DNA of 64,000 bases. Origin: Escherichia coli. Lineage in GTDB: Bacteria > Pseudomonadota > Gammaproteobacteria > Enterobacterales > Enterobacteriaceae. This document shows positions 1-64,000 of this stretch, one piece after another. Under the pieces are notes generated by a model. The model made no database searches, was not told the origin of the DNA, and was given only the letters and a program-made list of their open reading frames with translations. How positions within the stretch are numbered: the stretch's first letter is position 1; the number at the start of each line of letters is the position of its first letter. The DNA is taken from assembly GCF_003334305.1 (NCBI RefSeq), contig NZ_QOWS01000023.1; one strand, 5' to 3'. The position numbers were made by a program, and so were the translations under genes.

Positions 1-606
1 CAGGGTTGCAGATTCCATTTCATAGTTCATTACGCCCATCGCCTGCCACTCTTCCATAGAACCTTTAAAGTGACGAACTACGCGACCAGAGTAAGTATCG
101 TAACGTTCCTGGCCTGGGTAGAAGGTATCAGAAGAAGCTGTCACGCCAACGTGAGTTGTCGCGCCAATGGATTTCGCAGCTTCAACCAGCGCAGTCGTAC
201 ATTCGAAATCAGCGACAGCCGGGAATTCCAGCGGTGCGAAGTGCAGGCTCGCGCCATCCAGACGGACAGACGCCGTGGTAACCAGGACATCACCCACATT
301 AATATGCGGCTGAATAGCGCCCGTTGTACCGATACGCAGGAAGGTGCGAATGCCCAGCTGTGCCAGCTCTTCAACAGCAATAGAGGTAGACGGGCCGCCG
401 ATACCGGTAGAGCAGACGATAACAGGTTTACCATCCAGCTCTGCACGCCAGGTAGTGAATTCGCGGTGAGATGCCAGCTTAACCGGCTTATCCATCAGCG
501 CGGCGATCTTTTCCACACGATCCGGGTCGCCAGGGACGATGGCAAGCGTAGCCCCTTGTAAATCGTTTTTAGTGAGGCCGAGATGAAAAACATCAGACTT
601 GGACAT
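1..606 (-). CDS. udp: uridine phosphorylase, N-terminal ~202 codons (gene continues beyond window start)
   Basis: Reverse-strand translation from ATG at 606-604 reads [53 protein letters not shown]..., recognised as E. coli Udp; ORF runs off the window edge. Confidence 0.9.
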
Positions 607-867
607 ATACAACTCCTCTGTGAATCGGTTTAGTCAGAAGAAGCAAAAAGACACTTTACCGAAGGGTTTAACATTTTTTCGTGATACTCATCACCATGGC
701 GCAAATGCGTTGCATAAATTTACCCACCAAAAGTGATTCAAATCACATAAATCACTCTTCATTCTGCAGGACTGCATAAAAGATGAGCCGATTCAGGCAA
801 TGTGATTTGTTGCATGCTGACTATAGTTAACATTGCGCAACATTTTTATAAGGGTACGGAGAATACC

Positions 868-1683
868 ATGGCAACAACACAACAATCTGGATTTACACCT
901 GCTGCATCGCCTCTCGCTTCGACCATCGTTCAGACCCCGGACGACGCGATTGTGGCGGGCTTCACCTCTATCCCTTCACAAGGGGATAACATGCCTGCTT
1001 ACCATGCCAGACCAAAGCAAAGCGATGGCCAACTGCCAGTGGTCATTGTAGTGCAGGAAATTTTTGGCGTGCATGAACATATCCGCGACATTTGTCGCCG
1101 TCTGGCGCTGGAGGGGTATCTGGCTATCGCACCTGAACTTTACTTCCGCGAAGGCGATCCGAATGATTTTGCCGATATCCCCACGTTGCTTAGCGGTCTG
1201 GTAGCAAAAGTGCCTGACTCGCAGGTGCTGGCCGATCTCGATCATGTCGCCAGTTGGGCTTCCCGCAACGGCGGCGATGTTCATCGTTTAATGATCACCG
1301 GATTCTGCTGGGGTGGACGTATCACCTGGCTGTATGCCGCGCATAATCCACAGCTAAAAGCCGCAGTGGCGTGGTACGGCAAACTGACGGGCGATAAGTC
1401 GCTGAATTCACCGAAACAACCTGTTGATATCGCAACCGATCTTAACGCGCCGGTTCTCGGCTTATATGGCGGTCAGGATAACAGCATTCCGCAGGAGAGC
1501 GTTGAAACGATGCGCCAGGCGCTGCGGGCTGCTAATGCGAAAGCAGAGATTATCGTCTACCCGGATGCCGGGCATGCATTCAACGCTGATTATCGCCCGA
1601 GCTATCATGCCGAATCTGCGAAAGATGGCTGGCAGCGTATGCTGGAATGGTTTAAGCAGTATGGTGGGAAGAAGTCGCTGTAA
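868..1683 (+). CDS. ysgA: dienelactone hydrolase family protein (271 aa)
   Basis: ORF track 802-1683; internal ATG at 868 (MATTQQSGF...) gives the 271-aa length I recall for YsgA; position between udp and metE as in K-12. Confidence 0.8.
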   Translation: MATTQQSGFTPAASPLASTIVQTPDDAIVAGFTSIPSQGDNMPAYHARPKQSDGQLPVVIVVQEIFGVHEHIRDICRRLALEGYLAIAPELYFREGDPNDFADIPTLLSGLVAKVPDSQVLADLDHVASWASRNGGDVHRLMITGFCWGGRITWLYAAHNPQLKAAVAWYGKLTGDKSLNSPKQPVDIATDLNAPVLGLYGGQDNSIPQESVETMRQALRAANAKAEIIVYPDAGHAFNADYRPSYHAESAKDGWQRMLEWFKQYGGKKSL

Positions 1684-1692
1684 TGAGAAAAG

Positions 1693-1717
1693 ACCGGGTG
1701 GTATTACCACCCGGTTT
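1693..1717. terminator. bidirectional stem-loop between convergent ysgA and metE
   Basis: accgggtgg/ccacccggt inverted repeat with 5-nt loop, flanked by T-rich sequence on both strands. Confidence 0.5.
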
Positions 1718-1721
1718 GGAT

Positions 1722-3983
1722 TTACCCCAGACGCAAATTCTGCGCCGCCTGCACCATGTTCGCCAGTGCCGCGCGGGTTTCTGGCCAGCCGCGCGTTTTC
1801 AGGCCACAGTCTGGGTTGACCCACAGGCGCTCTGCCGGAATGCGTTTTGCCGCTTTCTTCAGCAGGGCTTCAATCCATTCCACGCTCGGTACGTTTGGCG
1901 AGTGAATGTCATAGACGCCTGGACCGATTTCATTCGGATAATCAAACTCTTCAAACGACTCCAGCAACTCCATGTCGGAACGCGAGGTTTCGATGGTGAT
2001 GACGTCTGCATCCAGCGCCGCAATGGAATCCATGATGTCGTTGAACTCGCAATAACACATGTGAGTGTGGATTTGTGTGTCATCTTTCGCCACGGCGGCG
2101 TTGATACGGAAGGCCTCTACGCCCCACTGGAGATAGGCGTCCCAGTCGCTACGACGCAGTGGTAAACCTTCGCGCAGCGCCGGTTCGTCAATCTGGATGA
2201 TACCAATCCCTGCCGCTTCCAGATCGGCCACCTCATCACGCAGCGCCAGCGCAATCTGTTTGGCGATGGTTTCACGGCTGACATCTTCACGCGGGAACGA
2301 CCAGCAGAGTATGGTCACCGGCCCCGTCAGCATCCCTTTCACCGGTTTGTCGGTCAGCGATTGCGCATACTTCGCCCACTCCACGGTAATCGGTGCCGGG
2401 CGACTAACGTCACCAATAACAATCGGTGGCTTCACGCAGCGGGAACCGTAGCTCTGTACCCAACCGTTTTGCGTAAAGACAAACCCGTCGAGGTGCTCGC
2501 CAAAGTATTCCACCATGTCATTACGCTCGGCCTCGCCATGTACCAGCACATCCAGTCCCAAACGTTCCTGTTCAACAATGGCCTGCCTGATATGTTCCGC
2601 AATGCCCGTGCGGTAGTTATTGGCGTCGAGATTGCCCTTTTTGAAATCCAGACGCAGGGTACGAATTTCCGTGGTTTGCGGGAAAGAACCAATCGTGGTG
2701 GTCGGCCACGCTGGCAGTTTAAAACGCGCACGCTGGGCTTCGGCACGCACTTCATAGACATTCGCACGCTGGCTGTCCTGGGCGGTGATCGCCGCCAGAC
2801 GCTTTTCTACCGCCGGATTATGTACGCGGGTAGAGTGACGACGTGCCTGAATCGGGGCGCTCCACTCTGCCAGAGCTGCCGTGTCACCACTGTTCAGCGC
2901 ATCGCGCAGCAGTGCCAGTTCATGGCATTTTTGTAGGGCGAAGGCAAACCAGCTTTTCACTTCTGCATCAAGACGCGTTTCCACGCTCAGGTCGATGGGG
3001 CTGTGCAGCAACGAGCAGGAAGATGCCACCCACAAATCACGTTTGCCGACAATGTCCTTAATTTGCGCATATTTCTCGGTAAGATCGGCGCGCCAGACGT
3101 TACGACCATTGATCAGACCCGCAGACAGCAACCAGTCAGAAGGCAGGCGCTTGTGCAGTTCAGCAACGTCATCTTTACCATGTACGAGGTCAACATGCAG
3201 ACCCTGAACAGGCAGCGCAGTAATCGTGTCGAGATTTGGCGTTACGCCTTCAAAATAGGTGGTCAGCAGCAGTTTCACCTGTCCCTGGAGCGCGTCGTAA
3301 GCGGGTTTGTATGCGTCCAGCCACGCCTGTGGTAGTTCCAGTACCAGCGCGGGTTCATCAATCTGTACCCACTCGATGCCGCGTTTCGCCAGTTCTGCCA
3401 GCACTTGCTGATAAACCGGCAGAATGTCGTTCAGCAGGCTAAGGCGGTCAAACTGTTCACCTTTCACTTTCCCCAGCCACAGGTAAGTAACCGGCCCCAG
3501 CAGCACAGGCTTAACGTTGTGGCCCAGCGCCAGCGCCTCGTCCACTTCCTCCAGCAGCTGCGTCCAGGTCAGTTTGAACTGTTGGCCTTTAACGAATTCC
3601 GGCACCATGTAGTGATAGTTGGTGTTAAACCATTTGGTCATTTCCGCTGCCGCCGCAGGTTCGCCAGTCGGCGCACGTCCACGACCAATACGGAACAGGG
3701 TGTCGATATCTACCGAACCGTCTTTGTTCTGATGACGTGGCGGAACATTACCCAGCAGCAGACTGGTGGTCAGAACATGATCGTACCAGGCAAAATCGCC
3801 CACCGGCAGCAGGTCGATACCCGCTTGCTTTTGTTGATCCCAGTGACGAGCACGCAGTTCACGCCCTACTGTCAGCAGTTCTTCACGCGTGGAGTTCCCC
3901 GCCCAATAACTTTCTTGCGCTTTTTTCAGCTCGCGACGCAGGCCAACGCGAGGGAAACCGAGGGTGTGATTAAGAATTGTCAT
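1722..3983 (-). CDS. metE: cobalamin-independent methionine synthase (753 aa)
   Basis: 753-aa [33 protein letters not shown]... recognised as MetE. Confidence 0.97.
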
Positions 3984-4100
3984 TATATGCCCCTTATGGA
4001 ATTTTTAGTATTTAGCCGTCCAGATGTTTACACATCCATAATTGGCGGTTACTGTATATTCCTCAAGCGCAAATTATTCATGCCGAAGTGAAGGACTTTC
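3984..4100. promoter_or_regulatory. metE-metR divergent control region (expected MetR and MetJ operator sites)
   Basis: 117-bp divergent intergenic region between metE and metR start codons; site positions not resolved by eye. Confidence 0.45.
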
Positions 4101-5054
4101 ATGATCGAAGTAAAACACCTGAAAACGCTACAAGCGTTGCGGAACTGCGGCTCTCTCGCAGCCGCTGCGGCGACGTTGCATCAGACGCAATCCGCCCTGT
4201 CTCACCAGTTTAGCGATCTGGAACAACGCCTTGGCTTCCGGCTATTTGTGCGTAAGAGCCAGCCGCTACGCTTTACACCGCAGGGAGAAATCCTGTTGCA
4301 ACTGGCAAACCAGGTGCTGCCGCAAATTAGCCAGGCACTGCAAGCCTGCAATGAACCGCAGCAGACGCGTCTGCGCATTGCCATTGAGTGCCATAGCTGT
4401 ATTCAGTGGCTGACGCCCGCGTTAGAAAATTTCCATAAGAACTGGCCGCAGGTAGAGATGGATTTTAAATCGGGCGTGACGTTTGACCCGCAGCCCGCGT
4501 TGCAACAGGGCGAGCTGGATCTGGTGATGACCTCCGATATCCTGCCGCGCAGTGGCCTGCATTATTCGCCGATGTTCGACTATGAAGTGCGTCTGGTGTT
4601 AGCACCTGACCATCCACTGGCGGCGAAAACGCGAATTACACCGGAAGATCTCGCCAGCGAGACGCTGTTGATTTATCCGGTGCAGCGTAGTCGACTGGAT
4701 GTCTGGCGGCATTTTCTTCAGCCGGCAGGCGTCAGCCCGTCACTGAAAAGCGTCGATAACACCTTATTGTTGATTCAGATGGTTGCCGCGCGGATGGGTA
4801 TTGCCGCGCTACCGCATTGGGTAGTAGAGAGTTTTGAGCGCCAGGGTCTGGTGGTGACCAAAACCCTGGGCGAAGGCTTGTGGAGCCGACTGTACGCCGC
4901 CGTGCGCGATGGCGAGCAGCGTCAGCCAGTTACGGAAGCGTTTATTCGCTCAGCGCGCAATCACGCCTGCGATCATCTGCCGTTTGTGAAGAGCGCGGAG
5001 CGACCCACTTACGATGCACCCACAGTGAGGCCAGGATCACCAGCGCGCCTGTAA
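4101..5054 (+). CDS. metR: LysR-family transcriptional activator MetR (317 aa)
   Basis: [48 protein letters not shown]... with LysR-type N-terminal HTH; recognised as MetR. Confidence 0.95.
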
Positions 5055-5841
5055 TAAACGTTGGCCAGTGCGGCTGTTGGTGCCAGATAGCCAGGTTTAC
5101 CAGCAGCCCTGCCGGAACGTGCATATTATTCATAATGCCCAGCGTTCCGGCGTCCACCTGCGTCGCGCCGTAGTTCCACATAAAGTAGCCAATCCCGGAA
5201 GCCACCACGCCAAGAAACACCAGAATGCCCCATTGCAGCGTGGTTTGCGGCATTTTCTGCGCATTTCCCAGCAAGAACCATGCAATTACCGCCACCAGGA
5301 ACGCGCCAAGATAGAACCACGCAAAGGCGTTATGCTGCGGCATCGGGCGAGTTTCCATCAGGCGTTTGTAACCCACCATGCCGATGGCAAAAGTGATATT
5401 GGAGAGTTGCACCAGCAACAAGCCAGTCCAGAAATGGTCGGTGACCTGATCATAGCGAATAATCCCGGCACCAATCACCGCCAACAAGGCACTAAAAGCA
5501 TATCCCCAGCGCAGACGGCGCTTACTCATGATGTCATAAATCAGCGTGATGTAGAGCGGCGTCAGTACGGTGAACAGCAGCAGTTCGGAAACCGTCAGAT
5601 AGAGATAAGCGCGGAAACTCAGCATATACATCACGCCAAGCTGCATCGCGCCCACCAGCATATACAGGCCGACTGTTTTCAGGCTATTGCCACGGGTACG
5701 CAGAAACGGCAGAAAAACGAGTGCCGCCAGGCCAACGCGCACCAGCACCGCAAAATAGCTATCGACGTGCCCCGCAAGGTACTCGCCATAAAAGCTAAAG
5801 GAGAAGGCCCACAGAATCGTGGTGATGATAAGTAGCGCCAC
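4942..5841 (-). CDS. yigM: inner-membrane transporter YigM/BioP family (299 aa)
   Basis: 299-aa polytopic hydrophobic ORF in the K-12 yigM position; 3' end overlaps metR 3' end. Confidence 0.8.
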
Positions 5842-5916
5842 AATGGAAAACTCTTTGATTAACGAGTATCCATTGTAGCGAAGTATCAGGTTGACAACTG
5901 ACCAAATAAAGAACGA

Positions 5917-6717
5917 TTACGATAAATAGAGTTTACGCAGATAATGCGGCACCGCGTCGTCGGCATTAGTACCAATCACTTCCAGCTCGGGATGAAGGTC
6001 TTTCAGACGCTGGTGCGCACTGCCCATAATGCAGCCTTTCCCCGCCATCGACAGCATTTCGGCATCGTTCATCCCGTCACCAAACGCAATACAATCCTTC
6101 AGGCTGTAGCCCAGTTTCTTCGCCACCGCTTCCAGCGCATGGCCTTTCGACACGCCGCCCGCCATCACTTCCAGACAGGTTAAGGTAGAGAAACTGACGT
6201 TGACGCGATCGCCCCAGCGAGCGTTAATCGCCTGCTCCAGCGGCAGCAGTTGTTCATGGGAATCGCAGGTGAAAAACACTTTGCTGACGCCTTCCGGCTC
6301 CAGTAATCCAGGCTCATACAGCGCATATTTGAACACCGCTTCTTTAAAAAAGCGCATCTCTTCCGGGCGATGGCGATTCATAAACCATTCGTCGTCGCGA
6401 TAAACGTTAGTAATGATGTCCGGATTGTCGTTGACTACGCCAAACAGATCGCTGGCAATGTCGCGATCCAGGTTATGAGCAAAAATCAGATTACCATCCA
6501 GATCGTGAACGCGCGCACCATTGGAGGTAATCATGTAAGACTTAATCTCCAGATTATCGCGAATTTGCCCCACATCAACGTGGTGACGACCGGTCGCAAA
6601 CACAAAGTTGATGCCGCGCGCGGTGAGCAGCTTCAGAGTTTCTTTGGCGTAAGGGGATAACGTATGGTCGGGAGAAAGTAACGTGCCATCTAAATCAGAC
6701 GCAACAACCTGGTACAT
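5917..6717 (-). CDS. yigL: HAD-family sugar phosphatase YigL (266 aa)
   Basis: ORF track 5917-6843; internal ATG at 6717 gives MYQVVASDLDGTLL... with the HAD DxDGT motif and the 266-aa length I recall. Confidence 0.85.
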   Translation of the reverse strand: MYQVVASDLDGTLLSPDHTLSPYAKETLKLLTARGINFVFATGRHHVDVGQIRDNLEIKSYMITSNGARVHDLDGNLIFAHNLDRDIASDLFGVVNDNPDIITNVYRDDEWFMNRHRPEEMRFFKEAVFKYALYEPGLLEPEGVSKVFFTCDSHEQLLPLEQAINARWGDRVNVSFSTLTCLEVMAGGVSKGHALEAVAKKLGYSLKDCIAFGDGMNDAEMLSMAGKGCIMGSAHQRLKDLHPELEVIGTNADDAVPHYLRKLYLS

Positions 6718-6724
6718 AAGAAAT

Positions 6725-7747
6725 TTAAACCTCTGTAGAGCGGTTTCCGCTGGGTGAGTTATGCCTGTTGAAAAAATCAACAATGGCGTGGAGCGCGACT
6801 GAGCGCATTGCGTCCTTTTCAAAAAGGATCTCATGGTAAGCACCTTTAATTACCAACGGTCGTCCTCCTTCGACAGGATGGCCCGCGGCGGTGCGGAGTT
6901 CACAAAAACGGTCATGCATGCGGTTATCCACCACGCGTTCCTCTTCAGCTTGTAAGAGAAGCGTTGGCGTGGCGTCATCACCCGCACCGGCTAACACCTG
7001 TTCGCCAGCCAGAATACTTTCGCGTACCCAATGGTAGGTCGGCCCACCGACGCGAATCGTTGGGTCATCAGCATAGAAGCGTAAGTTACGTCGATATCGC
7101 TGTCTGCTGTGGGTCAGTACGTTGATAGCAAACGGCAACGCGCGCCAGCGCCCGGTGCCTATTGCATAGCCATCACGGAAACGTGGATGCGCTTCGGCCC
7201 AGTTGAGGATCTGCCGTGCCATAAATGACGGCATACGAATCACGATCCCAAACATTGGCGCAGTTAGCGCAATGGCGTCACATACACCTGGATGGCGTTG
7301 CAGAAATAATGTGGAGATCGCACCGCCCATCGAATGTGCCAGTATATAGCGTTTACGCCACGGACCGGGCTGAACCTCCTGCTGCCAGAATGCCGCCAGA
7401 TCATCAACATAATCATTAAAGCGATTAACATGCCCGAGATGCGGATCGGCTAACAGGCGACCGGAACGTCCCTGCCCGCGATGGTCGATGATTAAGACAT
7501 CAAACCCCAAATGGAACAGGTCATAGGCCAGTTCCGCATATTTTACGTAGCTCTCAATACGCCCCGGGCAGATGACTACCACCCGGTCATGGTGCTGTGC
7601 GCGAAAACGGACAAAGCGCACCGGAATGTCATCCACACCAGTAAACTCTGCTTCATCACGCTGACGCCAGAAATCAGTCAGCGGTCCCATGGTAAAAGCA
7701 GCAAACGCGTTTTCTCTTGTTTCCCAGTCTTTTTGCTGCTGAAACAT
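6725..7747 (-). CDS. pldB: lysophospholipase L2 (340 aa)
   Basis: 340-aa ORF with alpha/beta hydrolase GHSMGG motif; synteny. Confidence 0.9.
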   Translation of the reverse strand: MFQQQKDWETRENAFAAFTMGPLTDFWRQRDEAEFTGVDDIPVRFVRFRAQHHDRVVVICPGRIESYVKYAELAYDLFHLGFDVLIIDHRGQGRSGRLLADPHLGHVNRFNDYVDDLAAFWQQEVQPGPWRKRYILAHSMGGAISTLFLQRHPGVCDAIALTAPMFGIVIRMPSFMARQILNWAEAHPRFRDGYAIGTGRWRALPFAINVLTHSRQRYRRNLRFYADDPTIRVGGPTYHWVRESILAGEQVLAGAGDDATPTLLLQAEEERVVDNRMHDRFCELRTAAGHPVEGGRPLVIKGAYHEILFEKDAMRSVALHAIVDFFNRHNSPSGNRSTEV

Positions 7748-7857
7748 CGGGTAATCTGCCTCTTAAACCACGTAAAATCGTTTTTTTTAGCGTGCCTGAC
7801 ACAACGCTGCGACAGTAGCGTATTGTGGCACAAAAATAGACACACCGGGAGTTCATC

Positions 7858-8478
7858 ATGACCTTAGAATGGTGGTTTGCCTACCTGCTGACATCGATCA
7901 TTTTAAGCCTGTCGCCAGGCTCTGGTGCAATCAACACTATGACCACCTCGCTCAACCACGGTTATCGCGGCGCGGTGGCGTCTATTGCTGGGCTTCAGAC
8001 CGGACTGGCGATTCATATTGTGCTGGTTGGCGTGGGGTTGGGGACGCTATTTTCCCGCTCAGTGATTGCGTTTGAAGTGTTGAAGTGGGCAGGCGCGGCT
8101 TACTTGATTTGGCTGGGAATCCAGCAGTGGCGCGCCGCTGGTGCAATTGACCTTAAATCGCTGGCCTCTACTCAATCGCGTCGACATTTGTTCCAGCGCG
8201 CAGTTTTTGTGAATCTCACCAATCCCAAAAGTATTGTGTTTCTGGCGGCGCTATTTCCGCAATTCATCATGCCGCAACAGCCGCAACTGATGCAGTATAT
8301 CGTGCTCGGCGTCACCACTATTGTGGTCGATATTATTGTGATGATCGGTTACGCCACCCTTGCTCAACGGATTGCTCTATGGATTAAAGGACCAAAGCAG
8401 ATGAAGGCGCTGAATAAGATTTTCGGCTCGTTGTTTATGCTGGTGGGAGCACTGTTAGCATCGGCGAGGCATGCGTGA
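7858..8478 (+). CDS. rhtB: homoserine/homoserine-lactone efflux protein, LysE family (206 aa)
   Basis: [33 protein letters not shown]... recognised as RhtB. Confidence 0.88.
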
Positions 8479-8486
8479 AAAATAAT

Positions 8487-8516
8487 GTCGGATGCGGCGT
8501 AAACGCCTTATCCGAC
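8487..8516. repeat. REP (repetitive extragenic palindromic) element
   Basis: gtcggatgcggcgtaaacgccttatccgac palindromic unit between convergent rhtB and rhtC. Confidence 0.55.
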
Positions 8517-8539
8517 TTACTCTGAAGACGCGTCTGGCA

Positions 8540-9160
8540 TCACCGCGAAATAATCAAATGAATGCCAAATCCGGCAAATAACGCCCCGGCAAAACCATCA
8601 ATCCACTTCGCCAGACGTTGATAACCACGGCGCATTTGCGGCAGGGCAAACAGGCTGGCAACGACGGTAAACCACGCCAGTGTTTCGACAATGATCAGCG
8701 CAAAAATGCCCCAGCGCGCGGTAGTGCCAACGTTATCACCGACAAACAATGAGAATACCGAACCAAAATAGATAATCGCTTTCGGATTAGCGAGATTGGT
8801 CAGTAAACCTTTCAGGAAACTGCGCCCACTTTTCGCCAGCTCGACCTGTGGCGCAGGTGCAGAAACCGCCTCTTTTTTCAGCGCGCCGCGCAGCATCTGA
8901 TAACCCATCCAGCAGAGATACAGGCCACCGCCAACCATAATCAGCGTATGCAGCCAGGCCATTTTTTCGATAATCAAATGCAGGCCAAGCAACGCAATCC
9001 CTTCCCAAACCATAACGCCGCAGGTAATACCCAGCACGCCCATCATCGCTTCTTTACGGGAACGACTGACAGCGGTCTGAGAGACAAAAAAGAAATCGGG
9101 ACCGGGACTCATAAGCGCCACAATGTGCACCATGGCGACGGTAAGAAATAACATCAACAT
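8540..9160 (-). CDS. rhtC: threonine efflux protein, LysE family (206 aa)
   Basis: ORF MLMLFLTVAMVHIVALMSPGPDFFFVSQTAVSRSRKEAMMGVLG... recognised as RhtC. Confidence 0.88.
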   Translation of the reverse strand: MLMLFLTVAMVHIVALMSPGPDFFFVSQTAVSRSRKEAMMGVLGITCGVMVWEGIALLGLHLIIEKMAWLHTLIMVGGGLYLCWMGYQMLRGALKKEAVSAPAPQVELAKSGRSFLKGLLTNLANPKAIIYFGSVFSLFVGDNVGTTARWGIFALIIVETLAWFTVVASLFALPQMRRGYQRLAKWIDGFAGALFAGFGIHLIISR

Positions 9161-9223
9161 ACATTTGACTCGCGGGGGAAACGTTTACGGAGTCTTCATC
9201 CTGGCACTTTTTTATGCTGCTGA

Positions 9224-11053
9224 CTACTCTTCGTCGTCGCCATCGACATGCGCACGAATCAGCGCCATAAACGGTTTACCAAAGCGTTCCAGCTTGCGCA
9301 TCCCAACGCCGTTAACGCTGAGCATTTCGCTGGCGGTGATCGGCATCTGTTCAGCCATCTCAATCAAGGTTGCGTCGTTAAACACCACGTACGGCGGGAC
9401 ATTACTTTCATCGGCAATCGATTTACGCAGTTTGCGTAATTTGGCGAACAGTTTGCGATCATAGTTGCCGCCGAACGATTTCTGCATCGCTTTCGGTTTG
9501 AGCGCCACGATACGCGGCACGGCAAGTTGCAAAGAGGATTCGCCGCGCAGCACCGGGCGCGCGGCCTCTGTCAGTTGTAGGGCAGAATGCTGGGCAATAT
9601 TTTGCGTCACCAGGCCGAGGTGAATCAGCTGGCGGATCACGCTCACCCAATGTTCATGGCTTTTATCACGGCCCATGCCATAGACTTTCAGTTTGTCATG
9701 ACCATAGTCGCGGATACGCTGGTTATTAGCACCACGAATCACTTCCACCACATAACCCATCCCAAACCGCTGATTCACACGACCAATGGTGGAAAGGGCA
9801 ATCTGAGCATCGGTTGAACCATCGTATTGTTTCGGCGGATCGAGGCAGATATCGCAGTTCCCGCACGGCTCCTGACGCCCTTCGCCAAAATAGTTCAGCA
9901 GTACCAGACGACGGCAAGTTTGCGCTTCGGCAAAAGCGCCCATCGCATTGAGTTTATGACGTTCGATATCCTGCAACTGCCCCTGCGGCTTCTCTTCCAG
10001 ACAACGGCGCAGCCACGCCATATCGGCCGGATCGTAAAACAGCATCGCTTCCGCGGGCAGGCCATCACGCCCGGCGCGACCGGTTTCCTGATAATAGGAT
10101 TCGATATTGCGCGGAATATCAAAGTGGACCACGAAGCGAACGTTTGGTTTATTGATGCCCATGCCGAACGCCACCGTCGCCACCACAATTTGCAGGTCAT
10201 CGCGCTGGAATTTTTCCTGCACATCGGCGCGAACATTATTTTCCAGCCCGGCATGATAGGCCGCCGCGCTAATTCCCTTGCTTTGCAGGCGCGCAGCGGT
10301 GTCTTCTACTTTCGCGCGGCTGTTGCAGTAGATAATGCCTGACTTACCGCGCTGTTCCTGCACGTAGCGCATCAACTGATCGAGCGGTTTGAACTTCTCC
10401 ATCAGCATGTAGCGAATATTCGGACGGTCAAAACTGTTGATTTGAATCAGCGGATCGTTCAGCCCCAGCAGGCGCACGATATCCTGGCGCGTGGTGTCGT
10501 CGGCTGTGGCGGTCAGCGCCATAAACGGCAGCGTCGGGAACCGCTGGCGCAACTGACCGAGCGCGGCATATTCCGGGCGGAAATCGTGGCCCCATTGGGA
10601 GATACAGTGCGCTTCATCAACGGCTAATAACACCGGATTCCAGTGCGCCAGATGCTCAAGAAAGTTATCCAGCATCAGGCGTTCCGGGGCGATATAAAGC
10701 AGACGAATTTGCCCGGTGCGGCAGCCTGTCATCACTTCAAGTTGCTGTTCGCGGGTTTGCGTCGAGTTAAGGCACGCCGCCGCCACGCCGTTGGCTTGCA
10801 GTTGATCCACCTGATCTTTCATCAACGAAATCAGCGGTGAAACAACCACGGTAAGGCCGTTTAGCAATAAGGCAGGAATTTGATAGCAAAGGGATTTTCC
10901 GCCACCGGTGGGCATGACGACCAGGCAATCGCGACCGGAAAGCACAGTGTCGATAATTTCTTCCTGGCCGGGGCGAAACTGTTGGTAGCCAAAGGTTTCT
11001 TGTAAAACCTGTTTAGCTCCGGACTCCAGATTCAACACTTCCGCCTGCGCCAC
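9224..11053 (-). CDS. recQ: ATP-dependent DNA helicase RecQ (609 aa from GTG at 11053; ORF track extends to 11059)
   Basis: ORF with helicase motifs ([14 protein letters not shown]) and C-terminal HRDC region; start chosen to give [15 protein letters not shown]... Confidence 0.93.
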
Positions 11054-11185
11054 ATTCACCCCGATTGCCTGAAATAAAAACAGGCGCTATTTTCAGCGCC
11101 TGCACGAGAAACTGCAATGCTTTTAGTCTCTGAGAGGGTAATCCTGGATGCTGGATTCCAGATTTGCCAACCACTCAACCGTTCA

Positions 11186-12055
11186 TCAAAACAAATCGTT
11201 TAGCATAACTCCCACACCGACACGGGTCTGGTTGAAGTTATAGTCGATGAGCGATTCGCCATAGCCGCTGTAAACCTGAGTATAAAGGCGCACATGTTTG
11301 GTGATCGGGTAACTTAAGCCTAACTCCGCGCCGCCGTAGCCGGTGTTCCAGTTGTACTGTCCTTTCGCACTGAGCACCGCATCACCGAGGTGATAGCCGA
11401 TTTTAAGCTGGTAGTAACCCATATATTTGGTGATATCCGGGTTATCGTCAGTATTACCCACCACATACCACGGCTTCACTTCTACCAGCCAGTTACCGTT
11501 TTCTGCCATCAGGCGAGTATAAAGGCGGTTCCAGCTGCGGGAGGTCGGGTCTGAACGCCCGTTAGAGTCGTGGTTATACCCCATCTCCACATCGCGCAGC
11601 GTCCAACCTGCAAAACGGTAATCGGTGGCAAAACCGAGGAACAATTGCGGTTCGTAGTTGGTTTCACGAAACGGTGAAGACTCTTCGCTATTGGACAGTT
11701 GCCACCAGGATTTTTGCGTATAAGATGCACCCAACACCGAGTTCGGGCCTAAAATCCCACGCCACAGTGGAAATGCCAGGCTCAACTGAAACTTTACTTC
11801 ATCCTTACGCGCATTTTCCGCCCAGTCGTAACTGGCAATCGCTTCTTTATTCAGATCGCTGGTTTGTGTGTAGATGAGGTAGTTGGTGTCATAAGGATAG
11901 AGCGTGAACGGATTGTCATGCTCCTGCAGCATATTGGCGATAATACTGCCACGCACCGCTGGCGCGTCATGCACCTCTTTCACCGTTGCCTCTTGTGCAT
12001 ATACTGCCATAGGCAACATAAACACCGGCAACAACCAGCCCTGCAGAGTCCGCAT
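11186..12055 (-). CDS. pldA: outer-membrane phospholipase A (289 aa)
   Basis: ORF MRTLQGWLLPVFMLPMAVYAQEATVKEVHDAPAVRGSIIANMLQEHDNPFTLYPYDTNYLIYT... recognised as OMPLA with signal peptide. Confidence 0.95.
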   Translation of the reverse strand: MRTLQGWLLPVFMLPMAVYAQEATVKEVHDAPAVRGSIIANMLQEHDNPFTLYPYDTNYLIYTQTSDLNKEAIASYDWAENARKDEVKFQLSLAFPLWRGILGPNSVLGASYTQKSWWQLSNSEESSPFRETNYEPQLFLGFATDYRFAGWTLRDVEMGYNHDSNGRSDPTSRSWNRLYTRLMAENGNWLVEVKPWYVVGNTDDNPDITKYMGYYQLKIGYHLGDAVLSAKGQYNWNTGYGGAELGLSYPITKHVRLYTQVYSGYGESLIDYNFNQTRVGVGVMLNDLF

Positions 12056-12219
12056 CGGTCGTGTTCTCCGTAACGAATTATTGATAAGGTGAATGTTTTT
12101 CTGCGGGCTATTTTACATACTTAACTCCATTGCCGTTAGTTATCCCTTCCTAAAGTAGAAACCAACAACAAAGAAGCATAAAATCAACATTTCATTAACC
12201 AATGAAGTGTAAGGATGAT

Positions 12220-12687
12220 ATGTCTGCCGTACTGACTGCTGAACAAGCCCTGAAATTAGTGGGTGAGATGTTTGTTTATCACATGCCATTTAACCGCGCA
12301 TTGGGGATGGAACTGGAGCGTTACGAAAAAGAGTTCGCACAGCTGGCCTTTAAAAATCAGCCAATGATGGTGGGCAACTGGGCGCAAAGCATTTTGCACG
12401 GCGGGGTCATTGCGTCGGCGCTGGATGTCGCCGCCGGTCTGGTGTGCGTGGGAAGTACCTTAACCCGCCACGAAACCATCAGTGAAGATGAACTACGCCA
12501 GCGGCTATCGCGGATGGGGACCATTGATCTTCGCGTTGATTATCTGCGCCCAGGCAGGGGCGAGCGTTTTACTGCTACCAGTAGCCTGTTGCGTGCAGGC
12601 AATAAAGTCGCCGTCGCCCGCGTTGAATTACACAATGAAGAACAGCTTTATATTGCCAGTGCCACCGCCACCTATATGGTAGGTTGA
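12220..12687 (+). CDS. yigI: hotdog-fold thioesterase YigI (155 aa)
   Basis: ORF track 12202-12687; ATG at 12220 ([37 protein letters not shown]...) gives the 155-aa length I recall. Confidence 0.8.
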
Positions 12688-12738
12688 AGACATAAAAGCA
12701 GGTAAACTGCTGTTACCAATTAAAAATGAGTATTCCCG

Positions 12739-13626
12739 ATGGATGCAAAACAAACGCGGCAGGGCGTATTACTCGCTCTTGCCGCTTATTTTATTTGGGG
12801 TATTGCGCCAGCGTACTTCAAGTTGATTTACTACGTGCCCGCCGATGAAATCCTGACGCATCGCGTGATCTGGTCGTTTTTCTTTATGGTGGTGCTGATG
12901 AGTATTTGCCGCCAGTGGTCCTATTTAAAAACGCTGATTCAGACGCCACAGAAAATTTTTATGCTGGCAGTCTCTGCCGTGCTGATTGGTGGCAACTGGC
13001 TACTGTTTATCTGGGCGGTGAACAATCACCATATGCTGGAAGCGAGCCTTGGTTACTTTATTAACCCGCTGGTGAACATTGTGCTGGGGATGATTTTCCT
13101 CGGCGAGCGATTCCGCCGGATGCAATGGCTGGCGGTGATTCTGGCGATATGTGGCGTGTTAGTCCAGCTGTGGACTTTTGGTTCGCTACCTATTATCGCG
13201 CTGGGACTGGCATTTAGTTTTGCCTTCTACGGTCTGGTACGCAAGAAGATTGCCGTTGAAGCGCAAACCGGCATGTTAATCGAAACCATGTGGCTGCTGC
13301 CCGTGGCGGCAATTTACCTGTTTGCTATTGCCGACAGCTCAACCAGCCATATGGGGCAAAACCCGATGTCGCTGAATTTACTGCTGATCGCCGCCGGTAT
13401 TGTCACTACCGTACCGCTGTTGTGTTTTACCGCCGCTGCCACGCGCTTGCGTCTCTCAACGTTAGGCTTTTTCCAGTACATTGGCCCGACGCTGATGTTC
13501 CTGCTGGCTGTGACGTTTTATGGTGAAAAACCGGGTGCCGATAAGATGGTGACTTTCGCCTTTATTTGGGTGGCGCTGGCAATTTTTGTTATGGATGCGA
13601 TTTATACGCAGCGTAGAAAAAGTTAA
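12739..13626 (+). CDS. rarD: EamA/DMT-family transporter RarD (295 aa)
   Basis: ORF MDAKQTRQGVLLALAAYFIWGIAPAYFKLIYYVPADEILTHRVIWSFFFMVV... polytopic membrane protein; synteny. Confidence 0.9.
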   Translation: MDAKQTRQGVLLALAAYFIWGIAPAYFKLIYYVPADEILTHRVIWSFFFMVVLMSICRQWSYLKTLIQTPQKIFMLAVSAVLIGGNWLLFIWAVNNHHMLEASLGYFINPLVNIVLGMIFLGERFRRMQWLAVILAICGVLVQLWTFGSLPIIALGLAFSFAFYGLVRKKIAVEAQTGMLIETMWLLPVAAIYLFAIADSSTSHMGQNPMSLNLLLIAAGIVTTVPLLCFTAAATRLRLSTLGFFQYIGPTLMFLLAVTFYGEKPGADKMVTFAFIWVALAIFVMDAIYTQRRKS

Positions 13627-13636
13627 GAATTAACAT

Positions 13637-13662
13637 GGGTAGGCCGTTTAATGAGCCTACCC
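13637..13662. terminator. stem-loop between convergent rarD and the 114-aa ORF
   Basis: gggtaggc ... gcctaccc inverted repeat followed by a T-run on the + strand. Confidence 0.45.
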
Positions 13663-13672
13663 ACTGACTTAT

Positions 13673-14017
13673 TTATCTTTTTTTGAAAAAAATTAAGATA
13701 AGAAAAAGAACAATATTTGTTACAGGAAGTACCCCCAAAACTCCCCAGTACTTACTCCATCCTAGAGACATCGTATATCTACCAAGGATTTGACAAAACC
13801 CAAAACTTAACCCTATACCTATACTTCTTAAATTTAATGTCGTAGTCAGGCTTAAAATAAATAGAACAAGGATGGTAATAGCCCACCACAATAACCATGC
13901 CTTAACAAAATCAGATTTTTTGCTGTAAGGTTCTTTACCCAAGAACAACTGCCAAAAGTTACCATTCCCCATATAGAATCCATTCCCCAAGATATTGTTT
14001 ATAGAATAAAAATACAT
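13673..14017 (-). CDS. hypothetical small hydrophobic protein (114 aa), AT-rich
   Basis: ORF MYFYSINNILGNGFYMGNGNFWQLFLGKEPYSKK... with two hydrophobic stretches; lies in low-GC DNA; no family recognised. Confidence 0.4.
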   Translation of the reverse strand: MYFYSINNILGNGFYMGNGNFWQLFLGKEPYSKKSDFVKAWLLWWAITILVLFILSLTTTLNLRSIGIGLSFGFCQILGRYTMSLGWSKYWGVLGVLPVTNIVLFLILIFFKKR

Positions 14018-14292
14018 TCCAATTATATAATTAAAATATACCCCATCAATAAAAACTTACACACTCTAAATTACTACTGTATAGTTATCAATGCAAAGAC
14101 TGCTATATTGCATATATATGCAAACCTCATAATTCAGGTAATATATATATTCAAAACAATTATATATAAAAAACAATGTAAAAAATATTCAAATCATCCA
14201 TCAGAAATATATTCTACCCATCCAGGCTTGAGCATTTATCACGCTTTCAGTTCATAATCTATACATTAACATCATGGTCAATATTAATAACT

Positions 14293-14571
14293 TTGAATGA
14301 TATCAACCTGGCTTTGAGTTTTATTCTGGTTATTAATAATACCTATGTAAATATCAATATTGGAGCAAAAAGAATAAGAGATACTGGATGTAAGGCAATC
14401 TACTTTGTATTGATTTCATTGGGTTTGACACTTTTTTCTATTATCTCTGCAGCAATTGAAGGGGTGAGATGTGAGTCATTAAGCGTCCAACTCAACGTGG
14501 CATGGATATTATTCACAACAATTATATTATCTGCGATTCCCTCGGCTAAAATGTCGCTGTCAGCACACTAA
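14293..14571 (+). CDS. hypothetical small hydrophobic protein (92 aa), AT-rich
   Basis: ORF MNDINLALSFILVINNTYVNINIGAKRIRDTGCKAIYFVLISLGLTLFSIISAAIEG...; divergent from the 114-aa ORF across a very AT-rich spacer. Confidence 0.35.
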   Translation: MNDINLALSFILVINNTYVNINIGAKRIRDTGCKAIYFVLISLGLTLFSIISAAIEGVRCESLSVQLNVAWILFTTIILSAIPSAKMSLSAH

Positions 14572-14588
14572 CTTACTCACAGCGACAT
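14551..14588. repeat. perfect 10-bp inverted repeat (atgtcgctgt ... acagcgacat) spanning the 92-aa ORF stop codon
   Basis: Read directly; lies immediately before the corA-like fragment. Confidence 0.5.
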
Positions 14589-14595
14589 CGTATAG

Positions 14596-14738
14596 TTACA
14601 GCCAGTTCTTACGCTTAAAGTACAGATACGGTGTCAGGCCCGCAAGGATCATAAAGATAATCGCGCCAGGGTAGCCAAAGCTCCACTTCAGTTCTGGCAT
14701 AAACTCAAAGTTCATGCCATAGCTGGAGGCAATCCGCG
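14596..14738 (-). pseudogene. diverged duplicate of the corA 3' end (last ~43 codons plus stop)
   Basis: Reverse-strand translation ...[43 protein letters not shown] matches the CorA C-terminus encoded at 16307-16449; ~143 nt alignable with several mismatches; upstream part of the 67-aa ORF is unrelated. Confidence 0.75.
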
Positions 14739-14922
14739 TAGGAAAAAGTTTCCTAATCGGTAAATTCAACATTTTGTTATTAACAATGAGCAAGACCAAT
14801 CATTAACGAGGTTCTCTTCAGAGATGTAATGAAAAAATGTGAAATGTACTTCTTTTTTAAATATTTTTTTACCCTAGCATTTGTTCTCGAATTGACATTG
14901 AGCTTAAATATAACCAAGGCAA

Positions 14923-15777
14923 ATGCAAATGAATAACATATTACTTCCGCCAATTAATATTCCCTGTACACTTTTCGAAACTATTAGTTTATTCGATGAT
15001 TTTTCTGCTGATGATATGCAATATGGTGATATGGTAGAACAAGACTTTCTCTCACTCGGCCTAAGCGATATCTCAGCAAAAGTTGATCCTTACAGACTTA
15101 TTAAATACCATTTCCCTGGCCCAGGTTCTATTAATGTTGCTTTTAGTGCCTCAAGTTCCGGAACAAAAATATCACAACGTGAATGCACTGATATTTTATT
15201 TGCAGAAATGAAAGAACTAGCAAAAATGTTTTCCTTTTTTGGACAAAATAAAACACTTATCGAAGATCTGATTGAACATTTTAGATATAGAAATGGCAGC
15301 AATTTTCATAGCCAACAATTAAATTTATCTTTTCATGAAAAAATAAATAAATATGGTTATAATAGTCCAATACGAATAATCAAAGAATGTATCGAAAATG
15401 GCATTAATTCAACTCCCTCGACAGGATACCAACCTCTTATCCTGCAAAGCATTAAAACCAAATTACTTTCATCAAGACTAAATAAATTTAATGACTTCGA
15501 GGACAGTTTTAATGGCTTAGGAATCAGTGTTCATGATATTTCAGCTCAAAAAATATCTCTTTTAAGTTTTCAAAACTACGCTATAGGATGGAGTGCAACA
15601 ATTCATTTTGTAGCACAGGACCACTTCGGTCTTGATGTAACTGATATCAAAAACAAGACTTACAGCAAATATAGATTTTTTCGCATATGGTTCTTTTTAC
15701 AACGGCATAAAGACTTTGCTTTCAAACCTTTTTTCACCAATTTTAACACTATCGAAAGAATCGAAAATTATCTATGA
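14923..15777 (+). CDS. hypothetical protein (284 aa; 282 aa if the second ATG at 14929 is used), no signal peptide
   Basis: Uninterrupted ORF in very AT-rich DNA; aagg Shine-Dalgarno-like motif ~10 nt before the ATG at 14929; stop overlaps the start of the next ORF (ATGA). Confidence 0.65.
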   Translation: MQMNNILLPPINIPCTLFETISLFDDFSADDMQYGDMVEQDFLSLGLSDISAKVDPYRLIKYHFPGPGSINVAFSASSSGTKISQRECTDILFAEMKELAKMFSFFGQNKTLIEDLIEHFRYRNGSNFHSQQLNLSFHEKINKYGYNSPIRIIKECIENGINSTPSTGYQPLILQSIKTKLLSSRLNKFNDFEDSFNGLGISVHDISAQKISLLSFQNYAIGWSATIHFVAQDHFGLDVTDIKNKTYSKYRFFRIWFFLQRHKDFAFKPFFTNFNTIERIENYL

Positions 15778-16253
15778 AAAGCAAACTCCAGAAAATTATA
15801 TTATGTTTATTTCTTCTATGCTGCATCTATAATTTATGGACATTGCGTCCTGTACAGATTTTGTATACATACTCTGATGCTGGCAATTCAGTCTTTCTGG
15901 TCGTTGATCATCTGCCATGGACTGACAGCGATAAAATAAATTGGTATCTGAAGCATCAGAATGAAATTAAAAATCAACATCCCCTACCAGAAGGTAGTTG
16001 GCATACCTGGTATGTCATTGATATCGGTAATGGCTTCACTGACTATAAAAAATATATCGAAGGGCCGTATGAAGATCTCTACTGTTTCCCGACAATTAAG
16101 AGCAATGATAATTGCATCGTGAAAAATTACTTAATGGTTATTAATGAATACCCTTATCGTAACACTCATATTGGTATTAACGATTTTACTGAGTATCAAT
16201 TAACACAAGAAAATAAAATAGAGCGAGTTTTCAATCCGCATGACTTTAAATAA
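15774..16253 (+). CDS. hypothetical protein (159 aa) with N-terminal hydrophobic anchor or signal segment
   Basis: ORF MKSKLQKIILCLFLLCCIYNLWTLRPVQ...; 4-bp ATGA overlap with the upstream ORF suggests translational coupling. Confidence 0.65.
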   Translation: MKSKLQKIILCLFLLCCIYNLWTLRPVQILYTYSDAGNSVFLVVDHLPWTDSDKINWYLKHQNEIKNQHPLPEGSWHTWYVIDIGNGFTDYKKYIEGPYEDLYCFPTIKSNDNCIVKNYLMVINEYPYRNTHIGINDFTEYQLTQENKIERVFNPHDFK

Positions 16254-16271
16254 GACAATTTTTAGAAATAA

Positions 16272-16300
16272 GCCGGATAAAAAAATAGCTTTATCCGGCA
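16272..16300. terminator. bidirectional stem-loop between the 159-aa ORF and corA
   Basis: gccggataaa ... tttatccggc inverted repeat with A/T runs. Confidence 0.5.
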
Positions 16301-16306
16301 CTCATA

Positions 16307-17257
16307 TTACAGCCAGTTCTTGCGCTTAAAGTACAGATACGGTGCCAGGCCCGCGAGGATCATAAAGATAATCGCGCCTGGGTAGCCGAAACTCCACTTC
16401 AGTTCTGGCATAAACTCAAAGTTCATCCCATAGCTGGAAGCAACGAGCGTCGGCGGCAGGAATACCACGGATACCACCGAGAAGATTTTGATGATGCGGT
16501 TCTGCTCGATGTTGATAAAGCCCATCGCCGCCTGCATCAGGAAGTTCACCTTCTGGAACAGGGATTCGTTATGCGGCAGCAGGGATTCGATATCTCGCAG
16601 GATTTCACGCGCCTGCTCCAGTTGCCCACCCGGTAAACGCGCCTTGCGTACCAGGAAGTTGAGCGCACGCTGGGTATCCATCAGACACAGGCGAACTTTC
16701 CAGCCGATATCTTCCAGTTCCGCCAGCGTGGAGAGCGCCTCATCGTACTCATCGCCCTGATGCCCTTCCATAATTACCCGGCTCAACTGCTCCAGATCGC
16801 TGTAGATATTTTCAATTTCATCTGCCAGCTGTTCGATTTTGGTTTCGAACAGATCCAACAGCAGCTCGTAGGCGTTACCGTCCACCATTGACTGGCTACG
16901 GGCGCGCATACGATACAGACGGAATGCAGGCAGTTCACGCTCACGCAGAGTAAACAGACGACCATCACGGATGGTAAATGCCACAGTGGAGTTACCGGCG
17001 TGATCTTCCGCATCTTCAAAGAAGAAGAAGGAGTGAATATGCAGGCCGTCGTCGTCTTCAAAGAAACGTGCCGATGCTTCGATGTCTTCCAGTTCCGGGC
17101 GGGTTGCCAGGCTCTGGCCAAGTTCAGATTGTACGCGCAGTCGCTCGTCGTCGTCCGGTTCGACAAGATCAATCCATACTGCATTTACAAGGGGTTGTGA
17201 CTCTTCGACTTCCAGCCGGGTCAGTCGGTTATTTTCCAGTTGAAATGCGCTCAGCAT
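16307..17257 (-). CDS. corA: Mg2+/Co2+ transport protein CorA (316 aa)
   Basis: ORF track 16307-17272; ATG at 17257 gives [31 protein letters not shown]... and the GMNFE signature near the C-terminus. Confidence 0.95.
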
Positions 17258-17626
17258 GACCGGGACTCCCAATGCTTAAAATATCGGACAGTTCGGTGGG
17301 CACACAGAAACAAATTGGGTTTCAGACCATTAAACAGCCTGACTCAGCGCGACGGGAAAAATTGAGGTCGCTGACAACCGCTAAGGCTATCAGCAAAAAG
17401 GGATAGCCTTAGGAGTTGATCCTGGATGACAGGATAGTGAGCCAGTATCTACTGGGTGTGTCCAAGGCGAATGTCCTCTTAGAGTGATCGTGCGCGCATG
17501 TTACGCCAGCAAAATTTTGCCGTCAACACGCAACAGAACACCACAGAACAATAGTTGAACTTCGCGCTTTTTGGTACTCGTCAAGGTCGCTAACAGGATA
17601 AAAAAATCCAACATCCAGGACCTATA

Positions 17627-18391
17627 ATGGCGCATCGGCTACTCATTGGTAAAGGAATGATCACCTTGAATCTCAAACGGATTTTTCTCACCCTCACCTT
17701 ACTTCCCTTGTTTGCTGTTGCCGCTGATGATTGCGCACTCTCAGATCCGACGCTGACCGTACAGGCGTATACCGTTAATCCTCAAACAGAGCGGGTGAAA
17801 ATGTACTGGCAAAAAGCCAATGGCGAAGCGTGGGGAACTTTACATGCTCTGCTGGCGGATATGAATAGTCAGGGTCAGGTGCAGATGGCGATGAACGGCG
17901 GCATCTATGATGAAAGCTATGCGCCGCTCGGTTTGTACATCGAAAACGGTCAGCAGAAGGTGGCGTTAAATCTCGCTTCAGGTGAAGGGAATTTCTTTAT
18001 CCGTCCTGGCGGCGTGTTTTATGTCGCGGGAGATAAAGTCGGCATCGTTCGTCTGGATGCCTTCAAAACCAGTAAAGAGATTCAGTTTGCGGTGCAGTCA
18101 GGGCCAATGTTGATGGAAAACAGTGTAATTAATCCGCGTATTCATCCCAACGTCGCCTCACGTAAAATTCGTAACGGTGTTGGGATTAATAAACATGGGA
18201 ATGCCGTGTTTTTGTTGAGCCAGCAGGCGACAAATTTTTATGATTTTGCCTGTTATGCCAAAGCGAAACTGAACGTTGAGCAGCTGCTTTATCTTGATGG
18301 CACGATTTCACATATGTATATGAAAGGCGGGGCAATCCCGTGGCAACGCTATCCTTTTGTCACCATGATTTCCGTAGAGCGGAAAGGTTAA
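17627..18391 (+). CDS. yigE: exported protein YigE (254 aa)
   Basis: 254-aa ORF with N-terminal signal-like segment; synteny between corA and uvrD. Confidence 0.8.
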   Translation: MAHRLLIGKGMITLNLKRIFLTLTLLPLFAVAADDCALSDPTLTVQAYTVNPQTERVKMYWQKANGEAWGTLHALLADMNSQGQVQMAMNGGIYDESYAPLGLYIENGQQKVALNLASGEGNFFIRPGGVFYVAGDKVGIVRLDAFKTSKEIQFAVQSGPMLMENSVINPRIHPNVASRKIRNGVGINKHGNAVFLLSQQATNFYDFACYAKAKLNVEQLLYLDGTISHMYMKGGAIPWQRYPFVTMISVERKG

Positions 18392-18430
18392 AACGATAGT
18401 TTTGTGTCAGATACTGAAGATGGCGCAGAT

Positions 18431-18460
18431 GCCGGATGCGGCGTAAACGCCCTATCCGGC
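18431..18460. repeat. REP element
   Basis: gccggatgcggcgtaaacgccctatccggc between convergent yigE and uvrD. Confidence 0.55.
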
Positions 18461-18537
18461 CTACATGACGTTGCAATTTATTGAATATGAATGATTTTTT
18501 AGGCCAAATAAGGTGCGCAGCACCGCATCCGGCAACG

Positions 18538-20700
18538 TTACACCGACTCCAGCCGGGCGTATGCCGCCACCAGCCATTTAATACCCTGGCCCTGGAATGC
18601 CACCTGCAAACGGCTATGCTCGCCGCTGCCTTCCATATTGACGATGGTGCCTTCACCAAACTTAGCGTGGCGTACACGCTGACCGAGCTTGTAGCCGCTG
18701 TCGTTCTCGACCATCGGCGTCCCCATCCGTTGATGGCTGACCGGACGACTTACCGTAGCGCGCAGGCGCACCTCTTCCACACACTCTTCCGGCAGCTCGC
18801 CGATAAAGCGCGACGGGCGATGGTAAACCTCTTTACCATACAGACGGCGGGTTTCCGCGTAGGTCAGCGTCAGTTTCTGCATCGCGCGGGTTACACCAAC
18901 GTAGGCCAGACGGCGTTCTTCTTCCAGACGCCCGCCTTCATCCAGCGACATCTGGCTTGGGAACATACCCTCTTCCATACCGACAATAAACACCTGCGGG
19001 AACTCCAGGCCTTTCGCCGAGTGCAGCGTCATCAACTGCACTGCATCCTGCCAGGTATCCGCCTGCCCCTCGCCCGCTTCCAGCGCCGCATGGGAGAGGA
19101 ATGCCTGCAGCGGCATTAAATCTTCATCTTCTTCGTTGTAGCTGAACTGGCGCGTTGCCGTCACCAGTTCCTCTAAGTTTTCGATACGCGTCTGGCCTTT
19201 TTCGCCCTTCTCCTGCTCGTACATGGTGCGCAGGCCGGAGTCTTTAATTACCCGGTCAGTCTGTACATGCAGCGGCATATCGGCAGTTTCTTGCGCTAAG
19301 GCATCGATTAATTCCATAAATCGCTGCAAGGCGCTGGCAGCTCGCCCGGCGAGGGCTTTTTCCTGCAACAGTTCACGACATGCCTGCCAGAGTGTTAACT
19401 GGCGATCGCGCGATGTCTGACGTACCACGTCCAGCGTCCGGTCACCAATACCCCGCGTTGGCGTATTCACCACACGCTCAAAGGCCGCGTCGTCGTTACG
19501 GTTGGCAATCAGGCGCAGATACGAGAGCGCATCTTTGATTTCCTGGCGTTCGAAGAAGCGCATCCCGCCGTAAATACGGTACGGCATACTCGCCTGCAAC
19601 AGTGCTTCTTCCAGCACACGCGACTGGGCGTTACTGCGGTAGAGAATGGCGCACTCGGCAAGCGCCCCGCCGTTGTCCTGCCAGGTTTTGATGCGGTTAA
19701 CCACAAAACGCGCTTCATCGAGTTCGTTAAAAGCGCAATAGAGGGAAATAGGCTCACCGTCCGCGCCATCGGTCCACAGTTTTTTACCCAAACGCCCGTT
19801 GTTGTTTTCAATCAGGGCGTTCGCGGCGCTCAGAATATTGCTGGTAGAGCGGTAGTTCTGCTCCAGACGGATAGTTTCAGCACCGGGGAAATCATTGAGG
19901 AAACGCTGAATATTCTCCACCTGCGCTCCACGCCAGCCGTAGATTGACTGATCGTCATCGCCAACGATCATCACTTTGCCGGTATCGCCCGCCAGCAGGC
20001 GGATCCACGCATACTGAATGTTGTTGGTATCCTGGAATTCGTCCACCAGGATATTGGTAAACCGTTCGCGATAGTGCTGAAGGATATGCGGCTTGTTAAG
20101 CCACAACTCGTGAGCACGTAGCAGCAGCTCGGCGAAGTCCACCAGGCCCGCGCGGTCACACGCTTCCTGATACGCCTGATACACCTTCTGCCAGGTCTGC
20201 TCCACCGGATTACCGTAGCTTTGAATATGATGCGGACGCAGGCCTTCATCTTTCTGGCTGTTGATGTACCACATTGCCTGGCGCGGCGGCCACTGCTTCT
20301 CGTCGAGGTTCATGGCTTTGATCAGACGCTTAAGCAGGCGCAGCTGGTCCTCGCTATCGAGGATCTGGAAATCCTGCGGCAGATTGGCGTCCATATGGTG
20401 CGCACGCAGCAAACGGTGCGCCAGCCCGTGGAAGGTGCCGACCCACATGCCGCCCTGGCTGGTGCCCATCAGTTGCCCGATACGATGACGCATTTCCGCC
20501 GCCGCTTTGTTGGTAAACGTCACCGCCATAATCGAGTATGGCGAGCAGTTTTCCACGCTCATCAACCAGGCGATACGATGCACCAGTACGCGCGTCTTAC
20601 CACTGCCCGCGCCCGCCAGCACCAGAAGGTTGCTGCGTGGCGCGGCCACCGCTTCGCGCTGTTTGTCATTAAGGCTGTCGAGCAGGTAAGAAACGTCCAT
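18538..20700 (-). CDS. uvrD: DNA helicase II UvrD (720 aa)
   Basis: ORF track 18538-20889; ATG at 20700 gives [39 protein letters not shown]...; the upstream 63 codons of the track ORF are treated as non-coding. Confidence 0.96.
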   Translation of the reverse strand: MDVSYLLDSLNDKQREAVAAPRSNLLVLAGAGSGKTRVLVHRIAWLMSVENCSPYSIMAVTFTNKAAAEMRHRIGQLMGTSQGGMWVGTFHGLAHRLLRAHHMDANLPQDFQILDSEDQLRLLKRLIKAMNLDEKQWPPRQAMWYINSQKDEGLRPHHIQSYGNPVEQTWQKVYQAYQEACDRAGLVDFAELLLRAHELWLNKPHILQHYRERFTNILVDEFQDTNNIQYAWIRLLAGDTGKVMIVGDDDQSIYGWRGAQVENIQRFLNDFPGAETIRLEQNYRSTSNILSAANALIENNNGRLGKKLWTDGADGEPISLYCAFNELDEARFVVNRIKTWQDNGGALAECAILYRSNAQSRVLEEALLQASMPYRIYGGMRFFERQEIKDALSYLRLIANRNDDAAFERVVNTPTRGIGDRTLDVVRQTSRDRQLTLWQACRELLQEKALAGRAASALQRFMELIDALAQETADMPLHVQTDRVIKDSGLRTMYEQEKGEKGQTRIENLEELVTATRQFSYNEEDEDLMPLQAFLSHAALEAGEGQADTWQDAVQLMTLHSAKGLEFPQVFIVGMEEGMFPSQMSLDEGGRLEEERRLAYVGVTRAMQKLTLTYAETRRLYGKEVYHRPSRFIGELPEECVEEVRLRATVSRPVSHQRMGTPMVENDSGYKLGQRVRHAKFGEGTIVNMEGSGEHSRLQVAFQGQGIKWLVAAYARLESV

Positions 20701-20783
20701 TGGCACCGCCGCGTAAAAATAGGTTGGGCGGAGAAGCGCAACGCCCTCCGCCAAAAAGCTGGGTATATATACAGATTTGCTGA

Positions 20784-21500
20784 TTATATCAGCGAGGTCA
20801 GAGATGCCAACCGGGAAATTTCCAGATGCGGCAGTAAACGGCTGTCCCAGGTTTGCATCAGATCGCCATTTTCCGGTCTGATCCAACAAGCCTGCATTCC
20901 GCTGCGAATTGCCCCACCCACGTCAGTGGTGAGATCGTCCCCAACATGTAAGATCTCGCCGATCGGCACGTTGAGTTTTTCCGCAGCCAGAAAGTACATA
21001 TCGCTGAACGGTTTTGAGCGCCCGTGCGGGCCAGCGCGCAGCACAAACTCAAAATAATCCCCCAAACCAAACAGTTCCGGCTGGGCGTTACCGTTGGTGA
21101 TCGCCACCAGCGGCCATTTCTTCGCCAGCTGTTTTAAGGTGTCGTGAGTTTGCTGCGGGACGTCGATTCGGCTGCGCCATTTGGCAAAGTTAATCATTGC
21201 TGCGTGTGCGCCTGCACTGGCTTCTTCGGCACTCAGCCCGGCGTCGAGCATCGCTTGTTCAATCGAACGAAAACGCCAACGCGTCACGTCGTGATAAATC
21301 TCGGGTTCCGCTTCCCGTACCGCCTGGCGCAGGCGTTGCAGATCTTCATTCTGGAAGCTGCGCAGCGCCGGATGATAATTTTGCACAAAGGTAAGCGCCT
21401 CTCGCTCGGTGCGCAAAATCACCGGACGGTTATCGTAAAGGGTATCATCCAGGTCAAAGGTGAGCGCCGAGATGCGCCCCAAAGGCCGGTAAAAACGCAT
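20784..21500 (-). CDS. yigB: HAD-family phosphatase YigB (238 aa)
   Basis: [37 protein letters not shown]... with the HAD DxDDT motif; synteny. Confidence 0.85.
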
Positions 21501-22396
21501 TATTTCCCCCGTTTGGCGCGTGGATGCGCCGCATCGTACACCGAGGCAAGGTGTTGAAAATCAAGATGAGTATAGATTTGCGTGGTGGAGAGGTTGGCAT
21601 GACCCAGCAGCTCCTGCACACCACGAAGATCGCCGCTCGACTCCAGCATATGCGTAGCGAACGAGTGACGTAATTTATGTGGGTGAACGTGATTATTCAG
21701 CCCTTGTTTTATGCCCCATTCGGCAAAGCGTTTCTGCACATTACGCGCGGAGATACGCTTGCCCAGTTTCGACAGAAAAAGCGCGTCGTCTTCGCTACCA
21801 AACAGGTCGCGCAAATCAAGCCAGTGCTCAATCCACGCCACAGCGTTGCGACCAATCGGCAGGCGGCGCTCTTTGCTGCCTTTCCCCATTACCCACACTT
21901 CACCAGACTCCAGGTCGAGGTGTTTGATATCCAGCCCCACCAGCTCGGAAAGACGCAGACCCGCGCCGTACATCACTTCCAGCATTGCACGGTCGCGTAC
22001 AGCGAGGGGATCGTTGATATCAATATCCAGCAGCCGATTCATATCGTCGACGTCGATGTTTTTCGGCAGATGACGCGGCGCTTTCGGTGCCGAAACTCCT
22101 TTCGCCGGGTTAGCTTTGAGTTCGTTCTGGCTGACCAGCCAGTCAAAAAAGCTACGTAGCGCAGAAAGCCGTAACGCGAGGCTTGCTGCTCCCAGCCCTT
22201 TACGGCGACTGCGTACAGCAAAATTGCGCACCATCGTCACATCACATTGCTGCCAGCTTTGCAGGCCGTTTTCGCTGGCAAAATTGATGATCGCCTCAAG
22301 CTGACGCTGGTAGTTAAGCAGGGTTATCGGGCTAAGCTGGCGCTCCACGCTCAGATAACGTAGGTAGCGTTCTACATCGGTGTGTAAATCGGTCAT
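21500..22396 (-). CDS. xerC: tyrosine recombinase XerC (298 aa)
   Basis: [40 protein letters not shown]... with C-terminal HxxR...Y catalytic region. Confidence 0.95.
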
Positions 22397-23100
22397 ACGC
22401 GTTCAATCCAACGCTCCAGAAGCTCCGGCAACATCAGCGCAATTTCATGAAGTAACTGCGTTCCTTGCCCTTGTTGATAGTGACTGGCATCGCGACTGGT
22501 AAACAGCACGACACCCAAATCAGCATCGCTTCCCAGCATCGACATCGCCACCGATCCCACCGCTTTCGCTTCCGGTAGCACCACCAGCAGCTCTGGTCCG
22601 TTAAGCGGCCCAAGATAGTGCTGTTCCTGCCCCAAACGCTGAATACGCAGCGGTTCGAAAGACTGACGGCTTAATGCCAGATGAGTGTGGTTCGACGGCG
22701 CACCTAAGCGCCAGCGATCCGGAAACAGGCGCAGACTCGCACCTGCCAGGCCGAGATCGCGCGCCCAGCGGTGAAAGCGCATCAGCATATCGTCGAGACT
22801 GCTGGCGGCGGTGAGACTGCGCTGCAGGTAGAGTAGGCGATAAAACAGGCCTTCGTTGGCGATAGCCTGTTCCATCAACAGCGCCATGTTCTCTTCCAGA
22901 ACATGAATATGATTACGTGCGCGGGCCATGTGCCACTCGACCAACGAAACGGTGCCGCGTACCGGATGCGGCACACGTATCGCTTCTACTGCGCGCGCAT
23001 TACGGATAAAAAACTCAGGATTTTTAATCAGATAATCGACAACCGCCCGGTCATCAAGCTCCGTGAGTGTTTCCTGCAGTTCTTCCCCTGGTTGCTTCAT
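22393..23100 (-). CDS. yigA: DUF484-family protein YigA (235 aa)
   Basis: 235-aa ORF between dapF and xerC as in K-12; 4-bp overlaps with both neighbours. Confidence 0.85.
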
Positions 23101-23921
23101 AGATGAATAAATCCGTCGTAGACATGTACCGCCGGGCCAGTCATATATAACGGGTGACCCGGACCTTTCCAGGCGATATCAAGACGACCGCCGGGGAGTT
23201 CCACGCGTACTTCTTCGGCCAGCAAACCTTGCTGAATCCCTACTGCGACCGCCGCACACGCGCCGCTGCCGCAGGCCTGGGTTTCTCCTGCCCCACGCTC
23301 ATAAACGCGTAAACGAATATGCTCGCGCTTAACCACTTGCATAAAACCGATATTGGCGCGCTCCGGAAAACGCTCGTGGCTTTCCAGAACAGGACCAAGC
23401 GTTTCTACCGCCGCGGTATCGACATCATCGACCTGAATCACGCAATGCGGATTTCCCATCGACACCACGCCGCATAAGATTGTCTGCTCGGCGGCGCGCA
23501 TAATATAGGTCTTTTCCGCTTTGTTAGCGCGAAACGGCACGGCGGAAGGTTCGAAGTTGGGTTCGCCCATATTTACGCGGACCAGATCATCATCGGTGAC
23601 GGTCAGAACCATCCGCCCGTTGGCGGTGCTGACGCGGATATCACGCTTATTGGTCAGTCCTTTCAGACGCACAAAACGGGCAAAGCAGCGCGCACCGTTG
23701 CCGCACTGCGCCACTTCACTGCCATCAGCATTGAAAATGCGATAGTGAAAATCCAGTTCAGGATCATACGGCGGCTCAACCACCAGCAGTTGGTCAAACC
23801 CTACCCCCAGGTGCCGATCCGCCAGGCGACGAATCAGCTCCGGTGAAAAAAAGACATTCTGCGTTACCGCGTCGACGACCATAAAATCGTTGCCAAGGCC
23901 ATGCATTTTCGAGAACTGCAT
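23097..23921 (-). CDS. dapF: diaminopimelate epimerase (274 aa)
   Basis: ORF track 23097-23924; ATG at 23921 gives [37 protein letters not shown]... Confidence 0.95.
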
Positions 23922-23957
23922 CATTTACTCCAATCACGCGGGTACAGAAACTGACTT

Positions 23958-24161
23958 TTAGTAATTCACCTGGGATGGACCATCGCCAGTGGCGCGATCG
24001 TTTTTATCCGGCACCGTGGATTGCGTTTGCGTCTCTACCGGTTTGGTCGGCGGCGGTGCCTTTTTATCTGCAGGCGGGAAATAGAGCGGACCTTTCAGAC
24101 CGCAGCCCGTCAGGCTGAAGAGAGTAATTAATACAGTGAGTGCCTTAAACACGTTTTTCAT
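23958..24161 (-). CDS. yifL: small lipoprotein YifL (67 aa)
   Basis: ORF MKNVFKALTVLITLFSLTGCGLKGPLYFPPADKK... with LTGC lipobox. Confidence 0.8.
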   Translation of the reverse strand: MKNVFKALTVLITLFSLTGCGLKGPLYFPPADKKAPPPTKPVETQTQSTVPDKNDRATGDGPSQVNY

Positions 24162-24240
24162 TATGGATTGCCTGTAAAGTTCATCGCTTTCTGCTTTCTA
24201 TCATCGCAGGAGAAGGCGTAAAAGCAAGCGTTTAGCGACT

Positions 24241-24410
24241 CTTTATGAAGTCTGAAAAGTGAGGAAATGCTGCGAGTATAACGCTTACTCGTGGGGATTT
24301 ATGTTTTGCTGGTAGTTTCGTGATCGGCACCTCGCGCCAGGATGGCTCTATGCACTATCGCAATGTAGTTTGTTTGTTGGCTTGTTCGTTGTTCTTATCG
24401 TCGGCATGGA
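24241..24410. repeat. ~170-bp direct repeat, copy 1 (promoter-like leader plus truncated signal-peptide mini-ORF)
   Basis: Aligns by eye with 25324-25493 at high identity; contains ATG-initiated MHYRNVVCLLACSLFLSSAWSF* (22 codons) ending in a stop. Confidence 0.7.
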
Positions 24411-24510
24411 GCTTTTAAAAGAGTGGCGCACCATGCAATTTTGTTGTCTGACCTTAGTCGCCAGTGACATACAACTTTGCCAACCTGGTGATAAGAGGGA
24501 ATAAAATCTG

Positions 24511-25065
24511 ATGGGGCTATTTACCCAACTGGAAAAATTTGACCAAAAGCTTACGCGCGGTTATGCCCGGTGGGGGCGCTGGGTATGGCGGACGTTAATT
24601 GTCGTTCCGGTACTGGTCGTGTTGTGGAATATAGGACAGGCAGTATGGGGAGGACCAAGAGGTGGAGTGATTCTGGAAATCCACAGTGAAATTGACCGTC
24701 CGATACTGGGATTCAGTGTTAACGGCGTGGCGGGCGCGAATGCTTTTGCAAATGGTGGCGGTTCAATCACCTGTTGTGGTGATGTCAGTGGGGATACGGC
24801 AGAGGTTATCTGGACATTAGATATGACTCACGAGCAATATCTTAAAGGGATGCGTCTGGAGAAACGTAACAAGACTTTGCCTCTCCCAAAAAGAGAATGG
24901 GGAGAAAATTATCTGCATGTGCATTTTATGCCTGGCGATAAAGTGCTGCTGGGGTGGAGTAAAGATTCTTTTTCTCCGTATGAAGATCTTCACAACGGGG
25001 GGTACAAGACCCGCGTTCGGCAGGATGTGAAAGATAAACTTTATGGTACAGGGAAAATGAATTGA
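24511..25065 (+). CDS. hypothetical membrane-anchored protein (184 aa)
   Basis: ATG at 24511 preceded by aagaggga Shine-Dalgarno; N-terminal hydrophobic segment WVWRTLIVVPVLVVLWNIGQAVW; GGGSITCCGD motif. Confidence 0.6.
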   Translation: MGLFTQLEKFDQKLTRGYARWGRWVWRTLIVVPVLVVLWNIGQAVWGGPRGGVILEIHSEIDRPILGFSVNGVAGANAFANGGGSITCCGDVSGDTAEVIWTLDMTHEQYLKGMRLEKRNKTLPLPKREWGENYLHVHFMPGDKVLLGWSKDSFSPYEDLHNGGYKTRVRQDVKDKLYGTGKMN

Positions 25066-25323
25066 TAGATTTCTATAAAAATCACGTTCGGCAGAAAGCG
25101 TAATAATGTGGCGAATGTTAGATACCGGTGGTGGGACCTGAATACAACACGCGAAAGACAATAAAGTAGGTAACGGTGGGCAGAGTCGCATGTTGAAACC
25201 CTTCCCGGCGTCAATCCGGCACATTTTAACGTGATCAGTCACACCATGGCGCAGTACCTCGTATTTATATCGTGAATGAAAACCTCAAGTTTACACCAGC
25301 AACTATCAGAAAATAGCGATGAC

Positions 25324-25493
25324 CTTTATGGATTCTGAAAAGTGACGATTTGCTGCGAAAGTTACGCTTACGTGCGGAGATTTATGTTCTGCTGGTAGTT
25401 TCGTGATCGGCACCTCGCGCCAGGATGGCTTTATGCACTATCGCAATGTGGTTTGTTTGTTGGCTTGTTCATTGTTCTTATCGTCGGCATGGG
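25324..25493. repeat. ~170-bp direct repeat, copy 2 (includes the start of the 492-aa ORF)
   Basis: Aligns with 24241-24410; here the signal-peptide reading frame continues into a long ORF. Confidence 0.7.
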
Positions 25494-26911
25494 GATGTCG
25501 GCTTGATGCGCCTGAACATAATATTTACCAGAAACAGGGAAAAGGCGTGGTGTACCTGCGCCCTTATAAAGAAACAAATCTTTCTCTTCCTGACGTGAAT
25601 TACAAAAGTTTGCGCCGTTTACCCAATTTATTAATAGACCCGACAACACTAGACAAATGGGATAAAGTACCTCCTCTGACTGATCTGACAACCGACTACC
25701 TCTATGAAGGCGCACAGGCCTGGTATCCTCATTACTCCTGGCATAGCGATGGTCGCTATATCCTCTACGCGGGTGAAGTTGTGCAAAACCCGCCAGACAA
25801 ACCTCCCGTCGATGTCGCCTCGTTCAAGGCGTGGGGTGATTTTGCCGCAGATAAACACAGTCTCTATTTCGAAGGCAAGCGCACCGATAACAATGGCGGG
25901 GGAAATCGCTTAGATATCAAAACACTGCATCAGGTGGAATTCCGGCCTCCCTGGGATCCTGACTTACTGGGGCTGATATTACGTGACGCTAATTTCTTGT
26001 ATATCAATGGGCATCGCCTCGCAGATCCCGATAGTTTCCGTGTGCTGGCACAAAAGTCATGGGATCAGCGAGGAAAGTTTTCTACCGCGTTTAATCCCTG
26101 TGTGGCTATGCCATTTGGCCCCTGGGATACCCTGGCTCGTACACGGACCAAAATCCTGATCAACGGCGAACAGCTTGATGCCGACCCGGACACCTTTTCC
26201 GTCGTGCGCTGGATGCCCGGCTCACTCTTGACCTGGCGTGATAAAAACGGGCTGCAGCGTAAAGTCCTCGACAAGGAAAATCTGGAGTGGGATGAAGATT
26301 TAACAAAGCACTGTCTGGATTTTTCTCTGCTGGAAAAGAAAGTGTTCTGGCGTAAAGGACCTGCTTGTAAACAGGAAGAATTACCCGGACTCGATCCGGA
26401 GCAGTTTCAACCCATCAGTGATGCTGTCGCCCAGTATCAGGACTCGCTTTATACCATCATCGAAACAGAGTCTGGTGACCGCAAGCTGGAAATCGTGAAA
26501 CTTGATGATCCCAATCTTATTATCAACAAACGTTTCAACGCCGGGAAACGCCACGGCTATTTACTTACGCGTGCCGAAGGGTGGCCATACCATTCCGGTT
26601 TACATGTGTTTGAATCTGACGGACCGCTGATCTTACTGGATAACCGTTCTCCGGATGAACGCGAAGCCCATCTTAATGACCATCCCTTTTTGCGCAGATG
26701 GTATGCCCGCGATAACCGCTACATTTACAGCTTTGATGGCGCGCAGCTCTGGCGATACCGCACCGCTGATCCGAAACAAGTTCGCTTAATCTGGAAGGAA
26801 CAACATTCGGGATATGGCTATGGCGTAAATTACAAAACGGGATATCTGGACGGAAAAATTACTGATGACGGCGAATTTATTCCTGCCCCGCGCAATGAGG
26901 CGACAAAATGA
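25433..26911 (+). CDS. hypothetical exported or lipoprotein repeat protein (492 aa from ATG 25433; ORF track starts 25403)
   Basis: N-terminus MHYRNVVCLLACSLFLSSAWGC... signal/lipoprotein-like; internal recurring AD-x-D-[ST]-F and D-K-x-x-L-Y-F-x-G motifs; paralogous to the next ORF. Confidence 0.7.
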   Translation: MHYRNVVCLLACSLFLSSAWGCRLDAPEHNIYQKQGKGVVYLRPYKETNLSLPDVNYKSLRRLPNLLIDPTTLDKWDKVPPLTDLTTDYLYEGAQAWYPHYSWHSDGRYILYAGEVVQNPPDKPPVDVASFKAWGDFAADKHSLYFEGKRTDNNGGGNRLDIKTLHQVEFRPPWDPDLLGLILRDANFLYINGHRLADPDSFRVLAQKSWDQRGKFSTAFNPCVAMPFGPWDTLARTRTKILINGEQLDADPDTFSVVRWMPGSLLTWRDKNGLQRKVLDKENLEWDEDLTKHCLDFSLLEKKVFWRKGPACKQEELPGLDPEQFQPISDAVAQYQDSLYTIIETESGDRKLEIVKLDDPNLIINKRFNAGKRHGYLLTRAEGWPYHSGLHVFESDGPLILLDNRSPDEREAHLNDHPFLRRWYARDNRYIYSFDGAQLWRYRTADPKQVRLIWKEQHSGYGYGVNYKTGYLDGKITDDGEFIPAPRNEATK

Positions 26912-28233
26912 AGGGTCAAATAATCACAGTTGCACTCATCCTGTTGGGACACACATTTCTGACGCCTGCTGTACAGGCCATAGGGTTCGACTATTACAAT
27001 GATCACGGTGTTATGTCTTACGGTAAAGGTTATTGGGGGGATAAGAAAATCATTGCCCAATTTCCGAAGATGAACAGAGCCGATTTGCGCCTTGTGACAA
27101 ATATATCCGGGGAGCGGGAGTTGGTGGAAGGCTATATACCCACCGATGAAATAAGCATAAAAAATGAGGAATACCACTGGGTGACAGACGGCCGCGTTAT
27201 TCTCTGGCGTGGCAAAATCGTTAGCAATCCACCGGGAACACCCACTGTCGATATTGCCAGCTTTCAGGCTATGGGCCGCTTCGCGGTCGATAAATATAGC
27301 CTCTATTTTGACGGACAGCGCACCGAAAGTAATAGCGGCGCGTCACGTGTTGATCTGGCGACACTAAAAGCTATCGAAGGTAACTCTACCACGCTGGTGG
27401 ATAGTAAAAATCTCTATTTGTCCGGTCGACGTCAGGGGAGCAGCAGTAATGTTACTGTATTAGAAAAAAGATGGTGGGGTATTAATCCACGTCTTATGAG
27501 TGTAAACAGAAATTTGTATTCCAATGATCTGCTTATCCGCAGTGGGCAGAATATTTATTTAAATGGCGTTCACCTTACGGCGAATGCAGACTCATTTGAG
27601 ATAATTCGCTGGATACCTCATTCACTGCTGGTTTTTCGCGACAATAAGGGTATGCATCGTTATCCCTTTGGGCAATTGTCTGGCAAAGCGATACCCGTAG
27701 ATGATGACGTCTCTTTTGAAGTAGGGGAAAGTCGCGTTCGCTGGCGTAAACAGCTCACGTCCGACCGTCAGTGGAGCAAGTGGATAGACCTACCAGATAT
27801 TGAACCTGAACAATTCCATCTGATTACTGGCAATATTGCGCAATATAAAGATCGGCTGTATGTAACAAAATTATCGACATTTGGTGAAGACCAGCTTGAG
27901 ATAATCCCGCTGGATACGCCAGACCTGGTCATTGATCGCTCATTTAATAGCGGCAAACAGCATGCTTATTTTATCCGCCAATTACGGTCAAAGAGCGTGC
28001 AAATTATTCCAGTTAACGGTCCGCTAACTAAAAACGATCGCTTCGCTTATGACGATCGCAATGTTTATACATGGACCGATACAGAGGTAAGGATTACGCC
28101 CTCCCCCTGCCCGGCGAAAACACACGTCAGAGAAGAGAATGTGCGTGAACTTCACAACAGAGACATTATTATTCCGTTGACGGATGACTCATGCCGGAAC
28201 GCAGCAACAGACGGGCAAACTTTGAAGCCCTGA
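26908..28233 (+). CDS. hypothetical secreted repeat protein (441 aa), paralogue of the upstream ORF
   Basis: N-terminal signal peptide MKGQIITVALILLGHTFLTPAVQA; shares conserved blocks with the 492-aa protein (e.g. NPPGTPTVDIASFQAMGRFAVDKYSLYFDGQRT vs NPPDKPPVDVASFKAWGDFAADKHSLYFEGKRT); ATGA start/stop overlap. Confidence 0.7.
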   Translation: MKGQIITVALILLGHTFLTPAVQAIGFDYYNDHGVMSYGKGYWGDKKIIAQFPKMNRADLRLVTNISGERELVEGYIPTDEISIKNEEYHWVTDGRVILWRGKIVSNPPGTPTVDIASFQAMGRFAVDKYSLYFDGQRTESNSGASRVDLATLKAIEGNSTTLVDSKNLYLSGRRQGSSSNVTVLEKRWWGINPRLMSVNRNLYSNDLLIRSGQNIYLNGVHLTANADSFEIIRWIPHSLLVFRDNKGMHRYPFGQLSGKAIPVDDDVSFEVGESRVRWRKQLTSDRQWSKWIDLPDIEPEQFHLITGNIAQYKDRLYVTKLSTFGEDQLEIIPLDTPDLVIDRSFNSGKQHAYFIRQLRSKSVQIIPVNGPLTKNDRFAYDDRNVYTWTDTEVRITPSPCPAKTHVREENVRELHNRDIIIPLTDDSCRNAATDGQTLKP

Positions 28234-28280
28234 CCCCATACCGCTATACTGCCGCCATCACTTAAAGACAGGATACAACA

Positions 28281-28601
28281 ATGAACGACAGTGAATTTCA
28301 TCGCCTGGCTGATCAACTCTGGCTGACCATTGAAGAACGCCTGGACGACTGGGATGGCGACAGCGATATCGACTGCGAAATCAACGGCGGCGTACTGACC
28401 ATTACCTTTGAAAACGGCAGCAAAATCATTATTAACCGCCAGGAGCCGCTGCACCAGGTGTGGCTGGCAACCAAACAGGGCGGCTACCATTTTGACCTAA
28501 AAGGCGATGAGTGGATTTGCGATCGCAGCGGCGAAACCTTCTGGGATTTGCTGGAACAGGCGGCGACGCAGCAGGCGGGTGAAACAGTCAGTTTCCGCTA
28601 A
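28281..28601 (+). CDS. cyaY: frataxin homologue CyaY (106 aa)
   Basis: [66 protein letters not shown]... recognised as CyaY. Confidence 0.95.
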
Positions 28602-28640
28602 GATTGCATGCCGGATAAGCCTCGCTTTCCGGCACGTTCA

Positions 28641-31187
28641 TCACGAAAAATACTGCTGTAATAGCGGCGTATCGTGATCCTGATTGGCAGGCGGCATGTT
28701 ACCGATAGATTTTGTGCGGAACGGAATCACCTGTTCACGACCATCAACCTTCACAATCTGATAGAACTGCGGCAGGTTGAAGTTGATGAAGCTTGAGCCG
28801 TAGGTAAAACGGTCATGCGATGACGAGTAGAAGCGACTGACGTCACGTACCAGCTCCTCTTTGCTGCCTTCGCAGTGGTGATACACCTCAACCCGGTTGC
28901 TTTCGTCGAGAATGTAGATATTAAAGCCATTCTCGTCTTGCGTTTCTTCGAAAAAGAACTGGATGATCCCTTCGCTGGCAAAGCCGTCCACCACCGCCGG
29001 TAATTTGACGTGATTGGTTTCAACCTGCACTGACAGGCCGTGCAGTTTGTTATGCGAAATCGCGCCATAAAACTCGATGGCGTTTTCCAGTTTCTGTACC
29101 GATACATTCAGGCGTTCGAAGAACAACCCCCAGGTTTGACCAGAAACGCGCAGCGCCTTGAAACGCCCGGTTTCCTGGCGGGTGCTGGAAAGGCGCAGTT
29201 CAATACACTCAGAAACCAGTTGCTGCACGCGAGTACGGATTAAGCCGCGCAGATGCTGGCTATAACAGAAGACTTCCACGCTATCTGGCGGTGCGGCGTC
29301 CTGATGCATTTTGCCGAGAATAGTTTTCAGGGCTTCGATCATCGATTGCTCGCCGTTGAAGTGCAGCGTACGCACTTCGTTCCACGAGTTGCGGTACAGC
29401 AGGTCAACGCTACCTACCAGGCAATTTTGATTCTCGCCAAAGCTGAAGACATCCAGCTTACGGAAATCAAAATGCACCACCTGATTGCGGAACGCCGCTG
29501 TCGGGTCATATTCCAGGTTAACGATAATCGCCAGATGGCGGATCTCACACGGGCTGTAGAGCGCCTTCGGTGTCGGTGCAGGTAAGCGCAGCGGGAAATG
29601 GTGCGACACGTCGGCGACCATCTCCTGCAACTTAGGCAAATCGACAATGCCGTTACCTTTAATATACAAACGGGTGCGCGAGGTCAGCAGGCCGTTAAAC
29701 CATGCCCACGCCACCAGTTTGTTCAGGTAACGGTTATATTCCAGCGGCTGATGGCTGATGATCGACTCAATATTTGGCGCGCGGTTATACAGATACCAAC
29801 CTGAACGGTTAGCACGGCCCGGCGGCACATAAATAAAGGTCAGATTCGGTTCCGAGAGATCGGGTGAAATCTGCGGGTTTACCAGCGTCACTTTACCTGG
29901 TAATGCTTCAAACGCGGCATACAGCTTACGCGTCAGCACGCCGATATCCTGCGGACTGGCGGAGACGCTAAGGTTATTGCGACGCGCAAAGCGGATCAGA
30001 TTACGGTAGCTCTGCATCATCGCGTCGAGCAACTCGTTGTGCGCCTCACGCACCTGATCAATCTTCCAGTTAGCGCGGTTATCGAGCATTGCCAGACGAG
30101 CTTCGTCCCAACCCCACTCGCTCACTAACTGGCTCAACACTGCGCGACGCCAGCCTACGCAGGCGCGTTCACGGCTGAGCTTTTCGCACACTTTTAAATA
30201 GAAGCAGCGACGTACTAAATCCAGACGGGTAAAATCTTCAATCGCCGTCAGGTATTCAGTAACACGCTCCAGCATCATGCAGTATGGATCGAGACCAAAC
30301 GATACAATCTCGCCGTCGTGCAAACGCTGTTTGATATCTTTCGCCAGCAGACGTGGGTTCGGGTATTCCCAGGAATAGGCTTCCAGCAGCAGTGTTTTCA
30401 GTACCGCTTTGTATGGGGAATCGATACTCTTGTAGAGCTGCCAGAGGCTGGCACCAAAGTACTCTTCAGCAGAAAGCGAGCTTAAGCCACCGAGATCCAG
30501 CCATTCATTTGGCGTCAGCACGCCCTGCGCGTAAAGCGTCATCACATAGTCGTCGTAATGCTCTTCTTCGTCGCACGGCACCATATTCCACAGAATACGC
30601 TTACCGGCGAGACGCACGGCGGTACGATAAAATTCGTCAAGCAGCAGTATATGCTGGGTGGAGCCACAATCTTCGCCCCCCAGGCTGCCGCTTTCATTAT
30701 GACGGAAGCGGTTTTCATCAATCAGGAAGAAGCTGACTTCCACACCCAGCGAGGCGGCCCAGCTTTCCAGCAGACTACATTTACGTTGTAGTAACTGGCG
30801 CTCTTCGCTATCGAGCCAGGATTGATGACAGACCCAGATATCCAGGTCAGAGGAACAACTTTGCCCTACGGACGAGGTGCTGCCCATGGTGTATACACCA
30901 GTAATTGGAAGCTCACCTTTCGGTGGGTCCTGTACTGACATTCCACGATACAGTTCAAGCTCGTTCAGGTAGTGGCGTTGAGTTTCATCAGGCGTGTAAA
31001 GGCAAATGCCTTTGGGAACGTTACCATCAAGGTAACCCGGCATTAGCGGATGGTGATAGTGCAACAATGTCGGCAGTAGACTGTAGACCTGTTGGAATGC
31101 AGGCCCCATAGCAGCAAGCGCGCGATCCACACGCAATTGATTTATGGCATCCAGTCTCTGTTTCAGAGTCTCAATATAGAGGTACAA
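28641..31187 (-). CDS. cyaA: adenylate cyclase (848 aa), TTG start
   Basis: 848-aa ORF beginning (TTG)[46 protein letters not shown]...; I recall cyaA using a UUG start in E. coli. Confidence 0.96.
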
Positions 31188-31573
31188 GACGTATCGCCTG
31201 ATTTGCTACCCGTCATGACTGTGATTCCGCCAACATCAACGGTAACACGCGGCATTCGGGATATTTCGTATGTCAAAGGTAACCGTTACCACTTTTCGCG
31301 CCTGGTTTTTTTAGTTTCACGACGAAAAAATGGTCTAAAACGTGATCAATTTAACACCTTGCTGATTGACCGTAAAGAAAGATGCGCTACATACAAGTGT
31401 AGCACCGTTTATTCTCTGTAAATTCCTTATTACGACGGCGTGAAACGCCTGTCAGGATCCACTGCCAGACCTCATTTTACGGTTTGCGCAGGCGTCTACG
31501 TTTCACCACAACACTGACATCACTCTGGCAAGGATGTTAGGATGGACCACGGATGATAATGACGGTAACAAGC
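31188..31573. promoter_or_regulatory. cyaA / hemC divergent promoter region
   Basis: 386-bp divergent intergenic region; individual promoters not resolved. Confidence 0.4.
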
Positions 31574-32515
31574 ATGTTAGACAATGTTTTAAGAATTGCC
31601 ACACGCCAAAGCCCACTTGCACTCTGGCAGGCACACTATGTCAAAGACAAGTTGATGGCGAGCCATCCGGGCCTGGTGGTTGAACTGGTACCGATGGTGA
31701 CGCGCGGCGATGTGATTCTTGATACGCCGCTGGCGAAAGTAGGCGGAAAAGGCTTATTTGTAAAAGAGCTGGAAGTCGCGCTCCTGGAGAATCGCGCCGA
31801 TATCGCCGTACATTCAATGAAAGATGTGCCGGTTGAATTCCCGCAAGGTCTGGGGTTGGTCACTATTTGTGAGCGTGAAGATCCTCGCGATGCCTTTGTG
31901 TCCAATAATTATGACAGTCTGGATGCGTTACCGGCAGGCAGTATCGTCGGGACGTCCAGTTTACGTCGCCAGTGCCAACTGGCTGAACGCCGCCCGGATC
32001 TGATTATCCGCTCCCTGCGCGGCAACGTCGGCACTCGCCTGAGCAAACTAGATAACGGCGAATACGATGCCATCATTCTTGCCGTAGCCGGACTAAAACG
32101 TTTAGGTCTGGAGTCCCGCATTCGCGCCGCGTTACCACCCGAGATTTCTCTTCCGGCGGTAGGACAAGGTGCAGTCGGTATTGAATGCCGCCTTGATGAT
32201 ACGCGCACTCGCGAGCTGCTTGCCGCGCTGAATCACCACGAAACTGCACTGCGCGTTACCGCAGAACGCGCCATGAATACCCGTCTCGAAGGTGGATGTC
32301 AGGTGCCAATTGGTAGCTACGCCGAGCTTATTGATGGTGAAATCTGGCTGCGTGCGCTGGTCGGCGCGCCGGACGGTTCGCAGATTATTCGCGGTGAACG
32401 CCGCGGTGCGCCGCAAAATGCCGAACAAATGGGGATTTCGCTGGCAGAAGAGCTACTGAATAACGGCGCGCGCGAGATCCTCGCTGAAGTCTATAACGGA
32501 GACGCCCCGGCATGA
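31574..32515 (+). CDS. hemC: porphobilinogen deaminase (313 aa)
   Basis: ORF track 31553-32515; ATG at 31574 gives [34 protein letters not shown]... Confidence 0.95.
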
Positions 32516-33252
32516 GTATCCTGGTCACCCGCCCGTCTCCCGCTGGAGAAGAGTTAGTGAGCCGTCTGCGCACACTGGGGCAGGTGGCCTGGCATTTTCC
32601 GCTGATTGAGTTTTCTCCGGGTCGACAATTACCGCAACTTGCTGATCAACTGGCGGCGCTGGGGGAGAGCGATCTGTTGTTTGCCCTCTCGCAACACGCG
32701 GTTGCTTTTGCCCAATCACAGCTGCATCAGCAAGATCGTAAATGGCCCCGACTACCTGATTATTTCGCCATTGGACGCACCACCGCACTGGCGCTACATA
32801 CCGTAAGCGGACAGAAGATTCTCTACCCGCAGGATCGGGAAATCAGCGAAGTCTTGCTACAATTACCTGAATTACAAAATATTGCGGGCAAACGTGCGCT
32901 GATATTACGTGGCAATGGCGGTCGTGAGCTAATTGGGGATACCCTGACAGCGCGCGGTGCTGAGGTCACTTTTTGTGAATGTTATCAACGATGCGCAATC
33001 CATTACGATGGTGCAGAAGAAGCGATGCGCTGGCAATCCCGCGAGGTGACGATGGTCGTTGTTACCAGCGGTGAAATGTTGCAGCAACTCTGGTCGCTGA
33101 TCCCACAATGGTATCGTGAGCACTGGTTACTACACTGTCGACTATTGGTCGTCAGTGAGCGTTTGGCGAAACTCGCCCGGGAACTGGGCTGGCAAGACAT
33201 TAAGGTCGCCGATAACGCTGACAACGATGCGCTTTTACGGGCATTACAATAA
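32512..33252 (+). CDS. hemD: uroporphyrinogen-III synthase (246 aa)
   Basis: [37 protein letters not shown]...; 4-bp overlap with hemC. Confidence 0.93.
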
Positions 33253-33273
33253 CTCTCATAACAGGAAGCCATA

Positions 33274-34521
33274 ATGACGGAACAAGAAAAAACCTCCGCC
33301 GTGGTTGAAGAGACCAGGGAGGCCGTGGACACCACGTCACAACCTGTCGCAACAGAAAAAAAGAGTAAGAACAATACCGCATTGATTCTCAGCGCGGTGG
33401 CTATCGCTATTGCTCTGGCGGCGGGCGTCGGTTTGTATGGCTGGGGTAAACAACAGGCCGTCAATCAGACCGCCACCAGCGATGCCCTGGCTAACCAACT
33501 GACGGCATTGCAAAAAGCCCAGGAGAGCCAAAAAGCCGAGCTGGAAGGCATTATTAAGCAACAAGCTGCACAGCTTAAGCAGGCGAATCGTCAGCAAGAA
33601 ACGCTGGCAAAACAGTTGGATGAAGTCCAACAAAAGGTCGCCACCATTTCCGGCAGCGATGCTAAAACCTGGCTGCTGGCTCAGGCCGATTTTCTGGTGA
33701 AACTCGCCGGACGGAAGCTGTGGAGCGATCAGGACGTCACGACCGCTGCAGCGTTGCTGAAAAGTGCAGATGCCAGCCTGGCGGATATGAATGACCCGAG
33801 TCTGATTACCGTTCGTCGGGCAATTACCGATGATATCGCCAGCCTTTCTGCAGTTTCGCAGGTGGATTATGACGGCATCATCCTTAAGCTTAATCAGCTT
33901 TCAAATCAGGTAGATAACCTGCGTCTGGCCGATAATGACAGCGATGGTTCGCCGATGGATTCCGACGGTGAAGAGCTTTCCAGTTCCATCAGCGAATGGC
34001 GTATCAATCTGCAAAAAAGCTGGCAGAACTTTATGGACAACTTCATTACGATTCGCCGTCGTGATGACACCGCCGTACCGCTGTTAGCGCCAAATCAGGA
34101 TATCTATCTGCGCGAAAATATTCGCTCTCGCCTGCTGGTCGCAGCACAAGCTGTACCGCGTCACCAGCAAGAGACTTATCGCCAGGCGCTGGAGAACGTC
34201 TCCACCTGGGTACGTGCTTACTACGATACTGATGATGCCACCACCAAAGCGTTCCTCGACGAGGTAGACCAGTTAAGCCAGCAAAATATCTCGATGGATC
34301 TTCCGGAAACCCTGCAAAGCCAGGCGATGCTGGAAAAACTGATGCAGACTCGCGTGCGTAACCTGCTGGCACAACCGGCAGCGGGGACAACGGAAGCTAA
34401 ACCTGCACCTGCACCTGCACCTGCACCTGCACCTGCACCTGCACCTGCACCTGCACCTGCACCTGCACCTGCACCTGCACCGCAAGGTGATACTCCGGCA
34501 GCCGCGCCGCAAGGAGAATAA
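33274..34521 (+). CDS. hemX: HemX family membrane protein with C-terminal Pro-Ala repeat tract (415 aa)
   Basis: [54 protein letters not shown]... ending ...[14 protein letters not shown]...[12 protein letters not shown]. Confidence 0.9.
34401..34480. repeat. (ACCTGC/CCTGCA)n hexanucleotide tandem repeat, ~13 units, in-frame inside hemX
   Basis: Read directly: acctgcacctgcacctgc... over 80 bp encoding the (PA)n tract. Confidence 0.95.
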
Positions 34522-34523
34522 CC

Positions 34524-35720
34524 ATGCTAAAAGTGTTATTACTCTTTGTTTTGCTGATTGCGGGGATAGTGGTTGGCCCGATGATTGCCGGTCATCAGGG
34601 TTACGTGCTGATCCAGACTGACAACTACAATATCGAAACCAGCGTCACGGGCCTGGCGATTATTTTGATTCTGGCGATGGTAGTGCTGTTTGCCATTGAG
34701 TGGCTACTGCGGCGGATCTTCCGCACAGGCGCACACACCCGTGGGTGGTTTGTCGGACGTAAGCGTCGCCGTGCCCGTAAGCAGACCGAACAGGCGCTGC
34801 TGAAACTGGCGGAAGGCGATTATCAGCAAGTTGAAAAGCTGATGGCGAAAAATGCCGATCACGCGGAACAACCGGTGGTGAACTATCTACTGGCTGCCGA
34901 AGCCGCGCAACAACGTGGTGATGAAGCACGCGCCAACCAACATCTGGAACGCGCAGCAGAGCTGGCCGGCAATGACACCATTCCGGTAGAAATCACCCGT
35001 GTACGTCTGCAACTGGCCCGTAATGAAAACCATGCTGCACGCCACGGCGTGGATAAGCTGCTGGAAGTTACGCCACGCCATCCGGAAGTATTACGTCTGG
35101 CGGAACAGGCGTATATCCGCACAGGTGCATGGAGTTCTCTGCTGGATATCATCCCATCAATGGCGAAAGCCCATGTTGGTGATGAAGAACATCGTGCAAT
35201 GCTGGAACAACAGGCATGGATTGGCCTGATGGATCAGGCGCGTGCCGATAACGGTAGTGAAGGTTTGCGTAACTGGTGGAAAAACCAAAGCCGGAAAACG
35301 CGTCATCAGGTAGCGTTGCAGGTGGCAATGGCGGAACATCTTATTGAATGTGACGATCATGATACTGCCCAGCAAATTATCATCGATGGCCTGAAACGCC
35401 AGTACGACGATCGCCTACTGCTGCCGATTCCTCGACTGAAAACCAACAATCCGGAACAGCTGGAAAAAGTGCTGCGCCAGCAGATCAAAAACGTCGGCGA
35501 TCGCCCGCTGTTGTGGAGCACACTGGGCCAGTCACTGATGAAGCACGGAGAATGGCAGGAAGCATCGCTCGCCTTCCGCGCGGCGCTGAAACAACGTCCG
35601 GACGCCTACGATTACGCATGGCTTGCCGACGCGCTGGACAGACTGCACAAGCCGGAAGAAGCTGCAGCGATGCGTCGCGACGGTTTGATGTTAACGTTGC
35701 AGAACAACCCACCACAGTAG
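34524..35720 (+). CDS. hemY: HemY family protein with TPR-like repeats (398 aa)
   Basis: ORF MLKVLLLFVLLIAGIVVGPMIAGHQGYVLIQTDNYNIETSVTGLAIILILAMVVLFAIEWLLRR... Confidence 0.93.
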   Translation: MLKVLLLFVLLIAGIVVGPMIAGHQGYVLIQTDNYNIETSVTGLAIILILAMVVLFAIEWLLRRIFRTGAHTRGWFVGRKRRRARKQTEQALLKLAEGDYQQVEKLMAKNADHAEQPVVNYLLAAEAAQQRGDEARANQHLERAAELAGNDTIPVEITRVRLQLARNENHAARHGVDKLLEVTPRHPEVLRLAEQAYIRTGAWSSLLDIIPSMAKAHVGDEEHRAMLEQQAWIGLMDQARADNGSEGLRNWWKNQSRKTRHQVALQVAMAEHLIECDDHDTAQQIIIDGLKRQYDDRLLLPIPRLKTNNPEQLEKVLRQQIKNVGDRPLLWSTLGQSLMKHGEWQEASLAFRAALKQRPDAYDYAWLADALDRLHKPEEAAAMRRDGLMLTLQNNPPQ

Positions 35721-35767
35721 TTCCTTCTCACCCGGAGGCAAGCACCTCCGGGACCTTTCTGATGCAT

Positions 35768-35974
35768 AAAAAAACGCCTGCTCTTATTACGGAGCAGGCG
35801 TTAAAACAGGTCTGTATGACAACAAGTGGGTGCTTCACTCAACGTTGTGTCCATGGTGTCTGATGAGGCATAAGCGACATCTGTCAGTGGACGATAAGCA
35901 CCGTAAACGGCTCTGCGTCATTCCGGAGTTTATGAGGCACTAAGGCGAACATAAGAGATGGAATGAGCATCTAC
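35768..35974 (-). ncRNA. glmZ: small RNA GlmZ
   Basis: Reverse complement reads GTAGATGCTCATTCCATCTCTTATGTTCGCCTTAGTGCCTCATAAACTCCGGAATGACGCAGAGCCG...GCCTGCTCCGTAATAAGAGCAGGCGTTTTTTT, which matches the GlmZ sequence as I recall it, including the intrinsic terminator. Confidence 0.85.
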
Positions 35975-36398
35975 CCGTTTATTATGCCACAGAGAATCGG
36001 GAAATAACATCCCTTAACACTTGTTATGAGATAATTCTGTAATCCTCTTTGCTTCCTGAGTAATAACTTCCTGAGTGAATATTTAACCTGAGCTTGATCC
36101 TACACATACTTATTATGAATGATAAAATTCATTCAATTAATAACACATATATTAATTGCCGTTAAAACTAAAAAAAGCATCAATAATCAACGCGATATAA
36201 TAAACCTGCCTTACATATCAACTGCGCCAGAGGTAGGATTGAAAACGCTCTCCTGATTTTCCAATTCATTTTCTGGATAAATAAATAATTTATTTTTGTC
36301 ACTATTATTTATGTAATCATCCTGTCAGGGAGAGGGATCTCAATTATCAATGCTTAATTACGTCATCATTTTGATGACATGAAACCGGAGCATTTTGC

Positions 36399-36560
36399 AT
36401 GGAATTTTCGTTTTCACCCAAACTTCTTGTTGTTGCTGTCGCCGCCGCTCTTCCTCTCATGGCCAGCGCAGCAGATACCCCGTCAACTGCCACCGCACGC
36501 AAAGGCTTTGCCGGATACGATCACCCAAACCAGTATCCACAGAACGCTGCAATTTATTGA
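36399..36560 (+). pseudogene. aslA: probable 5' remnant of arylsulfatase gene aslA (53 codons, signal peptide then premature stop)
   Basis: ATG-initiated [53 protein letters not shown]; sits where aslA is in K-12 (convergent with aslB, divergent from glmZ), but only ~160 bp precede the aslB 3' end. Confidence 0.45.
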
Positions 36561-36577
36561 ATTTGCACGATCATGTA

Positions 36578-36608
<31 letters not shown>

Positions 36609-36643
36609 AATCAACCGCAGGCGGCCACAAAATGGCCGCTTTT

Positions 36644-37879
36644 TTACTTATTCACCACCAGCAAATGTGCCTGCATAATGTCACTGGCCGGGCGACCGTG
36701 CGCCAGCAAATCAGCCATTGCTTTAAGATATGGCGGTAGATGGCGGAAATAACGCTGATACCCGGCACACAAATAATTCAGCCCCGGTTTGCCGCTGGCA
36801 TCGAGCATGAAGCGGTGTTTCGGGCAGCCTCCCCAGCACGCTTTTAACACGTTACAACTGCGACACTGCGCCGGTAATTGCTTAAATTTATCTTCACCAA
36901 ACACCTGCTGTTGCGGGGAATCGATCATTTCTGCAATTGTTTGCTGATGCATATTCCCCAGCCGATATTGCGGATAAACATAGTGATCGCAGGCGTAAAC
37001 GTCGCCGTTGTGCTCAACAATCACCGAGCGCCCACAGGTTGGCTGATGATGGCAAACCGCACCCGGCGCACCGACAAAATTGGCAAACGCCCATTCGATA
37101 TTCATCACGAAAATCTTGCCGACGTCGCGTTTGATCCAGTGGTCGAATATCGCCACCAGAAATTCACCAAATTCATCGGGGCGCACCGACCATTCCTTCA
37201 GTTCCCCCTGAATATCACCAGGCGCATGTAGTTTCAGTCCATCGCTGGCAGCTGTTTCATCAGCCAGGCGCTCGACCACCGGAATAAACTGGATGAATTC
37301 GACTCCCGCATCGCACAAAAAATCATAAACCTGCAACGGTTGCTGCGCGCTGGTGCGGTTGACGCAGACCAGCACGTTATAGTCGACATGATGTTTTTGC
37401 AGCAGCGTCAGGGCACGCATCACCAGCTTATGCGTTGGTCTGCCACCTTTGGTCACGCGATATTGATTGTGGATCTCAGCCGGACCGTCCAGCGATAACC
37501 CAACAAGAAAATGATTTTCTGCCAGAAATGCACACCATTTATCATCGAGCAGCACGCCGTTAGTCTGGAAGCTGTTACTTATCTTCCTGCCAGCACCGTA
37601 TTTCGCCTGTAACTTTACGGCACGGCGGTAAAAATCCAGCCCGAGTAACGTTGGTTCGCCGCCCTGCCAGGTAAAAGCCACTTCGTTTTGCGGTTCGCTG
37701 GCAGCGATATAGTGACGGACATACGCTTCCAGCGTGTCATCGTCCATATGCGTGACTGGCTTTTCGCGGTAAAGGGATTGTTTTTCGAGATAAAAACAGT
37801 AGTCACAGTTCAGATTACAATCGGAACCACTCGGTTTCGCCATCACATGAAAAGCACGCGTTGGAACCTGTTGCAGCAT
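36644..37879 (-). CDS. aslB: anaerobic sulfatase-maturating enzyme homologue, radical SAM (411 aa)
   Basis: ORF track 36644-37909; ATG at 37879 gives MLQQVPTRAFHVMAKPSGSDCNLNCDYCFY... with CxxxCxxC radical-SAM motif. Confidence 0.85.
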   Translation of the reverse strand: MLQQVPTRAFHVMAKPSGSDCNLNCDYCFYLEKQSLYREKPVTHMDDDTLEAYVRHYIAASEPQNEVAFTWQGGEPTLLGLDFYRRAVKLQAKYGAGRKISNSFQTNGVLLDDKWCAFLAENHFLVGLSLDGPAEIHNQYRVTKGGRPTHKLVMRALTLLQKHHVDYNVLVCVNRTSAQQPLQVYDFLCDAGVEFIQFIPVVERLADETAASDGLKLHAPGDIQGELKEWSVRPDEFGEFLVAIFDHWIKRDVGKIFVMNIEWAFANFVGAPGAVCHHQPTCGRSVIVEHNGDVYACDHYVYPQYRLGNMHQQTIAEMIDSPQQQVFGEDKFKQLPAQCRSCNVLKACWGGCPKHRFMLDASGKPGLNYLCAGYQRYFRHLPPYLKAMADLLAHGRPASDIMQAHLLVVNK

Positions 37880-37990
37880 GGTCACTCCTTGCCTGAAGTC
37901 ATCCTTCAATACGTTAAGGGCGAAATCATACCGTGGGGCAATGAGTTATTACGGGCGTTTATTGCGAAGGGAGGGTGACGAAATGCACAG

Positions 37991-38018
37991 AAAACAAAAA
38001 ACCCCGCCGAAGCGGGGT
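37991..38018 (-). terminator. rho-independent terminator of the argX-hisR-leuT-proM tRNA operon
   Basis: ccccgccgaagcgggg hairpin followed on the minus strand by a T-run. Confidence 0.6.
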
Positions 38019-38025
38019 TCAAAAT

Positions 38026-38102
38026 TGGTCGGCGAGAGAGGATTCGAACCTCCGACCCACTGGTCCCAAACCAGTTGCGCTACCAAGCTGCGCTACTCGC
38101 CG
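38026..38102 (-). tRNA. proM: tRNA-Pro (anticodon UGG)
   Basis: Reverse complement CGGCGAGTAGCGCAGCTTGGTAGCGCAACTGGTTTGGGACCAGTGGGTCGGAGGTTCGAATCCTCTCTCGCCGACCA. Confidence 0.93.
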
Positions 38103-38144
38103 AAATACTGCTTTTTGAATTTTTAGTTCAATTCTTTAAAGTCG

Positions 38145-38231
38145 TGGTGCGAGGGGGGGGACTTGAACCCCCACGTCCGTAAGGACACTAACACCTGAAG
38201 CTAGCGCGTCTACCAATTCCGCCACCTTCGC
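38145..38231 (-). tRNA. leuT: tRNA-Leu (anticodon CAG)
   Basis: Reverse complement GCGAAGGTGGCGGAATTGGTAGACGCGCTAGCTTCAGGTGTTAGTGTCCTTACGGACGTGGGGGTTCAAGTCCCCCCCCTCGCACCA. Confidence 0.93.
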
Positions 38232-38251
38232 ATTGTCACAACTTCTAATAA

Positions 38252-38328
38252 TGGGGTGGCTAATGGGATTCGAACCCACGACAACTGGAATCACAATCCA
38301 GGGCTCTACCAACTGAGCTATAGCCACC
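38252..38328 (-). tRNA. hisR: tRNA-His (anticodon GUG)
   Basis: Reverse complement GGTGGCTATAGCTCAGTTGGTAGAGCCCTGGATTGTGATTCCAGTTGTCGTGGGTTCGAATCCCATTAGCCACCCCA. Confidence 0.93.
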
Positions 38329-38385
38329 ACTACAAATCTTGTTACGCGGTATTACTACCACCGCAGCTCAAGCGCCGGGACTAAA

Positions 38386-38462
<77 letters not shown>

Positions 38463-38564
38463 TTAGCGCCGTTGCGGGGGTGGATAATACGGACTTCCCA
38501 CCCCTCTGTCTAGTCCCTTTTTAAATAAATTGCGCGTTTGGTTACGGTTTGTGCGTTTTGCTGC

Positions 38565-39950
38565 TTATTCCTCCAGTTTATGCGCTTTCCCGTGGCGATT
38601 AAGGCCAAAAACTTTATAAATCGCCGTCACCGCCAGCATAAAGATGATGCCAACAAACAGCGACATACGCGTATCTTCATTAAAGTACATGCCGATCAAA
38701 ACGCAAATCAGGAATGCCATTGTTACGTAGTTGGCCCACGGGAACAGGATTGAGCGGAACGGATGGCTGGCAATCGCCGCTTTATGTGCACGCCGAAAAC
38801 GCAGCTGGCTTATCAATATCACAAACCATGGCACCATCCCCGGAAGCACGCTGGCACTGTAGACGTAGACAAACACACGCTGCGGATTGGGAATGATGTA
38901 GTTCAGGCATGAGCCAATTAGCAGAATAGCAATAGATACTGCCACACCCGCAACGGGTACGCCGTGACGGGAAACTTTCGCCATCGCCGCCGGTAACTGA
39001 CGGTTTTTCGCCAGTGCGTAGAGCATACGTCCGCAACTGTACATGCCGCTGTTACAGCCAGAGAGCGCAGCCGTCAGCACCACAAAGTTGATAATGCCCG
39101 CCGCTGCGGTAATACCGATTTTGGCAAAAGTCAGTACGAACGGGCTGCCGTTGCTGCCTATTTCATTCCACGGGAAGATGGTGACGATAACGAAAATCGC
39201 GCCTACGTAGAAAATCAGGATCCGCCACAGCACCTTGCCTACGGCACTGCGCAGCGTCACCTGCGGATTCTTCGCTTCACCGGCAGTAATGCCAATCAGC
39301 TCCACGCCCTGGTAGGACGCCACCACAATACACAGCGCGGTCAGGAACCCTTTCCAGCCACCCGCAAAGAAACCGCCATGCTCTGTGAGATTGCTAAAAC
39401 CAATCGACTGCCCGCCATTGCCAAAGCCAAAGAAAATCACGCCCAGGCCAATGACAATCATCACGATAATCGTGGTGACTTTGATCATCGCGAACCAGAA
39501 CTCGATTTCGCCGTACAACCGCACCGCCGCCAGATTCGCCAACGCCACCAGCGCCACTGCGATCAATGCGGGTATCCACTGCGCCATCTCCGGGAACCAG
39601 AACTGGACATAAACGCCAATGGCGGTGATTTCTGAGATCCCCACCGCCATCCACATAAACCAATAAGACCAGGCGGTGAGATAACCAAAGAACGGGCTCA
39701 TATAACGATGCGCATAAACGGCGAACGAACCGGTAACCGGTTCGAGGAACAACATTTCGCCCATTGAACGCATGATGAAAAAGACGAATAGCCCGGCGAT
39801 GATATAGGCCAACAATACGGATGGCCCGGCCCATTTCAAGGTACTGGCGGCCCCCATAAACAGGCCGACGCCAATGGTGCCCCCCAGGGCGATGAGTTCG
39901 ATATGTCGAGCTTCCAGCCCACGCTGTAGCTCTGGTTTGTTATCTGCCAT
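38565..39950 (-). CDS. yifK: APC-family amino-acid permease YifK (461 aa)
   Basis: 461-aa polytopic [39 protein letters not shown]... Confidence 0.9.
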
Positions 39951-40140
39951 AAATCCTCGTGTTGTGTTTGCATGCTTTCCGGTGTTACCGGTTATCGTTA
40001 TGGGTACATCGAGTGTTGCGAATGTTTTCGTAATTCAGGAGAAATGGCAAATAAAGCATTAAAAATTTGAATGCTTTGTGTAATAAAAAAGCAGGCAGGC
40101 GACGAAGTGACCACTCCGTCGCTTTACAAAGAGAGGAAAA

Positions 40141-40881
40141 TCAGAGGTTGCCGGTGTAGTGCCAGCGTAAATAACGCAGCAAACGAAGCTGACGCTTAAT
40201 GCGGCTCGGCTGCGAAAGCAGGCGGTAGAGCCACTCCAGTCCCAGCGTTTGCCAGATTTTCGGTGCGCGTTTTACGTGACCGGTGAAAACATCGTAAGTC
40301 CCGCCAACGCCCATATACAGCGCATCTGGATGCACCAGACGGCAGTCGCGCATGAAGATCTCCTGCTTTGGCGATCCCATCGCAACGGTGACGATTTGCG
40401 CTCCGCTGGCATGAATGCGTTCAAACAGCGCCTGACGCTGCTCGGGTTTAAAATAACCATCCTGACTGCCAACGATATTCACATTCCATTGGTTGCGCAG
40501 TTTAGCTTCAGTTTGCGCCAGCACTTCAGGTTTACCGCCCACAAGAAATACCGGCGTCCCTTCTTTGCCTGCGCGCGCCATCAGCTCTTCCCAGAGATCG
40601 GCACCGGCAACGCGGGAAACCTGCGCCTGCGGGTACTTTTTACGTACTGAACGTACAACGCTGATGCCATCCGCATATTTAAATTCGGCAGCGTTAATTA
40701 ACTCCCTGACCTCGGCGTTATCTTCAATGGTCAGCATTTTTTCGGCATTAATGGCAACCAGCGTTCCCTGCTTAAGCTGCCCGTCAGCAAACAGATAATC
40801 GAGGGCGTGCTGCATATCACGCCAACCAATCAACTGTAAGCCACGCAGCGTATAGGTCGGTGCCGTGGTGTTGTTATTCAT
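40141..40881 (-). CDS. wecG: UDP-N-acetyl-D-mannosaminuronic acid transferase (246 aa), ECA biosynthesis
   Basis: [51 protein letters not shown]...; last gene of the wec cluster. Confidence 0.9.
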
Positions 40882-40883
40882 TG

Positions 40884-42236
40884 TTATCCTTCAACCTGCG
40901 TCCGGAGCGATGATTTTGTACGTTTATGAATGAGTCCGGCGCTTTCAAAAAGCCAGTACAACAGTTTTGCGATCATCAGACATGCGCCGAAGACCACGAT
41001 AAAAAAGACTACGCGTGAGACAAACGAATCCAGCCCTTCACGTGCCAGCACGATCATATTGAAGATCGCCCCAAAGCAGAAACTGTGCAATATCGCAGCC
41101 TTATAGCGATTAGTCTCGCGGTTGCCCAGCTCATACAGCCAGTCGAACCATTTGATGATCAGTCCAACCACAATCGCCCCGAGTGGGATGAACAACGCGC
41201 CGCCCATCACCACCAGTGAGCCTATAAGCGTAGGCGAGATCGCCAGTCCGGAGTGGTTATTCAGCACTTCCCAGGTAAAGTAGTTGGCTGAGTTCAGCAC
41301 CATACTCGGGCGACCCGGCCACAGCCAGGAAGGGATAAAGACATAGAAATCGCGGACAATTGGAGCCAGGCCCTGGAAGTCGATGTTGTCGTAGTTCTGC
41401 AACAGCAACGCCAGATTCTCCCATGGCGAGAAGGTGTCGCGAGTGAGATAGAGAAACGTATAGAACGCTTCATCGCCGCTCACATTCATTCCATAGCGTT
41501 TTAGCGCCAGCCAGAACATGCCCACAATCCCCAGCACGCCCGCCGCCGCCAGCATCCACAACGAAATCCAGCCGCGAATAATGCCAATAAACAGGAAGAT
41601 AGCGAATGCGATGATGATATTGGCGCGAGTGCCGCCGACAATCATATAAGTCAGCAAGCCAAAGGCGACCGTGCTGACGAGGAAAAACAGCCACGCTTTG
41701 CTATCCTGGCGCAGAAAGTAGACCACCAGCATCGCCGGGATGAAAAAGTAAAAGAAGCGTTTTAACGCCACGCCGGAGACTTCACTGGAGAAGATCTGAC
41801 TGTAGGAGTTAAGCCGGAACAGCAAAAAGCCGTTGTGCATGAAGAAGATGCCGACGCTTACCAGCGCGATGCCCATCAGGATCACCCACGTAAGATTGGT
41901 CTCCACGCGGTTCATGGTAAACAGCGGACGGCGCGGTACATCAGCAACGCGTTTGCGTAGGCGGGTTTTGTAGGTGACATAGTAAACCGCGTAGAAGCAG
42001 CCCGCAGAAAGCAACGCCTGCAACAAGATTTCTGGCGGCGCGACACCAACATCAAAGCGAAATACCAGCACGCTGGTCAGCGGGAAGCCGAAGAAAAAGG
42101 TGAGCAAAAACAGCAATGAAAAGAAGACATTGAAGTTAAAGCGCACACGGCGAAACTCAAACCAGGTCAGCGTGGCAATAAACAGCGTGCAGAGCAGCCA
42201 GACCACAAACAGGCCACTGAATTGCAGCAGACTCAT
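40884..42236 (-). CDS. wzyE: ECA polymerase (450 aa)
   Basis: 450-aa polytopic ORF in the conserved wec cluster position. Confidence 0.88.
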
Positions 42237-43312
42237 GCGCCCTCCCCGGCGGCAATCGCCAACGCCCGCTGCCAGCCTTGTAGATAGTTAGGGCTAAAGA
42301 AGGCAATGGTGTTTTTATCCACCGACGCCAACTGGCGCTGCGCTTCACGCACAATATCCTCGTTGAGATCGTCGGTAGTAAACAGCACTGGCAAATGCTG
42401 TTCCGTCATATCCTGCCAGAACGGATTTTCCCGGTTAAGCACACAAGGAATGCCCGCCTGAATCAGTAAGCACAGCGTACCAATGCCCTGCTGGCGAGCA
42501 AAAATAAAGTAACCAAGATCGCACTGACGAAGTAGCGCCAGATAGGCGTCAAATTCCAGTTTTTCGCTCAAAATTTGCAGATTTTCTTCGCTGAATAACT
42601 CCAGCCCCGCCTGACGAACTTCCTCAATGTACGCTTCGTTATTAGGCGGATATCCCATCGGCACCACCACTTTTACCGTATCGCCAAATTGCTGATGAAC
42701 GGCACGTAAAGCGGCGACATGCTCATTGCTGAGGTCGCCGGAGTTCCCCACCAGAATGGTCATTTTTCCTTCACGTTGCCGATCGTTCGCCATCGTATTG
42801 AGAGAAGGGTCCATCCGCGTCGGGAAGTACAGCAGTTCTCCCCGCACCTTTGGGTGCGTTTTGGCAAAAAAGCTCAAATCGCCGCGGGTGGCAAATACAC
42901 AGCCGACTCGCTTTTGCGCCAGGCGACGTAGTGGGTAAAAAAGCTTATATCTCAAGCCACTGGAAAGCTCATACAGGTCTGCCCCCCAGATATGCCAGAA
43001 AAACTGGCTGGGCTTAATGCCACCACTCAGCAGAGCCAGCCACAGTGTGGGATTGAACTGACCGTGGAAAAAAAATCGCTGCTGACGGTTAGCTTTTGCT
43101 TTCGCGATGACCGCTTCCGCCAGCGATTTTTTCCCAGGGAAAAATTGCACAGAAAGCGCCGGACAGCTATCACTTAAGCCGTCGTCCTTGCCAACAACCA
43201 TAAACTCGCGCGCGTGCTCGCTCGTCGCAGCCAGCGCGTCATTGAAAAACCGCAAAACGGTTCGGTTATGGTGAGGGATATCCGATCCCAGTACGTGAAT
43301 CAGTACAGTCAT
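42233..43312 (-). CDS. wecF: TDP-Fuc4NAc:lipid II 4-alpha-fucosyltransferase (359 aa)
   Basis: 359-aa [49 protein letters not shown]...; synteny. Confidence 0.88.
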
Positions 43313-44559
43313 GCCCGCCTACGCCAGAGTAAAAACACGCCACAACAAAGAGAAAAATAGACGATATAAGTTGCCATATATGCCTGCGCCGCGCCCAGTG
43401 CACCATGCGCAGGGATTAGCCAGTGGGCAAATACCATCAATAAAGTGAACTGGCTGATTTCCGCCAGAATATAAAACCGCAATGACGCTTTGGCGATCAC
43501 CAGATAACCAAAGACATAAGCGCCCACTTTTAACACATCACCCACTAACTGCCAGGCAAAGAGATCGCGCATAGCGGTAAATTTATTCGACAACAGCAGC
43601 CAGATAGCAAAATCACGCAGCAGCCAGACGGTAAAACTCGCCGCCGCCACTGCCGGTAAGACGAATTTCAGCGATTTAACCACTTCCCGGGTGATATCGC
43701 GCTTTTCCGTTAGCCGCGACAACGTGGGCAGCAAATATACGCTGAACGATGCCGTAATAAATTGCAGGTAGGCATCGGAAATACTGCTCACCCCTTGCCA
43801 GATCCCCACTTCATCCCAGCTATACTGCGCCGCGAGCAGTTTACGCATCATGATGTAAGCAACAGGCAAGGTCACCGACGTAATCAACGCCATGAGCGTA
43901 AATTTGCTCAACTGCCCTGCCAGACCGTTATCCCAGCTGGGTTTCAGATAGCTTAACGGGATGACACCACGTTTGATCAACATGATGGCGGCAGGAATCA
44001 CCACCAGCGCGGGAATCAGCGCCAGACCCAGCAACGCCCCTTCATAACCGCCCAAACGGTAACTGACGTAGTACGCGAGAACGCCAATCAAGCTGCCGAC
44101 AATCAGCGATAACGCATTACCTGCGGCATCGCGAAAGCCTTTCATCAGCGCCAGTAACAGGTTGCCCCAGGCGATCCCCATTTGCACCAGCGCCACTAAA
44201 CGCACCAGCCCCTGATAGTCGGTATTACCAAACAATCCCTGGCTGATTGGCGCAGCTGCCAGCACAAAAACCAGCGCCATCAGCGTAGAGAAACCAAGTA
44301 CCATCGCTGATGAAGTGCCGACCACGCGGCGCAGCTGTTGCGGATTATCATGGTACTGGGCAACGTATTTGGTTACACCGTTAAAGATGCCAGCTCCGGC
44401 AAGCACGCCGAGCACGGTAATCAACTGGCGGAAATTTGCCGCCAGCCCAAGCCCCGCCGGACCAAATGACACAGCCAGCAACTTACCGACCAGTAACCCG
44501 GCACCAATCTTGACCAGTGTACTGGCCGCCGTCCACAAGGACGCTTTTGCCAACGACAT
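43309..44559 (-). CDS. wzxE: lipid III flippase (416 aa)
   Basis: 416-aa polytopic [41 protein letters not shown]... Confidence 0.88.
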
Positions 44560-44560
44560 A

Positions 44561-56605: not shown

Positions 56606-58090
56606 ATGGGGTCCACCTCGTCGCTGTATGCAGCCATTGATCTCGGTTCGAATAGTTTTCATATGCTGGTTGTGCGCGAGGTGGCTGGAAGCATCCAGAC
56701 GCTGACGCGAATAAAACGCAAAGTGCGTCTGGCTGCTGGCCTGAATAGCGAAAATGCCCTGTCTAATGAAGCAATGGAGCGCGGTTGGCAATGTCTGCGC
56801 CTGTTTGCTGAACGTCTGCAAGATATCCCTCCCTCGCAAATTCGCGTTGTCGCTACGGCGACATTACGTCTTGCCGTCAATGCGGGTGATTTTATTGCCA
56901 AAGCGCAGGAAATCCTCGGTTGTCCGGTACAGGTAATCAGCGGTGAAGAGGAAGCACGTCTGATTTATCAGGGCGTTGCTCACACAACTGGCGGTGCCGA
57001 TCAGCGCCTGGTGGTGGATATAGGCGGTGCCAGTACTGAACTGGTAACCGGCACGGGTGCACAAACCACCTCGTTGTTCAGCCTGTCGATGGGCTGCGTC
57101 ACCTGGCTGGAACGCTATTTTGCCGATCGTAATCTGGGGCAGGAAAATTTTGATGCTGCAGAAAAAGCGGCACGCGAAGTGTTACGTCCGGTTGCCGATG
57201 AATTACGGTATCACGGCTGGAAAGTGTGCGTTGGTGCTTCCGGCACCGTGCAGGCGTTACAGGAAATCATGATGGCACAGGGGATGGATGAACGCATTAC
57301 CCTGGAAAAGTTGCAGCAATTGAAACAGCGAGCCATTCATTGCGGTCGGCTGGAGGAACTGGAGATTGACGGGCTGACGCTGGAACGTGCGTTAGTGTTC
57401 CCGAGTGGTCTGGCGATCCTGATCGCCATTTTTACCGAACTGAATATTCAGTGTATGACCCTGGCGGGCGGTGCGCTGCGTGAAGGCCTGGTCTACGGCA
57501 TGTTGCATCTGGCCGTCGAGCAGGATATTCGCAGCCGTACGCTGCGTAATATTCAGCGCCGCTTTATGATCGATATTGATCAGGCGCAGCGCGTAGCCAA
57601 AGTTGCAGCTAACTTCTTCGATCAGGTGGAAAACGAATGGTATCTTGAAGCAATAAGCCGCGATTTGCTCATCAGCGCTTGTCAGCTTCATGAAATCGGC
57701 CTGAGCGTTGACTTCAAACAAGCGCCGCAACACGCTGCTTATCTGGTGCGTAACCTGGATCTTCCCGGTTTTACCCCTGCACAGAAAAAACTGCTGGCGA
57801 CGCTACTGCTCAACCAGACTAACCCGGTCGATCTCTCATCGCTGCATCAGCAAAATGCCGTACCACCGCGCGTCGCAGAACAACTCTGCCGTTTACTCCG
57901 CCTGGCCATCATTTTTGCCAGCCGTCGTCGTGACGATTTAGTGCCAGAGATGACATTACAGGCTAACCATGAACTGTTGACCTTGACGCTTCCGCAAGGT
58001 TGGCTAACCCAACATCCGCTGGGTAAAGAGATTATTGCTCAGGAAAGCCAGTGGCAGAGCTATGTCCACTGGCCGCTGGAAGTGCATTAA
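56606..58090 (+). CDS. gppA: guanosine pentaphosphate phosphohydrolase (494 aa)
   Basis: ORF track 56597-58090; ATG at 56606 gives [33 protein letters not shown]... Confidence 0.93.
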
Positions 58091-58136
58091 TGAGTAAGTG
58101 CCGGATGCGATGCTGACGCATCTTTTCCGGCCTTGA

Positions 58137-60158
58137 TTATTTCCCTCGTTTTGCCGCCATCATCGCTTTCAGATTCGCCAGATGGCTTTGCCCTTTCAGC
58201 ATCCGTTCTTCGGCGCTGACCACTTTGCGCTCCTGTTCCCAAATCAGATCATCCTGCGGCAGCTCCAGCAAAAAGCGGCTCGGCTCCGGGCGCACCAGCT
58301 CGCCGTACTGACGGCGTTCTTTACACAGCGTAAAGGTCAATTCCTTCTGGGCGCGGGTAATGCCGACATAGGCCAGCCGCCGCTCCTCATCGATATTATC
58401 TTCATCGATGCTGCTCTGGTGCGGCAAAAACCCTTCTTCCATACCGACCATGTAGACATAAGGAAACTCCAGCCCTTTTGACGCGTGCAGAGTCATCAGT
58501 TGCACCTGATCCAGCTCTTCTTCACTCTCACCACGCTCCATCATGTCGCGCAAAGTAAAGCGCGTCACCACCTGGGTGAGCGTCATCGGCTCATCCAGTT
58601 CACTGCCTTCCAGCATCTCCGTCATCCAGCTAAACAGTTGGTTGACGTTCTTCATGCGCATTTCGGCGGCTTTCGGGCTGGGCGATGTTTCGTACAGCCA
58701 GGATTCATAATCCATGCCATGGATCAGATCACGCACCGCAGCAATCGGCTCCCGCTCCGCCAGGCGCTGGATTTCTGCCAACCAGTGAGTGAAGCGGGTC
58801 AATGCTTCATAACCACGTCCGCTAAGCGTCTGACTCAGGCCCATATCAAAGCTGGCGGTAAACATGCTTTTATTGCGCGTCATCGCCCACTCACCCAGCT
58901 TTTTCAGCGTCGCCGGGCCAATCTCTCGCTTCGGCGTGTTAACGATACGCAGAAATGCGCTGTCATCGTCCGGGTTAGTCAGCACGCGCAGATAAGCCAG
59001 CAAGTCCTTGATTTCAGGACGAGAGAAAAACGACGTACCACCAGAAATTTTGTACGGGATGCGGTTTTGCATCAGGAATTTTTCAAACACCCGCGACTGA
59101 TGGTTACCGCGATAAAGAATGGCGTAATCTTTGTACTGCGTTTTATTGACGAAGTGATGGGCGATCAGCTCGCCAGTAACGCGCTCGGCTTCATGTTCCT
59201 CGTTATTCGCGCTTAAAACTTTTAGCTCTGTGCCGTAACCCAGTTCGGAGAACAGACGCTTTTCAAAGACGTGCGGATTATTGGCGATCAGGATGTTCGC
59301 CGCTTTCAAAATACGTCCGGAAGAGCGGTAGTTCTGCTCAAGCTTAATCACCTTCAGCGCCGGAAAATCCTGACTCAGCAGCACCAGGTTTTGTGGACGT
59401 GCGCCGCGCCAGGAGTAGATCGACTGGTCGTCATCGCCCACCACGGTAAAGCGCGCGCGGCTGCCCACCAGCAGTTTCACCAGCTCATACTGGCTGGTGT
59501 TGGTGTCCTGATACTCATCCACCAGCAGATAGCGAATTTTGTTCTGCCAGCGCTCGCGGACTTCTTCATTGCGTTGCAGCAGCAACGTCGGCAATAAAAT
59601 CAGATCATCGAAGTCGAGAACGTTACAGGCTTTCAGGTGTGCATCATACAGCCCATAACAATGGGCAAAAATACGGTCCCGCTCGCCAATCGCACTGGCT
59701 GCCGCCTGGGACGGTGTTTTGAGATCGTTCTTCCAGTTAGAGATGGTCGAAATCAACTGTTGCAGGAGAACTTTGTCATCTTCAATCAGCCCTTCGGTCA
59801 ACTCTTTGAGCAACGCCAGCTGATCGGTATCGTCAAACAGCGAAAAGTTCGCCTTCATCCCCAGCGCCGCATACTCACGCTTGATGATATCCAGCCCCAG
59901 CGTGTGGAAGGTGGAGATCATCAGCCCACGCGCCTCTTTGCGACCCAGCGTCTGCCCGACACGCTCTTTCATCTCGCGCGCCGCCTTATTGGTAAAGGTC
60001 ACCGCCGCGATATGTCGCGCCTGATAACCGCAACCGCGGATCAGATGAGCGATTTTATTGGTGATAACACGAGTTTTACCGGAACCCGCGCCCGCCAGCA
60101 CCAGGCAGGGGCCGGTAACGAATTCGACAGCTTGTTGTTGGCCGGGGTTTAGACGCAT
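58137..60158 (-). CDS. rep: ATP-dependent DNA helicase Rep (673 aa)
   Basis: ORF track 58137-60209; ATG at 60158 gives [42 protein letters not shown]... Confidence 0.96.
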
Positions 60159-60374
60159 AGGTGTATTGCTCAATCTTCGAACGGGGGGAGGATTGTAGCA
60201 GAATCGCATTTGAATGTGACCGCGTGTAAGCCGCTAACCGGTTGGCTGCGGATGTTTAAATCAGAGAGAGAAGACCGAAACCGGAGTTCATCGTGAATCC
60301 ATTAGACTTAGAAAATATCGGGTCGTAACGTTGTGTTATTACTTTTTCAGAGTTTACTAAGGAGAGGTGTACTC

Positions 60375-60824
60375 GTGGCGATTAATTTCAGTCCTAAGGT
60401 TGGTGAAATACTGGAATGCAACTTTGGTAACTATCCTGTTAGCCAGAATGGACAGTTCAGCACCACGTATTACGATGGCCGCATTCCTCCTGAAATGATA
60501 AAAAACAGGTTAGTTGTCGTGCTCAACGGAAAAATTAATGGCAACGCATGTATCGTCATTCCATTATCAACCACTCGCGATCATGACAAGTTAAATCGTG
60601 GAATGCATGTTGAAATAGCCAGTAATGTTATCAATGGCCTGCAATTCTTTGATCAGCAGATTCGTTGGGCCAAAGCCGACCTGGTACAACAAGTCAGTCG
60701 AAACCGATTAAATAGAGCAAGGACTTACAGAGGGTATCTTAATCAATGTTTGCCACATGAGTTGGTTGCAGACATACAGAGGGCGGTCATCAAGTCAATC
60801 AATGCCATATCGCTCATAAATTGA
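60375..60824 (+). CDS. yifN: PemK/MazF-like toxin-fold protein (yifN-like), ~149 aa from GTG at 60375; ORF track starts 60333
   Basis: ggagag Shine-Dalgarno then GTG; translation MAINFSPKVGEILECNFG...RLVVVLNGKINGNACIVIPLSTT... resembles the PemK/MazF pattern of a Gly-rich N-terminal strand and a hydrophobic V-I-P-L-[ST] core; I recall yifN at this position in K-12. Confidence 0.55.
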   Translation: MAINFSPKVGEILECNFGNYPVSQNGQFSTTYYDGRIPPEMIKNRLVVVLNGKINGNACIVIPLSTTRDHDKLNRGMHVEIASNVINGLQFFDQQIRWAKADLVQQVSRNRLNRARTYRGYLNQCLPHELVADIQRAVIKSINAISLIN

Positions 60825-60901
60825 CAATAAAATCACCATCCCCGATAATGACTTTGTAGCCCATAGAGGCCCTAAGTTTTCTCCCCTTGAGGGACCTGCG
60901 A

Positions 60902-60924
60902 AGCCCGGATTTTCCGGGCTTTTG
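60902..60924 (+). terminator. rho-independent terminator after the yifN-like ORF
   Basis: agcccgga tttt ccgggct hairpin followed by TTT. Confidence 0.5.
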
Positions 60925-60998
60925 CCATATATGTACCAGCCCCTCCCTGACTGACAATTACGTTAGCATCTGCGGATCATGCTAAAATCGCCGCCTGA

Positions 60999-61304
<306 letters not shown>

Positions 61305-61308
61305 TAGC

Positions 61309-61340
61309 AAGGCCTTCTCCAGGAGAAGGCCTTGAGTGTT
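61309..61340. terminator. stem-loop between convergent ppiC and ilvC
   Basis: aaggccttctcc agg agaaggcctt hairpin followed by gtgtttt. Confidence 0.5.
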
Positions 61341-61390
61341 TTCTCCCTCTCCCTGTGGGAGAGGGTCGGGGTGAGGGCATCAGCGCGCAC

Positions 61391-62866
61391 TTAACCCGCA
61401 ACAGCAATACGTTTCATATCTGTCATATAGCCGCGCAGTTTCTTACCTACCTGCTCAATCGCATGGCTGCGAATCGCTTCGTTCACATCACGCAGTTGCG
61501 CGTTATCTACCGCGCCTTCCGGAATAGCTTTACCCAAGTCGCCCGGTTGCAGCTCTGCCATAAACGGTTTCAGCAACGGCACACAAGCGTAAGAGAACAG
61601 ATAGTTACCGTACTCAGCGGTATCAGAGATAACCACGTTCATTTCGTACAGACGCTTACGGGCGATGGTGTTGGCAATCAGCGGCAGCTCGTGCAGTGAT
61701 TCATAATATGCAGACTCTTCAATGATGCCGGAATCGACCATGGTTTCGAACGCCAGTTCAACGCCCGCTTTCACCATCGCGATCATCAGTACGCCTTTAT
61801 CGAAGTACTCCTGCTCGCCGATTTTGCCTTCATACTGCGGCGCGGTTTCGAAGGCGGTTTTGCCGGTCTCTTCACGCCAGGTCAGCAGTTTCTTATCATC
61901 GTTGGCCCAGTCCGCCATCATACCGGAGGAGAATTCGCCGGAGATGATGTCGTCCATATGTTTCTGGAACAGGGGTGCCATGATCTCTTTCAGCTGTTCA
62001 GACAGCGCGTAAGCACGCAGTTTCGCCGGGTTAGAGAGACGGTCCATCATCAGGGTGATGCCGCCCTGCTTCAGCGCTTCGGTGATGGTTTCCCAACCGA
62101 ACTGAATTAGTTTTTCTGCGTATGCCGGATCGGTGCCCTCTTCCACCAGCTTGTCGAAGCACAGCAGCGAGCCAGCCTGCAACATACCGCACAGGATGGT
62201 TTGCTCACCCATCAGGTCAGATTTCACTTCCGCAACGAAGGACGATTCCAGCACGCCCGCACGGTGACCACCGGTTGCTGCCGCCCATGCTTTAGCGATC
62301 GCCATACCTTCGCCTTTCGGATCGTTTTCCGGGTGAACGGCAATCAGCGTCGGTACGCCGAATCCACGTTTGTACTCTTCACGCACTTCGGTGCCAGGGC
62401 ATTTCGGCGCAACCATGACTACGGTGATATCTTTACGGATCTGCTCGCCCACTTCGACGATGTTGAAACCGTGCGAGTAACCCAGCGCCGCGCCGTCTTT
62501 CATCAGTGGCTGTACGGTGCGCACTACATCAGAGTGCTGCTTGTCCGGCGTCAGGTTAACCACCAGATCCGCCTGCGGGATCAGTTCTTCGTAAGTACCA
62601 ACTTTAAAACCGTTTTCGGTCGCTTTACGCCAGGACGCGCGCTTCTCGGCAATCGCTTCTTTACGCAGAGCGTAGGAGATATCGAGACCAGAATCACGCA
62701 TGTTCAGGCCCTGGTTCAGCCCCTGTGCGCCACAGCCGACGATAACCACTTTTTTACCCTGAAGGTAGCTCGCGCCGTCGGCGAATTCGTCGCGCCCCAT
62801 AAAGCGACATTTGCCCAGCTGTGCCAGCTGCTGGCGCAGGTTCAGTGTATTGAAGTAGTTAGCCAT
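61391..62866 (-). CDS. ilvC: ketol-acid reductoisomerase (491 aa)
   Basis: ORF track 61391-63016; ATG at 62866 gives [49 protein letters not shown]... Confidence 0.97.
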
Positions 62867-63015
62867 GGTGATTCCTCGTGATGTTGTGCTTCTTATTGTT
62901 CGGTTCGCGTTTGCGAGATTGAATTCACTATATGACAGGAAATTTATTGCGGAAATTGATATATTCACAACGTCACATTGCAATTTCTGCAACGTCAACA
63001 TTGAGGGCTGCGCCA
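62867..63015. promoter_or_regulatory. ilvC-ilvY divergent promoter/operator region
   Basis: 149-bp divergent intergenic region; known site of IlvY-dependent ilvC activation; operator positions not resolved. Confidence 0.55.
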
Positions 63016-63909
63016 TTGGATTTACGCGATCTGAAAACCTTCCTGCATCTGGCGGAAAGCCGCCATTTTGGCCGCAGCGCGCGGGCGATGCACGTTAGCC
63101 CATCCACGCTCTCTCGGCAGATTCAGCGCCTGGAAGAAGATCTTGGTCAGCCGCTATTTGTGCGCGATAACCGCACGGTAACGCTGACCGAAGCGGGCGA
63201 AGAGTTACGCGTTTTCGCCCAGCAAACATTGTTGCAGTATCAGCAACTGCGCCACACCATCGATCAGCAAGGGCCGTCGCTCTCTGGCGAGTTACATATT
63301 TTCTGCTCGGTGACCGCCGCTTACAGCCATCTACCGCCGATTCTCGACCGCTTCCGCGCGGAACACCCGTCGGTGGAGATCAAACTCACCACTGGTGATG
63401 CGGCAGATGCAATGGAAAAAGTGGTCACGGGAGAAGCGGATCTGGCGATTGCCGGGAAACCGGAGACGCTACCCGGCGCTGTGGCGTTTTCGATGCTGGA
63501 GAATCTGGCAGTAGTGCTGATTGCCCCCGCGCTGCCCTGCCCGGTGCGTAATCAGGTATCTGTCGAAAAGCCCGACTGGTCAACGGTGCCGTTTATTATG
63601 GCCGATCAGGGGCCGGTACGCCGCCGCATTGAACTGTGGTTTCGACGCAATAAAATCAGCAACCCGATGATTTACGCCACGGTTGGCGGGCATGAAGCGA
63701 TGGTATCGATGGTGGCGCTCGGCTGTGGTGTGGCGCTGTTGCCGGAAGTGGTGCTGGAAAACAGCCCGGAGCCTGTACGCAACCGGGTAATGATTTTAGA
63801 TCGCAGCGATGAGAAAACGCCGTTTGAACTGGGCGTGTGTGCACAAAAAAAGCGGCTGCATGAGCCGCTGATTGAGGCGTTCTGGAGGATTTTGCCGAAC
63901 CACAAATGA
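63016..63909 (+). CDS. ilvY: LysR-family regulator IlvY (297 aa), apparent TTG start
   Basis: Translation from TTG at 63016 gives (M)[47 protein letters not shown]...; the ORF track extends 28 codons further upstream. Confidence 0.88.
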
Positions 63910-63923
63910 CGTTGTCGCGCGGT

Positions 63924-63981
<58 letters not shown>

Positions 63982-64000
63982 GCCAGACACAGCGCCGTCA

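What the first reader, a model, noticed from the sequence alone, without database searches (positions are those of the whole stretch)
60333..60824. Orphan PemK/MazF-like toxin-fold ORF with no adjacent antitoxin gene
Seen in sequence: an ORF with a Shine-Dalgarno and GTG start (60375) encodes a protein with the PemK/MazF-like arrangement (N-terminal KVGEILECNFG, then a hydrophobic core VVVLNGKINGNACIVIPLSTT). I find no small upstream or overlapping ORF that could encode a cognate antitoxin; the ORF is followed by its own terminator. I recall yifN at this position in K-12 being annotated as a pseudogene or fragmented, whereas here the reading frame is intact at ~149 aa. Whether it retains endoribonuclease activity, or has been domesticated, is open.
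Basis: partly seen in the sequence, partly recalled or inferred. Interest (0 to 1): 0.45.

Follow-up and report, generated by a model that had tools for sequence, protein, structure and literature searches.

The report
MazF-like toxin paired with small RNA
The ORF is an intact copy of E. coli yifN, a MazF-type RNA-cutting toxin gene with no protein antidote beside it, but it is always followed by a small, highly conserved RNA gene that is the most likely missing partner.

Summary

No conserved protein neighbour exists in 54 related loci, so "no protein antitoxin" is right. "Orphan" is probably wrong. About 30 nt after the stop codon lies a ~71-nt small RNA gene (60856-60926, +). It has its own near-consensus sigma-70 promoter overlapping the stop codon, two short hairpins and a terminator, and its helices show compensatory base changes. 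This RNA accompanies YifN genes from Escherichia to Pseudomonas plasmids and Legionellaceae. An RNA-first metagenome scan found YifN directly upstream of all 33 RNA copies.

The RNA was detected in K-12 by RNA-seq, and the study's probe list contains an exact complement of it (Romero 2014, ecr3777). It has no assigned function and no Rfam family.

My best reading is a toxin plus RNA-antitoxin module that works by direct binding, as type III systems do. That mechanism is inferred. The genomic linkage is shown.

The parts
60359..60367 (+). Shine-Dalgarno sequence AAGGAGAGG of yifN, 7 nt before the GTG start
   Evidence: Read from the sequence. The start agrees with the RefSeq CDS and with the family N-termini.
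60375..60824 (+). yifN coding sequence, 149 aa plus stop: a MazF/PemK-fold predicted endoribonuclease, intact in this strain
60582..60584 (+). Codon His70, the site of the 1-bp deletion that makes K-12 yifN a pseudogene; intact here
   Evidence: Alignment with a K-12 MG1655 derivative. The RefSeq note reads 'frameshifted'. tblastn alignments break at residue 70/71 in 9 metagenome contigs.
60821..60849 (+). Sigma-70 promoter of the small RNA: TTGACA (60821-60826, containing the yifN stop TGA), 17 nt, GATAAT (60844-60849)
   Evidence: 11 of 12 consensus matches. An equivalent promoter, with the -10 box ending 6-7 nt before the RNA 5' end, occurs at all 40 distinct RNA copies. Mean match is 9.6/12 against 5.3 +/- 1.2 at random positions.
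60856..60926 (+). Small RNA gene (~71 nt; ecr3777 of Romero et al. 2014), the candidate RNA partner or antitoxin of YifN
   Evidence: Covariance model R1 gives its only window hit here: 83 bits, E 7e-18. The element is conserved downstream of YifN genes in about 40 loci. 33 of 33 RNA-first metagenome hits have yifN upstream. Probe ORL43 of PMC4681348 is the exact reverse complement of 60862-60891. No Rfam family matches.
60859..60870 (+). Hairpin H1: GCC / loop CAUAGA / GGC
   Evidence: Pairs kept in 98% of cells, with G-C to C-G flips in L034, L037 and L038.
60882..60894 (+). Hairpin H2: UCCC / loop CUUGA / GGGA
   Evidence: 3 of 4 pairs carry compensatory changes (C-G to U-A in L012 and L015; G-C in L028, L030 and L034). 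The alternative long-range pairing is not supported by covariation.
60898..60926 (+). Terminator stem-loop GCGAAGCCCGG-AUUUU-CCGGGCUUUUGC with U-tract; it ends the small RNA and probably yifN read-through as well
   Evidence: 9 of 11 pairs carry compensatory changes across 42 distinct copies. Single-sequence fold -27.8 kcal/mol, z -2.7.

Best explanation
yifN and the small RNA gene just downstream form one two-gene module. YifN is a MazF-fold endoribonuclease that keeps the catalytic Glu/Arg/Ser(Thr) positions. The ~71-nt RNA is made from its own strong promoter, which overlaps the yifN stop codon. It folds into two short, similar hairpins (loops ending in UNGA, closed by G-C pairs) followed by a long terminator stem. 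I propose that this RNA, not a protein, is the neutralising partner. It would bind YifN directly, as type III RNA antitoxins bind their toxins, possibly with one hairpin unit per active site of a YifN dimer. Continuous RNA synthesis would keep the RNase silent. Loss of the module (plasmid loss) or a stop in host transcription (phage infection) would free the enzyme and arrest growth. Shown here: the fold, the conserved catalytic columns, the lack of a protein partner, the RNA gene with its promoter, terminator and covarying helices, and its near-obligate linkage to YifN. Shown by others: expression of the RNA in K-12. Inferred: YifN toxicity, direct RNA-protein binding, the stoichiometry, and the biological role.

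For: No protein partner. The 54 GTDB loci share no flanking protein cluster. Adjacent upstream ORFs are unrelated to one another, and the seven adjacent upstream ORFs that were scanned match no antitoxin family.

RNA. A 75-90% identical element follows YifN genes whose proteins are only 45-60% identical. Between E. coli and Superficieibacter the 71-nt RNA differs at 2 positions while yifN dS is 1.75. The covariance model hits once in the 64-kb window and next to YifN in about 40 loci, including pCAR1, IncX1 and P. savastanoi plasmids. blastn finds it in 97 plasmid records; in every record I cross-checked against the protein hits it lies about 60-120 nt downstream of the YifN hit. All 33 RNA-first metagenome hits have yifN directly upstream. 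Structure support: 95.7% of cells paired, 74 double-change cells against 17 in shuffles, 0 of 500 shuffles as high. A positioned sigma-70 promoter is present at all 40 distinct copies.

Independent gene. In Shewanella the RNA is on the opposite strand (L027 724-799, minus strand). In Herbaspirillum and Massilia it lies upstream on the opposite strand.

Expression. RNA-seq detected the RNA in K-12; the study reports a northern blot for an sRNA downstream of yifN, and its probe list contains an exact complement of this RNA (PMC4681348).

Plasmid setting. The module sits next to rep and parC-like genes, as addiction modules do.

Against: There is no experimental evidence that YifN is toxic or that it binds this RNA. 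As far as I know, no MazF/PemK-family member has been shown to use an RNA antitoxin. The RNA is a single copy placed downstream with its own promoter, unlike the upstream repeat arrays of type III systems. K-12 keeps and expresses the RNA although its yifN is dead, so the RNA may have another role, or the frameshift may simply be recent. The long G+C-rich terminator stem suggests a stable RNA, whereas classic antitoxins are labile. The residue mapping to MazF rests on low-probability profile alignments (hhalign probability 6%) plus a MAFFT alignment. The model's beta1-beta2 insertion (residues 20-42) has low confidence. Alignment A4 was fitted to the model structure, which favours that structure in the pair counts.
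Confidence: 0.5

Rival explanations
1. The RNA is the functional product, a trans-acting regulatory sRNA for example of plasmid or host genes. YifN is its dedicated processing, binding or stabilising factor, so this is an RNA-protein partnership and not a toxin-antitoxin pair.
For: The linkage evidence is the same. The RNA has an sRNA-like build with a U-rich linker and a terminator with U-tail. K-12 still expresses it without a functional YifN. The promoter overlapping the end of the upstream ORF resembles 3'-UTR-type sRNAs.
Against: The conserved MazF catalytic positions argue for an active nuclease over a mere binder. The plasmid positions beside rep and par genes, together with recurrent pseudogenisation and deletion in E. 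coli, fit an addiction or toxin element. No target complementarity was identified.
Confidence: 0.2
2. The RNA is a type I-like antitoxin. It base-pairs with yifN mRNA, for example its C/U-rich stretch with the Shine-Dalgarno sequence, and blocks translation or triggers decay.
For: The RNA segment UCUCCCCUU is partly complementary to the yifN SD AAGGAGAGG. Trans-encoded RNA antitoxins for non-peptide toxins do exist (SymR/SymE, RalA/RalR; from my own knowledge).
Against: Predicted duplexes of each RNA with its cognate yifN translation-initiation region are no better than with shuffled or non-cognate regions (mean z -0.04; cognate -22.4 vs non-cognate -23.0 kcal/mol). The same holds for the whole mRNA (mean z -0.01, n = 25). 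The C-rich stretch forms the 5' arm of hairpin H2, which is kept by compensatory changes.
Confidence: 0.1
3. This is a true orphan. YifN is a solitary or domesticated MazF-like RNase that is neutralised in trans (MazE, ChpS) or not at all, and the downstream RNA is an unrelated neighbour or just a terminator.
For: There is no protein antitoxin nearby. RefSeq annotates only the toxin.
Against: The RNA travels with YifN through unrelated genomic contexts, on both strands and on plasmids. It is more conserved than the protein gene and has its own promoter. Chance neighbourhood is not credible.
Confidence: 0.07
4. The conserved element acts at the DNA level, for instance as a recombination or transposition site that mobilises a one-gene cassette. 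Its hairpins would then be DNA structures.
For: YifN appears as a single-gene insertion at different sites in different genera. Hairpin elements with covariation also mark attC-like and IS200/IS605-type sites (from my own knowledge).
Against: A correctly spaced sigma-70 promoter sits at a fixed distance before every copy and a U-tract terminator after it. A transcript of about 79 nt is seen in vivo. G-U pairs occur on the transcribed strand only. The E. coli presence/absence boundaries do not coincide with the element.
Confidence: 0.03

Closest known systems
Type II MazEF / PemIK (Kis-Kid) / ChpBIK modules
   Same: The toxin has the same fold and Pfam family (PF02452). The positions of the catalytic Glu, Arg and Thr/Ser are conserved. 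It is found on plasmids and chromosomes.
   Different: There is no upstream MazE/PemI-type protein antitoxin in any of 54 loci. The protein is about 40 aa longer, with a 16-residue beta1-beta2 insertion and a second insertion at residues 68-96. A family profile finds no solved MazF by sequence. The constant neighbour is an RNA gene downstream.
Type III toxin-antitoxin systems (ToxIN, CptIN, TenpIN, AbiQ/antiQ)
   Different: Type III antitoxins are tandem arrays of 34-37-nt repeats placed upstream of the toxin in one operon with a leaky terminator, and the toxin processes them. Here a single ~71-nt RNA lies downstream (or on the other strand) with its own promoter. YifN is closer to MazF than to ToxN or CptN. 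PADLOC models do not match.
3'-UTR-type sRNAs with a promoter inside the end of the upstream ORF (MicL, DapZ class; from my own knowledge)
   Same: The promoter overlaps the 3' end of the upstream coding sequence, and the sRNA shares the terminator with the mRNA.
   Different: Those sRNAs are Hfq-dependent base-pairing regulators with no co-inherited protein partner. This RNA stays with YifN even when it is inverted or moved upstream.
ecr3777(d+), an unnamed E. coli K-12 sRNA (Romero et al. 2014, PMC4681348; also listed from Conway et al. 2014)
   Same: It is the same transcript: ppiC-yifO intergenic region, same strand as yifN, 79 nt. The study reports a northern blot for an sRNA downstream of yifN, and one of its probes matches window 60862-60891 exactly.
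   Different: It was reported only as an expressed RNA. No structure, phylogenetic distribution, link to YifN or function was given, and it is not in Rfam 15.

Membership tests
PemK/MazF toxin family (Pfam PF02452) | Significant match to the family profile | tested here: met
   PF02452 E 1.4e-10, 41.7 bits, residues 37-141. Most of the listed homologues carry the precomputed PF02452 domain.
PemK/MazF toxin family (Pfam PF02452) | SH3-like barrel MazF/Kid/CcdB fold | tested here: met
PemK/MazF toxin family (Pfam PF02452) | Catalytic Arg and Thr/Ser (EcMazF R29/T52; BsMazF R25/T48) plus Glu (E24) | tested here: met
   E40 and R45 are invariant across 29 sequences that include both MazFs, and S65 aligns with T52/T48. 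hhalign gives the same register at low probability.
PemK/MazF toxin family (Pfam PF02452) | Sequence-specific endoribonuclease activity and growth inhibition | not testable with these tools
   Needs expression and cleavage assays.
Type II toxin-antitoxin module (MazEF-like) | Adjacent, co-transcribed small protein antitoxin (MazE/PemI, AbrB, RHH or similar) | tested here: not met
   The window has no candidate ORF. The 54 loci share no flanking protein cluster. Nearest upstream ORFs are unrelated to one another, and the seven that were scanned match no antitoxin model.
Type III toxin-antitoxin module | Toxin of the ToxN/AbiQ, CptN or TenpN families | tested here: not met
Type III toxin-antitoxin module | Antitoxin is a tandem array of RNA repeats upstream of the toxin gene, separated from it by a terminator | tested here: not met
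   No repeat array lies upstream. The RNA is a single copy downstream with its own promoter. Only L048 shows two tandem 17-nt units.
Type III toxin-antitoxin module | RNA binds and inhibits the toxin protein directly | not testable with these tools
   This is inferred from the linkage alone.
Type I toxin-antitoxin module | Antitoxin RNA complementary to the toxin mRNA | tested here: not met
   No excess complementarity to the translation-initiation region or to the whole mRNA.
Structured non-coding RNA gene (for the 60856-60926 element) | Own promoter, terminator, covarying helices and a detected transcript | tested here: met
   Promoter. Covariation. Transcript reported in K-12, with an exact probe complement in the study's probe list.
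Any Rfam 15 family (for the RNA) | Match to a curated covariance model | tested here: not met
   No match at E <= 1 in window 59900-61400. None at the gathering score at the RNA position in 11 related loci.

The most novel reading that the evidence does not exclude
YifN and its RNA define a new class of toxin-antitoxin module. A MazF/PemK-family endoribonuclease is neutralised by a dedicated, separately transcribed, structured small RNA with two hairpin units, and not by a protein or by a processed repeat array. The module is widespread on proteobacterial plasmids and chromosomes. A second, longer RNA class serves distant YifN-like proteins in Alphaproteobacteria. The intact E. coli allele would make this directly testable in the best-studied bacterium.
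Probability: 0.45. Interest if true: 0.85.

Novelty: new variant of a known kind. Interest (0 to 1): 0.72.

Why it matters
MazF/PemK toxins are the textbook type II toxins, defined by a protein antitoxin. Solitary copies are usually dismissed as orphans or decaying genes. Here a whole clade of the family, including a gene present in about three quarters of complete E. coli genomes and on many conjugative plasmids, has a conserved RNA gene as its only constant neighbour. If the RNA is the antidote, the line between type II and type III systems blurs. "Orphan toxin" calls in genome annotation would then need an RNA check. An unexplained E. coli sRNA (ecr3777) would gain a function, and a simple RNase-plus-RNA-inhibitor pair would become available for study and for use as a tool. 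If the RNA is not an antitoxin, a conserved, dedicated protein-RNA pair with a MazF fold would still be new biology. The strain studied here carries the intact allele, and K-12 is a natural toxin-null that still has the RNA, so the experiments are straightforward.

Tried and rejected
1. Protein antitoxin. I called ORFs of at least 40 aa around 54 homologous loci and clustered them. The only clusters shared beyond closely related genomes were antisense artefacts overlapping yifN. Closely spaced upstream ORFs in 14 loci were mutually unrelated, apart from one wHTH protein shared by Massilia and Herbaspirillum, and none of the seven ORFs scanned matched an antitoxin model.

2. Known defence systems. 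PADLOC gave nothing. PHROGs gave one family of unknown function (phrog_15698, E 1.7e-31).

3. Solved relatives by sequence. Neither the single sequence nor the family profile finds MazF in the PDB. Only fold comparison does.

4. Type I-like antisense control. Rejected for lack of complementarity.

5. Upstream RNA repeat array of the type III kind. None found.

6. Alternative long-range fold of the RNA 5' half (GCCC with GGGAC, GAGG with CCUU). It is thermodynamically possible but is not supported by covariation. It cannot be excluded as an alternative conformer.

7. RNA in viral contigs. A loose pattern gave 15 hits, none real.

8. Functional link to rep. Synteny with rep and ppiC exists only in Escherichia and Superficieibacter, so it is positional and not functional.

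9. Ribo-seq evidence for two YifN isoforms. The text of 10.1101/520783 says yifN, but the figure legend says yjfN. This is probably a typo and I did not use it.

10. Aligning the longer RNAs of the distant loci. MAFFT and RNAalifold gave a poor alignment, so homology between the two RNA classes remains only suggestive.

Full report
**1. The observation**

The window region is the E. coli rep / yifN / ppiC / ilvC neighbourhood. The longest ORF runs 60333-60824. The start supported by a Shine-Dalgarno sequence (AAGGAGAGG, 60359-60367), by RefSeq (WP_000996696.1, 149 aa) and by the N-termini of homologues is GTG 60375. RefSeq already names the product "type II toxin-antitoxin system PemK/MazF family toxin".

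An 881-bp query spanning the region between rep and ppiC (window 60150-61030) is found in 4019 of 5426 complete E. coli genomes. In the remaining ~1400, which include Nissle 1917 and other strains I take to be phylogroup B2, the whole ~860-bp segment between the rep start and the ppiC ribosome-binding site is replaced by about 60 unrelated bases. A K-12 MG1655-derived strain carries a 1-bp deletion in codon His70 and is annotated as frameshifted.

**2. The protein**

Pfam PemK_toxin matches at E 1.4e-10. NCBIfam and PADLOC give nothing. The protein belongs to a well-defined family, which JGI names "uncharacterized protein YifN (PemK superfamily)". Members are about 150 aa and occur in Enterobacterales, Pseudomonas, Aeromonas, Shewanella, Xanthomonas, Legionellaceae and Burkholderiales. 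The family is also on at least 133 plasmid records, among them pCAR1, P. savastanoi 1448A and many E. coli plasmids, at least one carrying an IncX1 replicon. One PHROG family of unknown function matches as well.

A joint alignment combined YifN-clade proteins with E. coli MazF and B. subtilis MazF. In that alignment E40 and R45 are invariant and coincide with E24/R29 and E20/R25. S65 coincides with the catalytic T52/T48. Intact alleles are under strong purifying selection: dN/dS is 0.033 within E. coli and 0.05 against Superficieibacter, compared with 0.056 for ppiC. Truncated and frameshifted alleles are nonetheless common in E. coli and Shigella. The gene therefore most likely encodes an active MazF-type RNase where it is intact. 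That is an inference from conserved residues.

**3. No protein partner**

Of the 54 loci recovered from one genome per species, only Superficieibacter shares the rep-yifN-ppiC position. Elsewhere the gene sits in unrelated contexts: next to mutS in Photorhabdus, next to a metQ-like gene in Serratia, and beside plasmid rep or parC-like genes in Shewanella and a gammaproteobacterial MAG. Clustering of all flanking ORFs found nothing shared across genera. The few tightly spaced upstream ORFs are unrelated to each other, and the seven I scanned are unrelated to known antitoxins.

**4. The overlooked partner**

Aligning the E. coli and Superficieibacter regions showed that about 70 nt just after yifN are nearly identical, although yifN synonymous sites are saturated (dS 1.75). 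A blastn search with the 200 nt downstream of yifN then hit the same position, 30-90 nt after the stop codon, in about 30 loci from Pantoea, Photorhabdus, Xenorhabdus, Serratia, Pseudomonas, Legionellaceae and the three plasmids I had fetched. The upstream region matched only the closest relatives.

The element has the anatomy of a gene. A near-consensus sigma-70 promoter (TTGACA-17-GATAAT, 60821-60849) has a -35 box that contains the yifN stop codon. A conserved 5' end reads GUAGCCC. A long hairpin followed by a U-tract ends the element.

Across 40 distinct copies, a promoter with its -10 box ending 6-7 nt before the RNA start scores 9.6/12 on average. Random positions score 5.3 +/- 1.2, and only 0.4% of them reach 9.

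A covariance model built from 25 copies finds exactly one hit in the 64-kb window (60856-60926, 83 bits) and hits beside YifN in about 40 loci. In Shewanella the RNA gene is on the opposite strand, right after the yifN stop. In Herbaspirillum and Massilia it lies upstream on the opposite strand, and in Herbaspirillum in two copies. It is therefore an independent gene and not merely a 3' UTR.

**5. Structure of the RNA**

On 42 distinct copies the three-helix model pairs 95.7% of cells. The model has H1 GCC/GGC, H2 UCCC/GGGA and an 11-bp terminator stem. Of its 18 pairs, 14 show compensatory double changes, giving 74 such cells against 17 +/- 3 in shuffles (0 of 500 shuffles as high), and the signal collapses when the partners are slid by one to three columns. 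The two short hairpins alone show 13 double-change cells in 5 of 7 pairs against 2.3 expected. An alternative long-range pairing of the same region is not supported.

One caveat applies: this alignment was fitted to the model. The MAFFT alignment made before any model gave the same direction.

Both loops end in U-N-G-A followed by the G-rich stem arm, so the RNA carries two similar units. In a distant Vibrio relative the same position holds two exact tandem 17-nt units, each a GCC-GCAA-GGC hairpin plus AAGUUU. No Rfam family matches here or in 11 related loci.

**6. Linkage tested from the RNA side**

A DNA pattern taken from the RNA was scanned over the metagenome collection and gave 35 matches. 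Of these, 33 are strong model hits (71-91 bits), and all 33 have a yifN homologue directly upstream on the same strand, either intact or frameshifted. Most are E. coli, so this scan adds little diversity. About ten come from Pantoea-like and Pseudomonas-like contigs.

In the plasmid collection, blastn with the RNA finds 97 records. In every record I cross-checked, the hit lies about 60-120 nt downstream of the YifN protein hit. The element is almost never annotated: no feature lies under the match in nearly all listed records, and two records show only a "hypothetical protein". A loose pattern scan of viral contigs found nothing real.

**7. Expression**

Romero et al. 2014 (PMC4681348) list an sRNA "downstream of yifN on the same strand". 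They name it ecr3777(d+), place it in the ppiC-yifO intergenic region, give its length as 79 nt, and note that Conway et al. 2014 also saw it. They report it among the five new E. coli sRNAs that gave positive northern blots, and they assign no function.

Their probe ORL43 is the exact reverse complement of window 60862-60891. In the stored supplement it is listed against another RNA name, and the probe listed for ecr3777 does not match the window, so the labels look swapped. The RNA is thus reported as expressed in K-12, where yifN is a pseudogene. I found no later paper on it in the searchable library. That library covers open-access papers and bioRxiv only.

**8. Mechanism**

Base-pairing control of yifN is not supported. 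Predicted duplexes between each RNA and its own yifN initiation region or whole mRNA are no better than with shuffled or non-cognate sequences.

Several facts together point one way. The protein is a MazF-fold RNase with intact catalytic positions. It has no protein partner. The RNA gene is co-inherited and strongly promoted. The RNA contains two similar units. The module sits beside plasmid replication and partition genes. Type III toxins are structural relatives. I therefore think the most likely reading is an RNA antitoxin that binds YifN directly, and I give it a confidence of about 0.5.

The main alternative, at about 0.2, is a dedicated RNA-protein pair in which the RNA is the effector and YifN processes or binds it. 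A chance neighbour, a mere terminator or a DNA-level site are each unlikely.

**9. Comparison with known systems and novelty**

The protein is a member of the PemK/MazF family: profile, fold and catalytic columns are all met. The locus fails the defining feature of a type II module, an adjacent protein antitoxin. It fails two defining features of type III modules, the toxin family and the upstream repeat array. It also fails the defining feature of type I modules, complementarity. It would work most like a type III system without being a member of one.

The gene, its annotation and the K-12 pseudogene are already known. So is the existence of the transcript. The points I could not find reported are these:
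- the RNA is a conserved, structured gene;
- it is obligately linked to the YifN clade across Proteobacteria and plasmids;
- it therefore stands where an antitoxin would.

Distant YifN-like genes (26-33% identity; Alphaproteobacteria and one planctomycete) show the same layout. A sigma-70 promoter with a -35 box 15-23 nt before the stop codon (at the stop codon itself in two loci) is followed by a longer, 110-125-nt multi-hairpin RNA. This suggests the partnership is old, although I could not align the two RNA classes convincingly.

**10. Verdict**

The linkage is solid, and the antitoxin role is a testable hypothesis.

Noticed in passing
L008 5460-5500, L016 5445-5485, L111, L029, L061 (promoters of the RNA); window 60821-60837 weakly: Many RNA promoters carry a dyad symmetry that overlaps the -35 box, for example TTGACGAtttCGTCAA, TTGACatgagcGTCAA, TTGACAtgcgTGTCAA and TTGATatctAATCAA. 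This could be an operator for an unknown regulator.
   Followed up: no
L048 5549-5589 (Vibrio sonorensis): Downstream of a distant YifN-like gene (33% identity, 181 aa), the RNA position holds two exact tandem 17-nt repeats AGCCGCAAGGCAAGTTT, each forming a GCC-GCAA-GGC hairpin, followed by a terminator. A 67-aa ORF overlaps the gene start and has no NCBIfam match.
   Followed up: partly
L040, L042, L044-L047, L049-L051, L053, L056, L058 (about 0-170 nt after the YifN-like stop codon): Distant YifN-like genes in Alphaproteobacteria and one planctomycete all have a sigma-70 promoter scoring at least 9/12. Its -35 box lies 15-23 nt before the stop codon, or at the stop codon in two loci. A 110-125-nt multi-hairpin RNA with a terminator follows, sharing 'YUNAAGWC' and 'CAAGC' motifs. 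This looks like a second RNA class, but it was not aligned convincingly.
   Followed up: partly
window 60150-61022 compared with L063 (E. coli Nissle): About 1400 of 5426 complete E. coli genomes lack yifN, the RNA and both intergenic regions. About 60 unrelated bases sit between the rep start and the ppiC ribosome-binding site instead, so this is a replacement and not a clean insertion or deletion.
   Followed up: partly
L062 4376-5420 (Vibrio phage 10N.239.311.D05_PE001, Vinavirales): A YifN-like gene (27% identity) sits at the very end of the linear phage genome, 19 nt after a LexA/S24-peptidase-like repressor gene. Its downstream region is cut off by the genome end.
   Followed up: no
YifN residues 84-123: There is a weak but recurring similarity to residues 47-86 of phage P1 DarA (9ukm_I; E 1.2 with the sequence, 0.29 with the family profile). 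It coincides with the invariant residues W98, S108, R111 and L112. DarA is absent from the fold-search lists, so this is probably chance.
   Followed up: no
L016 4095-4181: A C4 antisense RNA (Rfam RF01695, 84 bits), the immunity RNA of P1/P7-type phages, lies about 800 nt upstream of the Pseudomonas YifN gene. This suggests a prophage or plasmid setting.
   Followed up: no
L033 3982-4060 and 4139-4219 (minus strand); L031 4136-4214 (minus strand): In Herbaspirillum and Massilia the RNA lies upstream on the opposite strand (two copies in Herbaspirillum). It is separated from a longer YifN (214-227 aa) by a shared winged-helix protein gene.
   Followed up: no
Literature: PMC4681348 supplement; bioRxiv 10.1101/520783: In the stored probe table of Romero et al., the probe matching this RNA is listed under ecr2775(u+), and the probe listed under ecr3777(d+) does not match the window. 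The Ribo-RET preprint says yifN in the text but yjfN in the figure legend.
   Followed up: yes
L004 1-3537 (E. coli UTAK-14, upstream of ppiC): About 3.5 kb upstream of ppiC carry no annotated feature in this RefSeq record, and the yifN region is not found there.
   Followed up: no

Follow-up and report, generated by a model that had tools for sequence, protein, structure and literature searches.

A catalogued copy of the BoxC repeat in the ppiC-ilvC spacer of Escherichia coli

What is the G-rich palindromic sequence that lies between the convergent genes ppiC and ilvC of Escherichia coli, and does it serve either of them? The window analysed here, i.e., the whole stretch of 64,000 nucleotides, ends with rep, a yifN-like ORF, ppiC, ilvC, and ilvY, which is the E. 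coli gene order. According to the ORF list and the K-12 annotation, the ppiC coding sequence occupies positions 61023-61304 on the + strand and that of ilvC positions 61391-62866 on the - strand (1476 nt, as in K-12), and the 86-bp spacer between them contains two stem-loops, namely a hairpin at 61308-61334 and the element in question. The hairpin is common to the two convergent genes, lies outside the element, and has 13-nt arms that are 100% complementary (12 pairs by the terminator scan). The original prediction regarded the element as one of the short intergenic repeats of enterobacterial genomes rather than a simple terminator, and our analysis supports this view, assigning it to the BoxC family (= PIT = TMECO). 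With a probability of about 0.93, we consider the element to be the published copy TMECO no. 20 and a mostly neutral, structure-prone passenger rather than a dedicated regulatory site. The identity holds because the K-12 copies and the window copy align outside the simple runs of G and C, whereas the notion of a mostly neutral passenger is weakened by its resting on negative evidence.

The gene neighborhood is itself variable on the ppiC side. The yifN ORF, which is located between rep and ppiC in the window (60333-60824, + strand, 163 codons), is a pseudogene in K-12 and encodes an intact 149-aa toxin of the PemK/MazF family in WW2 and several other genomes. In some E. coli (e.g., Ecol_732 and ESM1.4), yifN is absent and rep adjoins ppiC.

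Architecture and identity of the element

The 36-mer that was originally singled out has a single occurrence in the window (61343-61378, + strand), which falls within the span of 61336-61390 assigned to the palindrome, and was not recovered in any of 100 shuffles. As predicted, the element directly follows the ppiC terminator hairpin (61308-61334) and precedes the ilvC stop, ending at 61390, one base short of the stop codon (61391-61393, - strand). Alignment to other copies delimits the full BoxC/TMECO unit of type B to 61339-61390 (~52 bp, with the G-rich strand being the + strand), in agreement with the predicted span to within 3 nt. Exactly this interval (query 160-211) is covered by the alignments of a plasmid-labelled copy and of other loci.

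Read along the + strand, the unit opens with the T-rich left edge TTTTCT (61339-61344), which corresponds to the type-B left-flank consensus TTTTCt and forms the T-tract after the ppiC hairpin. The C-block CCCTCTCCC (61345-61353), a pyrimidine arm recognized from hairpin pairing and the consensus match, is separated by loop 1, TGT (61354-61356, placed by the hairpin geometry), from the purine arm, G-block 1 GGGAGAGGG (61357-61365), with which it forms 9/9 Watson-Crick pairs. Loop 2, TCG (61366-61368), which is of type B in Table 1, no. 20, of PMC4666352, leads to G-block 2 GGGTGAGGG (61369-61377), a putative third strand. The unit closes with the right edge CATCAGCGCGCAC (61378-61390), which abuts the ilvC stop codon and the terminal CGCAC of which is conserved in type-B copies. 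Thus, the predicted inverted repeat is present and is indeed G-rich, but it is not imperfect, as its arms are complementary at 9/9 positions around a 3-nt loop. The impression of imperfection arises from the third block, which lies beyond a second 3-nt loop and is a direct repeat of the second arm differing by one change, and a series of three blocks (C, G, G) captures the element better than the term palindrome does. Two small ORFs overlapping it (61282-61407 on the - strand and 61355-61699 on the + strand) were rejected as spurious, the element being a non-coding repeat common to unrelated spacers.

When compared with known repeat families, the element matched BoxC and did not match REP/BIME. 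The TMECO consensus, CCCTCNCCC-N3-6-GGGNGAGGG-N3-GGGNGAGGG, is matched without deviation at 61345-61377 (+ strand) and not at all in 100 shuffles. The matching string of the window is identical to CCCTCTCCCTGTGGGAGAGGGTCGGGGTGAGGGC, which is entered as no. 20, type B, in Table 1 of Holder et al. (2015; PMC4666352) and is sited there at MG1655 3,959,491-3,959,458. In the K-12 annotation, these coordinates correspond to the ilvC-ppiC spacer, and the K-12 DNA at 3,959,459-3,959,491 is identical to that of the window. The element is therefore the ppiC-ilvC copy of BoxC, already catalogued in K-12. As a discovery it is ordinary, this exact copy having been tabulated in 2015 and the family having been known since 1992. 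It is useful as an annotation, since the K-12 RefSeq record has nothing annotated at the element.

BoxC is a short interspersed repeat found in E. coli and related enterobacteria. According to PMC4666352, a single motif carries three names, that is, BoxC (Bergler et al. 1992), PIT or potential intrastrand triplex element (Hoyne et al. 2000; Hoyne and Maher 2002), and TMECO. The published length of BoxC is listed as 56 in PMC2267715. With a 57-nt query, BLAST located 30,334 places in 5426 complete E. coli genomes; the median genome has 7 of them and the richest 15. The element is therefore a dispersed repeat, and the window copy is not a single-copy sequence. A 1999 study by Bachellier et al. 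is reportedly a further source on BoxC and the PIT element. All 23 published K-12 copies were recovered at their published coordinates, at 18 intergenic sites (7 between convergent genes, 9 between tandem genes, and 2 between divergent genes), and their conservation reaches beyond the 34-nt core. The 8 type-B copies have in common the left edge TTTTCT and, at the end of the right edge, CGCAC; the corresponding edges of type-A copies are GTC (left) and GAAC (right). The closest K-12 relatives of the window copy are those at hrpB-mrcB (1 mismatch in 52) and xynR-argF, and the TGT loop is common only to these two and the window-type copy among the K-12 copies. The species range considered here is that emerging from PMC4666352 and from the plasmid BLAST search; in the phage collection, only three weak partial matches were found.

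In NZ_AP023208.1 (pMTY18781-3; L022 2440-2552), an inverted type-A BoxC has as its neighbor a copy with 98% identity to the window unit. The two copies meet at their left edges, unlike the five pairs of K-12, the members of which meet at their right edges. The 70-kb record bears a plasmid label, yet contains the flagellar genes flgA, flgM, and flgN.

Filled and empty alleles of the spacer

A search with a 381-nt query revealed ppiC-ilvC alleles that are 41 nt shorter. With a 120-nt query spanning the junction, the filled allele was found in 2944 of the 5426 complete E. coli genomes, so that ~2480 genomes (~46%) are without the element at ppiC-ilvC; the two genes are intact in both situations, and so is the shared hairpin. 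In the empty allele, as found in O157:H7 and three further strains, the 14-nt spacer ACTCTGAATCGCTA comes between the hairpin and the ilvC stop, and in WW2 the corresponding spacer is ACTCTGAATCGCAC. What the empty allele lacks are the 55 nt GTGTTTTCT...GCGCAC, and with 14 nt standing in place of 55 nt, the difference amounts to a replacement. No target-site duplication was detected at the filled/empty junction in the allele alignment. Escherichia sp. MOD1-EC7003, the one non-coli Escherichia genome included in the comparison (ilvC 92.3% identical to that of the window), carries the empty allele, the identical 14-nt spacer included, which favours a gain of the element within E. coli.

All E. 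coli alleles that were examined contain the hairpin pattern, GGCCTTCTCCNGGAGAAGGCC. When genome contigs were scanned for it, one Escherichia and two unrelated chance matches were obtained; the single Escherichia was not accompanied by any E. coli representative, and E. coli may be absent from the scanned contig collection.

A similar spacer also exists outside of the chromosome. Plasmids from Klebsiella, Citrobacter, and E. coli bear a ppiC-ilvC-ilvY segment that is ~90% identical to that of E. coli and in which the same hairpin recurs, followed, at the 4-nt offset of the window copy, by a T-rich edge and then by a BoxC core; the ilvC stop codon of the segment is located 2 nt after the core, inside the position of the BoxC right flank. 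Simple cut-and-paste insertion was not adopted as the origin of the filled allele, given that there is no target duplication and that part of the empty spacer has been replaced, and a simple one-off event is likewise not established, because replacement without duplication is combined with the presence of BoxC at the same place on a diverged plasmid segment. In many plasmids, the segment belongs to a chromosomal-type block, arabinofuranosidase-ppiC-ilvC-ilvY-dhaKL-fabV, exemplified by NZ_CP026172.1 (plasmid pKPN-bbef, typed IncFIB/IncHI1B; L026 4684-6517; also H151-H160).

Other repeats occupy the ppiC-ilvC spacer in a group of other enterobacterial genomes that share their PpiC protein with the plasmid segment (L027-L036, ~1783-2000). 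Some of these spacers combine a REP-like palindrome with ERIC/IRU-like sequence over ~200 nt, two of them (L031 and L035) contain a REP pair, and several of the genomes have two tandem ppiC genes. The ppiC-ilvC spacer thus seems to collect repeat elements. At 61378-61402 of the window, the BoxC right edge TCAGCGCGCAC agrees with the 3' end of ilvC in the plasmid lineage, TCAGCCCGCGAC, at 10/12 positions, and is less close to the end of E. coli's own ilvC, TTAACCCGCAAC. This likeness could be due to chance, to microhomology at insertion, or to an imported spacer of which it is a trace.

A comparable situation was encountered at a second BoxC locus, adk-hemH. The 155-nt spacer of K-12 (L005 1021-1255) consists of BoxC and a hairpin, and in O157:H7 (L057 242-372) it is replaced by an unrelated spacer of ~51 nt with a hairpin of its own. 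The K-12-type spacer is found in 2917 of the 5426 genomes, almost the same count as that of the filled ppiC-ilvC allele. Spacers that bear BoxC can therefore be seen as behaving like alternative cassettes. The filled and empty alleles at ppiC-ilvC (2944 versus ~2480 genomes) provide a clean natural pair for assessing the effects of BoxC on termination, mRNA stability, and local mutation. The available part of PMC4666352 contains no mention of the two alleles and their counts, of the T-tract after ppiC, or of the plasmid copy at the same site.

Folding of the repeat and its possible effects

Several properties of the element are compatible with unusual structures. When G-block 2 is aligned antiparallel to G-block 1, 9/9 triplets are of the kinds allowed in a purine-motif triplex (7 G.G:C, 1 A.A:T, and 1 T.A:T), and the two G-blocks together, GGGAGAGGGTCGGGGTGAGGG, also fit the canonical G-quadruplex motif G3+N1-7. 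Relative to shuffles, a 101-nt region folded as RNA gave z = -4.1 and -4.9 and the 52-nt unit folded as DNA gave z = -4.6, in both cases with tools that consider Watson-Crick and wobble pairs only, triplexes being outside of their model. In Holder et al. (2015; PMC4666352), a triplex formed by type A and type B oligonucleotides is documented in vitro by CD and NMR, and for the full oligonucleotide NMR favoured the triplex over the quadruplex. Accounts of functional work newer than Holder et al. 2015 were not found in our literature search on BoxC/TMECO.

Upon strand separation, the C-block and G-block 1 would form a 9-bp, G:C-rich hairpin, and on the G-rich strand G-block 2 could fold into its major groove to yield a purine-motif triplex. 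Judging from the geometry of the locus, the C-rich version would be transcribed within the 3' UTR of ilvC, upstream of the shared terminator hairpin; in ilvC transcripts, the C-rich strand with its 9-bp hairpin would accordingly follow the stop codon and precede the shared hairpin. Transcripts of ppiC would be expected to end before the element, with the left edge of the repeat, AGTGTTTTCT, as their T-tract. The net fitness effect of the element is probably small, because the flanking genes are intact either way and published reporter tests of the family revealed neither promoter nor terminator activity, and BoxC copies in general have no proven function.

Two alternatives to the passenger reading concern effects of these structures, and both appear unlikely. 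At the level of DNA, an intrastrand triplex or another non-B structure might bring polymerases to a halt and favour mutation or rearrangement nearby. Holder et al. put forward such an 'instability module' and describe raised variability in the flanking regions of TMECO loci (PMC4666352). The fact that all 9 triplets are allowed in the window copy is in line with this idea, as is the existence of the ppiC-ilvC and adk-hemH spacers as alternative alleles in about half of E. coli. The same source reports duplex signals for the double-stranded form, and DMS footprinting in vivo did not show the triplex (PMC4666352). Furthermore, the filled allele is 97.5-100% identical among the genomes listed and at least 99% identical in 2758 records, which is unlike a local mutator, and the flanking genes compared with those of an O157 strain with the empty allele display 97-99% identity, the usual level for E. 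coli. The variability of the spacers may also be the cause of repeat polymorphism rather than its result.

An effect at the level of RNA appears no more likely than one on DNA. Here, the hairpin in the 3' UTR would guard ilvC mRNA from 3' exonucleases, as REP does, and/or complete a two-way terminator for ppiC. Consistent with this possibility, the element is located 11-167 nt downstream of a stop codon at 16 of the 18 K-12 sites, and an RNA hairpin is predicted for it on both strands. In addition, the T-tract after the ppiC hairpin, i.e., the left edge of the repeat, is found in the filled allele only. In the window, the terminator scan classified the 61308-61334 hairpin as terminator-like on both strands, with the + strand tail AGTGTTTTCT, whereas in the empty allele it reported a terminator on the ilvC strand only and none on the + strand. 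From the sequence, we infer that the left edge makes the shared hairpin terminator-like for ppiC as well and might thereby affect termination. However, neither promoter nor terminator activity was observed by Hoyne and Maher (2002), and RNA polymerase was unaffected (as cited in PMC4666352). The orientation of BoxC relative to the upstream gene is inconsistent among the copies, and ~46% of E. coli are without the element at ppiC-ilvC. Nor was there a match to any Rfam family: a search of 60800-61900 at E <= 10 produced only sub-threshold hits (E >= 1.1, with 13-20 bits against gathering scores of 39-90). The effects on DNA and on RNA are not mutually exclusive, and we regard both as minor possibilities beside a BoxC copy that is mostly a neutral passenger.

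More doubtful still is a scenario in which the repeat has been co-opted. Its left edge would turn a hairpin serving ilvC only into a two-way terminator, one that stops ppiC as well. On a plasmid-borne ppiC-ilvC segment that has diverged by ~10%, a BoxC is found at the identical 4-nt offset from the same hairpin, which would mean that an undescribed recombination-like mechanism, leaving no duplication, directs BoxC to spacers next to terminators or spreads it together with them.

Comparison with other repeats and structures

The remaining alternatives assign the element to another class, and each of them is highly improbable. A REP/BIME unit (repetitive extragenic palindrome) might be suspected, as these are likewise intergenic, palindromic, and multi-copy, and occur between convergent genes. 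However, a search with GCCKGATGCGRCG, which we take to be the pattern of the REP head, yielded five copies, similar to one another, at other places in the window but none at the element. Local alignment of the 52-nt unit with these five copies gave scores of 5-7, which is the level of shuffles, compared with 12-37 for REP against REP, and the REP assignment was accordingly rejected. The heads are located at 8487-8499, 18431-18443, 18521-18533, 36596-36608, and 58100-58112 (5 versus 0.55 expected by chance), with those at 18431 and 18521 being in opposite orientation and ~90 nt apart, in a BIME-like arrangement.

Equally remote is the idea of an intrinsic terminator of ilvC or ppiC, or of a chance palindrome: a G:C-rich 9-bp stem-loop near two stop codons invites the former, but the BoxC stem has no T-run on either strand (the + strand continues with TCGGGGTGAG, the stem being followed by TCGGGG, and the - strand with AGAAAACACT, the stem being followed by AGAAAA) and the terminator scan reports only the neighboring 61308-61334 hairpin, whereas a pattern seen in 0 of 100 shuffles, yet in thousands of genomes, is not a product of chance.

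Among the known systems, REP/BIME elements resemble BoxC, both being short, G+C-rich, palindromic, and multi-copy, and residing mostly in 3' untranslated spacers. Nevertheless, the two share no sequence similarity, and BoxC is composed of three blocks, whereas REP is a simple palindrome. A dedicated transposase and a binding protein have been described for REP elements; we know of neither for BoxC. MITEs (e.g., ERIC/IRU) resemble BoxC in being small, non-coding, dispersed, and polymorphic for presence and absence. The element does not belong to that class, because it has no terminal inverted repeats, with the type-B ends TTTTCT and CGCAC being neither inverted repeats nor complementary, and no target-site duplication, with 9-14 nt of the empty allele having been replaced. 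With H-DNA and G-quadruplex tracts, BoxC has in common a purine-rich strand capable of folding into a triplex, but in BoxC the neighboring C-block competes for the G-blocks. Finally, with respect to BoxC/PIT/TMECO itself, the window copy displays every hallmark of the family that we considered, namely the consensus, an entry among the catalogued members, dispersed copies, conserved edges, and triplex-compatible blocks, and in none of the tested features does it differ from the catalogued family.
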